Positions 1 through 64,000 of a stretch of 64,000 bases of DNA are shown here, piece after piece. This stretch comes from Macrostomum lignano (taxonomy: Eukaryota). A program made the position numbers and the translations under genes. Within the stretch, counting starts at the first letter, position 1, and each line of letters begins with the position of its first letter. The DNA is taken from positions 472,261 through 536,260 of the forward strand of contig NIVC01000558.1 in NCBI GenBank assembly GCA_002269645.1, written 5' to 3'. The notes beneath the pieces were generated by a model that saw nothing but the letters and a program-made list of their open reading frames with translations, ran no database searches and was not told the origin of the DNA.

Positions 1-3000
1 GTTGCTAATGTGTTGCTAATAGAAATAGCTAGATGAATCCCTAGGTTGTACCCAAGCATACATGCGCAACAGTCGGCCAAGTCAGCCGATCTGGCCAACC
101 AATTTGGCAGCCAACCAAGGAAGTTGCAAAAATGCCCACCCAAAAAACACCCAAGTAGTAGTACTAAGTAGCTGATGAGGCATTTTGGCTTAATAAGACA
201 GTCATAGTTACCCCTGCCGTTTACCTAAAGTTGCCTTAATTTTGCTTTAGGGTTTTTTATATGAAAGTCACATTTTTAGCCAAAAACTACTTCGAATTTT
301 TGTTAAAACTAAGTTGCACGGCCAACTGAATTTTGGAGGTTGCACATGTATGTACATAAGCATGGGTTTTATGAATCTATTATTATATCTATGCATTTAG
401 ACTGCCACTGCACATATTGTATTATACTAAGGAATTTATCATTTGACAAATTAACCATGAATGGCTAGGCCAGTTAACAAAAAAAGTTAATGAGTTTACC
501 AGAACCCATTTTATAGAGGCATTAAATAAGATAAAAATGTATAATTAAAAAATATATAATTAGTTTGTTTATAAGTGTATATATACACACATATATATGC
601 TACATCTTTAGTTTAGTTTTAATAGAAGCTTATAGTGTAAAAATTAAAATTATTAAAAGGTTTATTTATTATTGCAACAGCAAAAAGGTCCTTTATTGTT
701 ACAACTGCAATTAGTATTATCAGAGTATATTTACTAGTATCAATATACATTGGTTCAAAACATTCTGGCATGCACTTAGCATGATCTAGACTATAGACTT
801 TGGATCATCTAGAACTAATAGGTGCCTTATATATCCAAAAATTAGGTAGGCCTAGAGCATTAGCCTTGTATGCCAAAAGTTAGGGATATACAATTGACAT
901 GCACAATTGGCAATGGCTAAAGTTCTGGCACCGGAATGGAACCCTTTTTTAATGGCTATGGATCCAGTAATCATATTCCAATAGTGCAGTTTATGGGTAA
1001 AATATAGCAAAAACATTTTACTTTTTAATCAGTGGTTGATATTGAGATTAGTTCAAGAGAAGATCAAAATGAAATGATAAGATTCAAATCAAGATACTTC
1101 TAATGTTCAAGACTTCATTAGTAGATAACTGCTTGCAGAAGACTGCCACTCTAGATCAATAGCCATTAGAAAATAGGTTCCTATGCCGGAACCTTAGCCA
1201 TTATTGCATAGACACCTGGCATGCACTTCATAAAATCATGTGGAAGAGTTAGTATTTAGTAGAAAAAAAAAGATAGAAATAAGGCATTTAAACTATAGGC
1301 CTAGTTGTAGATAGTATAAACAAGGGGTACTAGTTGTTTCAATGACAAGTTGTTTAGATGACAAAAAGTTGTTTCGGTAACAAGTTGCTTTTGTGATAAA
1401 CATATCATTTTTATGAAAAAATTAAAGATTTCACGAGTATTGACATTTTAGTGATAAGAGGCACTTTATAATATTAGCTAGTGGTAATTTTGTTAAGATT
1501 TATGTTTCATACTATATTTAAAAATTTTCGTCAAAAGATTGATACATATAAGAAAAGAAAAATCAAACTAATTATTTTGTTTTCTTCCTGTGCAGATCAT
1601 TTTGAATTAACCCAGAGTATTCAGTTACATAAACCATAATAAACCTAATAGAGAATCCTTATGAAATTCCAACTATAAAAAAGCAGAGATATTCATAGGA
1701 TGTTGACTACATTTAGATTAGAGAACATAATTCAAAAGACTGCAACTTTGTAATTGTGAATAAACAAAATTAAATAAAGCAATTACTTTACCATTTCAAA
1801 AAATTATAAAATTTTAGGTTCTATAATAGACTATATCCCTTAAGATTCGTGTAAATATAAAAGGTAATTTTCTGTTTAAAAACAGAATGGCTATCACTAA
1901 AAGGGTATTTTTCTTGTCATCGAAATGACTTTTGCTTATTACCAAAAGGACAATTACCAAAATGTCTTGTCACCAAAACAACTATAATCCTAAATAAGAA
2001 AGATAAACAAGCAGCCAAATTATCTGCCAAAAAGATGATTTATGAAACACAAAAAACCTTCCCCTATACAAAAAAGCTCATTTGCCATGGCGATGCAAAA
2101 AAGGTTATTTATTGTTGCAATGCTAGCATGCCATAGGACTAGCCATAGATTTGAGTGTAGGCATGCCATAGTCCCATAGTCCAGATCATACATGCGCAAC
2201 CCCCTTGATTTACACTGGCCATGCAACTTACTTTTTGACCAAAAATGCAACTTACCTATAAAAGAAACTTTAATGCAATTTTGTTTAAACAGTAGGAGTA
2301 ACTATGACTATCTTATAAGGGCTAAATGTCTCGTCATCTAATTAGTACTATGTCTATTCTTTAGGCTGGGCATTTTTGCAACTTACCCCTGGTCCACCAC
2401 AATTTACGGTGGCTAGATTGGCTAGGTCAGCCAGCAGTTGCGCATGTATGGTCCAGATCATGCTGGGTGCATGCCCAAACAAAAATTGAACAATTACAAA
2501 TGCACACAGAAAAAATTGAGGGCATGCCATTTGTCAAAAATATGCCAGTGTTGCGACAATAAATGACCATAATGACCATTTTTTACATTTTGACAAAAAT
2601 GATCTTCTTTTAAATGTGTAATAGACCCCTACTAACAGATAATTTAGTTGATTTTTATGCTTTTTGGCAATATTATTCATAGCAGAAAATTGATACACAC
2701 AAATATCTATAGAAATGCTTATTTACGAGCTTGAAAAAACAGGAAAGTTTGAAATTTATGCTTGAAATTTAACTTTTTTCAGTTTTTTCTACTTCGCAAT
2801 AACTCTTACACGTGATTGCATAAATTGTATACCAGGTATGCACGCATACTTTTTTCCCACAAGTGATGCAGGCCAATTGTGCATGCTTAATTTTGGTGTG
2901 CAAGGCCAATGCTGGATCATGTTATCTGTATCTGCATATGTTATGCAGATATGCTATGCAGAGTTATCTGCATATCTGCATGCACTAATTATTTGGCATG

Positions 3001-4865
3001 CATTAGTAACTATTCAATATTTGTTTGGGTGCGCAACAAGCATGATCCAGACTAGGCCCCAATGCACTTAAAGGCTCAAAAATATAAATTATAAATTCAG
3101 ATCAAATTATTTTATGTTTCACCTACCAATTTTATCAATGTCTTCAATGTGTCCATTGAATGTGTCCATGCGCAGCAAAGTAGAAGCAGAAACACTTCCT
3201 TCTGTTGCATTTTGGCTTAACTGTGTATAGGACATTTTTACGCGAGAAAATGGTTAATAAATATATAAGGAATTGGGGCGCAATATAGGAAGAAAACAAC
3301 GCTTGCAAAGGGAATCGATATTATTTAGAAAAACACAAGTCAAAAAATTTGATCATGTTTCTTAGTTTGAACTTTTTTTACTAAGTAAAACAAATATATA
3401 AGCATAATTGTCAGCTGCAATAATTATAAAGAGGCACTTTCTCAAGTTATATGCAATAATAATTTGCGCGAAACACACTTGCGTGCAGCATGTACAGTGT
3501 ACGTGTACATTGTTGTTCCTTACTAAACGCGGTAAAATAAAAGAAATGCATGTACACAGTCCTGAAAACGTGTGCAACCCTAAATTAGAAATCCCTAAAC
3601 TCGATCTATTTTATCTCTGGCACCGACAAGCGCACGGGCATACATGCATATGTATGTACTGCGCACATGCATGCTGCATGAATGTGTTCGGCTGTGCTAC
3701 TGTTGTGGCGTCTACAGGCCTGGCCATCAGCATCATATACATGTACATGTAGGCAACGGACATGCATCCTACGAAATCATGCCAACTTCAAATTGAATGA
3801 AGTACTAAAAACAAATGATCGAACATGTTAAACGAGCAAATTAAGCTGCTGATATCCGGCCACTCGCTTTTCTATCAGCACTTCTTGGAATCATTTAGAA
3901 GAATTGCAGAATTGCGGCCTTTAATTATTGATGCATGTCGTCTGCATGGCAGAGCCCGACAGTCTTCAAAGTGTTTTTACCACTGATCCCGACACTATAC
4001 AGCCGCAATGGCAATGAACATACAGCAGGCGGAGGTCGACGTCAGCTAGCATAGCCACAAGGGAGACACTCTTCGCTTGACGCGCGTCGACAAATGCATT
4101 TTTGCAGCAGAAAAAGTTATCGTCGCACACATGATATGTATGCAAATACTTGTATTAATTGTTTCAAATTCGAAATTAGTTTGTACTTGCAATCTAGTGC
4201 GGCTAGTTACAAACAGAAGTAAAATCTCATTCGGTACTAACCAAAGGGAAATATATATGCAAACTGATCGCTAGTTATTTGTGCGATTATTTTTCAATTC
4301 CATTGACGCGATTGCGAAAACTTATCTATGTATTTATAGTTGGGTTTAATAAACACGTATAAACTGACACAACATAAACATTACTGGTACATAGATTTTG
4401 TACCCTCTTATAAAATATCTGGTGTTGCTAGAGCTAGTTTGGTGCAATGTTGATTTTGAGGTGCGGATCAATCAAAAAAATAAAATTACAAGCTAAAGCT
4501 AAACACGAAAAGGACGTGACAAAAACAAATTAAGATATAGATGTACGTTTTTTATGAAGCATTGTTTCTTTGTTTCGGTGTTTCAAACTTTTGGTGTGTA
4601 TTACGTAACGCAAAAACGCAGCTTACTTGTATCTAATATATGAAATATTTGTATAGTTTTGCTTTATACAGTATAAGGTGCAGTTCCTAGGGTACATTGT
4701 GCATGGAGCGCAAGTATTTTTGTACGTCGTAGAAAAATAGCATTAGATGTAATATTAGAAAAATTAATTTCAAATTTAAGCCGCGAATTGAAAACATGAT
4801 TTTTAAAGTTCGTCTACTGACAAGACTGACAAATAGTCGAATTAGAAATATAATTCTTAGAGTCT

Positions 4866-5183
4866 GGGGGCATCGCCACCTGGGGCTACAGGGGTGGACA
4901 TGTCCTCCCAGTAAAAGCTGTGGTTGGCATGCCAATGCTTTGTCCCCCCACCCACCTTGTTTTTTACCCTAGGAAACGAATAAGTTTGCTTCAGGGCGCC
5001 AAAATAAGTTTTGTCCGCGGAGCTAAAACGAGTGTCTGTGGAGCTAAAATGAGTGTTTGAGGAGCTAAAACGAGTGTCTGCGGAGCTAAAATGAGTGTCT
5101 GACTGCGGCGCCAAAAGAATCAAATTTAGTCATTTTTCTTGGCTTTGTCCCCCCCCCCCATTCACAAGTCCATGGCGACGCCC
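4866..5183 (-). mobile_element. MITE family X copy with ~5 internal 21-bp units
   Basis: Ends GGGCGTCGCCATGG...GGGGACAAAGCCAAGAA and TGGCGATGCCCC; internal GCTAAAATGAGTGTCTG units. Confidence 0.65.
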
Positions 5184-5289
5184 AAGTTGCGTAGTGTTTG
5201 TGAGCTACTAAGTGTACATGTACATGTAATATATAGTTACATGTGTGTAAAACAAGCCCTTGCAGTTACAAATCGCAGTTCTCGATCTG

Positions 5290-6441
5290 TCAGGCTGCTC
5301 GATCTGGAGCTTGAGCCACGTTAGCGCGGCCGCCTGCTGCGTTCGACTCCCGATGAGACATCAAATCTGCCATCAGCTTTGAAAAGTACACACGAAATTG
5401 CGGATTTCGCCGCATAACTATTGGAAAACTGCATGACTGGCCGATCAAAGACAGGGATCCAATGATAGCTAGAGAGTTCACCATTGTCCGCGAGGTATCA
5501 TCAGTTGGATCAGCAGAGTAACCCCGGATTGTCAGGGCCCAGTAGAGAGCGACTGTAGGAAGCTGAGCAACCAATCTCACCATTGCCAAGAGCAGCACAA
5601 CAATGGCTCCGTTTACTCCGTCGTGTCCTGGCGGCCCGTTTGCACTGCTGGGTGCATTGGCATGCCTTTCGAGGTTGTGCTTTCTTGCCCAGACAAGTCT
5701 CGTAATGAAGAACAGCAGGCCCAGATTCAGTAGCAGAACCGTAACCAGAATTACACTTGGCGGATTGCAGATTAGACTCCAGTAGAGCAAGGCAAGATTG
5801 TCGTTCGTTTCGAAGAAGCAGGCCACGATTATGCTTCCATTTGAGTTTGTAAAAGACCTTCGTTTGCCAGCTAAGATAGGCGGTATGGACAGCAAAGCCG
5901 ATGCGAGCACAGCTACCAGCATTGCGCGCAAGGCGGTCTTAGGACCAAAAGTTCTGAATCGAAACGGCGCCAAAAATGACATTGCTCTGTCAGCTACCAT
6001 CATCAATAGTACCGATGCGGACATCAACGGGCAGACAGTGATGATTGACATGTACATTTTGCAGCCCAAATATCCGTCATTCTGCATGATGTAGCCAACA
6101 GTGCCACCGCTGAGCCAGGGAAGTCCTCTGCTCAAAAAGAAGTTCACTAATCCGAACACAGGCATGGATACAGAGTCTGCAAGAGCGACGCCGCCAACGT
6201 AGACATTCTGCCGATTGATGGGTCGGATTTTTACCAGCATGCCGTAGGCAACAAAGCCGTTACCAAGGAAACCAAGAAGGATGATGAGCGGAAGCAGACA
6301 GCCGCAGGCAATACCCGCTATCTTGGCCGTGATGCAACGAATCTGTCTAACTGAGTCGCCTCCAAAGCATTCAACCAGCAGGATGAACATGTTGTGATAG
6401 TAGATTATTCCACCCGAGGAGCTGGCCGACGTCGAATTCAT
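5290..6441 (-). CDS. Intronless class A (rhodopsin-like) orphan GPCR, 383 aa
   Basis: About seven hydrophobic segments; TM1 GFLGN, TM2 LALAD, TM3 DRA (DRY-like), Cys in extracellular loops 1 and 2, TM6 AQLP. Confidence 0.85.
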   Translation of the reverse strand: MNSTSASSSGGIIYYHNMFILLVECFGGDSVRQIRCITAKIAGIACGCLLPLIILLGFLGNGFVAYGMLVKIRPINRQNVYVGGVALADSVSMPVFGLVNFFLSRGLPWLSGGTVGYIMQNDGYLGCKMYMSIITVCPLMSASVLLMMVADRAMSFLAPFRFRTFGPKTALRAMLVAVLASALLSIPPILAGKRRSFTNSNGSIIVACFFETNDNLALLYWSLICNPPSVILVTVLLLNLGLLFFITRLVWARKHNLERHANAPSSANGPPGHDGVNGAIVVLLLAMVRLVAQLPTVALYWALTIRGYSADPTDDTSRTMVNSLAIIGSLSLIGQSCSFPIVMRRNPQFRVYFSKLMADLMSHRESNAAGGRANVAQAPDRAA

Positions 6442-6775
6442 GGTGGGTACTTTTCTACGGAAAATTGTTTTAAACGAGAAAAACTGATGAAACTAAAGAC
6501 TTACGCGTTTGAAGATGAATTAAGACAGCTTCTGCCGTTCGTGGTTTCCTTCTAGCCCTTGGACCAGTCAAGCCAGGTTTAGCAAGTTCCAGTTTTCCCA
6601 TTTTATTGGATAATGGAAAACTATTGGACACTTTAATTGGGACGGTTTTTGTCTGTTGCCTATTTCGGTAATGGATGTTTTCACTAGTCCAGTAGTACTG
6701 CATGTAGTCCTAGTCAGGGACAAATCTCCTCCGGAGTTCAATTAGTCCGTCTAAAATTTTCATCAGTGCCATGAG

Positions 6776-7696
6776 ACTACTATATGAACCCGTATGGCGC
6801 GATTTTGGAGGTGAGGTGGGTGTCAACCCTCCTCGCCTCTCATTGGCTGGCGCCCCGATCACTAGGTGATCGATACCCGTATCGATATCGGCGCTCGGCG
6901 CGCGCGCGCCGCAGGCGCGTGGCGCCAAGCGCCGCAGGCGACCCTCCCCAGCCACCGGCGACCCTCCCCAGCCGCAGGCGCACCTACCGATATTAGATCC
7001 CAATAAATCAATCAGATCCCAAATCAATCAGATCCCAAGCGCACCCTCCCGAGCCGCAGGCGCCCATGCCGCAGGCACCCCGAGTGTACACTCTACCGAG
7101 CCGCAGGCACCCCGAGTGTACACTCTACCGAGCCACAGGCACCCCGAGTGTACACTCTACCGAGCCGCAGGCACCCCGAGTGTACACTCTACCGATATGT
7201 ACACTCTACCACTCTCCCGATATGTAGTCAACGATATTAGGCTAGTGAAAACTACTTATAGTAGGTGAAATTGAGTATATTTACATAAAAATGTAGATAA
7301 AACATATTGGTAGGTGAATAATGACGCATATTGCATATTAAAATGTACATATTGGAGCATATGAGCAGCAAAAACACACAATGTAGGTGTATGGGCAGAA
7401 ATAGACAAAGCAGGTACTGTAGGCGCTACATAGGTGGAAATACACACACACACAGCAGGTTTACAAAGTGTACTTTCGATACATATCGGATTAATGTATA
7501 AAGCGGGTTTACAAGGCATGCATAAGGCGTAGTTGTATAATGCAGGTGCGCATGTATAATCAGATTATAGGCAAACGCCCAGGTGCAACAGACGCGTAAA
7601 TAATGTCACACCGACTAAAGAGTAAATATTGTCTAACCCGCAGGTGCATAAAAATTTTAAACAAAAGCGGTTCGGGGAAATCCCAAAAGGGAGGTT
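6776..7696 (+). repeat. Left terminal inverted repeat (921 bp)
   Basis: Reverse complement of 15370-16290; identity stops after ...CAAAAGGGAGGTT; the same spurious 70-aa and 87-aa ORFs are predicted in both copies. Confidence 0.95.
7068..7195 (+). repeat. About 4 copies of a 32-bp tandem repeat inside the TIR (mirror copy ~15871-15998)
   Basis: Unit CCGAGCCGCAGGCACCCCGAGTGTACACTCTA with a GTGTACAC palindrome; no spacers. Confidence 0.9.
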
Positions 7697-8010
7697 TTAG
7701 CCGCCCGTTTTCGCCACCGCCGCCGCCGCCCTAACCCTCTTATAGGTACAATTGCGTTGAAAGTATTTCGAGTCATTAGGTTGTAATGACCCTCCATATT
7801 TTAGGTGGGTGGACTCGAGCCCGGGGCCAGCCCATTTCAGTTTTTTGGGCCGGCCCCTCTGCCAATTTCCTCCCTAGGAGCGAGCTATCAGAATTGGTCT
7901 TTTAACCCCCGTGTATACACCCATAGAGGCCCCCCAGCTAGCGCCCATTCTAACCTACCCAGTGTACAGTGTTGGGTTCCCCAAACCGCGTACAAAGAGA
8001 AATACCCTTA

Positions 8011-9025
8011 TCAGTCAATCTCCATACGCTCCCTCAGGGCTGTCTCGTACGCGGCCTCTTCCTCCACGCTCTCGAAGCAGTAGTCGGATGACTGGCAATG
8101 TGGAAATTATAACAGTCAATGTAGATAGAATATATGCAAGGTATATGATTAGATGAGTTGTGTATATAATGTAATATCTTACCAAATCTAAATCGTCCTC
8201 CAGCCGCCACAGACGTAGAGACGCTGTATAGCGCACCAACGAAAGGTGCTCCTCCCAGTTGGAGGGCCATGCGACGGGCTCATCCCACGCAGTTGGCCGC
8301 GCTCCCGGACCGGCCAGGTACGCCTCAGAGTCGGGGGCATACGAATTGCGCCCCATCAACCAGTCCTGGTGCAGAGTCTCAGCCTCCAACACCTCCCGTA
8401 GGCCGGCACCCCTCGCAACCAAAGTATCAAGAACCCGATTAAAGGCTCTGACAAAGGTAGCTTGGGAGGGCAGCCCGCCAGGATGCCGAGACCTCAGCCA
8501 GTCAATGTCCCCGCGGAAAAATGAGGCCACAATGCGAGGAAAGCGCTCACGAACCACGGCGATCTCCTCAGACATATCCTCGTCCTCGTCGTCGAAGAGA
8601 AGGAGCGTAGCGGCTGATGATATTGAGGCCCGGTGGGAGGTAGTTGAAGCAGCAGCAGAGACGGGCGTAGTAGAGGCGGCAGCAGCAGAGACGGGCGCAG
8701 CAGAGGCAGGGCCGGTTGTGGTCAGCTCCTCAACAGAGACGTCAAAGAGGGCGGCTGAGGCGGTAGTCAAATCGGAGGCAGTAGCAGCAGGGGCACCGTT
8801 CACAACCCCGCCGATAGCCAGCAGCGGGAGGTCAAAAACTTCAGACTCGGTGTCGCTATCATAGGACATAGCCCAAGCTAGATATTGATCAGCCTCCCAA
8901 TTATCAGTTCCGTTGTTTTCAGTGCCTAGGGGAACTATGTGTTCAGGGATATCCCCGTCGAGGCTGGTTAACTCTTCAGTCGGGCGATTATTATCCCAGA
9001 GGTTGGATAGAGCTCGGCGGGACAT
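8011..9025 (-). CDS. Element ORF3: acidic/low-complexity protein of unknown function, ~307 aa, 2 exons (9025-8183, 8091-8011)
   Basis: ATG at 9025 downstream of TATATAA (9098-9104) and a CCAAT box (9130-9134); 91-bp GTAAGA...CCAG intron (8182-8092) gives an in-frame acidic tail SSDYCFESVEEEAAYETALRERMEID*. Confidence 0.7.
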
Positions 9026-9140
9026 GCTAGAATCAACAGAGAGTAAAGTATTAGAGCTGAGATAGGGTTTGACTCTCTGGAGAGGGGGAAACACTAATTA
9101 TATAGACGGATCGAGTGAGGCGGTGCGAACCAATAGGAAA

Positions 9141-9673
9141 CTAGCAGTCCCAACCCTCGTTAAACAGATTTTCCCAGGGTGGAGATTGGTAGGGTTTGAG
9201 ACCCATGAGCTGAAGAACATCCACCTCAGTCCCGGCTACCGGAGGCGTGTCTGTCTTGACTCGCTTGGCTGGAGGGGGTGCCTCAGGTGCCGGCTTGAAG
9301 AGCTTGTCCAAACGGGCGGCAAACATCCGGCGCCACAGTTCAGGCGTGAATTCGATCGTGTAGCGCCAATTAAACTTTGGGTCCTGATTGAGCCAATTGC
9401 GCAGCAAACGGATCCTCCCTCGCGAAGCTTCAACTGCCTTGAAATTGCCCAACAGGACCCGCTTGTTCACGTGAAGGCGGGCAGCAGCCTCCAGGTCAGG
9501 GCGCGCGCTTCGAGCTTCTTCCACTCTGGCTCGGCCAAGTAGATTGCAGGGAAGCCGTCCTTCCACACTCCGGCCTCGTTGGTGTAGAGACGCCGAATTT
9601 CAATCAAGTTGTGTTCAGTTTCAAATGTGGGCTTCCGCGCCACAAAGTTTTCGTATAGAGAGATAGAAGACAT
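9141..9673 (-). CDS. PC4/Sub1-like ssDNA-binding protein, ~177 aa after repairing one -1 frameshift near 9500
   Basis: LIEIRRLYTNEAGVWKDGFPAIYLAEPEWKKLE resembles the PC4 core (IDIREYW...[20 protein letters not shown]). It joins ORF 9141-9566 if one C is added to GCCCTGAC; the second half looks like a second PC4-like repeat followed by a PPPAKRVK NLS-like motif. Confidence 0.65.
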
Positions 9674-9915
9674 GATTTAGCAGCAGCAGCAGCAGAGAGC
9701 TCTCTGACAGCCGTGCAGCGCCTTATATACCCCCGGGTGGAGGGTGGGGTGGGTGATGATTTTGGGGTGATTTTTGATGATTTTGGTTGGTTTTTGGCGA
9801 TTTATCCAATAACAGGCGAGCTGAGCAGATTTTTTAGTATATATACAGACCCCCAGAGCCAGGGTAGAGAGTTAAATCCTTCTCTCTCCGCTCTCTCACG
9901 CTCTCTGTTTGCAAA
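9674..9915. promoter_or_regulatory. Putative bidirectional Pol II promoter between the PC4-like gene and pPolB
   Basis: TATATAA on the - strand at ~9723-9729, TATATATA at 9838-9845 and CCAAT at 9806-9810, between head-to-head ATGs at 9673 and 9916. Confidence 0.55.
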
Positions 9916-12900
9916 ATGGCTAAACGCAGCGCCAACGCAACTGCTTTCCTGGCTGACAAGAGGCAACGTCTTTATGGTAAGTTTTAATTAATTTCTGTCT
10001 AGACTGTAGTTGCTAGGGTGGGGGTAGGGGCTGAGCAGCAGCAGCAGCTGCAGGGTCTGTGGGACCGCAGAGTAAACAACAAAGACTGCTGCGACAGCTG
10101 CAGGGGTCTAGACTGGAGTTGCTAGGGTGGGGTGCTGCGGCAGGGTCTGTAACAGAGAGTTGCAGGGGAGGGCTAGACAAGTTTCAGCCGGGTGTGTGCT
10201 GATAAGAAATTGCTGCTAGGGGGGTGTTGTCCAGACAGGCTGCAGCTGGGGTGCAAATTGCTGCGACAGAGAGTTGCAGGGGTGAGTAAACAAAGACTGG
10301 GGTGGGGGGGTTGTCTAGACAGGGAGGGGTGTGCTGATAAGAAATTGCTGCAAAAACAGACAGTTGCTAGGGTGCTGCGGCAGATAAGAAATTGCTGCAG
10401 AATCGTTGGGGCAGGCTAGACAAGTTACAGCCAGGTGGGGGCAGAGAGTTGCTGGGACTGTGTAGCGCGGGGACAGACTGATAAGAAATTGGCAGGGGCG
10501 CTACCCAGACAGGCTGCAGCTAGGTGCAAATTGCTGCGACAGAGAGTTGCAGGGGTGAGTAAACAAAGACTGCTGCGACAGGCTGCAGCGGGGGTGCAGA
10601 TAAGAAATTGCAGAGAGTTGCTGCGGGGACAGCAGAGTAAACTCTGTTAAGAAATTGCTGGGGCTAGGGCGGGGAAACACGCTGGGGCCAGGAAAATGAC
10701 AGATTCTTCTGGTTTTTTATCTCCTTGTGTTTTTTCAGACGCGTTTGTCCCGCCAACACAGCCGGAATCTGTTACCGGACCGGGTGAGTTATCCAGCCCC
10801 CCATTTCCCACACAGACCCTAGCTGACTCACACTCCCCCATTCCCCCCATGCAGGTTTTACGGCCAGGCTGGATAATCAGCGTGACCTGCCCAAGTTTAG
10901 GGCAAAGGGTGTCGAGTATGTGGTGCATATTACCAACACCGAAGATTTGCGGGAGGTGTTTGCTGACATGCTCGAAGTTTTCAAGCAAGATTTGGCTGGT
11001 GATGACTTTATGGCCGCGAAATTCGAGAGCGATAACATGCTCAAAGCGGCTCATACTCCCCCGGTGCGTGCAGCCCGCATGACAGCAGAGTTGTTGTTTA
11101 AGCACATTGACAAGATTGTACAGTCGGATGCCACTGTCCTGACGGGCAACTTTTCTATCCGGTTGCTAAAGGCCTGGGTGCCTCGAGGTGGATGTGCTCT
11201 CGAGAACAAGCATCTAGAAGAGCGGCACGCCTTCTCCCGGCACTATGTCCGCATCAACAACACGGACAAGAGATGCTTGCTGCGCGCTCTGGTCGTGGCC
11301 TGCGCCTACCTGCAATTCGTGGCCAAGTCCATCACCAAGCGGGTGTGGCACACAATCAAGGCCAATTCGCCCACGCAGACTAAGCTGGTGGCTGAGCTAC
11401 AAATCGAAGCTGGCCTCTACACGGTAAGTTGTGTACCGATAAGAATTTTTACACAGTATCGTGGAATACTAAAATTTTCTGATAAGAATTTTTACGATAA
11501 GGAATACTAAAAGAATTTTTACACAGTATCATGGAGTACTAAAAGATATATTTTCTGATAAGAATTTTTACACAGTATCATGGAATACTAAAATTTTCTG
11601 ATAAGAAATTTTACGATAAGGAATACTAAAAGAAATATTTTACCCTCCACACAGACTCTTCAAACCGTCTCGCAGGCTGGTCCTTTCGGCGTGGATGCAC
11701 TGCCCGAAGCGATCCGTGCCCTGAACCGGCTGCATCCGGGCGCGATTTTGGTGTACGCGTGTACCGCGCAGAGGAGGCCAACAGGTGCATCTTCAACCTG
11801 CCTGGCACCGAGATTCTGCACCTACACCTGGTCGAGCAGCACTTTAATGTGGTTACCAAGCTGCCTGCGTTTTTCGGCAGCCACCACTACTGCCCCAAGT
11901 GCGAGATGGCCTATGATAGCGAACCCGCCAAGCACAAGTGCGCTGATGCCTGCAGTACATGCAAGACTCCGGGCTCCAACTGTAAGGCAAACCGCGCATA
12001 TGTAAGATGCCATGATTGCGGGCTAAATTGCTATAATGCTCAGTGCCTAGAAAATCACAAGCGCAAGAATAAGGCCGGCAGATCGCGCTGTGATTCGGTC
12101 CACGTTTGCGACACGTGTGGCTATCTAGAAGAACTAAAAGTAGGCCAGCCCCCTGAGCATCAGTGTGGTTACGCCAAGTGCCCAGTCTGCAAGCAGTACG
12201 ACGAAACTGCCACCCACGAGTGCTTTGTCACCCCGCCCAAAGCCAAAGAGTCTAGCGCCCCGTATGTTTACTATGATTTCGAGACGTACGTGGACTCTGG
12301 CAAGCAGCACCGGGTACACTTGGTTACGGCTGCCACCTCCTGCGAGGCGTGTCCCAAACTCTTCCCCAGGCCCCGCTGCAGCGCGTGCGGGGGACTACAC
12401 AGCTCAGCCAATTGCATTGCGGGACGCGATTTGGCACTCGATTTCACGAGCTGTGTCTCGCACAATGACTGTGCCTGTGGGATGCGAGAGTTTGTATCTG
12501 TCGGGCCGCACTCTATCGATGCCTTTTACTGCTGGCTGACTAGTGTGTTCAAGCAGGGGGCAATTGCTATTGCGCACAATGGCTCTGCGTATGACGCATT
12601 CCTCCTGCTCGGCGCCCTACTCAACGGACTGGCCAAGAAGAAGCCGCAAGTGATCTTCCAGAACAGCCGCCTAATGTATATGAAGTGCGACAAGATCACC
12701 TTCAAGGACAGCCTCAATTTCATCCCTATTGGTCTGGCGCAATTCCCAAAGGCGCTTGGTTTGGGCACCCAACTGACCAAAGGAGATTTCCCGCACGTCT
12801 TCAATCAGCCTCAAAATTGGGGGTACGTCGGTCCCTACTGCTCAATTGATATGTACGGCGGGAAGAAGAATAAGCAGCATGACTCCATCGCCGACTGGCT

Positions 12901-15015
12901 GGCCAAGCAGGAGGGACAGGTGTTTAATTTTAATAAGGAGTACCTGGACTACTGCCTGCAGGACACGTTAATTTTGCGGGAAGGCTGCCTGAAATATGCC
13001 CGCCTGATTAAGGACATTTGCGGACTGGACGCATTTGTTCAATCCAACACCATTGCGGGCTTGGCCATGTCGGTATTCACCACCAAGTTTATGGAGCCCA
13101 ACACTCTTGGGGTGATTTCCCGCCGGTCCGATGTACAGTCGCACAAGGCGCGGTGCTGGCTGGCACATTTAAATGCAACCGAGTTTGGCGGCCGGTTGCG
13201 GACAGCCGATTCTGGCGGCGAGGCTTTCGCCATGGGCCGTAAGGTCGACGGCTTCGACCCAGAGACCAGGACAGTGCTGCAGTTTCATGGCTGTTTCTTC
13301 CATGGCTGTCCCAAGTGCTTCCCCAACGGCGACGTGCTGCACCCGCTCAAGAACCAGCCAATGCGGGCAATTTATGAAGAGACGAGCGCTTCACCCGGCT
13401 GCTCTCCACTGCATACAATGTGCGTGTTCTGTGGGAGCACGACTATCAGGACGAGGGAGCGCCAGTCCAGCAGCCTATTCGCCTGGAGGAAGCCCTGTTT
13501 GGCGGCCGTACCGAGGCTTTTGTCCCGCACGCCGAGGCCACCGAGACTGTAGAGCTGCGCTATCGGGATGTGGTAAGTTTGTACACTTGTACACACACAG
13601 TTGACATGCGTTTGAGTTTATCTTATCCTTATCCCCTAGGTGTCGCTCTACCCGACTGTCAACAAGTTTGACAAGTACCCGGTCGGGCACCCGGTACACC
13701 ACCCCGAGCCTCATCTACTGGATGAGCTGCAGCTGGCCCGGTATTTTGGCATCGCCGAGGTGTCGATTCTGCCGCCAACCAATCTCCACATCCCGCTACT
13801 GCCCGCCAAGATTAACAAGAAGTTGGTTTTCGGCCTCTGCCGCGTCTGCATGGAGACCCAGTGCAGCAGCGAGTGTACACACACTGACGCTGAGAGAATG
13901 CTCCGCGGCACGTGGTCGACCCCAGAGCTCCACAAGGCCCTGCAGTTGGGTTACAAGCTGCAGTCAGTTCATGCCCTGGCCTATTGGACCGAGACTCGCA
14001 CGGGTCTGTTTGCAGATTATGTAAACACTTTTTTAAAGCTCAAAGCCGAGTCTAGCGGTTCGCCAGGGATGACTGAGGGCGCCAAGGCTGCCTACATGGC
14101 CAGCTTTTTCGAGCGCGAGGGCGTCCGGCTGGAAAAGGTGGAGGAGAATCCTGGCTTGCGCTTTGTGGCCAAGATTTTTCTAAACTCGTAAGTTTTTTCT
14201 ACTTGCAGTGGGGGCCGTGTTTTTCTACTTACAAAAAAAAATTTATTTTTCCCTGCAGGCTCTGGGGCAAATTCTGCCAGCGCGACGACCTGACCTCCAC
14301 AGAGATTGTGGACAGCTACGAGGCGTGGCTGCAGCGCCTGACCGACCCCTCGATCAAGGTCAAGTCGTGCGAGCCAATTGGGGAGAGCTTCATGATGCTC
14401 GAGTACAAGCCCCGATTTGGCGGTGCTGGCGAGCGGGCGTTCAAGTACGCTAATGTACCTATTGGCGTTTTCACCACCTCCCACGCCCGGCTGCGACTCT
14501 ACGAGGCTCTGGAGGGCCTAGGAACCCGCGTCATTTACGCCGATACCGATTCGTAAGTAATTTTTCCACTGTCTCTGTCTCTCTTTCTCCCCTTAACACT
14601 TTATTCTCCTCCTTCTCCCAGGGTTGTATACCGCTGCTCCCCGGGCGAGTACGAGCCTCCGGGCGGTTCGAGTTTGGGGCAGTGGACTGACGAGGTACCT
14701 GCTGGCTGCCGCATGGTACAGTTCACCACGGGAGGCCCCAAGCTCTACCGGTACTTAGTGGAGAAGCCCGACGGGTCGCTGTACTCGGTGCTCAAGTGCA
14801 AGGGCATCAGAGTCACCCCCGAGATTTCCGAGCGCGAGGACGAGCTGCAGGAAATTCTGCGCCACGGCGGGACTGTACGCCTGCCCCAGGCCCAGTTCAG
14901 GCGCGATAAGGCCAGCTGTACAATCCGGACCCTCGAGATGGACAAGACTTTCCAGCGAGTAATGACTAAGAGGGTGTATGGGGCCGCCAGCCGTCCGTAT
15001 GGCTTTCGTGAGTGA
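9916..15015 (+). CDS. pPolB: Protein-primed family B DNA polymerase (Polinton type), 7 exons: 9916-9976, 10739-10783, 10855-11423, 11676-13572, 13640-14187, 14259-14552, 14622-15015
   Basis: ExoI YYDFET, ExoII IAHNGSAYD, FKDSLNF, ExoIII YCLQDTLIL, ALFGGRTE; motif A YRDVVSLYP, motif B KIFLNSLWGKF and motif C YADTDSV are restored only by splicing GT-AG introns; all intron phases match. Exons total 3808 nt, plus 2 missing G = 1270 codons. Confidence 0.93.
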
Positions 15016-15369
15016 GTGAAAGATAAGGATCTGTCTTTGCACGCCTGGGATTCCCCTATGTGCCCACTTGGGATCCCTTGACTCGTGGGGATGAAAATGG
15101 TTTTACGCCCGCACTGTACTTAGGGGTCCTTACTCATTTGGCGCCTCCACTGTACATTGAGCGGGATCCCCTCAAGTGTTAAAACTCCCATTTGACACCT
15201 ATTCCCTCGGGGCGGTTTGTGGCCCAGCGGTCCGCCTCTTGGAGTAGAACTCCTGACATGAACTTGCTGCGCTGATTAGCGTACTGATAGCGCAATCGAA
15301 ATACGTCCATTTTTCTAGCCCACTTGTGGGTTTAATTGTGTTGAAAGTATATCGGGTCATTAGGCCGTG

Positions 15370-16290
15370 AACCTCCCTTTTGGGATTTCCCCGAACCGCT
15401 TTTGTTTAAAATTTTTATGCACCTGCGGGTTAGACAATATTTACTCTTTAGTCGGTGTGACATTATTTACGCGTCTGTTGCACCTGGGCGTTTGCCTATA
15501 ATCTGATTATACATGCGCACCTGCATTATACAACTACGCCTTATGCATGCCTTGTAAACCCGCTTTATACATTAATCCGATATGTATCGAAAGTACACTT
15601 TGTAAACCTGCTGTGTGTGTGTGTATTTCCACCTATGTAGCGCCTACAGTACCTGCTTTGTCTATTTCTGCCCATACACCTACATTGTGTGTTTTTGCTG
15701 CTCATATGCTCCAATATGTACATTTTAATATGCAATATGCGTCATTATTCACCTACCAATATGTTTTATCTACATTTTTATGTAAATATACTCAATTTCA
15801 CCTACTATAAGTAGTTTTCACTAGCCTAATATCGTTGACTACATATCGGGAGAGTGGTAGAGTGTACATATCGGTAGAGTGTACACTCGGGGTGCCTGCG
15901 GCTCGGTAGAGTGTACACTCGGGGTGCCTGTGGCTCGGTAGAGTGTACACTCGGGGTGCCTGCGGCTCGGTAGAGTGTACACTCGGGGTGCCTGCGGCAT
16001 GGGCGCCTGCGGCTCGGGAGGGTGCGCTTGGGATCTGATTGATTTGGGATCTGATTGATTTATTGGGATCTAATATCGGTAGGTGCGCCTGCGGCTGGGG
16101 AGGGTCGCCGGTGGCTGGGGAGGGTCGCCTGCGGCGCTTGGCGCCACGCGCCTGCGGCGCGCGCGCGCCGAGCGCCGATATCGATACGGGTATCGATCAC
16201 CTAGTGATCGGGGCGCCAGCCAATGAGAGGCGAGGAGGGTTGACACCCACCTCACCTCCAAAATCGCGCCATACGGGTTCATATAGTAGT
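15370..16290 (-). repeat. Right terminal inverted repeat (921 bp)
   Basis: Mirror of 6776-7696; ends ...GGTTCATATAGTAGT followed by TSD CATGAG. Confidence 0.95.
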
Positions 16291-16689
16291 CATGAGGGAC
16301 TCTGACAGTTCTAATTAGTTTTTAATAGCTCTAATAAATTAACTCGACATGCTGGTTGTGCCAAAACACGGGGCCATCATTTAATTGCTCTATAGCTCTA
16401 GGTAAGTCTAGGAGTCTGAATTGAATTACGAGGTATTTTCACTTGACGACCGTCCAAGTCAACAAATCCGACTAAGTGATCGACTTTTTAATTTATTAGA
16501 TGCTGTTTATTTCAGTTTAATTGCGACAACTCAACCAGTTTGGATAATTATTCTGTAGCTGGTTTTATTAACAAATTCTCCCTTGCTTCAACACTCTGCC
16601 TTTTGCCATTGAAAATATGAAATCAAAGGTCGAAAAACAGACCTAAGGCAAGGGCTACTAAAGTAGAAGGACGCCACACTCGAAATCTA

Positions 16690-17135
16690 TGAAAAAATGT
16701 TTTGAAGGCCATTTTTCTCCGAAAAATACACTAAGGAGATAGAAAGTTTTAATTTTTGTCAGCACAAAATTGCTAATTGCTTTCGATAGTTCATATTTTG
16801 ATATGTTGTGCCTTTTTCATAGCTCTATTGATATTCATAAAGCTTTTCGTTAAAAAAAATAGAACTCTGTGTCAATTTTTTATTTAATGTACATTTCCTT
16901 TCACCTAAAAATCATAAAAATGCGTGGCACAGCTCGAATCTAGAATCCTAATTTTCTGAACGTAAAGCTTTATGAATGTCAATAGAGCTAAGTAAGGCAC
17001 AGCATATAAAAAAAATAAACACTGGGTCTGTCTCCTATCGAAAGCAATAACGAATTTTGTGCTGAAAAAATGAAAGCTTCCTATCTCCGTAGTGTATTTT
17101 TCGGCGAAAATAGGCCTTCAAAACTTTTCCCATGA
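16690..17135. mobile_element. AT-rich palindromic (foldback/MITE-like) repeat; related arms at ~55590-55845 and ~60250-60435
   Basis: GTTTTGAAGGCC...AAAATACACTAAGGAGATAG...CAGCACAAAATT...TTGCTTTCGATAG pairs with its reverse complement at ~17035-17124; the same motifs recur at 55.6 kb and 60.3 kb. Confidence 0.65.
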
Positions 17136-18105
17136 AACGTGAGTGTCGCGTCCTGTACATACGTTGCTTTAGTTGTCATTGACCTAAGGTATAGCGACAC
17201 AATGCCAGATTCTTGACTGATTGCAACCATAAGCCATAAGTCAGTTCTCAAAAGCCGATCAGCTGCAGAAGCCGCTATCAGCCAATTGAGCCCATTTATA
17301 GCCCAGCTCTTCGAGTTGGTGTCGGTGCCCGTTCCAGAGCCAGTCCAAACAGAGCCACAAGGCAACTGCCACTCGCTCCTCCTGGGGGTCAGTGGACTGA
17401 AGCAAAACGAGTGTGAAAGCGGTTTTTACAAATCGAAGGTTATATGTATGAATTATGAGTTCTTGGCTCACAGAATCAATGCATGAGGCCGCCGAGGGTT
17501 CTGTCTGTTCATCCTGGTTCCTCTTTGTGCGTTGAGTATCGGAGGACCTGATCAGGAGTCAATTTGACTGTTCCTTAAGGACTCTGATGGTGATTCTTGT
17601 AGTGCTAATTAACTCTGCTTAGCTTTAAAAAAGTCGTCCAGTCTAGATTCTGAGTACTCTGCATTCGTATCTATCAGATAGATTGGGGGTGTTGTAGTTG
17701 AGCGGAGAATGTCTACAGTCAAGTCTGTTTTCGATTCTGAGACAGCTGCCAGAGGGTTGAGCCATAGACTAAGTTTCATGAGAAGAAGATCTTGTAGATG
17801 TCCTTGGAAGACAGTGAAAGATAATTAGACGTTTTCACTTTAATCTAATGAGGGACGATACAGAGTTTTGTTTACAAAGCACTCTGATCTGCTTACTACG
17901 TCCATGCAGATAATCTTTCTACCAACTTTTTATATTTGTCAAGATTATAGATGAGTATGGGAAATTCGAGACTAAATTTTATTTATTGATTCCCTGAAAA
18001 ATTATTGTTCACGTCTCATTTTCTTGTAATAGAAGTTCGGTTTATTCACACTACTCAGACTCAAAAGCTTTCCTTACTAACAAACTGTGTAACCACACTG
18101 TGTAC

Positions 18106-18480
18106 TCACTGAGGTTTAAAGCCTTCCTCTTTCTTGCACGGCTGCAGGCACTCTCGCAGCACAAGCCACTGAGCCAGACGAACGGCTACCAGCAACGGTA
18201 GACGCCTCATCTCCGTTCTACTCAGAGGCAACTCAGACAAAAATCCTCGGATTAGCGGTCCAACCACGGATCGAAACGGATCTACGATTGCCGGCGAGTG
18301 AGCACTCGACAGTTGGAGAAGCCTTCTACTGGCCAGCACGACTAGCAGAGCCAAGTCGAAGGACCCCCGTCCGGAGACGGACTGCAGCCACGGTCGGACT
18401 GTCTCCGCGCTCTCGATTGTGGCAGACGGTTTGGTGATGTTGTCAACACGTGGGTACTGCCACATGCCTGCTGCGTCCTC
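18106..18480 (-). CDS. Possible terminal exon of a hydroxylysine-kinase/APH-like phosphotransferase
   Basis: FDLA...LIRGFLSELPLSRTEMRRLPLLVAVRLAQWLVL resembles the HYKK C-terminus from memory; acceptor-like TCTCACTCCAG upstream; other exons not found. Confidence 0.3.
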   Translation of the reverse strand, partial: EDAAGMWQYPRVDNITKPSATIESAETVRPWLQSVSGRGSFDLALLVVLASRRLLQLSSAHSPAIVDPFRSVVGPLIRGFLSELPLSRTEMRRLPLLVAVRLAQWLVLRECLQPCKKEEGFKPQ

Positions 18481-20956
18481 TGGAGTGAGAGAAGAATCAA
18501 TTTTAGACTACGAGATACGATGAGCTATGGATTTTGAGACTATAAAATGATATTTTAACTGAATTTGTTAGAGTGTACTCTTTCATCCTTATGATGAGGA
18601 CGCACTTTTTCCCAAATCCCGCGCTAGCACATGGGCTCTAAACTTACTAGCCTACTGACAGCAGGCTAAGGGCATTTTTATCCTTTTTCTGCGAATTTTC
18701 ATAGAATCTATACTAGATATAATGTCTGGTCATACTAGTAGTCATAATAACATAGGCGCAGCTTTTTGGGTCATAAATCATCGCTTTCGAAGCTGGTCTG
18801 ACAGCCACCTGCGCTTCACTCAGTGTTGAGGCGGGCGCCAGATGTCTGAGAGGATGCGGGCGGTAGCTTTTTTCTCATCATTTTGACAGGCCATCAAGAT
18901 TTATGAGGTCAGAGCCTATTGTTCGTGTTCACTCAAGCGTGTGACAGCTTTGACAGCTATGCGTTTTACCCCTAAAAGTACTTTGGGATTAGCGATTAGC
19001 GATTTCTCTTCATTATCTTCACTTTCTATTTAATAAGAGCTTTCTAATGTATATTTTTTCATTAATTTCTGTCAATCCTACGCGAAAAGTCATAAATCAT
19101 TTTGTTGCGATTTTGAGTGATTTATGGCCGCACCTGTCATCTTTTTACGACCCTGTGGAAACTGATAGGATCTTTCGGTCACGTGATTCTGGGTAGCAAC
19201 AAGCTTAGCCAATCAGAAAATTCGGCGCTCATTTTAACAAAACGGCTCAGCCAATCAGAATCGACGTGTTCCATTATAACAAACTGCGGTCCAGTTGGCG
19301 GCTATTTAAACCGGTGTTTTTGGCCCGCTCGGACCGGTACCTGTTCCGACTCTGGCCTGGTTCCTACTCCACCGGCCCGGAACTGACCGTCGTTTCTTGA
19401 TCCCCGGATTGCGACTTCCCCCATCATCATCAAGGACGAGTCCCCGGTCATCAGCAGCGAACATCAAGTTAAGAGCATCACCTGCTAGCTAACAGCGAAG
19501 ATTGTGACAGCATCATCCCGAGTCTACAGCTGCAGAGCATCGAGCCGATTCGGTCACTGTGGATTACCTGGTCTCCGGCTGTTGAGTTTCTGATTGGTTG
19601 GGTGAGAGGCTACCTAGACAATTGCTTGATTGGGTGATCCCTTTTCTGTCCCCTGTTGCAGTAGCTGAATTAGGCGCACACTTTTGCTCATTTTGTTCAG
19701 CAGTGCTGTTGCTGAGGCAGAAATCATTCAATAATACTGCTAGTAGTCTAAGACTCTAATTCAATCTGAAGTGTGAAGTGAACTAAGGATAATGTTAAAT
19801 CTAACAGTTATTTTTATCGGTTTTATTTCTTTGTTCGCCGATGGCTCAGATGAGTAGCTAAGCTAGTAGGCGCCGGTCATAGTGGACCAATGGCAAGGCA
19901 GTTCTCAGTCGACCAATCTATCAAATCAGTGAGCAAAACTGCCAGAAGTGCAGAATCGGCGCCAGAGATGTACTTTGTGCACTCTAGGGTAGCCAAGCGG
20001 CTCGGGTAAATGAATCATGCGGTCTCTGAAGTTCGAGTTAGTCTATCATCAGCGCTATGAGAGGCTAGTTGGCGCGTTGAAGGCCAAAAGTACATATCTT
20101 CGTATTTAGCAATGTAATAGTACATGCAGCTACCCCATAGACTCGCCACCGCAAGAATCCCCTGCACAAGTCCCCTCTGTACCTGCATGGCCAATGCGAT
20201 CTAGTCCCAGCAGTGTCCGTTATCATCGGCTATGACTTCGAGATTGACAGCAAAAAGACACTAGTTGGCAGGTAAGTGCAAAGCCCCTTCTAGTCGGAAG
20301 CCCGATTTCGAGAGTCCCGGTGTGGTGAGCCAGGGCGCACGGGCTGGTGGCAGCAAGTTAGTTGATCTGCGGATTAGCTAATTTCTTCTTTCAAAATTCT
20401 CCCTGCTCGTCTCTCGCTGTCCCTCTCTTAGCTATAGGACCTAGACTGCTGGCCACACGATCAAGCTACCATGGGGCTGACCATCTGACAGGAGTAGGGG
20501 GCCAGGACTCTAATTGATTTATTTCTGAGCCTGAGGCCCGAAGGCTTCCCTAACAAGGAGCCCGAAGGTCGAAACCCATCACTTAAATAAAATTAGCTTA
20601 TTTACAATAAATTTGTTCAAATGATTATAGCTATCCAGTTTGCATGGGTAGTAGTACCGGATCCTGTAGACCAGATTTCCAAACATGTTGGCCCTGAAAT
20701 GCGACGCTTCCACGACACTGGCTAGTCAACAATTCAATGCACGCAAGAAGCAACCTATTATAAAGTTCATCCTGTCACTAAATTACAAGTAAAGGATGGA
20801 TGTCTTAGAATAGCATACTCGTAGAGTTAATCATTGTTAAAAAGCTATTAAAAGTACAGTGAAAGTGTAATTATTACTCAAATCAAAACTAAATACATTA
20901 ATTGATTACACCTGGCCTAATGGGCAGATGTGCACCAACAGCTCAGCCGCAGCTAT

Positions 20957-21086
20957 TGTGTGGCGCATCTGAAGGCAGAGTTAAGTGTCTTGCTCAAGGA
21001 CACAAATTGTTCCAGTGAGATCGGAAATCGAACTCCCGACCTTCAACTCGTGAGTGCGACGCTTTGACCCCTGGGCTGCAACCCCC
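20957..21086 (-). mobile_element. tRNA-derived CORE-type SINE, internally deleted copy
   Basis: Reverse complement of the 23863 copy head, then GTGTCCTTGAGCAAGACACTTAAC and the GCCTTCAGATGCGCC tail. Confidence 0.7.
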
Positions 21087-22123
21087 GTAGGCTACAATCC
21101 CGAATGTACACGTACTTCCGTTTTTTGTATTTAAACAAATTTACTGTAAAATAAGCTATTTTAATTTTAGGATGAAATACTATAGGCTTCGCCCCCCCTT
21201 CATGACTCAGTCTTTAAACATAACGAAAATATTCTGGTTTCTGATCATATCTCTTTACTGTTCAAAGCAACAGGCCGGGAGTTCAGATTTTTGCTGCTGA
21301 ACTCTCTGATTGCTGACGAAAGCAAGCCTGAGGAGGCTCTGGGAGGATACTGGGAAGATCCTCACAGCGTGCCCAGCGGCAGGCTTTAACTCAGAACTGA
21401 AGAAAAGGTATAAGGCTGTTGGCTAAGGTGAGGCACTTTATCTAAAATTTCAGAGGGACAGCGTCAGCATCTCAAAACCAGAGCCCGTTACCCCCTTCCC
21501 TCTCTTGAGCCCCTATTTCACAGTGCCTGCCAAGCAGTCCTTAGAGAAACGCGAATGTGAGCGTAAATTTGTCTTAAGAATCTCAAATCTAATGAAATTC
21601 TAACATCGGATGATGACGTGAGAAGTAAATAGTGTGGCAGGAAAAAGCAACAGAGAATGCAATGAAAAAATCTGCACCGCTTTTGCTAACGAAAGCAGCA
21701 GAAAAAGCAGACAGTTGAGACTGAAAAACTCTAACAATGAGACGCTGACGGATTAAAAAAAATTGCAAAATTCACGCAGAAATGCATTTGAACAATCCGA
21801 GCGCTGCACTGGGATTCTACGCGTGAAGGAGCAGCCACTGGCAGCAACCCAGCCTCCCAAAGGCATCGCACAGTAAACCGTTTTCTCTGTCGCTATGGCA
21901 ACACGACGCTGAATTCAGCGCAGACAGCAACAGAAAGACAACAAAGAAGACAACAAAGCTTCATCGGGAACGACTGGCTCGACTCTGCGCCCCGCGCTGC
22001 CATCGCAACGCCCGCCACCCCAAATGGGGAGTTGGGAAACTGCATAAAAGCCGCAGTCGTGCAGCAGGCGAGAGACACAAAAGCGACAAGCACATCCCAT
22101 CTCTGTAAGACTCTCCACAGACC

Positions 22124-23185
22124 ATGCAGACTTTGTCAATTCTGCCGCTGATTCTCTGCTGCTGCATCGCTTTCGGCCACTCGCTAAGCACTGAATTCGG
22201 CCTGTTAGGCTGCTTTGTGGACACCGCAACTCGAGATGTCAACGGTCTGGATGGCTGGTCCACCATCGGGCCCTACTCGGTGACGTGGAGCTCCGGGGGG
22301 ACCGTCACACTCAGCAGCATGACTGTGCAGCTTTGCAGCGAAATCTGCGCCTATGGAAAATTCCGCTACTTTGGCGTTCAGTTTTCAAGTTATTGTTTCT
22401 GCGGAAACTCATATGGCCGACACGGCAAGGCAGCTGACAGCCACTGCAACATGGCGTGCGCTGGCAACTCCGCCCAAATCTGTGGAGGGGCTGATCGAAA
22501 CTCCGTGTACCGGCAGATCTACTATCGTCAAGGTGAGCGTAGCGGAATCTACAATCGGCACTGTTCTAATTCAAAATGTACATGCACTTCTCCCATTGCA
22601 CTGGGCATAGCATCCATGGTTTAACACGCATTTAGACACAAATAAATCAATATTTTCCGGAGAGCTGCGGGCGCCCTGGTGAAACATCGTCCCACAACAA
22701 AGGTTTAGCTCGTAGTCCATTTTCAGCCCGTTCCGCTGAGTCCTGAGCTCGTACAAGAGCACTTATACTGTATGCAGGCACGCACACATGACACACGCTC
22801 ACTCAGGGCGCACAGCATGCCAACTTTTTGAAAAACAATATAACCTATGAATGCAGGTTTGGCATGTGATCAACAGACGTCGACATGTCGAACGAAGCAC
22901 TCGTGTTGGTCTCACCAGAGTAGCGACGCACTCGATATCTCTTTTGTCATTCCAGAAGGCGAATACTTCACTTTGGTTGACCGAGACTACGTGAACGTGA
23001 CCTCTACCAGCGGGCCCTTCTACCGCACCGAGCAGCCCGTCAGGAGTCTAGTTGAGTGCGTGTATCGCTGCGAAGCTGACTGCCAGGCCGTGCTGTTCCA
23101 CCTCGACGCCTGCCACCTGCTGAGATTCCCCGTTCTGCCGCACGAGCTGAAGACCGTGGCTGGGAAGTTCGCCATCCGTGTGTGA
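22124..23185 (+). CDS. Secreted WSC-domain + PAN/apple-like protein, 2 exons (22124-22532, 22857-23185)
   Basis: Signal peptide; WSC signature GCFVD...MTVQLCSEIC...YFGVQFSSYCFCG...CNMACAGNSAQICGG; phase-1 GTGAGC...TGCAG intron; SLVECVYRC...CQAVLF...C is PAN-like. Confidence 0.8.
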
Positions 23186-23862
23186 GGGACCGCTTGATTC
23201 GGAGCAAGGAGTCTCGGTTGCTGAAGCCTTCTGTGATTGCTGCAACTCTCTGATTGCTGAAACTCGAATCATGGTTAATACGCACTCTACTCGTACGCTC
23301 GTACTCTAGATAAGTCCCCTGGGTTCAAATAAAATGAAAATTTTCACTGCCGAAAAGAACAAATTTTAGCGGCTTTGTGTGCATTACATTTTTGCCAAAT
23401 GAACTCCCTGTTTTTTTATTTTGATCCGTTGAAGCAGTTGCAGCATCAACAATTCCTGTAGCAACCAAACCATATCGACTCTAGCATTTATCAGCCACAA
23501 CAACAGCAAATTAAATTCATAGGCCGCTCAATTCATGGAATGCGGTTTCAGCTCTTGCGATTCACATATTAACGCCAATTCAAGAGGTGCTATTTTGATT
23601 TTCACCCAGCGCAACATATAAGCTGTGTGCATCTGACGTTTCTCTGCATCGGATTACTTTTCTGCCTCCATAAGGCGCTCTAGCATCTCAGAGGTTGCGG
23701 AATAACGGAAAGTTATTTTTTAATTTTACATCATTTTCCATATGTTTTCCTCGTGTAATACTCAGTTCATTTTTTTCTTTCAATTTCTCAGCTAAATTGT
23801 GCAGCTAATGTCTAGTCCTTAAGTCCTTAGTCCTTAAGTTCTTAGAAACTCGTATATATGAA

Positions 23863-24106
23863 GGGGTTGCAGCCTAGTGGTTAGAGCGTCGGACTCACGA
23901 CTTGAAGGTCGGGGGTTCGATTCTCGACCCACTCGGAGCAATTAGTGTCCGTATGCAAGGCACTAAACTCTGCAATGCTTCAGTTTACCCAGCTGTAAAA
24001 TGGGTGCCAGCATTAGCTGGGGTAATTGAGCGTGTGTGTGGCGACCACCCCCCCCCCCAGTTCTTGGACTGAACAGCCGTACGCAGCCTTCAGATGCGCC
24101 GCACAA
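23863..24106 (+). mobile_element. tRNA-derived CORE-type SINE
   Basis: A-box TAGTGGTTAGAGC, B-box GGTTCGATTC, CORE-like CAGTTTACCCAGCTGTAAAATGGG; three copies in the window. Confidence 0.75.
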
Positions 24107-26940
24107 TTGCTGCGGCTGAGCTGTCGGTTGCACATCTACCCATTAATAGGGCATTATTTTTATCCGTATGTAGAAAATTTTACTATAACTTTACTTGAAA
24201 AATTATTCTTCGTTGAAAACGGTCCCAATCTTCTGGGTGTTATACGTAAGTGCTTAATAAATTCTTATGAGTGTTTAACCAGCTAAGGTCTCATTCATAC
24301 TGTGTCTGAGCGTCAGTCCTAGTGTGTTTGACATCTATTTTATCGTTCCAGTGCTGTATAGTATCCTTCTAAATTGGGGCAACGACTCAAAAAGGTTTGG
24401 CTTTCAACGTTGTTTCAAGCAAAAAAGCACAAACCCGTGACGCAATCGGACAGGCGTCGATCGAATTCCTGAAAAATCTCGGTCGCCATGCACCGTCGGG
24501 CGTCGCCGCCACGCACGTGATGGCACAGGGTTGCTAGGCGGGCGGCGCCGCTCCCTGACCACGGATTGAAGCTGGACAATGGGGATGAGCTGCTGGCGGA
24601 TAACGTTTCCCTCATGTTCCCCCGCGGAAACTGCGATTGGTGGGCTGTTTGAGACCGGCTACTCAACGCTTGAGCTCGACCGATCTGCTCAAGCATCAGC
24701 GGCGTGAGCGGCTGCGTTTCAAATCCTGACTGGTCGGCAGAGACGTCGAACAAATTGAAATTGTCGTCCAAAAGACTGCGAGTTTCAGCTGAATCGATCA
24801 TTCGGGAGGTATTAAGCAATGTCAAATATTAAAAGACTAATTGTTGAAATTCAGCAAACTCTTTGCCAGAACTTGACACCACCACCGATACGGTAGATAA
24901 ATTCAGTCAAACTGTTCTGCTTCTGAGTAGTCCCTGAGTCTTGCTTTGAATTGAAGCTTTATAGCCTTTTTCAAGAAGTCCACATCACGGATGGAATATT
25001 AATTTCGTCACTGCTAGCTAATCAATTGAAAATTCCGTTTGTTTTGCTTAATTTCTCAAGGGACAGCTGCCATTTAAAATCACGGTCCTGAATGTTTAAA
25101 TAGGAAAGTGCAAATTGATGAACTTTAAAACTTTGATTTCATGTGGTGATTTTTAATATTTTCAGATAAATATGAAAAATAGAAAACACAAGAAAAATTT
25201 AGAAAGTTCGAGAGAAGAGACAGGGAGATGTTCTCTTGGGAGTTAGGAGAGTTAGATACAAAAGAGACAGTCGACGGGAGGCAAGAGCCGTCCATTCTGA
25301 CAACCCCTGAAGATCCACCTGGAGAAATATTTACCAAGGGGTCATATTGCAACGAACTCTACAGTACAGAGACTACTACAGTACTTAAGACAGACTCGTC
25401 TGACCAGCTGTCTGCCGACGCACTGAAGCGTGCCCAGACTGTTTTTAGTGACCCCATTCTGATTCTAATTTTAAGCTCTGCCAGGTACAACGCTGTCCGA
25501 CTTTCTACCGGTGAGTAGATCAGTCTGTTCAAGCAGCCGTTGTCTTCTCTAGTTGCTATGGAAGGGTCTCGCGAGCATCGGTCACCAGCATGAGAACGCA
25601 ATTATTATCTTCATGAGTTGTTGTAACCAACTGACACGTCGCCCCCAGCTTTTGTATCTGACGGAAGTCACCTTATGATACGTACAAAAACAAACTGGAC
25701 GACTTTTCCACCTTTACTTTTCTCAAAGGAGCTCCTGCAGCTTCGTTGTTTGTGATTCTTGGGTAGTCATAATCTACCGTAGGTAGAAATTCTTTCCCAG
25801 AGTGAGATTAGTTAGAAAAAATCAACTTTACATAGCAGCAGCTCTGTTGCAGTTGTTACATCTATTTGGTTGGTACGGAAAGCGTTTGGTTTGCTCATCT
25901 CTGAGGATCGACCGAAGGTTTGATTTTGAGATGCGTACCCTAGAAGACATTGACTTGTTGATTCTTAGCAGATCTTGTCTATCTTCTTGGGTTGCTGCGC
26001 AAGTACTTGCAAGAACGTGCAAGATCTTCGCTATAATAATAATTAGGTAAACTTACCAGATCTGGGCGACTTGCTACATCGTACAAGATCTTAGCTTTTA
26101 TATCTTTTTATAGCTTTGAATCGCATATTTTCTTAAATTTATTGTCCCTTTTTGTCATAAAATAAATATAGTTCAGCTAGAACACTTTAGCCAAATGAAT
26201 AACAAAATGTATTTCCCATCTTAGAAGATCCTGAAAAAAACGAGCAGATTGAGAAGATCTGCTCAGAATGGCACAGAGACAAGATCTGCTAAGTTTGAGA
26301 ATCAGAATGTCCTCTAGGGTACTAACAGTAGAATGAATGCAATTTACAAGCTATTAGCTATTAAGGGCTTTTAAGCTGCCAAAATTGGCATTCTTATCAA
26401 GGCTGTACCATCAATAAGTTTCACACAATCTGGCCACATAAGGCCGCAAAGTCACAAGCCGTAATTGCATGCAGGAATCGAACCCCTAATGCGTACAGAT
26501 ATGTAATGTAGACATTACATAATCATATGCACGTTAATATGTAATTTATGCAGAATATAAGAATCCACAGTAGTACGCACAGATACTATAAAGATTTTAT
26601 TTATTTCGATTGTAATTGCATCTTTTGTACAGTTTAGTCAGTCATTGTCCTAGCTTCCATGGATCATAATTATAAGCAAAATTATGTCAAGACCATATGG
26701 ATCGCTGAGACGATCTGCAAATCCAATCAGCATGTTCAAAACAACAAGTTTTTTAAAAGTCAAGTTAAGTAAAATCAAGTCAAGTGTGTTAAAACTGACT
26801 GTCAACTCGCTCCTGCTCGAGATGCTCATCGAAGAAATTTATTCCTGTTGTGCTGTAAGTTATGAATAAGATTTTTAGTGCCAGAATTAAATTCACGAGA
26901 TCAGTTTAACTTGGCCTTGGTGACTTACTAACGCAGCAGC

Positions 26941-27545
26941 TCAGCCAGTTGGCTCTTCCCTTTCTCTGCGGCCCAGTCTCGAAGTTTTGTCTTTCCCGCG
27001 TCTTACGGCACTCCAGTCCGACCCTGCGTCCAGCAGAACTCGATCAACTGCTGCTGTGGCGGCGTCTGGCGCCTCAACGGCTACCCACAACAACGGTGTA
27101 GCTGGCGTTCGATGTAGCTGGCCAGCACTGAGTGGTCGTTGAGCCTTCGCCGGGTCCAACGCTGTCCGACCCACGAGGTTCTTCATTTCAAGCAGCCGTT
27201 TCCTTTTTGAGCTGCGGAGCTTTCTGCACTCGTTGAACCTCCCCTGCCTGAGCATCTCCAGCTGTCAGTCCGCGCCGCCTCCATCAGCCGAGTGGGGCCC
27301 CGTTGGTTCTGCAGCCACTTGGCTTCAAAAGGCAGCTGCGCCAGAAGCCGCAGGTGGTCTCGCCGAGCTGCCAGGTGCGCCGCCGTGTCACCCGCGCCGT
27401 CTTGTTCGTGGGCATTCGCGCCTAACTCAAACAAGTACAGAATGCACTTTTCAGACAGAACGGATGTCCTGGAAGCGTCAGCCACCAGCATGAGGACGGT
27501 GTGATGATCTTCATCAGTCTTTGCGACCTGAATTGCCGAAGTCAC
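26941..27545 (-). CDS. Ankyrin-repeat protein fragment (one -1 frameshift; 5' end not seen)
   Basis: LFELGANAHEQDGAGDTAAHLAA, GPTRLMEAAR, NLVGRTALD and TPLLWVAV ankyrin motifs across ORFs 27183-27545 and 26941-27255. Confidence 0.6.
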
Positions 27546-27873
27546 CTTGAATTACTGACTGAGAAATTTTCTGAAGCTGATGTGTTCAGACAGGAATGAT
27601 AGTTCGATGAGTTCAATGTAGCTCAAATCAAAAAGCAATGTCAGTTGGAATTTATTTTACCATACCTCCAAATTGCACGAAGCGCAAAAAGAGACATTTA
27701 GTTTGAGTAAAGAGCCTCAAGTCGTTTTAGCTAAGCGAAAGAAGGAAGCTGACTCAGTGCTTGAGAATTTCTTTAAGAGTTTTTCTCTGCCCATTTTTAT
27801 GTTATTTATACGAGTGAGGGCATGGTGCTTCTTTTAGACTCACTTGTACAACTTGTACACTTAACAGTAGAAG

Positions 27874-28999
27874 GACCATGGGGGTGTATTTCAAATACAC
27901 ACATTTTTCTTTTGTCTGGATCTCCGAAAATATTCAACCAATTGCCATCAAAATCCAGAACACAGGCTAAAATTTTCCGCTCTATTCGATGAAGCAACTC
28001 CGAGAATCACGAAAAACCGGCATCGTCAAGATATTCAACGATTCTCCTCGGGGTGTCCGGTGGGAAAAACCACCAACATTGGCAAATTTTTTCTGTTCAC
28101 AAAATCTCATCATGAAACCACGTCGGCTCAGGAAACTATGCATACCAGTCCTAAAGGCCTTTCTTCTTAGCATCCCAGGAACCAGGGTCCCCTTCATCAC
28201 CGTCTGGAGCATCGGCAGCGACCGTCGGGACCTTCAACAAAAGCACCCGATCGGCATCGCAGAGACGGCTGCGTTCCCAAAACTGAAATGGAAGAATCCT
28301 CTTCTGCATGCAGCATTCGTTCAGTAGACATAATCGGTGAATGAAATGGAGGAGGCGACCCTCTAGGTTGACCTGTAGACATACAAGCGACCTTCGGGAC
28401 CTTCAACGGAGTGCCACCACGCGGCCCCGACTAGCTGGCACCCCCAACATCGTGATTTTTCTGTCAAGGCACCAAACCAGGCATGTTGGGGTTCCAGCTA
28501 GTCGGGGCCGTGTGGTGGCACTCCGTTGAAGGTCCCGAAGGTCGCTTGTATGTCTACAGGTCAACCTAGAGGGTCGCCGTCGTCCATTTCATTCACCGAT
28601 TATGTCTACTGACTGAATGCTGCATGCGATGCCGATCGGGTGCTTTTGTTGAAGGTCCCGAGGGTCGCCGCCGATGCTCCAGACGGTGATGAAGGGGACC
28701 CTGGTTCCTGGGATGCTGAGAAGAAAGGCCTCTCCGACAGATGGATCCAGATTATTGAGCCAATATGGATTCACCATAAAGGTTTATACAGTGTAGTGTT
28801 GGTTGTCCTTGCCACCAGTGTCTTCGACAAGAATCGTTGAATATCTCTACGATGCTGATGTCGGTTGACTTTGAAAGTTTATTCGTTGGAAAGAGGGGGA
28901 AATTTTGATCCAAATAGTGGACTTTTACGAAAATCGGTTATTCGGTTTGCGAGCTATGGTGAAATTGGTTGGGTGTATTTGTAATACACCCCCATGGTC
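27874..28999. mobile_element. Foldback element (~1.1 kb) with 27-bp TIRs and a long internal palindrome
   Basis: GACCATGGGGGTGTATTTCAAATACAC at 27874 and its inverse (1 mismatch) at 28973-28999; arms ~28155-28450 and ~28483-28731 are near-perfect reverse complements. Confidence 0.8.
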
Positions 29000-29375
29000 T
29001 TTCCCCCAGGAAAGAGGTTTGCAAAAATGACCTAATAAACTAGACTAGGCTTTGATAAACTACATTAAACTGCATATTATACAGAGAATGTAGAAATAGT
29101 TTAAAGTGCGAGTCTTATAAGTGACAATATATATAATGTTAATACTTCACTGCCATGTACCACTTTAGCCTTATCTAACAAATTTAATAGATTGACAATA
29201 GTAACCAATAGTAACCAATGCCCAATAAGAATACAAGGGGTCGCTTCCACAAACCCTGAATTTCACATTTTCGCAAGACACAAACTTCACAAGCTCTAAA
29301 TTTCATAAACCTTAACTTTCACAACGCCTAAAAGCACTATGGAGATATAATATTTTAGAGCTTGTAAGATTCTGT

Positions 29376-29618
29376 AAACTACTGTAAACTACTGTAAGCT
29401 ACTGTAAACTACTGTAAACTACTGTAAACTACTGTAAACTAATGTAAACTACTGTAAACTACTGTAAGCTACTGTAAACTACTGTAAACTACTGTAAGCT
29501 ACTGTAAACTACTGTAAACTACTGTAAACTACTGTAAACTACTGTAAACTACTGTAAACTACTGTAAACTACTGTAAACTACTGTAAACTACTGTAAACT
29601 ACTGTAAACTACTGTAAA
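29376..29618 (+). repeat. 10-bp minisatellite (ACTGTAAACT)n
   Basis: About 24 tandem units. Confidence 0.95.
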
Positions 29619-29689
29619 ATACTATTAATATAAACGAGAGACGAAATGGCGCTTGGGTTTGAAACAAAACACTGCCCGTTCTGGCGCCC

Positions 29690-29930
29690 ATTCTGCTGGT
29701 GACGGCGCCCATTCTGCTGGTGACGGCGCCCATTCTGCTGGTGACGGCGCCCATTCTGCTGGTGAAGGCGCCCATTCTTCTGGTGACGGCGCCCATTCTG
29801 CTGGTGATGGCGCCCATTCTGCTGGTGACGGCGCCCATTCTGCTGGTGACGGCGCCCATTCTGCTGGTGACGGCGCCCATTCTGCTGGCTACGGCACCCA
29901 TTCTGCTGGTAACGGCGCCCATTCTGCAGG
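29690..29930 (+). repeat. 21-bp minisatellite (TGCTGGTGACGGCGCCCATTC)n
   Basis: About 11 tandem units. Confidence 0.95.
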
Positions 29931-30256
29931 AAATCGCAAGGCAGATGGAAATCAAGAAAAATCAGCCAGGTCTAATATCAATAATTAGCACTGTTCTGAT
30001 GAAGAGAGTCCAGTCAGAGGCTACTGACTGCTCAGTGCTGCAGAATGAGGACCCAACAGAGATTCTGGAGCAATCGTTTCCGACATCACTGGCAGAGATG
30101 CTGGACAAAGTGGTGCGTATATTGCCGCAGTGATTGTTCAATGATTGGAGGTGCTCGGACCTCTCAGTGCTGTAACTGCCCCAATCACAAGTGCAAGCTT
30201 ATTTATAGTCACACTTATTTTCTGCCAAGTTGTTCTTGAAAATGATTGCTAAAATA

Positions 30257-30858
30257 CACTCAGCAACAGTCAAAACCGCCACCCTACCGAGAGAGGCGAC
30301 TTCTCTCTCACCTCAACTGCAAGTGACGTAACTTGCGCCACGGCGTGGCTAAAGCTGGGTGAGAGTCGGATGATCTGGGCACTCAAGCTGTTGCCCCATC
30401 TGCTTCTTTCACCCCACATTAGACAGAGCAGGGTGGCTGGCGCGGTCGGAGTTCGCCTGACAATCCGCAGCAGACGTCGATTTGCCCTGGCTGTTTAGCC
30501 ACGGAGATCATGGCGCTGGCTGCCTATGGCTGCGTGCTGAACGCTACCAGTCTCTTGGGACTTCGTTAACAGCGCTCGAATTGTTAAACCTGATCGGCCA
30601 AATTGGCGAGCAACTGCGCTGATGAATGCACCAGCTTATAGCATGCCAACAGCGCGCCATCGTCCAGCGTCTGTCATATGCCTGACCATTGTCACGTGTA
30701 CTGTTGCACCCCAACCCAGTCCCTTTTGTACTCTCACCCTGGAATTCACTCTCACCCAGCTTTAGCCACGCCCGTGGCGCAAGTTACGTCACCTGCAGTT
30801 GAGGTGAGAGAGAAGTCGCCTCTCTCGGTAAGGTGGCGGTTTTGACTGCTGCTGAGTG
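30257..30858. mobile_element. TA-flanked MITE (Tc1/mariner-type) with ~110-bp TIRs
   Basis: TA|CACTCAGC...GCTGAGTG|TA; 30257-30366 is the near-perfect inverse of 30748-30858. Confidence 0.7.
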
Positions 30859-30862
30859 TATG

Positions 30863-31191
30863 CAGCGGCGTCGCCATGGATTTTATGGTGGGGGACAAAG
30901 CCAAGAATTGTACATGTACATGTACGTGACTATACATTTCTACATTATTTTCAGAATCGATCGGCTGTTGACTGCAGCACAGCTCATTGTAGCGCCGCAC
31001 GGCCGCAGGCACTCATTTTGCCAGGCGCTGGCGCAGGCGCTATGTTTCGTCGCCCTGCAGCAAAATTATAGATTTCCATACTTCCATATAGCGCGGGTCA
31101 CAAACAAAAGGTGGGGGGGGACAAAGCATTGACATTCATGGCTCCCCATATCTACTGTGGGGAAATGTCCCCACCCCCGATGACGCCCCTG
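30863..31191 (+). mobile_element. MITE family X copy with about 1 internal unit
   Basis: CAGCGGCGTCGCCATGGATTTTATGGTGGGGGACAAAGCCAAGAA...GATGACGCCCCTG; a single CGCAGGCACTCATTTT unit. Confidence 0.65.
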
Positions 31192-32009
31192 TGCATGTAC
31201 CGTGTAAACTCGTACCAGTTAGATTGTGAAGGGAAGGGATGGTTAACTCACTCACCCCACTTAACTTGCACAACCTGCATGTTCTGTCTATATAAGCATG
31301 CATTTACATGTGTACATGTACATGTACCATTAATTGATGTCTCGTCCTTTTCAATTTTCCATTTTCGATGATAATGTCAGCCTCGCTAATGCTATTAATA
31401 TTTTTAAAACTACATACTGAACGCGTATTATATTGTACAAGTCTACATGTACATGCTCATCACTTGGTGCAACCCTTGCTACATCATTTCAGTTCAAATG
31501 TGACAATGGATTTTAGTAAAATTATTCGACATTAAATAACTAACTAATTAGCAAACTAAAACAAAAATAACCCAGAAGGAAAAAGTTAACTATAAGAATG
31601 CAAAAAAGCAAGAAATACATCATATCCGTATATTTCTATAAAAGAAATAAATTGCCAGGACCTGTGAAGCTACCACGCTCACAAAGCGTACATGTACACT
31701 GCACACACACAACATTTACATGTGCATGTACTGCATGTATAGCTTGATAAGGTTGCCAGGGCCTTTCACCGGAACCAATTAGAGATGCAGTGTTTCTACG
31801 AGTATATATCATTGTGTATATTATTTCGGAGTTATGTTTCGAAAATTATGAACAACCTTGGTTCCTTATTGAAATATTTATATTGTGTAAAGTTTAATCT
31901 ATGTATAACTTTGGTATTGGTTTCATTTTACACGTGGAAAGCATCGTGAAACTCATAAAAATCGATTGCTCAAACTAACACTATGCAGTCTATTCGAATT
32001 GAGTTAAAA

Positions 32010-35930
<3,921 letters not shown>

Positions 35931-36367
35931 CCGGTGTGGGCACAGCGCCGTGCATGTCGAATATGAGAGGGCAAGATCTATTTATAAAAATAACCAAAGC
36001 TTGAAGTTGTCTGTTGATAGCTCGTATCGAACGCTTCAAATCCCTACGTTGGTGAATGGTGTGTTTCCGGGATGTATTTTTACCATAGACATAAATCTCA
36101 GGGTTAGATTCAGGTTAGGGTCAGGTGACGCATTGTTAAAAACAATTCAGTTTGTTCCAATCGCAACTAAAAGGGAGTCACTATGTAGCGTACCTAAAAT
36201 CAATTGTTAATAACGACGGAGCAGTTATTGAAGTTAAAATTCTCGGAGATTCTGTATGGCTCATCTCCTAGCATTAGGCGATTCTTTGTATGTAATCAAA
36301 TTGGCGCAGTATCGTGCACAGATTTTAAAACACTAGACATTTCACTCCGCATTGAGTTAAGACCTAT

Positions 36368-36712
36368 TTGTTTATTCGATTGCCTATTTTTTTATTTGAT
36401 TGTCCTTTTTGTTTATTCGATTGCCTATTTTTTATTTGATTGCCTTTTTGTTTATCTGATTGCCCTTTTTGTTTATTCGATTGCCCTTTTTGTTTATTCG
36501 ATTGCCTTTTTTGCTTATTCGATTGCCTTTTTTGTTTATTCGATTGCCTATTTTTTTATTTGATTGCCCTTTTTGTTTTTTCGATTGCCCTTTTTGCTTA
36601 TTCGATTGCCTATTTTTTTATCTGATTGCCCTTTTTGTTTATCTGATTGCCCTTTTTGTTTATCTGATTGCCCTTTTTGCTTATTCGACTGCCCTTTTTG
36701 TTTATCCAAATG
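36368..36712 (+). repeat. 21-bp minisatellite (GATTGCCCTTTTTGTTTATCT)n; second array at ~42732-43170
   Basis: The same unit occurs on both sides of the ankyrin-kinase gene. Confidence 0.9.
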
Positions 36713-37189
36713 CTCTTATTGTGATAAATATTCATTGAAATTATTATTGTTTAAGATTGCATAAACATTGCAATAAATTTTACAATTTTAATACTAATAT
36801 AGTATATCATTTTTAGTATGTAACAGGTCGTTTTGTCGGTAGTCTCTGAAGGCCTCTCACGCCAACTACCTTACACGCCTGCTACCCCTCTGCCACGACA
36901 GACAGAAGCTTCGAAGAACTGAGACAAGTCCTTTTCTTATGTTTGAGCTCAAACTCTACTCAACTCGGCAGTGAAGAGCCTCGGCTCTTTCAATTGCATT
37001 GTATTTATAATGCTCGGCATTGTGCTCGGGGGCAGCGTTGGGGTGGTGGCGTGATATTTTTCCGCCCCACCCATCTTATTTTCTTTTTTGCAGTTAGCTA
37101 GTTAGATAAATTAACACAGAGAGGGCATGCATGGTCTAACAGGCCAATGGGTGGGTCTAACATTAAATATCTATGATTAATTTGTAATA

Positions 37190-37582
37190 TCTAGATACTG
37201 GTGTCACCTGTTAGATACTGATGTCACCTGTTAGATACTGGTGTCACCTGTTAGATACTGGTGTCACCTGTTAGATACTGGTGTCACCTGTTAGATACTG
37301 ATGTCACCTGTTAGATACTGGTGTCACCTGTTAGATACTGGTGTCACCTGTTAGATACTGATGTCACCTGTTAGATACTGGTGTCACCTGTTAGATACTG
37401 ATGTCACCTGTTAGATACTGGTGTCACCTTTTAGATACTGATGTCACCTGTTACATACTGATGTCGCCTGTTAGATACTGGGTCACCTGTTAGATACTGG
37501 TGTCACCTGTTAGATACTGATGTCACCTGTTAGATACTGATGTCACCTATTAGATACCCATGTCACCTGTTAGATACTGATG
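37190..37582 (+). repeat. 20-bp minisatellite (TTAGATACTGGTGTCACCTG)n
   Basis: About 19 units; related to the 44748 array. Confidence 0.95.
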
Positions 37583-38195
37583 TAAAGTGTCACTGGCAAA
37601 CCCAGCCGACCATTCTCCATCTGTTTCGAGCTCAGCAACACAAAATCCTCAGTTATAAGCTTTTTTTCTGCAAAATATTTGCCATAAAATTGCTAACTAA
37701 ATTGGAAATCTTCAGAGAGCTCCGCTTGGTTTCCAGGCCTCAGCCCTGCCCTCCCTCCCCTCTCCATCTCTCTCCCCTCGTGTCTCAGCTGCCGCCCCTT
37801 CACCCCTGCCCACTGACAATGCACTTGCTATGCCGAGCACGCAGCCACAGTCAGCTCTCATTGTTTAACTCAGCAGAGCTCGCAGCATCTCACTGCTCCT
37901 GCATCTCTCACCCCGCTGAGCAGAGCAGCTGCCGGGCCCCCTGGCACCCAATCAGGCCTCAAACACAGCCGCTGGGTCAGAGAAGAGAATCGGGCTCAGT
38001 CCATTTAAACAAATTTCTCTGCACAGGGAGAGCTCAGAGATTTCAGTCCGTGACAGCTGGAGTTTTGCTGCTGCTGCTGGGCTGGCAGGCAAATTCGCTT
38101 GAAGAAGAGCAAAGCACTCAGTTTGAAGCCGTGTGGAACAGCTGCGGCAGACAGCAGATCGGCAGAGAAGCGCTGCTAGGAGAAGCTGTGTAGCC

Positions 38196-41100
38196 ATGGC
38201 AACAGAGATGGAGCGGAAGCTGAGAGCGGCGCTGGAGGCTGGAGACAGCGAGGAGCTGCAACGACTGTGCGGTGAGGTCGGCAGCAACATCAAGCTGGAG
38301 GTGGGCGGCTTCGACAAGCAAGACTATCCCTTTGAAGAGCTTCGCAAAATGCCGCTGGCCCATCACGTGGCCTGCAAGCCGGTGAGCTCGTCGTGCCTGG
38401 AGCTGCTGATTGACAGATTCGGAACCGGCTGTCTGACATACGGATATGATAGGGACGAGACTCCAGTGCACTTGGCTGCCCAGCATCAGGACGAGTCTTG
38501 GATGAAGCTGGTTAAAGAGAAGGGAGGCAGAAGCTGCTTGAGAATTGTCGATAGATTGGAACAGATAGTCGCTCCCTTTGCCGCTATGAACAGAAAAAGC
38601 AACTCTTGTCTGAAGTGGCTGGTGAAGGAGCTCGGCAGCGACTGTCTCACAGTTCCTGACAAACGCGGTAACACGGCCGTCCATTTGGCCGCTCAGCATC
38701 AGGGCATCGAGTCGCTGGAGTGGATCAAGAGACAGATCGGAACTGACTGCTTTCGGCTGAAGGGAAATTATGATAGAACAGCATTTCACTTTGCTGCTCT
38801 GAAGTCTGACAATTCAAATCTGAAGTGGCTGGTGAAGGAGCTCGGCAGCGACTGTCTCACAGTTCCTGACATTTGCGGCGACAGGGCCGTCCATTTGGCC
38901 GCTCGGCATCAGGGCATCGAGTCGCTGGAGTGGATCAAGAGACAGATCGGAACTGACTGCTTTCGGCTGAAGGGAGACTATGATAGAACAGCATTTCACT
39001 TTGCTGCTCAGAAGTCTGACAATTCAAATCTGAAGTGGCTGGTGAAGGAGCTCGGCAGCGACTGTCTCACAGTTCCTGACATTTGCGGCGACAGGGCCGT
39101 CCATTTGGCCGCTCGGCATCAGGGCATCGAGTCGCTGGAGTGGATCAAGAGACAGATCGGAACTGACTGCTTTCGGCTGAAGGGAGACTATGATAGAACA
39201 GCATTTCACTTTGCTGCTCAGAAGTCTGACAATTCAAATCTGAAGTGGCTGGTGAAGGAGCTCGGCAGCGACTGTCTCACAGTTCCTGACGAAGACGGTG
39301 ACACGGCCGTCCATTTGGCCGCTCAGCATCAGGGCATCGAGTCGCTGGAGTGGATCAAGAGACAGATCGGAACTGACTGCTTTCGGCTGAAGGAAGACTA
39401 TGATAGAACAGCATTTCACTTTGCTGCTCAGAAGTCTGACAATTCAAATCTGAAGTGGCTGGTGAAGGAGCTCGGCAGCGACTGTCTCACAGTTCCTGAC
39501 AAATACGGTTACACGGCCGTCCATTTGGCCGCTCGGCATCAGGGCATCGAGTCGCTGGAGTGGATCAAGAGACAGATCGGAACTGACTGCTTTCGGCTGA
39601 AGGGAGACTATGATAGAACAGCATTTCACTTTGCTGCTCAGAAGTCTGACAATTCAAATCTGAAGTGGCTGGTGAAGGAGCTCGGCAGCGACTGTCTCAC
39701 AGTTCCTGGCTCACTGTGTATCACGGCCGTCCATTTGGCCGCTCAGTGGCAGCCAGTCGACTCTCTTCAGTTCATTTTTGACCAAATCGGAGCCGAAATG
39801 TTCAGCTTGAAGAAAAAGGATGGCGAAACACTGGCTGATGTTGTTGAGAGATGGTGGTGCACAGACCAGTCAGCAAAGCGGACCTGGATTTCCTCCACGC
39901 AGCGGCGGCTCGAAGCCTCTCGGCCTCCCGCTGGCAGCTCAGCGCCGACTGCCGCCTCAGCTGGGTGAGTCCTGACTGAGAACTGCTGCCTGACACTGAA
40001 AATACTGAAAATATTGTTTGGCGAAAATTCATTGCGCTTTGATGATCGGCGCCCTGAAATTCTCAGCAGCGCCGCTGTCAAGCGAGGGCATCATGAATCT
40101 GTCAGTGCAGCTCCTCATGGCGCCTCCAACTCTCCATGGCGCCCCAACCTCCCCATGGCGCCTCCAATCTCCTCATGGCGCCCCAAACTCCCCATAGCGC
40201 CTCCAATCTCCCCATGGCCTTTCAATCTCCCCATGGCGCCTCCAATCTCCTCATGGCTCCTCTAATCTCCTCATGGCTCACTCGTAAAACTCTTCCTACA
40301 GTGCTGCAGCTCAGCGTCCCCGCCCACGAGCTCGACAGAGCGTCCAGCCGCCTGGGCCGACTCCGGTCGGACATCCTGAGGAGACTCGGTGAGAAATGAT
40401 AAGGCGACAGTTGGTGAACTCGTCAAAACCTGCAGTCTGAGCGCAGGCAACCAGCCAAAAGGAACCTGGCACTTCATGGCACCTGCGGATGCTCATGGCA
40501 GAAGGGTGGTGACGCAGAAGGGTGGTGACGCAGAAGGGTGGTGACGCAGAAGGGTGGTGACGCAGAAGGGTGGTGACGCAGAAGGGTGGTGACGCAGAAG
40601 GGTGGTGACGCAGAAGGGTGGTGACGCAGAAGGGTGGTGACGCAGAAGGGTGGTGACGCAGAAGGGTGGTGACGCAGAAGGGTGGTGACGCAGAAGGGTG
40701 GTGACGCAGAAGGGTGGTGACGCAGAAGGGTGGTGACGCAGAAGGGTGGTGACGCAGAAGGGTGGTGACGCAGAAGGGTGGTGACGCAGAAGGGTGGTGA
40801 CGCAGAAGGGTGGTGACGCAGAAGGGTGGTGACGCAGAAGGGTGGTGACGCAGAAGGGTGGTGACGCAGAAGGGTGGTGACGCAGAAGGGTGGTGACGCA
40901 GAAGGGTGGTGACGCAGAAGGGTGGTGACGCAGAAGGGTGGTGACGCAGAAGGGTGGTGACGCAGAAGGGTGGTGACGCAGAAGGGTGGTGACGCAGAAG
41001 GGTGGTGACGCAGAAGGGTGGTGACGCAGAAGGGTGGTGACGCAGAAGGGTGGTGACGCAGAAGGGTGGTGACGCAGAAGGGTGGTGACGCAGAAGGGTG

Positions 41101-42647
41101 GTGACGCAGAAGGGTGGTGACGCAGAAGGGTGGTGACGCAGAAGGGTGGTGACGCAGAAGGGTGGTGACGCAGAAGGGTGGTGACGCAGAAGGGTGGTGA
41201 CGCAGAAGGGTGGTGACGCAGAAGGGGGGTAACGCAGAAGGGTGGTGACGTAGAAAGCTGGTGACGCAGAAGGCTGGTGACGCAGAAGGCTGGTGACGCA
41301 GAAGGGTGGTGACGCAGAAGGGTGGTGACGCAGAAGGGTGGTGACGCAGAAGGGTGGTGACGCAGAAGGGTGGTGACGCAGAAGGGTGGTGATGCAGAAG
41401 GGTGGTGACGCAGAAGGGTGGTGACGCAGAAGGGTGGTGACGCAGAAGGGTGGTGACGCAGAAGGCTGAGTGACTCCAAAGTACTCAGAAAGCCCCAAGC
41501 AACTCAAAATTCATCAATTCCTTCATTTCATGTTTCAGTGCCAAGAAGCAGCTGGACCCCAGCTTCACCGATTGGGACTTCATCCTGCAGAAAGACAAGA
41601 AGCAGCTCATCGGCCGTGGCGGATTCGGCAAGGTGTACAAGGCCCTCACAGACCGCAACCAGACGGTGGCTGTCAAGGTGCTGCCCCTGAGCGGCACCGG
41701 CCAATTGAGGAAGCTGCAGAAAGCCGTCGAGATGGAGAAGCGGGGAGTTGAGATCCTCAAGCGACTCTCGCATTCCAACATTGTGCAGTTCCTCAAGTGC
41801 GAGCAGAAGTCGGATGGGCTGTACATCTTCACCGAGCTGGTCTCGGGTCTCAGCCTCTTTGAGCTGATGCAGCGTCAGAACAAGCCGTTCAAGGAGTTCG
41901 GGGTCAGGGACTTCTCCAGACAGGTGCGTCTCTGAGTTCTCTGGCATTGCCTGGCATGGGTGGGATGTGGGATTAGTGTGGGTTCAGTGTGGGATCAGCG
42001 TGGGATCAGTGTGGGATCAGTGTGGGATCAGTGTGGGATCAGTGTGGGATCAGTGTGGGATCAGTGTGGGATCAGTGTGGGATCAGTGTGAGATCAGTGT
42101 GGGTGGTATTAAAAATGAATTCATGCACTCTCATGACTGCTCAAAACTGCTCCACCTGCAGATCTGCTCAGGCCTTAACTTCCTGCACTGCCAGCCGGAG
42201 GGCGCCATCTTGCACCGTGATATCAAGAGCTCTAATATTATGCTCACAAACGAGGGCGTCATCAAGCTGATCGACTTCGGCCTCGCCAAGGAGATCGTCG
42301 GCACCTGCGGCCTGAGCACAGGCGTCGATCCCAAAGGCACCTCCTACTTCATGGCGCCCGAGCTGTTCATAGGCGAGGGCGATTCGATTCCGTACTCAGC
42401 CAAGACCGACGTGTGGGCCTTCGGCTGCACCGTGTATGAGCTGACGGCCATGCAGCCTCCTGACGCGAACGTTCAGCAGTTCCGGATCGCCGTGCTGAGG
42501 TGCGGAGGGCGGGCGATGCCTCAGATTGCGGACGCGTTCTCAGCCGGCCTGAAGGACTTCTACCTCAGGTGCGTAGACTATGACCCGAGGAAGCGAGCGG
42601 ACACCGCGGAGCTGCTGCGGCACAGCTTCCTGAGTGCCTCATCGTGA
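38196..42647 (+). CDS. Ankyrin-repeat Ser/Thr kinase (STE/MAP3K-like), ~908 aa, exons 38196-39964, 40302-40388, 41539-41923, 42162-42647
   Basis: About 5 near-identical 70-aa double-ankyrin units (TAVHLAA/TAFHFAA); kinase motifs [15 protein letters not shown] in helix [22 protein letters not shown]; splice phases 2/2/0 are consistent and total 2727 nt. Confidence 0.85.
40496..41465 (+). repeat. 16-bp minisatellite (GCAGAAGGGTGGTGAC)n in kinase intron 2
   Basis: About 60 units. Confidence 0.97.
41985..42100 (+). repeat. 11-bp minisatellite (GTGTGGGATCA)n in kinase intron 3
   Basis: About 10 units. Confidence 0.9.
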
Positions 42648-43724
42648 CTGCGAGAGCGACGGGCTGTGAGGGAGCGGAGCGGCTCTTGGAGCGGGCGGTT
42701 TTGCTTGCTGACGTTGTCTGCTTTTGTTTATATGATTGCCCTTTTTTGTTTGTCTGATTGCTCTTTTTGTTTATCCGATTGACCTTTTTGTTTATCTGAT
42801 TGCCCTTTTTGTTTATCTGATTGCCCTTTTTGTTTATTTGATTGCCCTTTTTGTTTGTCTGATTGCTCTTTTTGTTTATCCGATTGACTTTTTTGTTTAT
42901 CTAATTGCCCTTTTTGTTTATCTGATTGCCCTTTTTGTTTATCTGATTGCCCTTTTTGTTTGTCTGATTGCTCTTTTTGTTTATCCGATAGCCTTTTTGT
43001 TTATCTGATTGCCCTTTTTGTTTATCTGATTGCCTTTTTTTATCCGATAGCCTTTTTGTATATCTGATTGCCCTTTTTGTTTATCTGATTGCCCTTTTTG
43101 TTTATCTGATTGCCCTTTTTGTTTATCCGATTGTTTTTTGTTAATCCGATTGTTTTTTGTTAATCCGATTCGATTACTCGTCTTATTACGAGGGATATAT
43201 CTAATTACTAGTACATCTTTTTTTTCAACTGCCATGTTTTGTTTATTTGAATGCCTTGTTTGTTGTTTATTTGATTAGATTTTGGATTTATTATCGATTT
43301 GCTGCTTCCCGATGCCCGGATCAGTTATCCAATCACAGTTTTGTTTATTCGGCTGCGATTCGGAATTCAAATTTTATTTATTTGACTTCCGGGTTTGTTT
43401 TACCGGTTGCTCCTTTCAATTAATGAGACATTTTTGTGCTCACTCGAGTGCTATTTCAGTTTCAAGCTGATCAATGTTGATTTTGAAACTCTGGCACAAA
43501 GCCAATCACAATTTCCCCAATCTGCTCAGACTGCTCAATGCCTACTCCAGATTTCTGTTGCCGAGAATTTTTCACATTTTTCAGCCACCGGTTTGGCACT
43601 TTTTCCGGCACTGATTTTTGTATTTGATTTTTGGACTGACTTTTTATTAGCAACTGTTGGAGCAGGAAGTGCAGCGCTTACTCAAGACTTCTCAGTTAAA
43701 TATACAGCCACCGCTTGGCTTGCA

Positions 43725-44065
43725 GTGACCCGCTGTGTCCTGACTTGCCGTGACCCGCTGTGTCCTGACTTGCCGTGACCCGCTGTATCCTGACTTGCCG
43801 TGACCCGCTGTGTCCTGACTTGCCGTGACCCGCTGTGTCTTGACTTGCCGTGACCCGCTGTGTCCTGACTTGCCGTGACCCGCTGTGTCCTGACTTGCCG
43901 TGACCCGCTGTGTCCTGACTTGCCGTGACCCGCTGTGTCCTGACTTGCGGTGACCCGCTGTGTCCTGACTTGCCGTGACCCGCTGTGTCCTGACTTGCCG
44001 TGACCCGCTGTGTCCTGACTTGCCGTGACCCGCTGTGTCCTGACTTGCCGTGATCCGCTGTGTCC
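43725..44065 (+). repeat. 25-bp minisatellite (GTGACCCGCTGTGTCCTGACTTGCC)n
   Basis: About 13 units. Confidence 0.95.
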
Positions 44066-44747
44066 CATTTCATATTTCAATATTTCGCAGAATCATTCCT
44101 GAGCCTAACTCAGTGCAATGCACACAACAGTGCGGGGAAGGCAGAGCTGATGAAGCAGGCATGCAGTGAAGCTGGCCATTGTTTTCAAAGGGCTTGCAGA
44201 GTGTCATGAGGTCTGAGGCTGCCTCACGGCTCGGCCCCTCACGCAGTGAGCAAAGAGATGTGCAGAGCCCTTAACTGCACAGACGCTGCAGAGCTGCTCC
44301 AGTTGCCATGGCAATGGGGGAGACTCGAGCTCGGAGAGAGTCTGTGGACAGCTGAGCAATGTGCTCACCTGGAGGCTGGGTGGTGCGGCTTGTTGCTTCA
44401 TCTGCACAAAAGTGTGTTCAAACGAGCATCAGCCATTCTGTGCATCTCATTTGAACAGCAGATGCTGCATCAATGATGCTGGCAGACACTTGAGTCTGTG
44501 CTCACTCAGTGCACTGTGCAATGTACATAAATAAGTGTTTGCAGTGGCTTCGCATTGCATTGAACTGAGACAATGGCGGGGCATGAGGGGCTGCTCAGCC
44601 CCCTCAGCGGGGCGCCGCTGTTTTGAGCAGGAAAATGAGAATAAAACCGCATTTCTGCTTTCATTTGGACCGAATTTGGTGCGAAAGCACTTTTGAGACT
44701 ACTCTAGATAGCAGAGTATGGTTTTAAACTGAATGCACACTTTTGCT

Positions 44748-45045
44748 GTTAGACATGGGAGTCTCCTGTTAGACATGGGAGTCTCCTGTTAGACATGGGA
44801 GTCTCCTGTTAGACATGGTGTCCTGTTAGGCATGGGAGTCTCCTGTTAGACATGGTGTCCTGTTAGACATGGGAGTCTCCTGTTAGACATGGGAGTCTCC
44901 TGTTAGACATGGGAGTCTCCTGTTAGACATGAGAGTCTCCTGTTAGACATGGGAGTCTCCTGTTAGACATGGGAGTCTCCTGTTAGACATGAGAGCCTCC
45001 TGTTAGACATGGTGTCCTGTTAGACATGAGAGTCTCCTGTTTGAT
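44748..45045 (+). repeat. 20-bp minisatellite (TTAGACATGGGAGTCTCCTG)n
   Basis: About 15 units. Confidence 0.93.
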
Positions 45046-45470
45046 ATGACAGTCTTCTTTACTCTTCTCTCTCACCCTCTTCTCTCCTTCCCACCCTCTT
45101 CATATCCAGCAATGTTATCGAAATTTTCTAGTGGGAGAATTATTAATTCATGCATATGTCATGTCGTTTTTTCCCCATCTTTGTGAGATTCTGGTGAATC
45201 TCGGGTGAGATTGTGGTGAGGGTAAGATCAAGGGAAAGGGCATAAAATAGGAGGTACAAGGGGGTTCGTAGGTTTCATGCTGTTGTTAATTTTGATCGAT
45301 GAATTCATGTACTGTTTATGACCGATTCTTCATAGCTACACTACATGTGCGAGTAATTATTATGCTTGTCTATGATCTACATGTACTGAGTATGACTGCA
45401 ATCGCCTATGACTATACTATGACCGTAATTGTCTATGACCTAAATTAATGCCAAAGACTTATAATCCAAT

Positions 45471-45895
45471 ATGGAGGCCACAGTTGGTGAACTCTTCAAC
45501 ACCTGCAGCCTGAGCGCAGGCAGCCAGGCAAAAGGCACCTGGCACTTCATAGCCCCGGAGATGATCATGGGCGAGGGCGATTCGATTCCGTACTCAGCCA
45601 AGACCGACGTGTGGGCCTTCGGCTGCACCGTGTATGAGCTGACGGCCATGCAGCCTCAGGATCGCCGTGCTGAGGTGCGGAGGGCGGGCGATGCCTCGGA
45701 TTGCGGACGGGTTCTCAGCCGACATGAAGGACTTCTACCTCAGGTGCGTAGACTATGACCCGAAGAAGCGAGCGGACACCGCGGAGCTGCTGCGGCACAG
45801 CTTCCTGAGTGCCTCATCGTGACTGCGAGAGCGACGGGCTGTGAGGGAGCGGAGCGGCTCTTGAAGCGGGCGGTTTGCTTGCTGACGTTGTCTAC
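45471..45895 (+). pseudogene. Truncated duplicate of the kinase C-lobe exon plus 3' UTR
   Basis: [29 protein letters not shown] is identical to kinase exon 4; a ~23-bp deletion causes a frameshift; no N-lobe. Confidence 0.8.
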
Positions 45896-46314
45896 TTTTG
45901 TGTTATAGTCTATGGCTACGGCGCATAGCAATAAAAATCGATAGTTGCTCCAAAAATGAATTTTGACGCAAGGCAGATCGTTTGACGCATCCATGTTCGT
46001 TCACGCTAACAAGAGTGAACTATCTAGGGTTAAAGTATCTGTGGTATCGTGTTATTTTTGCGGGGTATTTCGGAGTCGACCAATAATGACCAGCAATTGA
46101 TGCCCGCCTTGAATTTCTATGGCCAGGAGCTCCGTGAACGACATCCGTGGCCGTAGATTGCAGTATACAGCTCGTATTTTAGCAGATATCAACTGTAATC
46201 ATGTGAATAACCTATATCTGTTAAATGCATGCCTTACTGTTGCAAGCTTATCAACTAAGTCGAGAATCCGTCTAAGTTGTTCTCAGACATCCGGAAACTT
46301 CCGTTTCATTCACA

Positions 46315-46455
46315 GCCATTCATAGCGATTCATAGCCATTCATAGCCATTCATAGCCATTCATAGCCCTTCATAGCCCTTCATAGCCATTCATAGCTATT
46401 TATAGCTATTCAAATTCATTCATTGCCATTCATAGCCGTTCATAGCCATTCACCA
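46315..46455 (+). repeat. 10-bp minisatellite (TCATAGCCAT)n
   Basis: About 13 units. Confidence 0.9.
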
Positions 46456-46881
46456 TTGATCAGACAGAATCACCCGAATATAGATACGATGTATTGATAT
46501 GAGATGAGCAAGTATATTATGTAGAAGATTAAACATGGACTTTTTAGGGATTTATAAAAGTACATGTAGCTTCGAAATCGCATAATGTTTAATTTCATAA
46601 AAAATTAACACAGCGATCATTCGAAAATATTGTGAATATAACCGGATAGAATCCCTGAGAACGGAGTCAATGGCAATAATATGTGATCAACTATCTGTCC
46701 GTCATATATTTATTCAGTTTCCCGCTAATGTAAATCATTTACTAAGTGTCTGTAATAAATAAATGATGTTAATTAGTATTTGCTTGTTAAAAGATGCGCG
46801 CAACTTTGCTGCCATTCGATATCTTAATCAAATTCATTCAGCTTGTAAACTACTGCTAGTAGTTTAAATGAGTTTCCAGTT

Positions 46882-47376
46882 CTATCCATTTGTGTCGGTG
46901 AGCGGCACCACAATCACTGGCCGGTGCGCATGGTGAACAGCATAGTCCGATACGCTGCCAAGCATGGTTCGTTGAAGTCGTTTCAATCCGCGAGTGCCCA
47001 TTAGAATGGCGGCAGCGTCTAGTTCTGTTGCCATGGCAACAATCGCCTTGCTCGGTTCGGCTCCGTACTTGTCAATGAACTTGACGGAGTCTGCTGGCAA
47101 GCCCAGCTGTTGGCAAAGTGCCAAGCAGCGTTTGCGCACCCTGTCGATCTGGGCTGACGATTCTTGCATCAGCTGGGTGTACAGCTCTGTCTTGGACATC
47201 TTCAAGGTCGTGTTGCCGCGCGGCAGCGGCGGGGCTTCAACTGAATAAAAGATCACCAGCTGGTGTCGAATGTCTCTTTCAGCATTGAGTCTGGCGAACC
47301 AGCTCAGAGCCGCCTGGCTGTTCTCACTGTTGTCGTAGGCGAGTAGAAACACGGTGGGCTGCTGGGGCGAGGTCAT
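46882..47376 (-). CDS. Universal stress protein A-like (USP) domain protein, intronless, 164 aa
   Basis: N-terminal LLAYDNSENSQAAL; C-terminal ILMGTRGLKRLQRTMLGSVSDYAVHHAHRPVIVVP (USP ATP-binding G-x2-G-x9-GS motif). Confidence 0.92.
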   Translation of the reverse strand: MTSPQQPTVFLLAYDNSENSQAALSWFARLNAERDIRHQLVIFYSVEAPPLPRGNTTLKMSKTELYTQLMQESSAQIDRVRKRCLALCQQLGLPADSVKFIDKYGAEPSKAIVAMATELDAAAILMGTRGLKRLQRTMLGSVSDYAVHHAHRPVIVVPLTDTNG

Positions 47377-47689
47377 GGCCTATGAGCAGTATATGAGCAG
47401 CTTGTGATATCGCTTAGCATAAAACTCTTTAGTGTTACATTACTTATAAATTAAAATCTCATAACAAACTTTCTCTCGTTCGAGATCAGATAAGAAAAGA
47501 GCTGCTGGTTCGGTCTTATTTGTATACGTACTCGATACGGTTTGAACAAATTTGAAACTCGAGAGCTCTGCACGCATGTTGCACTGACATAAACTGCACA
47601 CGATTCAAAGGGGACAAAAAAGCAGAAAAACAAAAACGAACCGTAAATTGCGAGCCGGAGAAGGGGAGTGAGGAGGGAATAGAGATAGG

Positions 47690-50600
47690 AGAGATGAGTG
47701 AAAAGGAGGAGAGGAAAGAAGAGGAGAGATGTAATTGATGAAGGAAGAGAAGATAGGAAAGAAGAGGAGAGAAGGGAGAGAAGGGAGAGAAGGGAGAGAA
47801 GAGAAGAGAAGAGAGAGAAGAGGAGAGAAGGGAGAGAAGAGAAGAGAAGGGAGAGAAGGGAGAGAAAGGAGAGAAGAGAAGAGAAGGAAGAGAAGAGGAA
47901 AGAAGGGAGAGAAGGGAAAGAAGGGAGAGAAGGGAGAGAAGGGAGAGAAGGGAGAGAAGGGAGAGAAGAGGAGAGAAGGAGAGGAAAGAAGGGAGAGAAG
48001 GGAGAGAAGGGAGAGAAGGGAGAGAAGAGGAGAGAAGGAGAGGAAAGAAGGGAGAGAAGGGAGAGAAGGGAGAGGAGGGGAAAGAAGGGAGAGAAGCGGA
48101 GAGAAGGGAGAGAAGGGAGACAAGGGAGAGAAGGGAGAGAAGAGGAGAGAAGGAGAGGAAAGAAGGGAGAGAAGGGAGAGAAGGGAGAGGAGGGGAAAGA
48201 AGGGAGAGAAGGGAGAGAAGGGAGAGAAGGGAGAGAAGAGAAGAGAAGAGAGAGAAGGGAGAGATGGAGAGAAGGGAGAGAAGGGAGAGAAGGGAGAGAA
48301 GAGGAGAGAAGGAGAGGAAAGAAGGGAGAGAAGGGAGAGAAGGGAGAGGAGGGGAAAGAAGGGAGAGAAGCGGAGAGAAGGGAGAGAAGGGAGACAAGGG
48401 AGAGAAGGGAGAGAAGGGAGAGAAGAGGAGAGAAGGAGAGGAAAGAAGGGAGAGAAGGGAGAGAAGAGGAGAGAAGGAGAGGAAAGAAGGGAGAGAAGGG
48501 AGAGAAGGGAGAGGAGGGGAAAGAAGGGAGAGAAGCGGAGAGAAGGGAGAGAAGGGAGAGAAGAGGAGAGAAGGAGAGGAAAGAAGGGAGAGAAGGGAAA
48601 GAAGGGAGAGAAGGGAGAGAAGGGAGAGAAGGGAGAGGAGGGAAAGAAGGGAGAGAAGGGAGAGAAGGGAGAGGAGGGAGAGAAGGGAGAGAAGGGAGAG
48701 AAGAGAAGAGAAGGAAGAGAAGAGGAGAGAAGGGAGAGAAGAGAAGAGAAGGGAGAGAAGACAGAGAAGGGAGAGAAGGGAGAGAAGAGGAGAGAAGGAG
48801 AGGAAAGAAGGGAGAGAAGGGAGAGAAGGGAGAGGAGGGGAAAGAAGGGAGAGAAGAGGAGAGAAGGGAGAGATGGAGAGAAGGGAGAGAAGGGAGAGAA
48901 GAGAGAGAAGAGGAGAGAAGGAGAGGAAAGAAGGGAGAGAAGGGAGAGAAGGGAGAGGAGGGGAAAGAAGGGAGAGAAGCGGAGAGAAGGGAGAGATGGA
49001 GAGAAGGGAGAGAAGGGAGAGAAGGGAGAGAAGAGGAGAGAAGGAGAGGAAAGAAGGGAGAGAAGGGAGAGAAGGGAGAGGAGGGGAAAGAAGGGAGAGA
49101 AGGGAGAGAAGGGAGAGGAGGGGAAAGAAGGGAGAGAAGCGGAGAGAAGGGAGAGAAGGGAGAGAAGAGGAGACAAGGAGAGGAAAGAAGGGAGAGAAGG
49201 GAAAGAAGGGAGAGAAGGGAGAGAAGGGAGAGAAGGGAGAGAAGGGAGAGAAGAGGAGAGAAGGAGAGGAAAGAAGGGAGAGAAGGGAGAGAAGGGAGAG
49301 AAGGGAGAGAAGAGAAGAGAAGAGAGAGAAGGGAGAGATGGAGAGAAGGGAGAGAAGGGAGAGAAGGGAGAGAAGAGGAGAGAAGGAGAGGAAAGAAGGG
49401 AGAGAAGGGAGAGAAGGGAGAGGAGGGGAAAGAAGGGAGAGAAGCGGAGAGAAGGGAGAGATGGAGAGAAGGGAGAGAAGGGAGAGAAGGGAGAGAAGAG
49501 GAGAGAAGGAGAGGAAAGAAGGGAGAGAAGGGAGAGAAGGGAGAGGAGGGGAAAGAAGGGAGAGAAGCGGAGAGAAGGGAGAGATGGAGAGAAGGGAGAG
49601 AAGGGAGAGAAGGGAGAGAAGAGGAGAGAAGGAGAGGAAAGAAGGGAGAGAAGGGAGAGAAGGGAGAGAAGAGGAGAGAAGGAGAGGAAAGAAGGGAGAG
49701 AAGGGAGAGAAGGGAGAGAAGGGAGAGGAGGGGAAAGAAGGGAGAGAAGAGGAGAGAAGAGAAGAGAAGGAAGAGAAGAGGAGAGAAGGGAGAGAAGAGA
49801 AGAGAAGGGAGAGAAGGGAGAGAAGGGAGAGAAGGGAGAGAAGAGAGAGAAGGGAGAGAAGAGAGAGAAGAGGAGAGAAGGAGAGGAAAGAAGGGAGAGA
49901 AGGGAGAGAAGAGGAGAGAAGGAGAGGAAAGAAGGGAGAGAAGGGAGAGAAGGGAGAGGAGGGGAAAGAAGGGAGAGAAGCGGAGAGAAGGGAGAGAAGG
50001 GAGAGAAGAGGAGAGAAGGAGAGGAAAGAAGGGAGAGAAGGGAAAGAAGGGAGAGAAGGGAGAGAAGGGAGAGAAGGGAGAGGAGGGGAAAGAAGTGAGA
50101 GAAGGGAGAGAAGGGAGAGGAGGGAGAGAAGGGAGAGAAGGGAGAGAAGAGAAGAGAAGGAAGAGAAGAGGAGAGAAGGGAGAGAAGAGAAGAGAAGGGA
50201 GAGAAGACAGAGAAGGGAGAGAAGGGAGAGAAGAGGAGAGAAGGAGAGGAAAGAAGGGAGAGAAGGGAGAGAAGGGAGAGGAGGGGAAAGAAGGGAGAGA
50301 AGCGGAGAGAAGGGAGAGATGGAGAGAAGGGAGAGAAGGGAGAGAAGGGAGAGAAGAGAAGAGAAGGAGAGGAAAGAAGGGAGAGAAGGGAGAGAAGGGA
50401 GAGGAGGGGAAAGAAGGGAGAGAAGCGGAGAGAAGGGAGAGATGGAGAGAAGGGAGAGAAGGGAGAGAAGGGAGAGAAGAGGAGAGAAGGAGAGGAAAGA
50501 AGGGAGAGAAGGGAGAGAAGAGAGAGAAGGGAGAGGAGGGGAAAGAAGGGAGAGAAGGGAGAGAAGGAAGAGAAGGGAGAGAAGAGGAGAGAAGGAGAGG

Positions 50601-52975
50601 AAAGAAGGGAGAGAAGGGAAAGAAGGGAGAGAAGGGAGAGAAGGGAGAGAAGGGAGAGAAGGGAGAGAAGAGGAGAGAAGGAGAGGAAAGAAGGGAGAGA
50701 AGGGAGAGAAGGGAGAGAAGGGAGAGAAGAGGAGAGAAGGAGAGGAAAGAAGGGAGAGAAGGGAGAGAAGGGAGAGGAGGGGAAAGAAGGGAGAGAAGCG
50801 GAGAGAAGGGAGAGAAGGGAGACAAGGGAGAGAAGGGAGAGAAGAGGAGAGAAGGAGAGGAAAGAAGGGAGAGAAGGGAGAGAAGGGAGAGGAGGGGAAA
50901 GAAGGGAGAGAAGCGGAGAGAAGGGAGAGATGGAGAGAAGGGAGAGAAGGGAGAGAAGGGAGAGAAGAGGAGAGAAGGAGAGGAAAGAAGGGAGAGAAGG
51001 GAGAGAAGGGAGAGGAGGGGAAAGAAGGGAGAGAGCGGAGAGAGAGAGAGGAGAGAAGGGAGAGAAGGAGAGAAGGGAGAGAAGGGAGAGGAGAGGGAAA
51101 GAAGGGAGAGAAGGGAGAGAAGGGAGAGAAGAGGGAGAGAAGAAGGAGAGAAGGAGAGAAGGGAAGGAGAGAGAGGAGAGAAGAGGAGAGAAGAGAAGAG
51201 AAGAGGAGAGAAGGGAGAGAAGAGGAGAGAAGGGAGAGAAGGGAGAGAAGGGAGAGAAGGGAGAGAAGAGGAGAGAAGGAGAGAAGAGAAGGGAGAGAAG
51301 AGGAGAGAAGGGAGAGAAGGGAGAGAAGAGAAGAGAAGAGAGAGAAGGGAGAGAAGGAGAGAAGGGAGAGAAGGGAGAGAAGGGAGAGAAGAGAGAGAAG
51401 GAGAGGAAAAAAGGGAGAGAAGGGAGAGAAGGGAGAGGAGGGGAAAGAAGGGAGAGAAGCGGAGAGAAGGGAGAGAAGGGAGACAAGGGAGAGAAGGGAG
51501 AGAAGGGAGAGAAGAGGAGAGAAGGAGAGGAAAGAAGGGAGAGAAGGGAGAGAAGAGGAGAGAAGGAGAGGAAAGAAGGGAGAGAAGGGAGAGAAGGGAG
51601 AGGAGGGGAAAGAAGGGAGAGAAGCGGAGAGAAGGGAGAGAAGGGAGAGAAGAGGAGAGAAGGAGAGGAAAGAAGGGAGAGAAGGGAAAGAAGGGAGAGA
51701 AGGGAGACAAGGGAGAGAAGGGAGAGAAGGGAGAGAAGGGAGAGAAGGGAGAGAAGAGGAGAGAAGGGAGAGAAGGGAGAGAAGGGAGAGAAGCGGAGAG
51801 AAGGGAGAGAAGGAAGAGAAGGGAGAGAAGGGAGAGAAGAGGAGAGAAGGAGAGGAAAGAAGGGAGAGAAGGGAGAGAAGAGGAGAGAAGGAGAGGAAAG
51901 AAGGGAGAGAAGGGAGAGAAGAGGAGAGAAGGAGAGGAAAGAAGGGAGAGAAGGGAGAGAAGGGAGAGGAGGGGAAAGAAGGGAGAGAAGGGAGAGAAGG
52001 GAGAGGAGGGAGAGAAGAGGAGAGAAGAGGAGAGAAGGGAGAGAAGGGAGAGAAGGGAGAGAAGCGGAGAGAAGGGAGAGAAGGGAGAGAAGGGAGAGAA
52101 GGGAGAGAAGAGGAGAGAAGGAGAGGAAAGAAGGGAGAGAAGGGAGAGAAGAGGAGAGAAGGAGAGGAAAGAAGGGAGAGAAGGGAGAGAAGAGGAGAGA
52201 AGGAGAGGAAAGAAGGGAGAGAAGGGAGAGAAGGGAGAGGAGGGGAAAGAAGGGAGAGAAGGGAGAGAAGGGAGAGGAGGGAGAGAAGGGAGAGAAGAGG
52301 AGAGAAGAGGAGAGAAGGGAGAGAAGGGAGAGAAGGGAGAGAAGAGGAGAGAAGGAGAGGAAAGAAGGGAGAGAAGGGAGAGAAGAGGAGAGAAGGAGAG
52401 GAAAGAAGGGAGAGAAGGGAGAGAAGAGGAGAGAAGGAGAGGAAAGAAGGGAGAGAAGGGAGAGAAGAGGAGAGGAGGGGAAAGAAGGGAGAGAAGGGAG
52501 AGAAGGGAGAGGAGGGAGAGAAGAGGAGAGAAGAGGAGAGAAGGGAGAGAAGGGAGAGAAGGGAGAGAAGCGGAGAGAAGGGAGAGAAGGGAGAGAAGGG
52601 AGAGAAGGGAGAGAAGAGGAGAGAAGGAGAGGAAAGAAGGGAGAGAAGGGAGAGAAGAGGAGAGAAGGAGAGGAAAGAAGGGAGAGAAGGGAGAGAAGAG
52701 GAGAGAAGGAGAGGAAAGAAGGGAGAGAAGGGAGAGAAGGGAGAGGAGGGGAAAGAAGGGAGAGAAGGGAGAGAAGGGAGAGGAGGGAGAGAAGGGAGAG
52801 AAGAGGAGAGAAGAGGAGAGAAGGGAGAGAAGGGAGAGAAGGGAGAGGAGGGAGAGGAGGGAGAGAAGGGAGAGAAGGGAGAGGAGGGGAAAGAAGGGAG
52901 AGAAGGGAGAGAAGGGAGAGGAGGGGAAAGAAGGGAAAGAAGGGAGAGAAGGGAGAGAAGGGAGAGAAGGAGTCA
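47690..52975 (+). repeat. 5.3-kb polypurine/polypyrimidine tract (GAAGGGAGAGA-type units)
   Basis: The + strand is almost exclusively G and A; higher-order blocks marked by rare AAGCGGAG, GAGACAAG and GAGATGG variants. Confidence 0.97.
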
Positions 52976-53269
52976 AAGTGTTGTATTTGTCCAGCTGGCC
53001 CACTTAAGCGAGAAAAGTCAGAGATTTCCCAGGAAATTTGGTAAAATTTTACACAGCAACATTTTTTGTCAATGTCGCTCACTGCAAGGAGCAAATTTAC
53101 CTGACACTGCATGCTTACTGGCAGATTCCGGTTTTACTTCGGAAAACGCTGGAATAACAAATTTAATAATCTGCTAATAGCCCTTATATTGTATCTTAAT
53201 CTTCTGTCCAAGTGTGTGTCTTTGTGTCAGTCTGTTTTTGCACCTGTCTGCCAGCGCCAAAACGAGTAC

Positions 53270-54560
53270 ATTTGGCGCAAAAATGAGTGCCTGCGGCGCC
53301 AAATTGAGTGCCTGCGGCGCCAAAATGAGTGTCTGCGGCGCCAAAATGAGTGCCTGCGGCGCCAAATTGAGTGCCTGCGGCGCCAAAATGAGTGCCTGCG
53401 GCGCCAAAATGAGTGTCTGCGGCGCCAAAATGAGTGTCTGCGGCGCCAAAATGAGTGCCTGCGGCGCCAAATTGAGTGCCTGCGGCGCCAAAATGAGTGC
53501 CTGCGGCGCTAAAATGAGTGCCTGCGGCGCTAAAATGAGTGCCTACGGCGCCAAAACGAGTGCCTACGGCGCCAAAATGAGTGCCTGCGGCGCCAAAATG
53601 AGTGCCTGCGGCGCCAAAATGAGTGTCTGCGGCGCTAAATTGAGTGCCTACGGCGCCAAAACGAGTGCCTACGGCGCCAAAATGAGTGCCTGCGGCGCCA
53701 AAACGAGTGCCTACGGCGCCAAAATGAGTGCCTGCGGCGCCAAAATGAGTGCCTGCGGCTATAAAATGAGTGTCTGCGGCTATAAAATGAGTGCCTGCGG
53801 CTATAAAATGAGTGCCTGCGGCTATAAAATGAGTGTCTGCGGCGCCAAAATGAGTGCCTGCGGCTATAAAATGAGTGCCTGCGGCTATAAAATGAGTGCC
53901 TGCGGCGCCACAATGAGTGCCTGCGGCGCTAAATTGAGTGCCTATGGCGCTAAAATGAGTGCCTGCGGCGCCAAAATGAGTGCCTGCGGCGCTAAATTGA
54001 GTGCCTATGGCGCTAAAATGAGTGCCTGCGGCGCCAAAATGAGTGCCTGCGGCGCCAAAATGAGTGCCTGCGGCGCCAAAATGAGTGCCTGCGGCTATAA
54101 AATGAGTGCCTGCGGCTATAAAATGAGTGCCTGCGGCGCCAAAATGAGTGCCTGCGGCGCTAAAATGAGTGCCTGCGGCGTTAAAATGAGTGCCTGCGGC
54201 GCCAAAATGAGTGCCTGCGGCGCAAAAATGAGTGCCTGCGGCGCTAAAATGAGTGCCTGCGGTGCCAAAATGAGTGCCTGCGGCGCCAAAATGAGTGCCT
54301 GCGGCGCCAAAATGAGTGCCTGCGGTGCCAAAATGAGTGCCTGCGGCGTTAAATGAGTGCCTGTGGCGCCAAAATGAGTGCCTGCGGCGCCAAAATGAGT
54401 GCCTGCAGCGCCAAAATGAGTGCCTGCGGCGCCAAAATGAGTGCCTGCGGCGCCAAAATGAGTGCTGACAACACCGATTCTCAAACTAATGCAGGAATTT
54501 AGTCGATTCTTGGCTTCGAGTCCCCTCCCCTACCATGAAATCCATTGCGATAAAACCCTG
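53270..54560 (-). mobile_element. MITE family X remnant with ~57 internal 21-bp units
   Basis: (GCCAAAATGAGTGCCTGCGGC)n at ~53270-54465 followed by the family 5' end TTCTTGGCTTCG...CCATGAAATCCATTGCGATAAAACCCTG. Confidence 0.65.
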
Positions 54561-54883
54561 CATAATGCGAACAGTAAACAAAATAATAGTGACTGTGTTT
54601 TTGTTAACAGATGTTGTCTTCTGCTGCTATCAGTTCAATGCTAAAAATGAGTCTCTTTGTTATTTTCGTCATAATTGCAATCTAGAAAGCTGTGGAAATG
54701 CCGATCTGCTCAATTTTTTTTCCAAAGCCCAGCTGAATCGCTGGCTGCCAGTCAATTCTAGCCCACAATTTATGCACCTGTTCGTTCCATTAAGGTTCAT
54801 ATAAAGACGCATTCAAGTCTACTCTGATAAACTGCTAGGTGCATACCGGATGTAACCTATAGTTTTTATCATTTCTCCATGAA

Positions 54884-57043
54884 ATGGTGCGCCAAAATTT
54901 GGTTGCCCAAATCAAAGTGGCCTTTTTAGCCCTGATTGTCAGCATATCGACCATTTGCATCGTTTCTACGGTCAGAAAGAACCATAATTATCACCAGAGA
55001 GCATGCTTAGCAAATAATCAAACAACAACTCAGTCAAGGATGACGACTGCAATGAGAAATGTCAGCACCACTACTGTTCCTACCGTGAAACCTCTAAGAC
55101 CAGTCAGACCTCCCAGCTGCGACTACCACCAGGAGCTATCGACGCTGAACTTCCTCAAAGACGACTCTCTGCGCTGGAATTTGTGTCACAAAAAGTTGAT
55201 GCAGCTGAAACTTTCCAGCCTACAATATCCGTCGGGGGCGATTCCCGTTGTGCCGACTGGTTGTCAGTTTGCCGACAGCGGTGATAAAGGTTCGATTTCT
55301 CGAATTGATTATTTTACACAATAGGACACAAAACGCAAAATTTCACGATTTTCAACCCTAAAACAGTGTCAGAGAAAGTTCTAATCACACTATTTTGTGC
55401 CTCACAGGCTGCTCTAACGACGCATTAACCGATTCTTCGTGTTAAATTGGACTTGTCATTGGTTTAAACGTTTTTTCAAGTGACAGACCAATTTAACACG
55501 AAGAATTGATTAATGCGTCGTTAGAGCAGCATGTGAGGCACAAATTAGTGTGATTAAAACTTTCTCTGACACTGTTAAGAAACCCAATCACTATTTTAGT
55601 GCTGAGAATCGTGAAATCTCCTATCTCCGTAGTGTATTTTTTGGTGAAACCTGCCCTCAAAACTATTTCTGAACGAAAAACTTTATAAATATCGATAGAG
55701 CAATAAGAAAGGCACAAACATATCAAAAGATGAACACTGGATCTGCCTCCTATCAAAAGCAATAACAATTTTTGTGCTGAAAAAATTAAAACCTCCTATC
55801 TCTGTAGTGTATTTTCGGCGGAAAGTTGCCTTCAAAACATTTACGATAGATTTCGAGTGTAACGTCCTATATATGTTACTTGAGTAGTCCTTGGTCATAA
55901 AGCATCGCGTACGGAAAGCCTTTAAAGAGGATATCCGAATTAAAACAAATCCTCCACAGCCAGCAACGACGGCAATTCTGTCCTGAGCACAACCACTCGA
56001 TCACTGGCCAATTTCTGCGCACAAAGCTCCAAAATTAATGTCAACGCTCATGGAATCACTCGCGGCACTTTTACCACCGATCTGCTCTGCACTTGAGAAT
56101 ATCCAGATGCATCAGTTAGAGACATGAATTTTCACTAAGCAGCACTAGAAGTGATAGGTTTAGTACCTTGTAACTACATGCAAGCATTAAAACTCGCTTA
56201 ACATTGCAGGAAGTATCCAAACTAGCAGTTCAATTGAAGCTTCATAGCAGAGCTACGAATCGTTTGATACCAATTTACGGCTACAAAAACGACTTTATCT
56301 CCCAATCGATTGCCAGACGACACACCTGGGAGCCGGTCCTTGTCCATCAGTTGATCCACATCAGCCTCAATTTGAAAGGAAACGGCCGCACCGTCTCCTT
56401 CCTGGACGTGGGCAGCAACATTGGAGTGTACAGCCTGTCTGCACGAGACGCCGGTCTGACAACGGTGGCAGTGGACGCAAATTTGCGCAACCTCGCTCGG
56501 ATTCGTCTGGCAGCTTCGGCCATGCGGTTGCCCTCGTCCGATCCTCACCTGGCCCTCGTGTGGGCCTACTTCTCCGACCGGGTCGGGCTACGCTACCTGC
56601 AATTCTCTACAAAGTTCTGCAACGTCGGAGGAGCCAGCGCCGAAAATAAGTTCGATGCGGAAGGCGGCTTCTGGGCCACCGACACCGTGCCCGTGATGAC
56701 AGCCACCGGAGACGACCTCCTGCCGCTGATTTCAACAGACCTGGTAGTGGCAAAGATTGACATTGAGACCAGCGAGAACATCTTCCTGAGTACGGGCCAG
56801 CGACTCTTCAGTGAGCATCGCATTGTGGTAGTGCAGATGGAGTGGTGGCGGGCGAGTCATTCAATTCCGGCGTCTGAGAGTCCGAACTACCGCACGATAG
56901 TCGAGTTCTTTGCAAGGAGAAACTACACCCTGCTGTCGGCGACCACACGGCAACGGCTGAATCTGAGCAAATTTTACGACTGGGATACTTTGTGGGTTCG
57001 AGGAGACTACCTGAGCATTGTGGAAGCCATGCTGCGAAGATGA
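54884..57043 (+). CDS. FkbM-family (Methyltransf_21) SAM methyltransferase with probable N-terminal membrane anchor (exon ~54884-55290 plus catalytic exon 56210-57043)
   Basis: FLDVGSNIGVYSL SAM-binding motif, VAVDAN, VVAKIDIETSE, VVQMEW; the upstream ORF has a TM helix and Thr-rich stem. Exon linkage is inferred and splice phases are unresolved. Confidence 0.7.
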
Positions 57044-57574
57044 CGACTAGTAGGTTGACGGATGTACTGGATACTCCTTGTAAACTGGAGAGCCAATATT
57101 TCGATTTAAGTGGTACTAGGAGGTTAAAGGTTTGTTAAAGTTGGCTATAAACTTTGAAGTGCATTTTCTTGCTTTTAGTTCTAAATCTAAAGAAAACTTG
57201 CAAAGCTGGTTTTGATGTTGAAGAGAAATTTTGCTGATGCCATCAGTTTTTCGATGTCTGAATTTGTTTATTTGCTAGGCAAACTCAAGATTCTTTTTCA
57301 TTTAAAACTGTGGTTGTATTTTTTGATTAAAGAGAAAAACACGCGCTGTTTCGCTGCTAAAACTCGACCGGAAAGGTGAAAGGCGCTGCGCATGCACACA
57401 CAGGTGTGCGCGTGACTTCTGCCAGCCAGTCATGAAGTAAACAAGCCAGTTCCAATTTAGCTTCACACCCTCATAGGCTTTCTGCCCCAGTAAGCCCTAT
57501 AAAAATACATTGAATCAAGCAGGTTGCGGTATAAGAGAAAGTCAAACGGCTCCGCAGGCGCGCCTGAAGTCCAG

Positions 57575-60075
57575 ATGGGCAACTCGGCGTTTGTGCAACG
57601 AATTCGCGAGCGTGAAGAGCTGCGGAGGGAGAGCAGACGCGAGGAGCTGCTGGCATTTGCCGAAAGCTGCCAGCATTTGCAGGCTGAGACAGTCGACAAT
57701 GCCAAGGCACTACTTGGTCGGCAGTTGCTGAAGTCTGCAGAAGGCAGTGTTGCAGAGTTTGCCAATATCACTCGGTAAGAAAGAAGTACTTAGAGTTATT
57801 TGTAGTGACGTGTTTGACTATTGCGCAGTCTTTTCGAGCAGTTCATGCACCTGGGAACAGATCGCTGAAGCACAGTATATGCGCGTGACTGACGAAAATA
57901 AAATCAAGTCTTGAAGGCTGCTGTACTACGCTACTGTGCCTGAAATTTGCAGGTACATTGTACTTGCATTGTACAAGCATTAGGCAGGATTTTTTTGGGG
58001 GAGGGAAGTGCAGGTGTTGGCAATAGTGAGGGGTTTTGCACCAAGGAGTTTTGCACCAAGGAGTTTTGCACCAAGGGGTTCTAGCAAAAAGGGGCGCCAG
58101 CACCAAGGGGCGCCAGCACCAAGGGCGCCAGCACCAAGGGGCGCCAGCACCAAGGGGCGCCAGCACCAAGGGGCGCCAGCACCAAGGGGCGCCAGCACCA
58201 AGGGCACCAGCACCTAGGGGCGCCAGCACCAAGGGGCGCCAGCACCAAGGGGCGCCAGCACCAAGGGGCGCCAGCACCAAGGGGCGCCAGCACCAAGGGG
58301 CGCCAGCACCAAGGGGCGCCAGCACCAAGGGGCGCCAGCACCAAGGGGCGCCAGCACCAAGGGGCGCCAGCACCAAGGGGCGCCAGCACCAAGGGGCGCC
58401 AGCACCTAGGGGCGCCAGCACCAAGGGGCGCCAGCACCAAGGGGCGCCAGCACCAAGGGGCACCAGCACCTAGGGGCGCCAGCACCAAGGGGCGCCAGCA
58501 CCAAGGGGCGCCAGCACCAAAAGGCGCCAGCACCAAGGGGCGCCAGCACCAAGGGGCGCCAGCACCAAGGGGCGCTAGCACCAAGGGGCGCCAGCACCAA
58601 GGGGCGCCAGCACCAAGGGGCGCCAGCACCAAGGGGCGCCAGCACCAAGAGGCGCCAGCACCAAGGGGACATTGCATTGGGACACCCTTTGTAACGTACT
58701 TCATTAAAAAAGCAACGAAAACCGTTAAAAAACACTATTGCGAATCTTGAAGTCATGCAAGTAAAACAAACAAAACTGCTCATCGAAATCCACTGAACAG
58801 AGATCCAAAATCGAACTCGCTCGATGGCAGCGAAGCCGATGACAATGAACTCGGGGACTTCACCGACTTTGCTGGCGCTCCCAATCGGCTGGACCCGCTG
58901 GTAGAGAAGCGAATCGAACGGCTGAGACAAGAGAGCCACCGAGATGAGGTGGAGAATCTGGGCGCAGCTACGGGTGTGGGCTACTACGATCACGGAGACC
59001 TTGGCAGGGAGGATCCGACTAGGAATCGCGGTGAGCAGTCCAACCGAGAATATGGTAGTGATTTGCCTATTGGTGAAAGACTAATACCGATGGGACAGGC
59101 TATCGATGGGACAGGCTATCGATGGGACAGGCTATCCATTAGATGAGCTACCGATGGGACAGGCTATCGATGGGACAGGCTATCGATGGGACAGGCTATC
59201 GATGGGACAGGCTATCCATTAGATGAGCTACCGATGGACAGGCTATCGATGGGACAGGCTATCGATGGGACAGGCTATCGATGGGACAGGCTATCGATGG
59301 GACAGACTATCGATGGGACAGGCTATCGATGGGACAGGCTATCCATTAGATGAGTTATCGATGGGACCGGCTATCCGTTAGATGAGTTACCGATGGGACA
59401 GGCTATCCATTAGATGAGCTACCGATGGGACAGGCTATCCATTAGATGAGCTACCGATGGGACAGGCTATCAATTAGATGATCTACCGATGGGACAAGCT
59501 ATCGTACATAAGGGACATGCCATACATGGAGAAACTTTTCATTTATAAAATTATGCAAAAGATCACAATAATGAAAAATAGATGATTTCGCTTTGTCACC
59601 AATGTAAAATGTAGTAAACAGACTCCAAAACATGCACCCACTTAATTGATAACTTCCTCCCCTCAGAGATTCTCTACAACCAGTCTGTTGACTACGAAGT
59701 TCAAGCGTCCAGTGGTGACGCTACCGCGACAGCGGCGGCTGCCTCCCTGCAGCAGCAGCAGCAGCTGGCCAGAGCGGACGACGACGACCACTTCTACTCC
59801 GCGGAGATCTGCAGAGGTCAAGGAGCAACTCGCCAACACTGATGGGCGGCGCCTCTGAGTCAGCTTTCGAAGGTGCTGGAGCGTTCGACGCTGCGCCGAT
59901 GTCGACTTCAACTCCGACCTCATCGTCTGCATCGCTGTACTCGGCGTACTCGGAAGATGACGGCAGCAGCTGCTGCAGCGACGACCAGGTGCTCGACTAC
60001 CTGGAGGAAGATGATGAGGAGGACGAAGGGCGAGACTGTGAAGAACATGCTGGTGAAGACTTTCAGGATCAATAG
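57575..60075 (+). CDS. Hypothetical acidic protein, 3 exons (~57575-57774, ~58801-59029, ~59668-60075), one -1 frameshift near 59840
   Basis: Phase-consistent GTAAGA/GTGAGC donors and CAG acceptors; both introns are filled by minisatellites; Asp/Glu-rich tail. Confidence 0.5.
58090..58668 (+). repeat. 16-bp minisatellite (GCACCAAGGGGCGCCA)n
   Basis: About 35 units. Confidence 0.96.
59085..59500 (+). repeat. 16/32-bp compound minisatellite (ATCGATGGGACAGGCT / ATCCATTAGATGAGCT)
   Basis: Two alternating 16-mers. Confidence 0.92.
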
Positions 60076-60931
60076 TTTTCAATTTGGAAACACGTTGATC
60101 TCATCAAAACAAATTGAAACTAAAAAGGCTCAACTATAAAGTCAGTTCTCGTGCTCAATTTTTACAATAACTTTACTAAGAAGAATTGAATTTGACAACA
60201 AAATTCGAAAAAAAGCAAGGACGACGAAGGTAGAATAAAAAATTAACATAGAATCCTAATTTTCTGAACGAAAAGCTTTATGAATATCGATAGAGCAATA
60301 AGAAAGGCACAACATATCAAAAAGATGAACACTGGATCCGCCTCCTATCAAAAGCAATAACAGTATTTTTGCTGAAAAAAGAAAACTCCTATCTCTGTAG
60401 TGTATTTCTTTGGAGAAAACCTGCCTTCAAAAACTTTCCAAGAAACGAGATTTCCTGTCCTTGCAAAAAAGCTGATGGAGAGAAAAATTTGTCAAATTTG
60501 AGTTTACAAGTTGCATGTACAAAGACCGACTTTTGTCGAATAGTTAGTGTAGTACGTACACTGGCCTAATTATTAATATATTAGGGTTTTTATAACTTTA
60601 TTTGATGTAACAAAAAGACAGATAATTGTACAGTGTTTTAAGTGGAACTGCTCAATAGGACATTGATCGATGCAATACTAAACAGTTGAAATATATATCT
60701 GATATGGATACGCTCGTATGCTGTAAAAATAAGTAGTGTTGTTTCCGTAAAGTCTGCAACTATAATTATGTTTTTTATCTCGGATTAAACATGAGCGCCT
60801 CTCGTATTTTGGCAACATGATATTTCAATAAAATATGAAAACTCATTTCAAAAGTTATTTTAAATACGACACCCGTGAATCTCTCCATTTCAACTTCATA
60901 TCAATATTAAAGCGGGTACTTCTCTCTCTCA

Positions 60932-61132
60932 GGGGTTTAGCCTAAGCGGTTGTACCGTTGGATACATAACTGAAGGTCGGGGCTTCGATTCTCGACCCAA
61001 CTCGGAACAATTTGTGTCCTTCCTTGAGCAAGACACACTTAACTCTCTGGGGGTATAAATTGAGGGTGTGTGTGGCGACCCCCCAGTCCTTGGACTGAAC
61101 AGCCGTACGCAGCCTTCAGATGCGCTGCGCAA
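60932..61132 (+). mobile_element. tRNA-derived CORE-type SINE (diverged)
   Basis: Shares its head and the TTGGACTGAACAGCCGTACGCAGCCTTCAGATGCG tail with the 23863 copy. Confidence 0.7.
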
Positions 61133-61548
61133 GATGAGCTTTCGAATTGAAAGTTCAAGAGAGCGTTATTTGAGTACTCGCCGTCCAGCTTTGGTAGTTT
61201 GAGTGACAATTTGAAAACTCATGGTCATTCTTAAATCAAGGACTCCTAGACTAGAAGTCCAGTCCATAACTACTCATGATCCTTGCTTAACTATGAATGT
61301 ACGTACTTTCTAATAAAAAGAAAAGGTTCCGGGTCTATAAGATTTATGATCATTTTAGGACTTCATGTGTATGACGTCATTTATGATTTACATTATAATA
61401 TTATAATACATTCTCTGCTTCATTAGTTCATTCTGTTAAGAAATAATCCGGCTTAAGTGCAGCTGAAACCGTTACTATTAGCAACTGGGATGCTAACAAA
61501 TCAACAGTTGTTAAACTCCAATAAAGTTAGAACCAAAAACAATGCCTT

Positions 61549-62810
61549 TCACGACTTGAGCAAAATTAAATCGATCTTCTGCTCAGAGAAGTACTCCTGT
61601 CCCGGAACTCCAACCCAGCTCGAGCCGCTCTTCCGCATGTCGTGAACGGCGTACACAGTTGGTGACGAGTCAGTGACAGGGTTGTAATTGGTGATGTTTG
61701 AGCACAGCTGCGTCAGGTTCTTCACCGTTCTGAGAAGCTGCATGCTGGGGTCTTTGGTGTCGTTCAGTTCCTGCAGCAATCACCCATCATATACAGTCGG
61801 AAGTTCGAAAAGTCTTCGAAACGCCGCTCAAGAGTTGTTCTCGTACGGATAGAAGCTGAACGATGGCGGCACGTACACGCTTCCATCGAGTCGTTTGTCA
61901 GCGGATGCTTGACATTGTACTGCTCCAAGATTCTCGTCAGTCCAACTGGTCCACCAAAGTCGAGAACGTCCGAATTCGGCTGAATGAGAGACAGCTGGTC
62001 GAGCACGAACCTGTAGAACTTGTGCCCTGGTGCCGACATGAGGAAGGCGGGATTGGCCAAGGGTTTTATGGCCAGTGAGGCCCGAACAACTGCAGCGAGT
62101 GAGGCTCCGGCTCGCGAGTGACCACTGCGTAGAAGCGACGAAACTCGTCCAGGTTTCGCGTCAGGCTGTAGTTCAGGTCCGCGTAGGTGCCGCCGAGCTG
62201 CGGATTGGAAAGGTTGTTTGCTCTGACATTGAAGCTTTTTTAATTCTTTGCAATAATCTTTCGTTAAGATCGCGATTAGCAAGATTTTTTTAGCGTTTTT
62301 TAATTAAAACAATGGTCAAACCCTGAAAAGCAGCATGTAGCGAATCATGTCAATTTTCATGATTTTCTTCTTCAGTGACCTGAACTTGTCCAGCAGTTCG
62401 GAGAAGTTCGCCGCCACGAATGGCTTCAGGTCCTGGTCGCGCCACAGCACGTAGGTCCAGTCGGAATGAATTCTTTGCCAGGATTTCAGGTGCTCTGCAA
62501 AGTATTTCGAGACGGAGTCACTGCGCCAGAGGATGTGCCGAATTTTCGGTATCGGGAAGCCATCGCGGGAAGCCATGCGCTTATTGCACCGACGGCAACT
62601 CTCGTTGGCGCAAACGGTTGACGACGTTCGTAAATCCCTTGCTTTGATGGAACTCCAGTCGATCAGGAAGGTGAAGGTAGACGAAGTCGAAGGCAGTAAG
62701 AGTACAAAACTGGCATAGCCAATTAAAAGAAAGAATGCCATTACAATCGCTGCTTTCCATTTTTTGAACGGTGCTTTCGGTGTTGGCAGTGCGGAAATGT
62801 TCATAATCAC
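61549..62810 (-). CDS. GT32-family glycosyltransferase (type II membrane), exon 62810-62322 plus disrupted downstream exon(s) from 62197
   Basis: TM anchor; IPKIRHILW...SWQRIHSDWTYVLWRD...DMIRYMLLFR|LGGTYADL; APGHKF, GGPVGLT and YAVH motifs occur in shifted frames. Confidence 0.75.
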
Positions 62811-63165
62811 AGTGAAGCAGAACGGCGAATGGGTCTGATAGTGAAAGTTTGATTCGTCTTGTTTTAAAAATGGAGTTACATTATCATCAAATTTACTGAT
62901 TTCTGTGAATTGACTATCTTATACCTTTGAACTGTACCGCCTTGTGCGTTTGGCTGCTAAATTTTAGCTTACCATTCTAGACCCTCCCCCTTCACTGAGC
63001 TGATCGTTTACTATAATACGTACAGTACTTCTTCGCAAGGTACATCGTTTGTCTACTCAGTTCAATAATACAATATAGAGGGACAACGCGTGAGTTTAGA
63101 AACGCTGTATACGACTTGCGGCTCAAGCCAATTCAATCGCTTCGTCTTAATTTCAATTCATCACA

Positions 63166-63360
63166 ATGATGATGCGGACTTTTGGCCAAATTCCAGAACT
63201 TTCTGCTGAATCAGACCTTGAAATCTACACTGAGCGCATGAACCAATATTTCATATACTCAGCAACATTCAAAAGTTCCACCCACCAAGCGAGATGAAAT
63301 TTTCTCACTTATTGCGACAAATTCTCACTCGCAATTCAACCCTCAAGTTACGTAACTAAG
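63166..63360 (+). mobile_element. Ty3/gypsy gag N-terminal fragment
   Basis: TFGQIPELSAESDLEIYTERMNQYF resembles the invertebrate gypsy Gag start (G..F....W..Y.ER..QYF); degenerates soon after. Confidence 0.4.
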
Positions 63361-63444
63361 CCGCCGCGAGGAAGGGAAAGCTGATTGAAATCAATAATAA
63401 ACGTTTTTTTTATGCAAAATTCAGTTAGAATCGCGATGATTAAT

Positions 63445-63745
63445 ACGCTCGTAACGAGTCTGGGACTCCCTCACACGCAGAAGTGTTGCGACTCTGCGGG
63501 CATCCCAGGATAAGGCGGCGCAGAAAGTCCTTGGGAAGCTGTTGCCAAGCATTTCCAATGGCATGACGCAGCTCCGAAACATTGTGTGGTGGATTCCTTT
63601 CCGAATGCTGTGTTTTAGGAGGTCCCAGACATGCTCGATGGGACTCATGTCTGGAGAGCGGGAAGGCCAGCGCGAGTGCGCAGCTGTAGCTGTTCTTTCG
63701 GTTGACTAACATCACCGGCTTGGTGTGACGGCGCGTTGTACGAGT
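63445..63745 (-). mobile_element. Degenerate Tc1/mariner transposase C-terminal fragment
   Basis: NAPSH...WPSRSPDMSPIEHVWD...ELRHAIGNAWQQLP motif spread over several frames. Confidence 0.8.
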
Positions 63746-64000
63746 AATCCTGGACCATTAAGCAGACTCAAGCCCCCCCCCCCAAGAGGCAATAAGCTTT
63801 GCACGTGCGAAAGTTGCGTCACTCGCAATGAATGAAAGAAATAATCTCGCTTGAAGGGTGGAACTTTTGACCGTTGCTGAGTATTTGCAACAAAGTTGAG
63901 ACTGCCGAGGCCAAGCGTGCTATCTTTCTTACTGCCATTGGTGAGAATGAGAAGCGACACTTTCCGCTTTAAGCTACTCGAGAGTTTGGATCATTCGTAC

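Follow-up and report, generated by a model that had tools for sequence, protein, structure and literature searches.

Integrase-less, Polinton-like elements with a spliced polymerase gene in the flatworm Macrostomum lignano

Polintons, also called Mavericks, have non-autonomous derivatives that are known in Repbase. According to PMC8097293, Mavericks are marked by a 6-bp target-site duplication (TSD), and their known end types include 5'-AC; nine capsid-less Polintons, described in PMC4028283, are without MCP, PRO and ATPase, and transpovirons, in the account given in PMC11161782, depend on a helper virus. Here we describe an element of Macrostomum lignano in which a Polinton-type polymerase gene (pPolB), long terminal inverted repeats (TIRs) and a 6-bp TSD go together with a minimal gene content. 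The element probably represents an old, still-mobile, Polinton-derived replicon family that copies itself, has no insertion function of its own and uses an integrase supplied in trans by a putative helper.

Layout and gene content of the element

The element occupies positions 6776-16290 (9,515 bp) of the window, by which we mean the whole 64,000-nucleotide stretch of contig NIVC01000558.1 that was analysed. Its ends read 5'-ACTACTA...TAGTAGT-3' and its TIRs show 0 mismatches over 921 bp, bearing out the initial annotation, which had described a 9,515-bp element with identical 921-bp TIRs and CATGAG on both sides (Table 1). The spliced genes span 8011-15015, so that exactly 314 and 354 bp of core remain at the edges, the spare sequence estimated in that annotation (~314 and ~354 bp) for a core filled by three genes. 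ORF3 and the PC4-like gene lie on the minus strand, with pPolB divergent from them on the plus strand. The TIR is predicted to be both the origin of protein-primed replication and the integrase substrate.

Table 1. Positions, strands and supporting evidence for the features of the element within the window.
Feature	Position	Strand	Basis
Left TSD, CATGAG	6770..6775	.	Flank on both sides; hexamer single at the empty site on C1752
Left TIR, 921 bp, starts ACTACTA (trinucleotide repeat)	6776..7696	+	Sequence comparison
ORF3, 307 aa; exons 9025-8183 and 8091-8011, intron 8182-8092	8011..9025	-	Splice joint in runs X1, X4 and X6, not X15
PC4-like gene (putative product: ssDNA-binding protein); this copy has a frame break near 9,500	9141..9673	-	ESM Atlas, Pfam
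Divergent promoter region between the PC4-like gene and pPolB; TATA-like boxes near 9724 and 9838	9674..9915	.	Function inferred
pPolB, 7 exons: 9916-9976, 10739-10783, 10855-11423, 11655-13572, 13640-14187, 14259-14552, 14622-15015	9916..15015	+	Pfam, splice joints, motifs
Right TIR, ends TAGTAGT, identical to left	15370..16290	-	Sequence comparison
Right TSD, CATGAG	16291..16296	.	Sequence comparison

Pieces of pPolB match Pfam PF03175 above the cut-off (E 2e-14 and 5e-13), so that the polymerase in the earlier gene list stands. The gene is interrupted by six GT-AG introns and encodes 1,276 aa in open copies. In an open copy we recognised an N-terminal region, vOTU-like Cys/His motifs, Exo I-III, a nuclease-like insert and the Pol A-C motifs. 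The domain order that we used is that given in PMC11161782.

Reading expression from splice joints only, with run types being guesses and transcribed copies not told apart by reads, we found that the genes of the element are transcribed and spliced: of three runs presumed to be RNA, which come from three studies, two or more join each pPolB intron and all three join that of ORF3, and run X15, whose contigs continue through the introns, has no pPolB or ORF3 splice joint. Furthermore, pPolB is under purifying selection with all catalytic motifs present. Pooled pairwise pN/pS is 0.11 over exons 3-7 (12-16 copies per exon, those of modal length without stops), and among 18 copies, the best-scoring of 431 candidates, the gene is open over 1,276 codons in eight, has small indels in nine and is unresolved in exon 3 in one. 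Frame breaks in the window copy near 9,500 (PC4-like gene), 11,740 and 13,380 (pPolB) occur in none of the other copies or public-run contigs; they are therefore copy-specific or assembly errors, and many breaks across the family may be assembly errors too. The initial annotation had allowed for a single decayed copy without transcription; splicing in RNA-type runs, purifying selection and the many copies show otherwise.

The SSB label given earlier to the second gene fares less well, the evidence that this gene is PC4-like being moderate. Its product, which is 152-177 aa long in 16 of 18 copies, has a PC4 cluster as its top ESM Atlas match (score 0.91, with 201 of 256 features shared), and PC4 appears in 27 of 30 matches. 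Against Pfam PF02229 the protein scores E 0.034, under the cut-off, and fold searches with its low-confidence model (pLDDT 50), which were uninformative, gave no PC4 fold.

The gene left as unknown in the initial annotation, ORF3, is an orphan. The N-terminal half of its product is acidic and of low complexity and the C-terminal half is helical; a seeming hydrophobic tail is intron sequence. It has no Pfam family, Atlas match or Foldseek match, and only five matches, all near-identical, among 1.84 billion representatives; its helical model (pLDDT 62) gave a best Z of 7.1 to cytomegalovirus IE1 (rmsd 3.5, 98 aligned), which is not significant and is tied with a designed bundle. The gene is dispensable: save for the last intron and exon, it is missing in eight of 18 copies, and those copies have their own TSDs. 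That ORF3 might prove to be an integrase or capsid, a possibility raised earlier against the idea of a minimal replicon, we rejected, since there is no Pfam, Atlas or Foldseek relative of that kind and the gene is dispensable. These observations suggest, weakly, an accessory gene, most likely a regulatory one.

The earlier statement that the element has no integrase or capsid is upheld by Pfam and by tblastn. In Pfam, neither its 11 coding pieces nor its 43 other stop-to-stop frames of at least 70 aa matched a family of integrases, ATPases, proteases or capsids; the 43 frames gave two unrelated weak matches. Similarly, tblastn of the element and 30 family loci with the integrase, ATPase and putative capsid proteins of a resident Polinton and with a Gypsy integrase gave nothing at E<=1, the protease being tested by Pfam only. 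Because the core is fully taken by three other genes, there is no coding space for virion genes. A genome profile scan with PF04665 gave zero matches, though a resident ATPase scores E 8e-7; such family scans are therefore insensitive, and we did not use them as proof of absence. Set beside an autonomous Polinton, then, the element has a pPolB with intact motifs, long TIRs with a repeated end motif and a 6-bp TSD, and does not have an integrase within its TIRs, capsid, ATPase or protease genes, intronless genes or a length of 13-25 kb.

Copies, insertion sites and age of the family

Insertion sites of the element are many and unrelated, and the 6-bp duplication is exact. A search with pPolB exon 5 gave 127 matches, fragments included, among them ~56 loci with at least 91% identity (family A) and ~38 matches to a second family, B, at 61-78%. 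All 18 family-A copies read, which measure 8,455-9,773 bp, have a perfect 6-bp TSD; two of them have common flanks, giving 17 independent sites, and target preference is weak, with a pyrimidine at symmetrised position 3 in 35 of 42. The initial annotation had proposed looking for other copies with different TSDs, and many exist with the same minimal content. It had also reasoned that longer copies with integrase and capsid genes would point to a one-off deletion derivative: the copies read are minimal, and one 40.6-kb TIR pair (C271) does enclose an integrase and putative capsids. In C271 a resident-type pPolB, capsid and integrase lie between the family pPolB and the PC4-like gene, coordinates that make a nested insertion of a common Polinton likely.

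On C1752 and C1780 the two flanks of the window copy adjoin each other (96-98% identity), with an overlap of exactly six bases on C1752. With both homologous sites empty, the insertion in the window is younger than those regions, as the earlier suggestion of a recent insertion had it. TIR identity within a copy is at least 97.8% in eight of 10 copies, and between copies its median is 92.9% (105 pairs from 15 copies, first 700 nt). Copies C41 and C135 each carry two unlike TIRs with the TSD intact, for which recombination or conversion is needed.

The one family-B element read is 9,698 bp long, with ends ACTACG and TSD TATGTG. Its family's pPolB has 58-60% amino acid identity to that of family A, with six of six intron positions in common. 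The copy read is without the PC4-like gene; at three other family-B loci a 45%-identical PC4-like gene, placed by coordinates, adjoins pPolB divergently. Families A and B form one clade, with a stem of 1.28 substitutions per site, in a FastTree of 33 proteins; the tree excluded a fragmentary model as well as the resident pPolB, which is unrelated, and its deeper placement is unreliable. The closest UniRef proteins, 28 of 56 matches, are labelled Macrostomum lignano (one of these without the species name) and all others are 26-38% identical; IMG/VR gave no TIR match and two distant, uninformative pPolB contigs (27-30% identity), and Rfam gave no match in sequences L044, L021 and L022. The introns, ACTAC ends, 6-bp TSD and size common to families A and B indicate an old, long-lived lineage and not a fresh deletion.

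TSDs and flanks that differ at 17 of 18 copies, selection on pPolB, the common introns and the empty homologous sites together largely refute the notion that we are looking at a recent deletion derivative of a resident complete Polinton, or at dead copies spread by segmental duplication. Neither would readily account for a family-A pPolB with so little alignment to its counterpart in the abundant Polinton (E 2e-4 over 145 aa), for introns common to families 40% apart, for a pN/pS of 0.11 or for window-copy breaks that are absent from run contigs. We consider such an origin very improbable, although complete Polintons are abundant, 10 of 18 pPolB copies, the window copy included, are broken or incompletely resolved, and pPolB-plus-TIR remnants without integrase are described at 10 C. 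elegans loci in bioRxiv 2024.01.15.575659.

Candidate helpers and the source of the integrase

Complete Polintons, which are abundant in the genome, could act as helpers. A complete Polinton of ~18 kb on C2506 has an intronless pPolB, an A32-like ATPase and an rve integrase (E 1e-6, just under the cut-off), together with two genes that we take to encode capsids from their position and from recall, not from Pfam. Of 140 scored matches to its integrase, 118 (at 82% or more) belong to one family and 22 (at 60-62%) to a second, and the putative capsid gene of the C2506 Polinton has 115 matches in the genome. Full Polintons sharing the element's terminal sequence, which the initial annotation had advised seeking, did not emerge: the one complete end read, the right end on C2506, appears to be ACTACT-3' (5'-AGTAGT type), in contrast to AGTAGT-3' at the right end of the element. 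The helper may therefore be the family of the C2506 Polinton, if its integrase is tolerant, or else a different family. Among the other intronless pPolB families (C114, C393, C1704 and C201 types), the C393 type would be the first candidate, having a PC4-like homolog ~9 kb away from its pPolB. Family B we rejected as a complete helper; the copy read has the same intron-split pPolB, and no integrase or capsid is evident among its listed frames.

A 25-base TIR pattern gave 237 matches in the genome (control 0), the first 100 of which, as listed, formed 33 pairs; 15 pairs enclose a family pPolB match and 18 are without one, 13 of these 18 being 8.1-9.9 kb long. Each of the three polymerase-free elements read has a 6-bp TSD. 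Two, measuring 8.7 and 9.3 kb, are palindromes (99.4% perfect) in which no gene is evident; the third, a small element, contains a tandem pair of Gypsy copies that include integrase genes. A segmented genome, with integrase and capsid on a second segment bearing the same TIRs, is not supported, none of the three polymerase-free pairs read (of 18) having a Polinton gene.

Our preferred reading, a self-copying replicon inserted in trans, builds on established Polinton and adenovirus biology, and by analogy the element would work like the replication half of a Polinton. Replication of a linear copy would start at both ACTACT ends, with a terminal protein as primer, and proceed by strand displacement, the displaced strand being coated by the PC4-like protein; replication from repeated-trinucleotide ends by jumping-back is described in PMC8097293. 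The likeness to adenovirus E2 drawn in the initial annotation holds in function only, since in this element pPolB and the terminal protein are predicted to form a fusion, with a PC4-like protein as the binding protein. Pairing of TIRs would keep both ends of one molecule alike while copies diverge; the TIR identity within copies lends indirect support to an extrachromosomal linear form with a 5' protein, and new linear copies would be inserted in trans by the retroviral-like integrase of a complete Polinton. The polymerase would also copy non-coding elements with the same ends, namely the giant palindromes and cargo elements. Introns would have accumulated because the lineage has presumably long been nuclear, being gained in the course of its vertical inheritance.

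The exact 6-bp stagger and weak sequence preference fit a DDE integrase, and this makes it unlikely that the element integrates itself by some unrecognised activity of the nuclease-like pPolB insert, the PC4-like protein or ORF3. Self-integration would be in keeping with the ACTAC ends kept in two families with 58-60% identical pPolBs and with our finding no helper with matching ends (one complete-Polinton end read), but eight of the 18 copies are without ORF3 and yet carry TSDs of their own. The nuclease-like motif inside pPolB cuts both ways: its presence suits self-integration, whereas its FHGC motif is also in the alignment consensus with nine distant pPolBs, and VSR inserts are reported, in the account of bioRxiv 2023.08.22.554363, in integrase-bearing Polintons. 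LTR retrotransposons or another DDE element, and not a Polinton, could also be imagined as the source of the integrase, given thousands of rve candidates in the genome (4,300, of which 150 were scored) and the two tandem Gypsy copies with integrase genes in one element with these ends. Gypsy integrases, however, generally require CA-3' ends and produce duplications of 4-5 bp; the Gypsy LTRs in that element start TGTTG, unlike ACTACT, and such cargo is found in one of three polymerase-free elements read, so that we give this source little credence.

Returning to insertion by a Polinton helper, we note that contents converge at 8-10 kb in two polymerase families, giant palindromes and Gypsy-dimer cargo. 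Were packaging limited to near 9 kb, roughly half of the helper genome, this common size of unrelated contents would be accounted for; packaging by helper capsids is speculative, the size convergence being the one hint of it. The element might further be a satellite of animal Polintons, with its own polymerase, a helper's integrase and capsid, and non-coding parasites of its own, a tentative and rather doubtful extension of our reading. If it is true, a laboratory animal would harbour a three-tier system, and this would hint indirectly at virion formation by animal Polintons.

Comparison with known systems

In a literature search with Repbase, subscription journals and supplements outside its coverage, we found no selected, spliced, mobile integrase-less family; the element may have been annotated before under the Polinton name. 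Surveys such as that described in bioRxiv 2023.08.22.554363 required an integrase-linked pPolB ORF of at least 900 aa and are blind to integrase-less spliced elements, which may therefore be widespread. Because a laboratory flatworm has both expressed copies and abundant complete Polintons, linear intermediates, the terminal protein and virions are testable in culture.

Like Polintons and Mavericks, the element has a PF03175 pPolB with vOTU-like and exonuclease/polymerase motifs, long TIRs, trinucleotide ends and a 6-bp TSD; unlike them it is without integrase, ATPase, protease and capsid, and it measures 8.5-9.8 kb as against ~17 kb. Its pPolB has six spliceosomal introns, whereas the intact vertebrate Mavericks described in PMC8097293 have none. 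Its ends are 5'-(ACT)2, in contrast to the (AGT)2, (AG)3 or (AC)3A given for Mavericks in PMC8097293, and thus appear to be a new end-motif type. Loss of virion genes and TIR-bounded mobilisation are common to the element, capsid-less Polintons and non-autonomous Polinton derivatives; compared by description, it differs from capsid-less Polintons in being without integrase and in having a polymerase kept by selection.

As far as available descriptions go, the pGKL-type cytoplasmic or mitochondrial linear plasmids and the transpovirons are likewise capsid-less TIR replicons with a terminal-protein-fused polymerase (predicted here), but the element is nuclear, spliced and integrated with a 6-bp TSD, and no RNA polymerase or helicase was found in it. 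It resembles casposons and pipolins, as these are described, in being a self-synthesising integrated element with a family B polymerase; unlike it, they carry a recombinase of their own and occur mainly in prokaryotes. Loss of coding capacity is the normal course in non-autonomous transposons, whereas this element keeps, splices and selects a full replication module and would outsource insertion. The two halves of the Polinton cycle would then be separable between elements, and the family would illustrate, in a living case, how a virus becomes a replicon without a capsid, here in the nucleus and with intron gain.

Palindromic and cargo-bearing derivatives

The giant palindromes L044 and L045, which carry the ends of family A (the integrase-less, 9-kb Polinton-derived elements), are 97% alike across ~1.9 kb; they may have arisen by snap-back during strand-displacement replication and might also give rise to hairpin RNA. 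In the sister family B, contigs C3085 and C4430 each hold two matches to pPolB exons, ~2 kb apart and in opposite orientation; this paired arrangement suggests that family B has palindromic derivatives as well. A further small element with family ends, L046, has as its cargo a tandem pair of Gypsy copies that have three LTRs between them.

Features in the window and in the Macrostomum lignano assembly (G000)
Feature	Location	Strand	Description
Host rhodopsin-family GPCR gene	window 5290-6492	minus	PF00001, E 4e-10
Hypervariable TIR segment	window 6783-6802		TIR positions 8-27, between invariant ACTACTA and TTTTGGAGGTG
Putative host repeat protein	window 38,127-39,968		70-aa units; labelled by eye
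Purine-rich tract	window 47,700-53,000		5 kb
L044	G000:C436		9.3 kb, 99.4% palindrome; family ends, 6-bp TSD
L045	G000:C93		8.7 kb, 99.4% palindrome; family ends, 6-bp TSD
L046	G000:C558:43420-53410		9.9 kb total; family ends, TSD CCTGTA
Abundant complete Polinton family	G000:C2506		loci L042-L043, L047

Variable terminal segment and host surroundings

The hypervariable segment of the family TIR varies block-wise, with 11 variants in 15 family copies. Competition over recognition at the origin or by the integrase might underlie this variation.

The element inserted ~330 bp from the start of the host GPCR gene. Many tandem-repeat arrays (units of 8-25 bp) occupy window 29,300-59,500, where the host genes include putative kinase and methyltransferase-like frames, labelled by eye.

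Resident relatives

A third group of PC4-like homologs (~55 loci, including C393:122508; 29-34% identity; frames of 245-265 aa), one member of which lies near an intronless pPolB, is a candidate ancestor or helper family. The integrase of the complete, C2506-type Polinton has a fused phospholipase A2-like segment (Pfam E 0.017). This complete Polinton and the family TIR have in common a 15-base GC-rich motif, and a motif resembling it also occurs in the window's tandem repeats near 53,100-54,400.

Follow-up and report, generated by a model that had tools for sequence, protein, structure and literature searches.

The window, a 64,000-nucleotide stretch of the Macrostomum lignano genome, contains a gene for a protein-primed family-B DNA polymerase (pPolB; PF03175 above cut-off). 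The gene is carried by a 9,515-bp element at 6776–16290. The left terminal inverted repeat (TIR; 6776–7696, + strand) starts with ACTACTA and the right TIR (15370–16290, − strand) terminates with TAGTAGT. Both are 921 bp long and 100% identical to each other, and they are flanked by the left (6770–6775) and right (16291–16296) copies of a 6-bp target-site duplication (TSD). The original prediction was confined to the polymerase gene and overlooked this surrounding element, which is bounded by TIRs and TSD and in which no integrase or capsid genes were detected.

The gene content consists of pPolB, the gene of a PC4-like protein and an orphan ORF that is optional, and little coding space remains beyond these. 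ORF A, which codes for the PC4-like, predicted single-strand DNA-binding protein, lies at 9141–9673 on the − strand. ORF B, an orphan of acidic and Ala-rich composition, lies at 8015–9026 on the same strand. The short intergenic region between the divergent genes ORF A and pPolB (9674–9915) holds TATA-like words on both strands, as read by eye, and could serve as a bidirectional promoter.

The spliced polymerase gene

The polymerase gene is read from the + strand. Its first exon (9916–9976) starts with the ATG at 9916 and encodes a basic, KR-rich peptide, a possible nuclear localisation signal. Exon 2 (10739–10783) is enclosed by intron 1 (9977–10738, 762 bp, phase 1) and intron 2 (10784–10854, 71 bp, phase 1). 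Exon 3 (10855–11423) codes for the N-terminal region with a conserved Cys motif and is followed by intron 3 (11424–11654, 231 bp, phase 0). The long exon 4 (11655–13572) carries a putative vOTU His, a Cys-rich region, the exonuclease motifs, a VSR-like insert and the first half of motif A. Intron 4 (13573–13639, 67 bp, phase 0) lies within motif A, intron 5 (14188–14258, 71 bp, phase 2) within motif B and intron 6 (14553–14621, 69 bp, phase 2) at the end of motif C. They are separated by exon 5 (13640–14187) and exon 6 (14259–14552), and exon 7 (14622–15015) closes the gene with the KxY motif and the stop codon.

All six GT..AG junctions are joined in contigs of three runs (X1, X6, X7) labelled RNA-like, a label that is the tool's guess, none of the runs being registered as RNA. 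Among the joints listed, a set that leaves out 13 weaker ones, those of introns 1, 3, 5 and 6 are present in 3/3 RNA-like runs and those of introns 2 and 4 in 2/3, and none is listed for the single DNA-like run (X15). A 1230-nt contig of X1 covers exons 5, 6 and 7 with both introns gone, and the database protein P0183 (ALD16274.1) of the same family is uninterrupted over junctions 4–6 with 98–100% identity. Splice dinucleotides are intact in every scored copy of the gene (15–17 copies per site). The six introns are real; having GT..AG ends, being spliced from RNA and being retained in DNA, they are identified as spliceosomal (U2) introns. All six predicted donors were correct, as were five of the acceptors and the length range of 67–71 bp for four introns. 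For intron 3, the acceptor had been placed at 11675, an in-frame AG that lies 21 nt 3' of the actual acceptor and has no listed joint. The joint at 11424–11654 is found in 3/3 RNA-like runs, and in a second family of copies the acceptor falls in the same codon in 7/9 loci, the other two being outside the scoring.

As predicted, introns 4, 5 and 6 split the motifs RDV|VSLYP, LNS|LWG and YADTDS|V, respectively, and introns 5 and 6 each divide a TC|G codon, with a stop one codon on upon read-through. Any retained intron leads to an in-frame stop after 1–99 codons, and by this arithmetic the predicted dependence of the polymerase on splicing holds. By analogy to the P element, the introns could form a regulated switch that limits the polymerase to germline or stem cells. 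The stop reached with any retained intron, only one codon in for introns 5 and 6, would suit such a switch, and so would intron positions kept across saturated dS. However, spliced joints are found in 3/3 RNA-like runs from three studies, and the gene has not one special intron but six, whose splice sites are ordinary and strong. We therefore regard regulation of this kind as improbable.

The original prediction had overlooked three frameshifts of the window copy, two in exon 4 (near 11740 and 13383) and a third near 9506 in ORF A. The two exon-4 shifts are missing from 16/17 other aligned copies and the shift in ORF A from 12/13 copies whose alignment spans the site. Contigs of the sequencing runs also disagree with the window sequence at the frameshift sites. 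Judged from these alignments, the three frameshifts are assembly errors or private lesions of the window copy. Their restriction to this copy speaks against programmed frameshifting in exon 4, which we reject.

Copies, selection and affinities

At least 17 further genomic copies are 91–97% identical to the element in the window (family 1). A second family with 65% amino-acid identity and saturated dS has all six intron positions and phases in common with it. The pPolB elements are 8.5–9.7 kb long. A 6-bp TSD was found in 17/17 elements with both ends visible (14 of family 1 and 3 of family 2), a count that leaves aside one more copy with a single visible end; the family-1 copies C1640 and C1573 appear to be a single locus that is present twice in the assembly. 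The copies are dispersed; their 6-bp TSDs differ, and their TIRs are nearly identical. Some copies have another left half and were considered as longer autonomous versions; they proved to be only 8.5–9.1 kb long, have longer TIRs and lack ORF B. The dN/dS ratio is 0.08–0.14 in 9/10 copies and 0.28 in one copy that carries a frameshift. Against family 2 it is 0.09–0.11 in four of five comparisons, the fifth being saturated. These ratios show purifying selection on pPolB.

Because all six positions are common to a second family with saturated dS, the introns are old, and because they are found in all copies and both families, they predate the insertions. The comparison of intron positions in related elements, suggested at the outset, thus supports the prediction that the introns were gained by a lineage resident in the nucleus, and places this gain far back. 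Introns, transcription and purifying selection are also typical of domesticated genes, and the window copy carries three frameshifts, as might be expected of a domesticated host gene or of decayed Polinton debris that gained introns once immobile. This explanation is largely refuted by the many dispersed copies with different TSDs and near-identical TIRs, by introns older than the insertions and by frameshifts that are private to the window copy, and it is extremely improbable.

ORF A, 177 amino acids long in other copies, gives no Pfam PC4 match by itself. It aligns with the PC4 genes of Polintons resident in the genome (tblastn, E 5e-9), and a joint profile of ORF A and these genes, built from an alignment that included Pfam-positive homologues, matches human PC4 (E 6e-9). 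The structural model of ORF A has a pLDDT of 77 (36 for the single-sequence model), and its top Foldseek matches are PC4, with a probability of 1.0 but an E of about 6e-3. Profile and model assign a predicted PC4 fold to ORF A, and binding of single-stranded DNA would be expected from the family. In tblastn, no ORF A could be recognised in three family-2 copies. ORF B is found in part of family 1 only and has no usable Pfam or Atlas match. Toward its 3' end lies a seventh GT-AG intron (8092–8182, 91 bp, − strand), whose joint is present in 3/3 RNA-like runs and 0/1 DNA-like run, so that the stop of ORF B may move after splicing.

In the polymerase tree, both families nest among animal VSR-type Polinton pPolBs, many of which have a VSR-like motif. 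The closest outside relatives show at most 42% identity and are proteins of 1000–1700 amino acids. Several are probably single ORFs because they stem from metagenome or Logan contigs. The FHGC.FHGC-like (VSR-like) motif of the element pPolB is also present in 67/117 outside relatives, one of which is named very-short-patch endonuclease; the isolated VSR-like piece has no Pfam match. Among the best 40 of 427 candidates in the genome, we could not detect an intronless VSR-type pPolB. Cys and His of a putative TP-vOTU are invariant in alignment A1, the domain being assigned by eye with the domain order of 10.1101/2024.03.18.585575. The conserved Cys of exon 3 may be the vOTU catalytic Cys, with an N-terminal terminal-protein domain. 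A search of viral contigs with the query P0007 gave no match, and the only matches of alignment A1 were to three large, ankyrin-rich contigs with a partial pPolB.

The integrase search and the ACTAC ends

Neither integrase, packaging ATPase, protease nor major or minor capsid genes were detected in the element. Across 27 stretches, translated into 7,933 six-frame fragments, an integrase profile matched nothing but the positive control and a single ORF that is not within an element; this ORF, next to the copy C1412, lies beyond the TSD within AT-rich Polinton-like DNA. When 68 ORFs of resident Polintons were compared by tblastn with 14 stretches (window element, family members and passengers), the PC4 gene was the sole match. 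The genome contains 115 Polinton integrase matches, and its search with Pfam rve is dominated by long-ORF matches, probably LTR elements (best 150 of 4300). Resident intronless Polintons are represented by C114, C393, C110, C106 and C2506. Out of six residents examined at both ends, four have a 6-bp TSD and five have AGTAGT..ACTACT ends. The residents share a 6-bp TSD with the element, and the types of C114, C393, C110 and C106 also a PC4-like gene homologous to ORF A. Unlike the element, the residents have integrase, ATPase and capsid-type ORFs and AGTAGT ends. Their pPolBs are long, uninterrupted and either HNH-bearing or of a separate clade, whereas the element pPolB is split by introns. 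The resident pPolBs bear Endonuclease_7 domains and are only distantly related to the element pPolB, with little sequence in common.

We lean towards the explanation that the element is a minimal, nucleus-adapted descendant of VSR-type Polintons that has kept only the replication module and is integrated by a Polinton-type integrase in trans. Host Pol II would transcribe pPolB and ORF A divergently, and the spliceosome would remove six constitutive introns, an early gain of the lineage. pPolB would prime at the short repeated ends and copy a linear form, the PC4-like protein would coat the displaced strand, and pairing of the TIRs would keep them alike. New copies would be inserted by the integrase, most likely that of the abundant resident intronless Polintons, and the element apparently spread to many sites using this borrowed enzyme. 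Given the resident ends AGTAGT..ACTACT and the element termini ACTAC..GTAGT, resident integrases would need to accept altered terminal bases. The distant relationship of the resident pPolBs and the three family-2 copies in which ORF A is not recognisable also speak against this explanation. Introns would be tolerated because an element without capsid faces no limit on packaging and its expression always takes place in the nucleus; they would be a mark of domestication to nuclear life, not a switch.

The end pattern of the ACTAC type has 587 matches compared to 169 for the control, with 100 of the 587 listed and few opened, and some end pairs are 14–21 kb apart. Among the opened loci are non-coding foldback passengers with ACTACTA ends and a 6-bp TSD in 5/5. 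The 4–9 kb ACTAC elements, candidates for a segment with integrase or capsid, proved to be such foldbacks (L117, L119–L123). Of two further candidates, C106 (21 kb, with integrase) turned out to be a canonical Polinton nested within a foldback, and C89 a family-2 copy that has decayed and holds a LINE-like insert. The set opened does not include the ACTAC pairs C56, C4, C104 and C237 (11–18 kb). A dedicated ACTAC-specific integrase could be encoded elsewhere, on a second segment or in an autonomous master family, and could be missed if intron-split, since such a gene is difficult to detect by single exons. The end motif maintained over two families with saturated dS and the hundreds of ACTAC-type ends, some of them far apart, would fit this. 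With the opened elements being foldbacks, a nested Polinton or a decayed copy, and no integrase fragment within elements across 27 stretches, we consider a dedicated enzyme rather unlikely.

The VSR-bearing pPolB2 Polintons from marine nematode and mollusc (10.1101/2023.08.22.554363) resemble the element in the 6-bp TSD, the long TIRs and, as a putative common trait, the VSR-like insert of pPolB. They are 13–25 kb in size, in contrast to 8.5–9.7 kb for the element with its six spliceosomal introns, ACTAC ends and no detected integrase, ATPase, protease or capsid. Vertebrate Mavericks (PMC8097293) likewise have a 6-bp TSD and, at their ends, short repeated motifs of 6 bp. Their ends are mostly (AGT)2//(ACT)2 or (AG)3//(CT)3, differing from ACTAC..GTAGT, with a 5'-AC type end, (AC)3A, reported from one fish, and intact copies have 7–8 intronless core ORFs, unlike the element. 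An ORF-based Polinton survey that demands both polymerase and integrase, such as that of PMC8097293, would overlook elements of this type, which may therefore be more widespread.

Intron placement

Of all 7-residue windows in the protein, the two with the highest conservation contain introns 6 and 5. At least three of six introns near motifs gives P = 0.0037 (±5) and 0.043 (±3) with a threshold picked post hoc, and conservation averaged over the six intron sites is not above random (P about 0.40). The predicted position of three introns inside motifs A, B and C is confirmed, but their clustering there appears only modest. A neutral model, as in our preferred explanation, does not predict three of six introns in catalytic motifs.

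Inteins in family-B polymerases likewise insert in motifs A, B and C. Introns 4–6 could have been selected at these motifs as a shield from a sequence-specific attacker, in the manner of collaborative homing, which is discussed for PLVs in PMC11296320. Attackers could be VSR or HNH nucleases borne by pPolBs, small RNAs or recombination, and the Endonuclease_7 domains of the resident pPolBs and the P values above are consistent with a shield. On the other side stand the post hoc threshold and the ordinary six-site mean, a VSR-like motif in outside relatives of which several are probably intronless, and the little sequence shared with resident pPolBs. Taken by itself, shielding is decidedly improbable.

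Protection of motifs A–C is also part of a broader reading, possible if doubtful, in which the elements form a class of nuclear self-synthesising satellites. These would be a Polinton lineage stripped down to a spliced pPolB and a PC4-like protein, with its own end code and giant foldback passengers, and would use the integrase, perhaps the capsid, of an unrelated Polinton. Non-autonomous Polintons, which depend on helpers, and cytoplasmic linear plasmids are, like the element, capsid-less Polinton descendants. The plasmids keep pPolB (10.1101/2024.03.18.585575). The element differs from both in being nuclear, spliced and TSD-flanked while keeping a selected polymerase and a PC4-like gene. If true, the satellite reading would provide a nuclear counterpart to the route from Polinton to cytoplasmic linear plasmid.

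The lineage breaks two Polinton rules, intronless core genes and the definition of the group by polymerase plus integrase. Despite both departures, many of its insertions look recent and its polymerase is under selection. With six fixed intron gains in a virus-derived gene, it provides a natural case for studying the transition from virus to purely nuclear transposon, and a pPolB expressed in a tractable animal offers a place to seek protein-primed Polinton replication.

Maverick core genes are intronless according to PMC8097293 and 10.1101/2022.07.12.499685. Introns are borne by nematode Maverick cargo genes in the latter work, there in captured host cargo. Dinoflagellate Polinton-like proviruses with introners (PMC11957031) have spliceosomal introns inside, as found here; those introners are repeated and mostly judged to be post-integration gains. 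Our comparison of all seven introns of the element gave no mutual similarity except one 13-mer. The element, by contrast, has six mutually unlike introns in its core polymerase, which are spliced and inherited by mobile copies.

Splicing of the polymerase gene

The protein-primed polymerase gene (pPolB) is spliced at all six of its introns. Four public runs were aligned to 7700-15370, three of them, from three studies, guessed to be RNA and the fourth of unknown kind. As the original prediction had anticipated, GT..AG joints are present at every intron in the three RNA-guessed runs, those of introns 2 and 4 in two of the three, while the fourth run, which behaves like DNA, has no intron joint among the joints listed. 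All four runs consist of contigs, so that junctions can be read from them but level, strand and tissue cannot. All six predicted donors stand, as do all acceptors but one; the joints place the end of intron 3 at 11654 instead of further downstream. They also reveal a seventh intron on the minus strand at 8092-8182. Splice dinucleotides are undamaged in all copies scored (15-17 per site), and the database protein ALD16274.1 (P0183), which derives from this family, is continuous across junctions 4-6. The finding is real, and what it belongs to is larger than first reported. Introns 3 (11424-11654) and 1 (9977-10738) contain internal short repeats and differ in length among copies; their family-2 counterparts measure ~61 bp and 0.7-1.2 kb, respectively.

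The polymerase is indeed dependent on splicing, as retention of any intron truncates the protein. This is a frequent consequence of intron retention and in itself no sign of regulation; a regulated splicing switch, which this dependence would suit, is unlikely. When conservation is measured against 117 outside relatives, the two highest-ranking 7-residue windows are those that hold introns 6 and 5; intron 4 reaches the 86th-96th percentile, and introns 1-3 lie in the least conserved tenth. The probability of at least three of six is 0.004-0.04 for a threshold fixed post hoc, and mean conservation over the six sites is unremarkable. Protective placement of introns 4-6, whose positions resemble intein sites in family-B polymerases, is quite unlikely.

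Two families with common introns

At least 17 further copies match the window element at 91-97% (18 of 431 candidates scored), and a second family in the same genome matches its pPolB at ~65% amino-acid identity. Introns 3-6 lie at identical codons in nine family-2 loci (intron 3 scored in seven, intron 6 in eight), one of which has an altered intron 5 donor; intron 2 (6/7) and intron 1 (4/7) are found in the same phases. The proposed comparison with related elements thus yields positions and phases common to both families, and from these sequences the introns are older than the family split and than all these insertions. A FastTree phylogeny built from 49 proteins, with two resident pPolBs as the root, unites both families in a single clade (support 1.0) amid outside animal-type pPolBs; this clade lies at a great distance from the three HNH-bearing resident pPolBs in the tree. 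Among 1.84 billion representatives searched, no protein falls between the host's own and ~40% identity. Near-identical UniRef proteins are labeled as coming from Macrostomum lignano.

The window copy is frameshifted near 9506, 11740 and 13383; nearly all other copies and run contigs lack these shifts. Since private single-base differences are scattered over other copies as well, this points to assembly error, with private decay possible. dN/dS is ~0.1 within and between families, between-family dS being saturated. A domesticated gene or debris, for which the frameshifts might speak, is hardly credible beside the repeated insertions.

Several family-2 pPolB copies are clustered in direct and inverted orientations in L086-L088 (contig C157:56000-80000), and LINE-like reverse-transcriptase ORFs lie inside the family-2 copies of stretches L080, L082 and L130, including within intron 1.

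Gene content, ends and source of the integrase

The element that houses pPolB (6776-16290) has identical 921-bp TIRs and a 6-bp TSD. In each of the 17 elements for which both ends could be inspected, a 6-bp TSD is present and the sequence starts with ACTAC. ORF A, on the minus strand and divergent from pPolB, can be aligned with PC4 genes of the resident, intronless Polintons. Five of seven members of this alignment match Pfam PC4, and a profile built on it matches human PC4; the best matches of the ORF A structure model are PC4 chains, none at E 0.001 or better. One subfamily lacks ORF B, an orphan. ORF A occurs twice, inverted, as if captured by both TIRs, at C1090:38649-45784 and C1157:266436-270934 (G000). 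In some family-2 copies the place of ORF A is taken by a short, unrelated stretch that resembles an ORF (L078:5100-5600, minus strand). Several ORF-A-like genes of 37% identity at L118 (C1753) and C1176 possibly represent a third lineage; pPolB is absent from one 6-kb stretch examined there.

tblastn with 68 resident Polinton ORFs detected no integrase, ATPase, protease or capsid, and no integrase turned up in the elements when 7,933 fragments were screened with an integrase profile. Likewise, none of eight ACTAC-ended elements examined beyond the main copy lists, a minority of such elements, has its own integrase. The ACTAC end pattern gives ~420 genomic matches above control, and non-coding foldbacks of 4-9 kb have ends and TSD length in common with the pPolB element. 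Those in L117, L119-L123 and L127-L129, with ACTACTA ends and 6-bp TSDs and some almost wholly palindromic, are probably carried along by this system as passengers.

Spliced transcripts, selection, TIR/TSD insertions and passengers are established, and helper genes are absent from the copies examined. Transcription by Pol II would proceed in divergent directions, exon 1 could direct nuclear import, and replication would be protein-primed at the repeated ends and continue by strand displacement, assisted by ORF A, before integration in trans. We somewhat favor an integrase borrowed from resident Polintons, whose integrase has 115 matches in the genome; 6 bp is the TSD length ascribed to Polinton integrases in PMC8097293. 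Resident ends are AGTAGT..ACTACT in 5/6 examined and differ from the ACTAC type, so this helper is a candidate. A dedicated integrase, unseen so far in these searches, is a less probable but real alternative. The switch and protective readings are compatible with either source.

In three places resident Polintons and ACTAC elements occur nested or side by side (C106:360392-372512, C271:277000-292000, C1412:125700-127475; G000), which may be chance or may reflect common sites of replication. L104-L105 (C2285) hold an intronless HNH-bearing pPolB, its frame open for up to 1478 aa, with an adjoining dUTPase gene, and L124-L126:10001-11068 a partial pPolB of the broad group that includes the two families, within large ankyrin-rich viral contigs (339-733 kb).

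Relation to known Polintons and surroundings

The element is a Polinton variant that works like a Polinton replicon, yet it departs from Polinton membership in four features: integrase, capsid, intronless genes and ends. Introns in Polinton-like elements are already published as dinoflagellate introners (PMC11957031), in nematode cargo genes (10.1101/2022.07.12.499685) and as group I introns in PLVs. The literature searched holds no description of a spliced Polinton pPolB or of Polintons of Macrostomum lignano; subscription journals, Repbase, Dfam and bioRxiv supplements lie outside its scope and may contain one. The literature covered comprised portions of these sources and of 10.1101/2023.08.22.554363, 10.1101/2024.03.18.585575, PMC11296320, PMC12220804, PMC8502044, PMC4490696, PMC4604429, PMC5173321, PMC10468722, 10.64898/2026.10.13.758929 and PMC5718144, besides PMC8097293.

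Directly left of the insertion, a rhodopsin-family GPCR (7tm_1) is encoded by one long ORF at 5290-6492. A secreted protein with a WSC-like motif, recognized by eye, lies at 22109-23185, and 29300-60000 contains many tandem arrays with units of 8-210 bp, among them a GA-rich tract at ~47700-53000.
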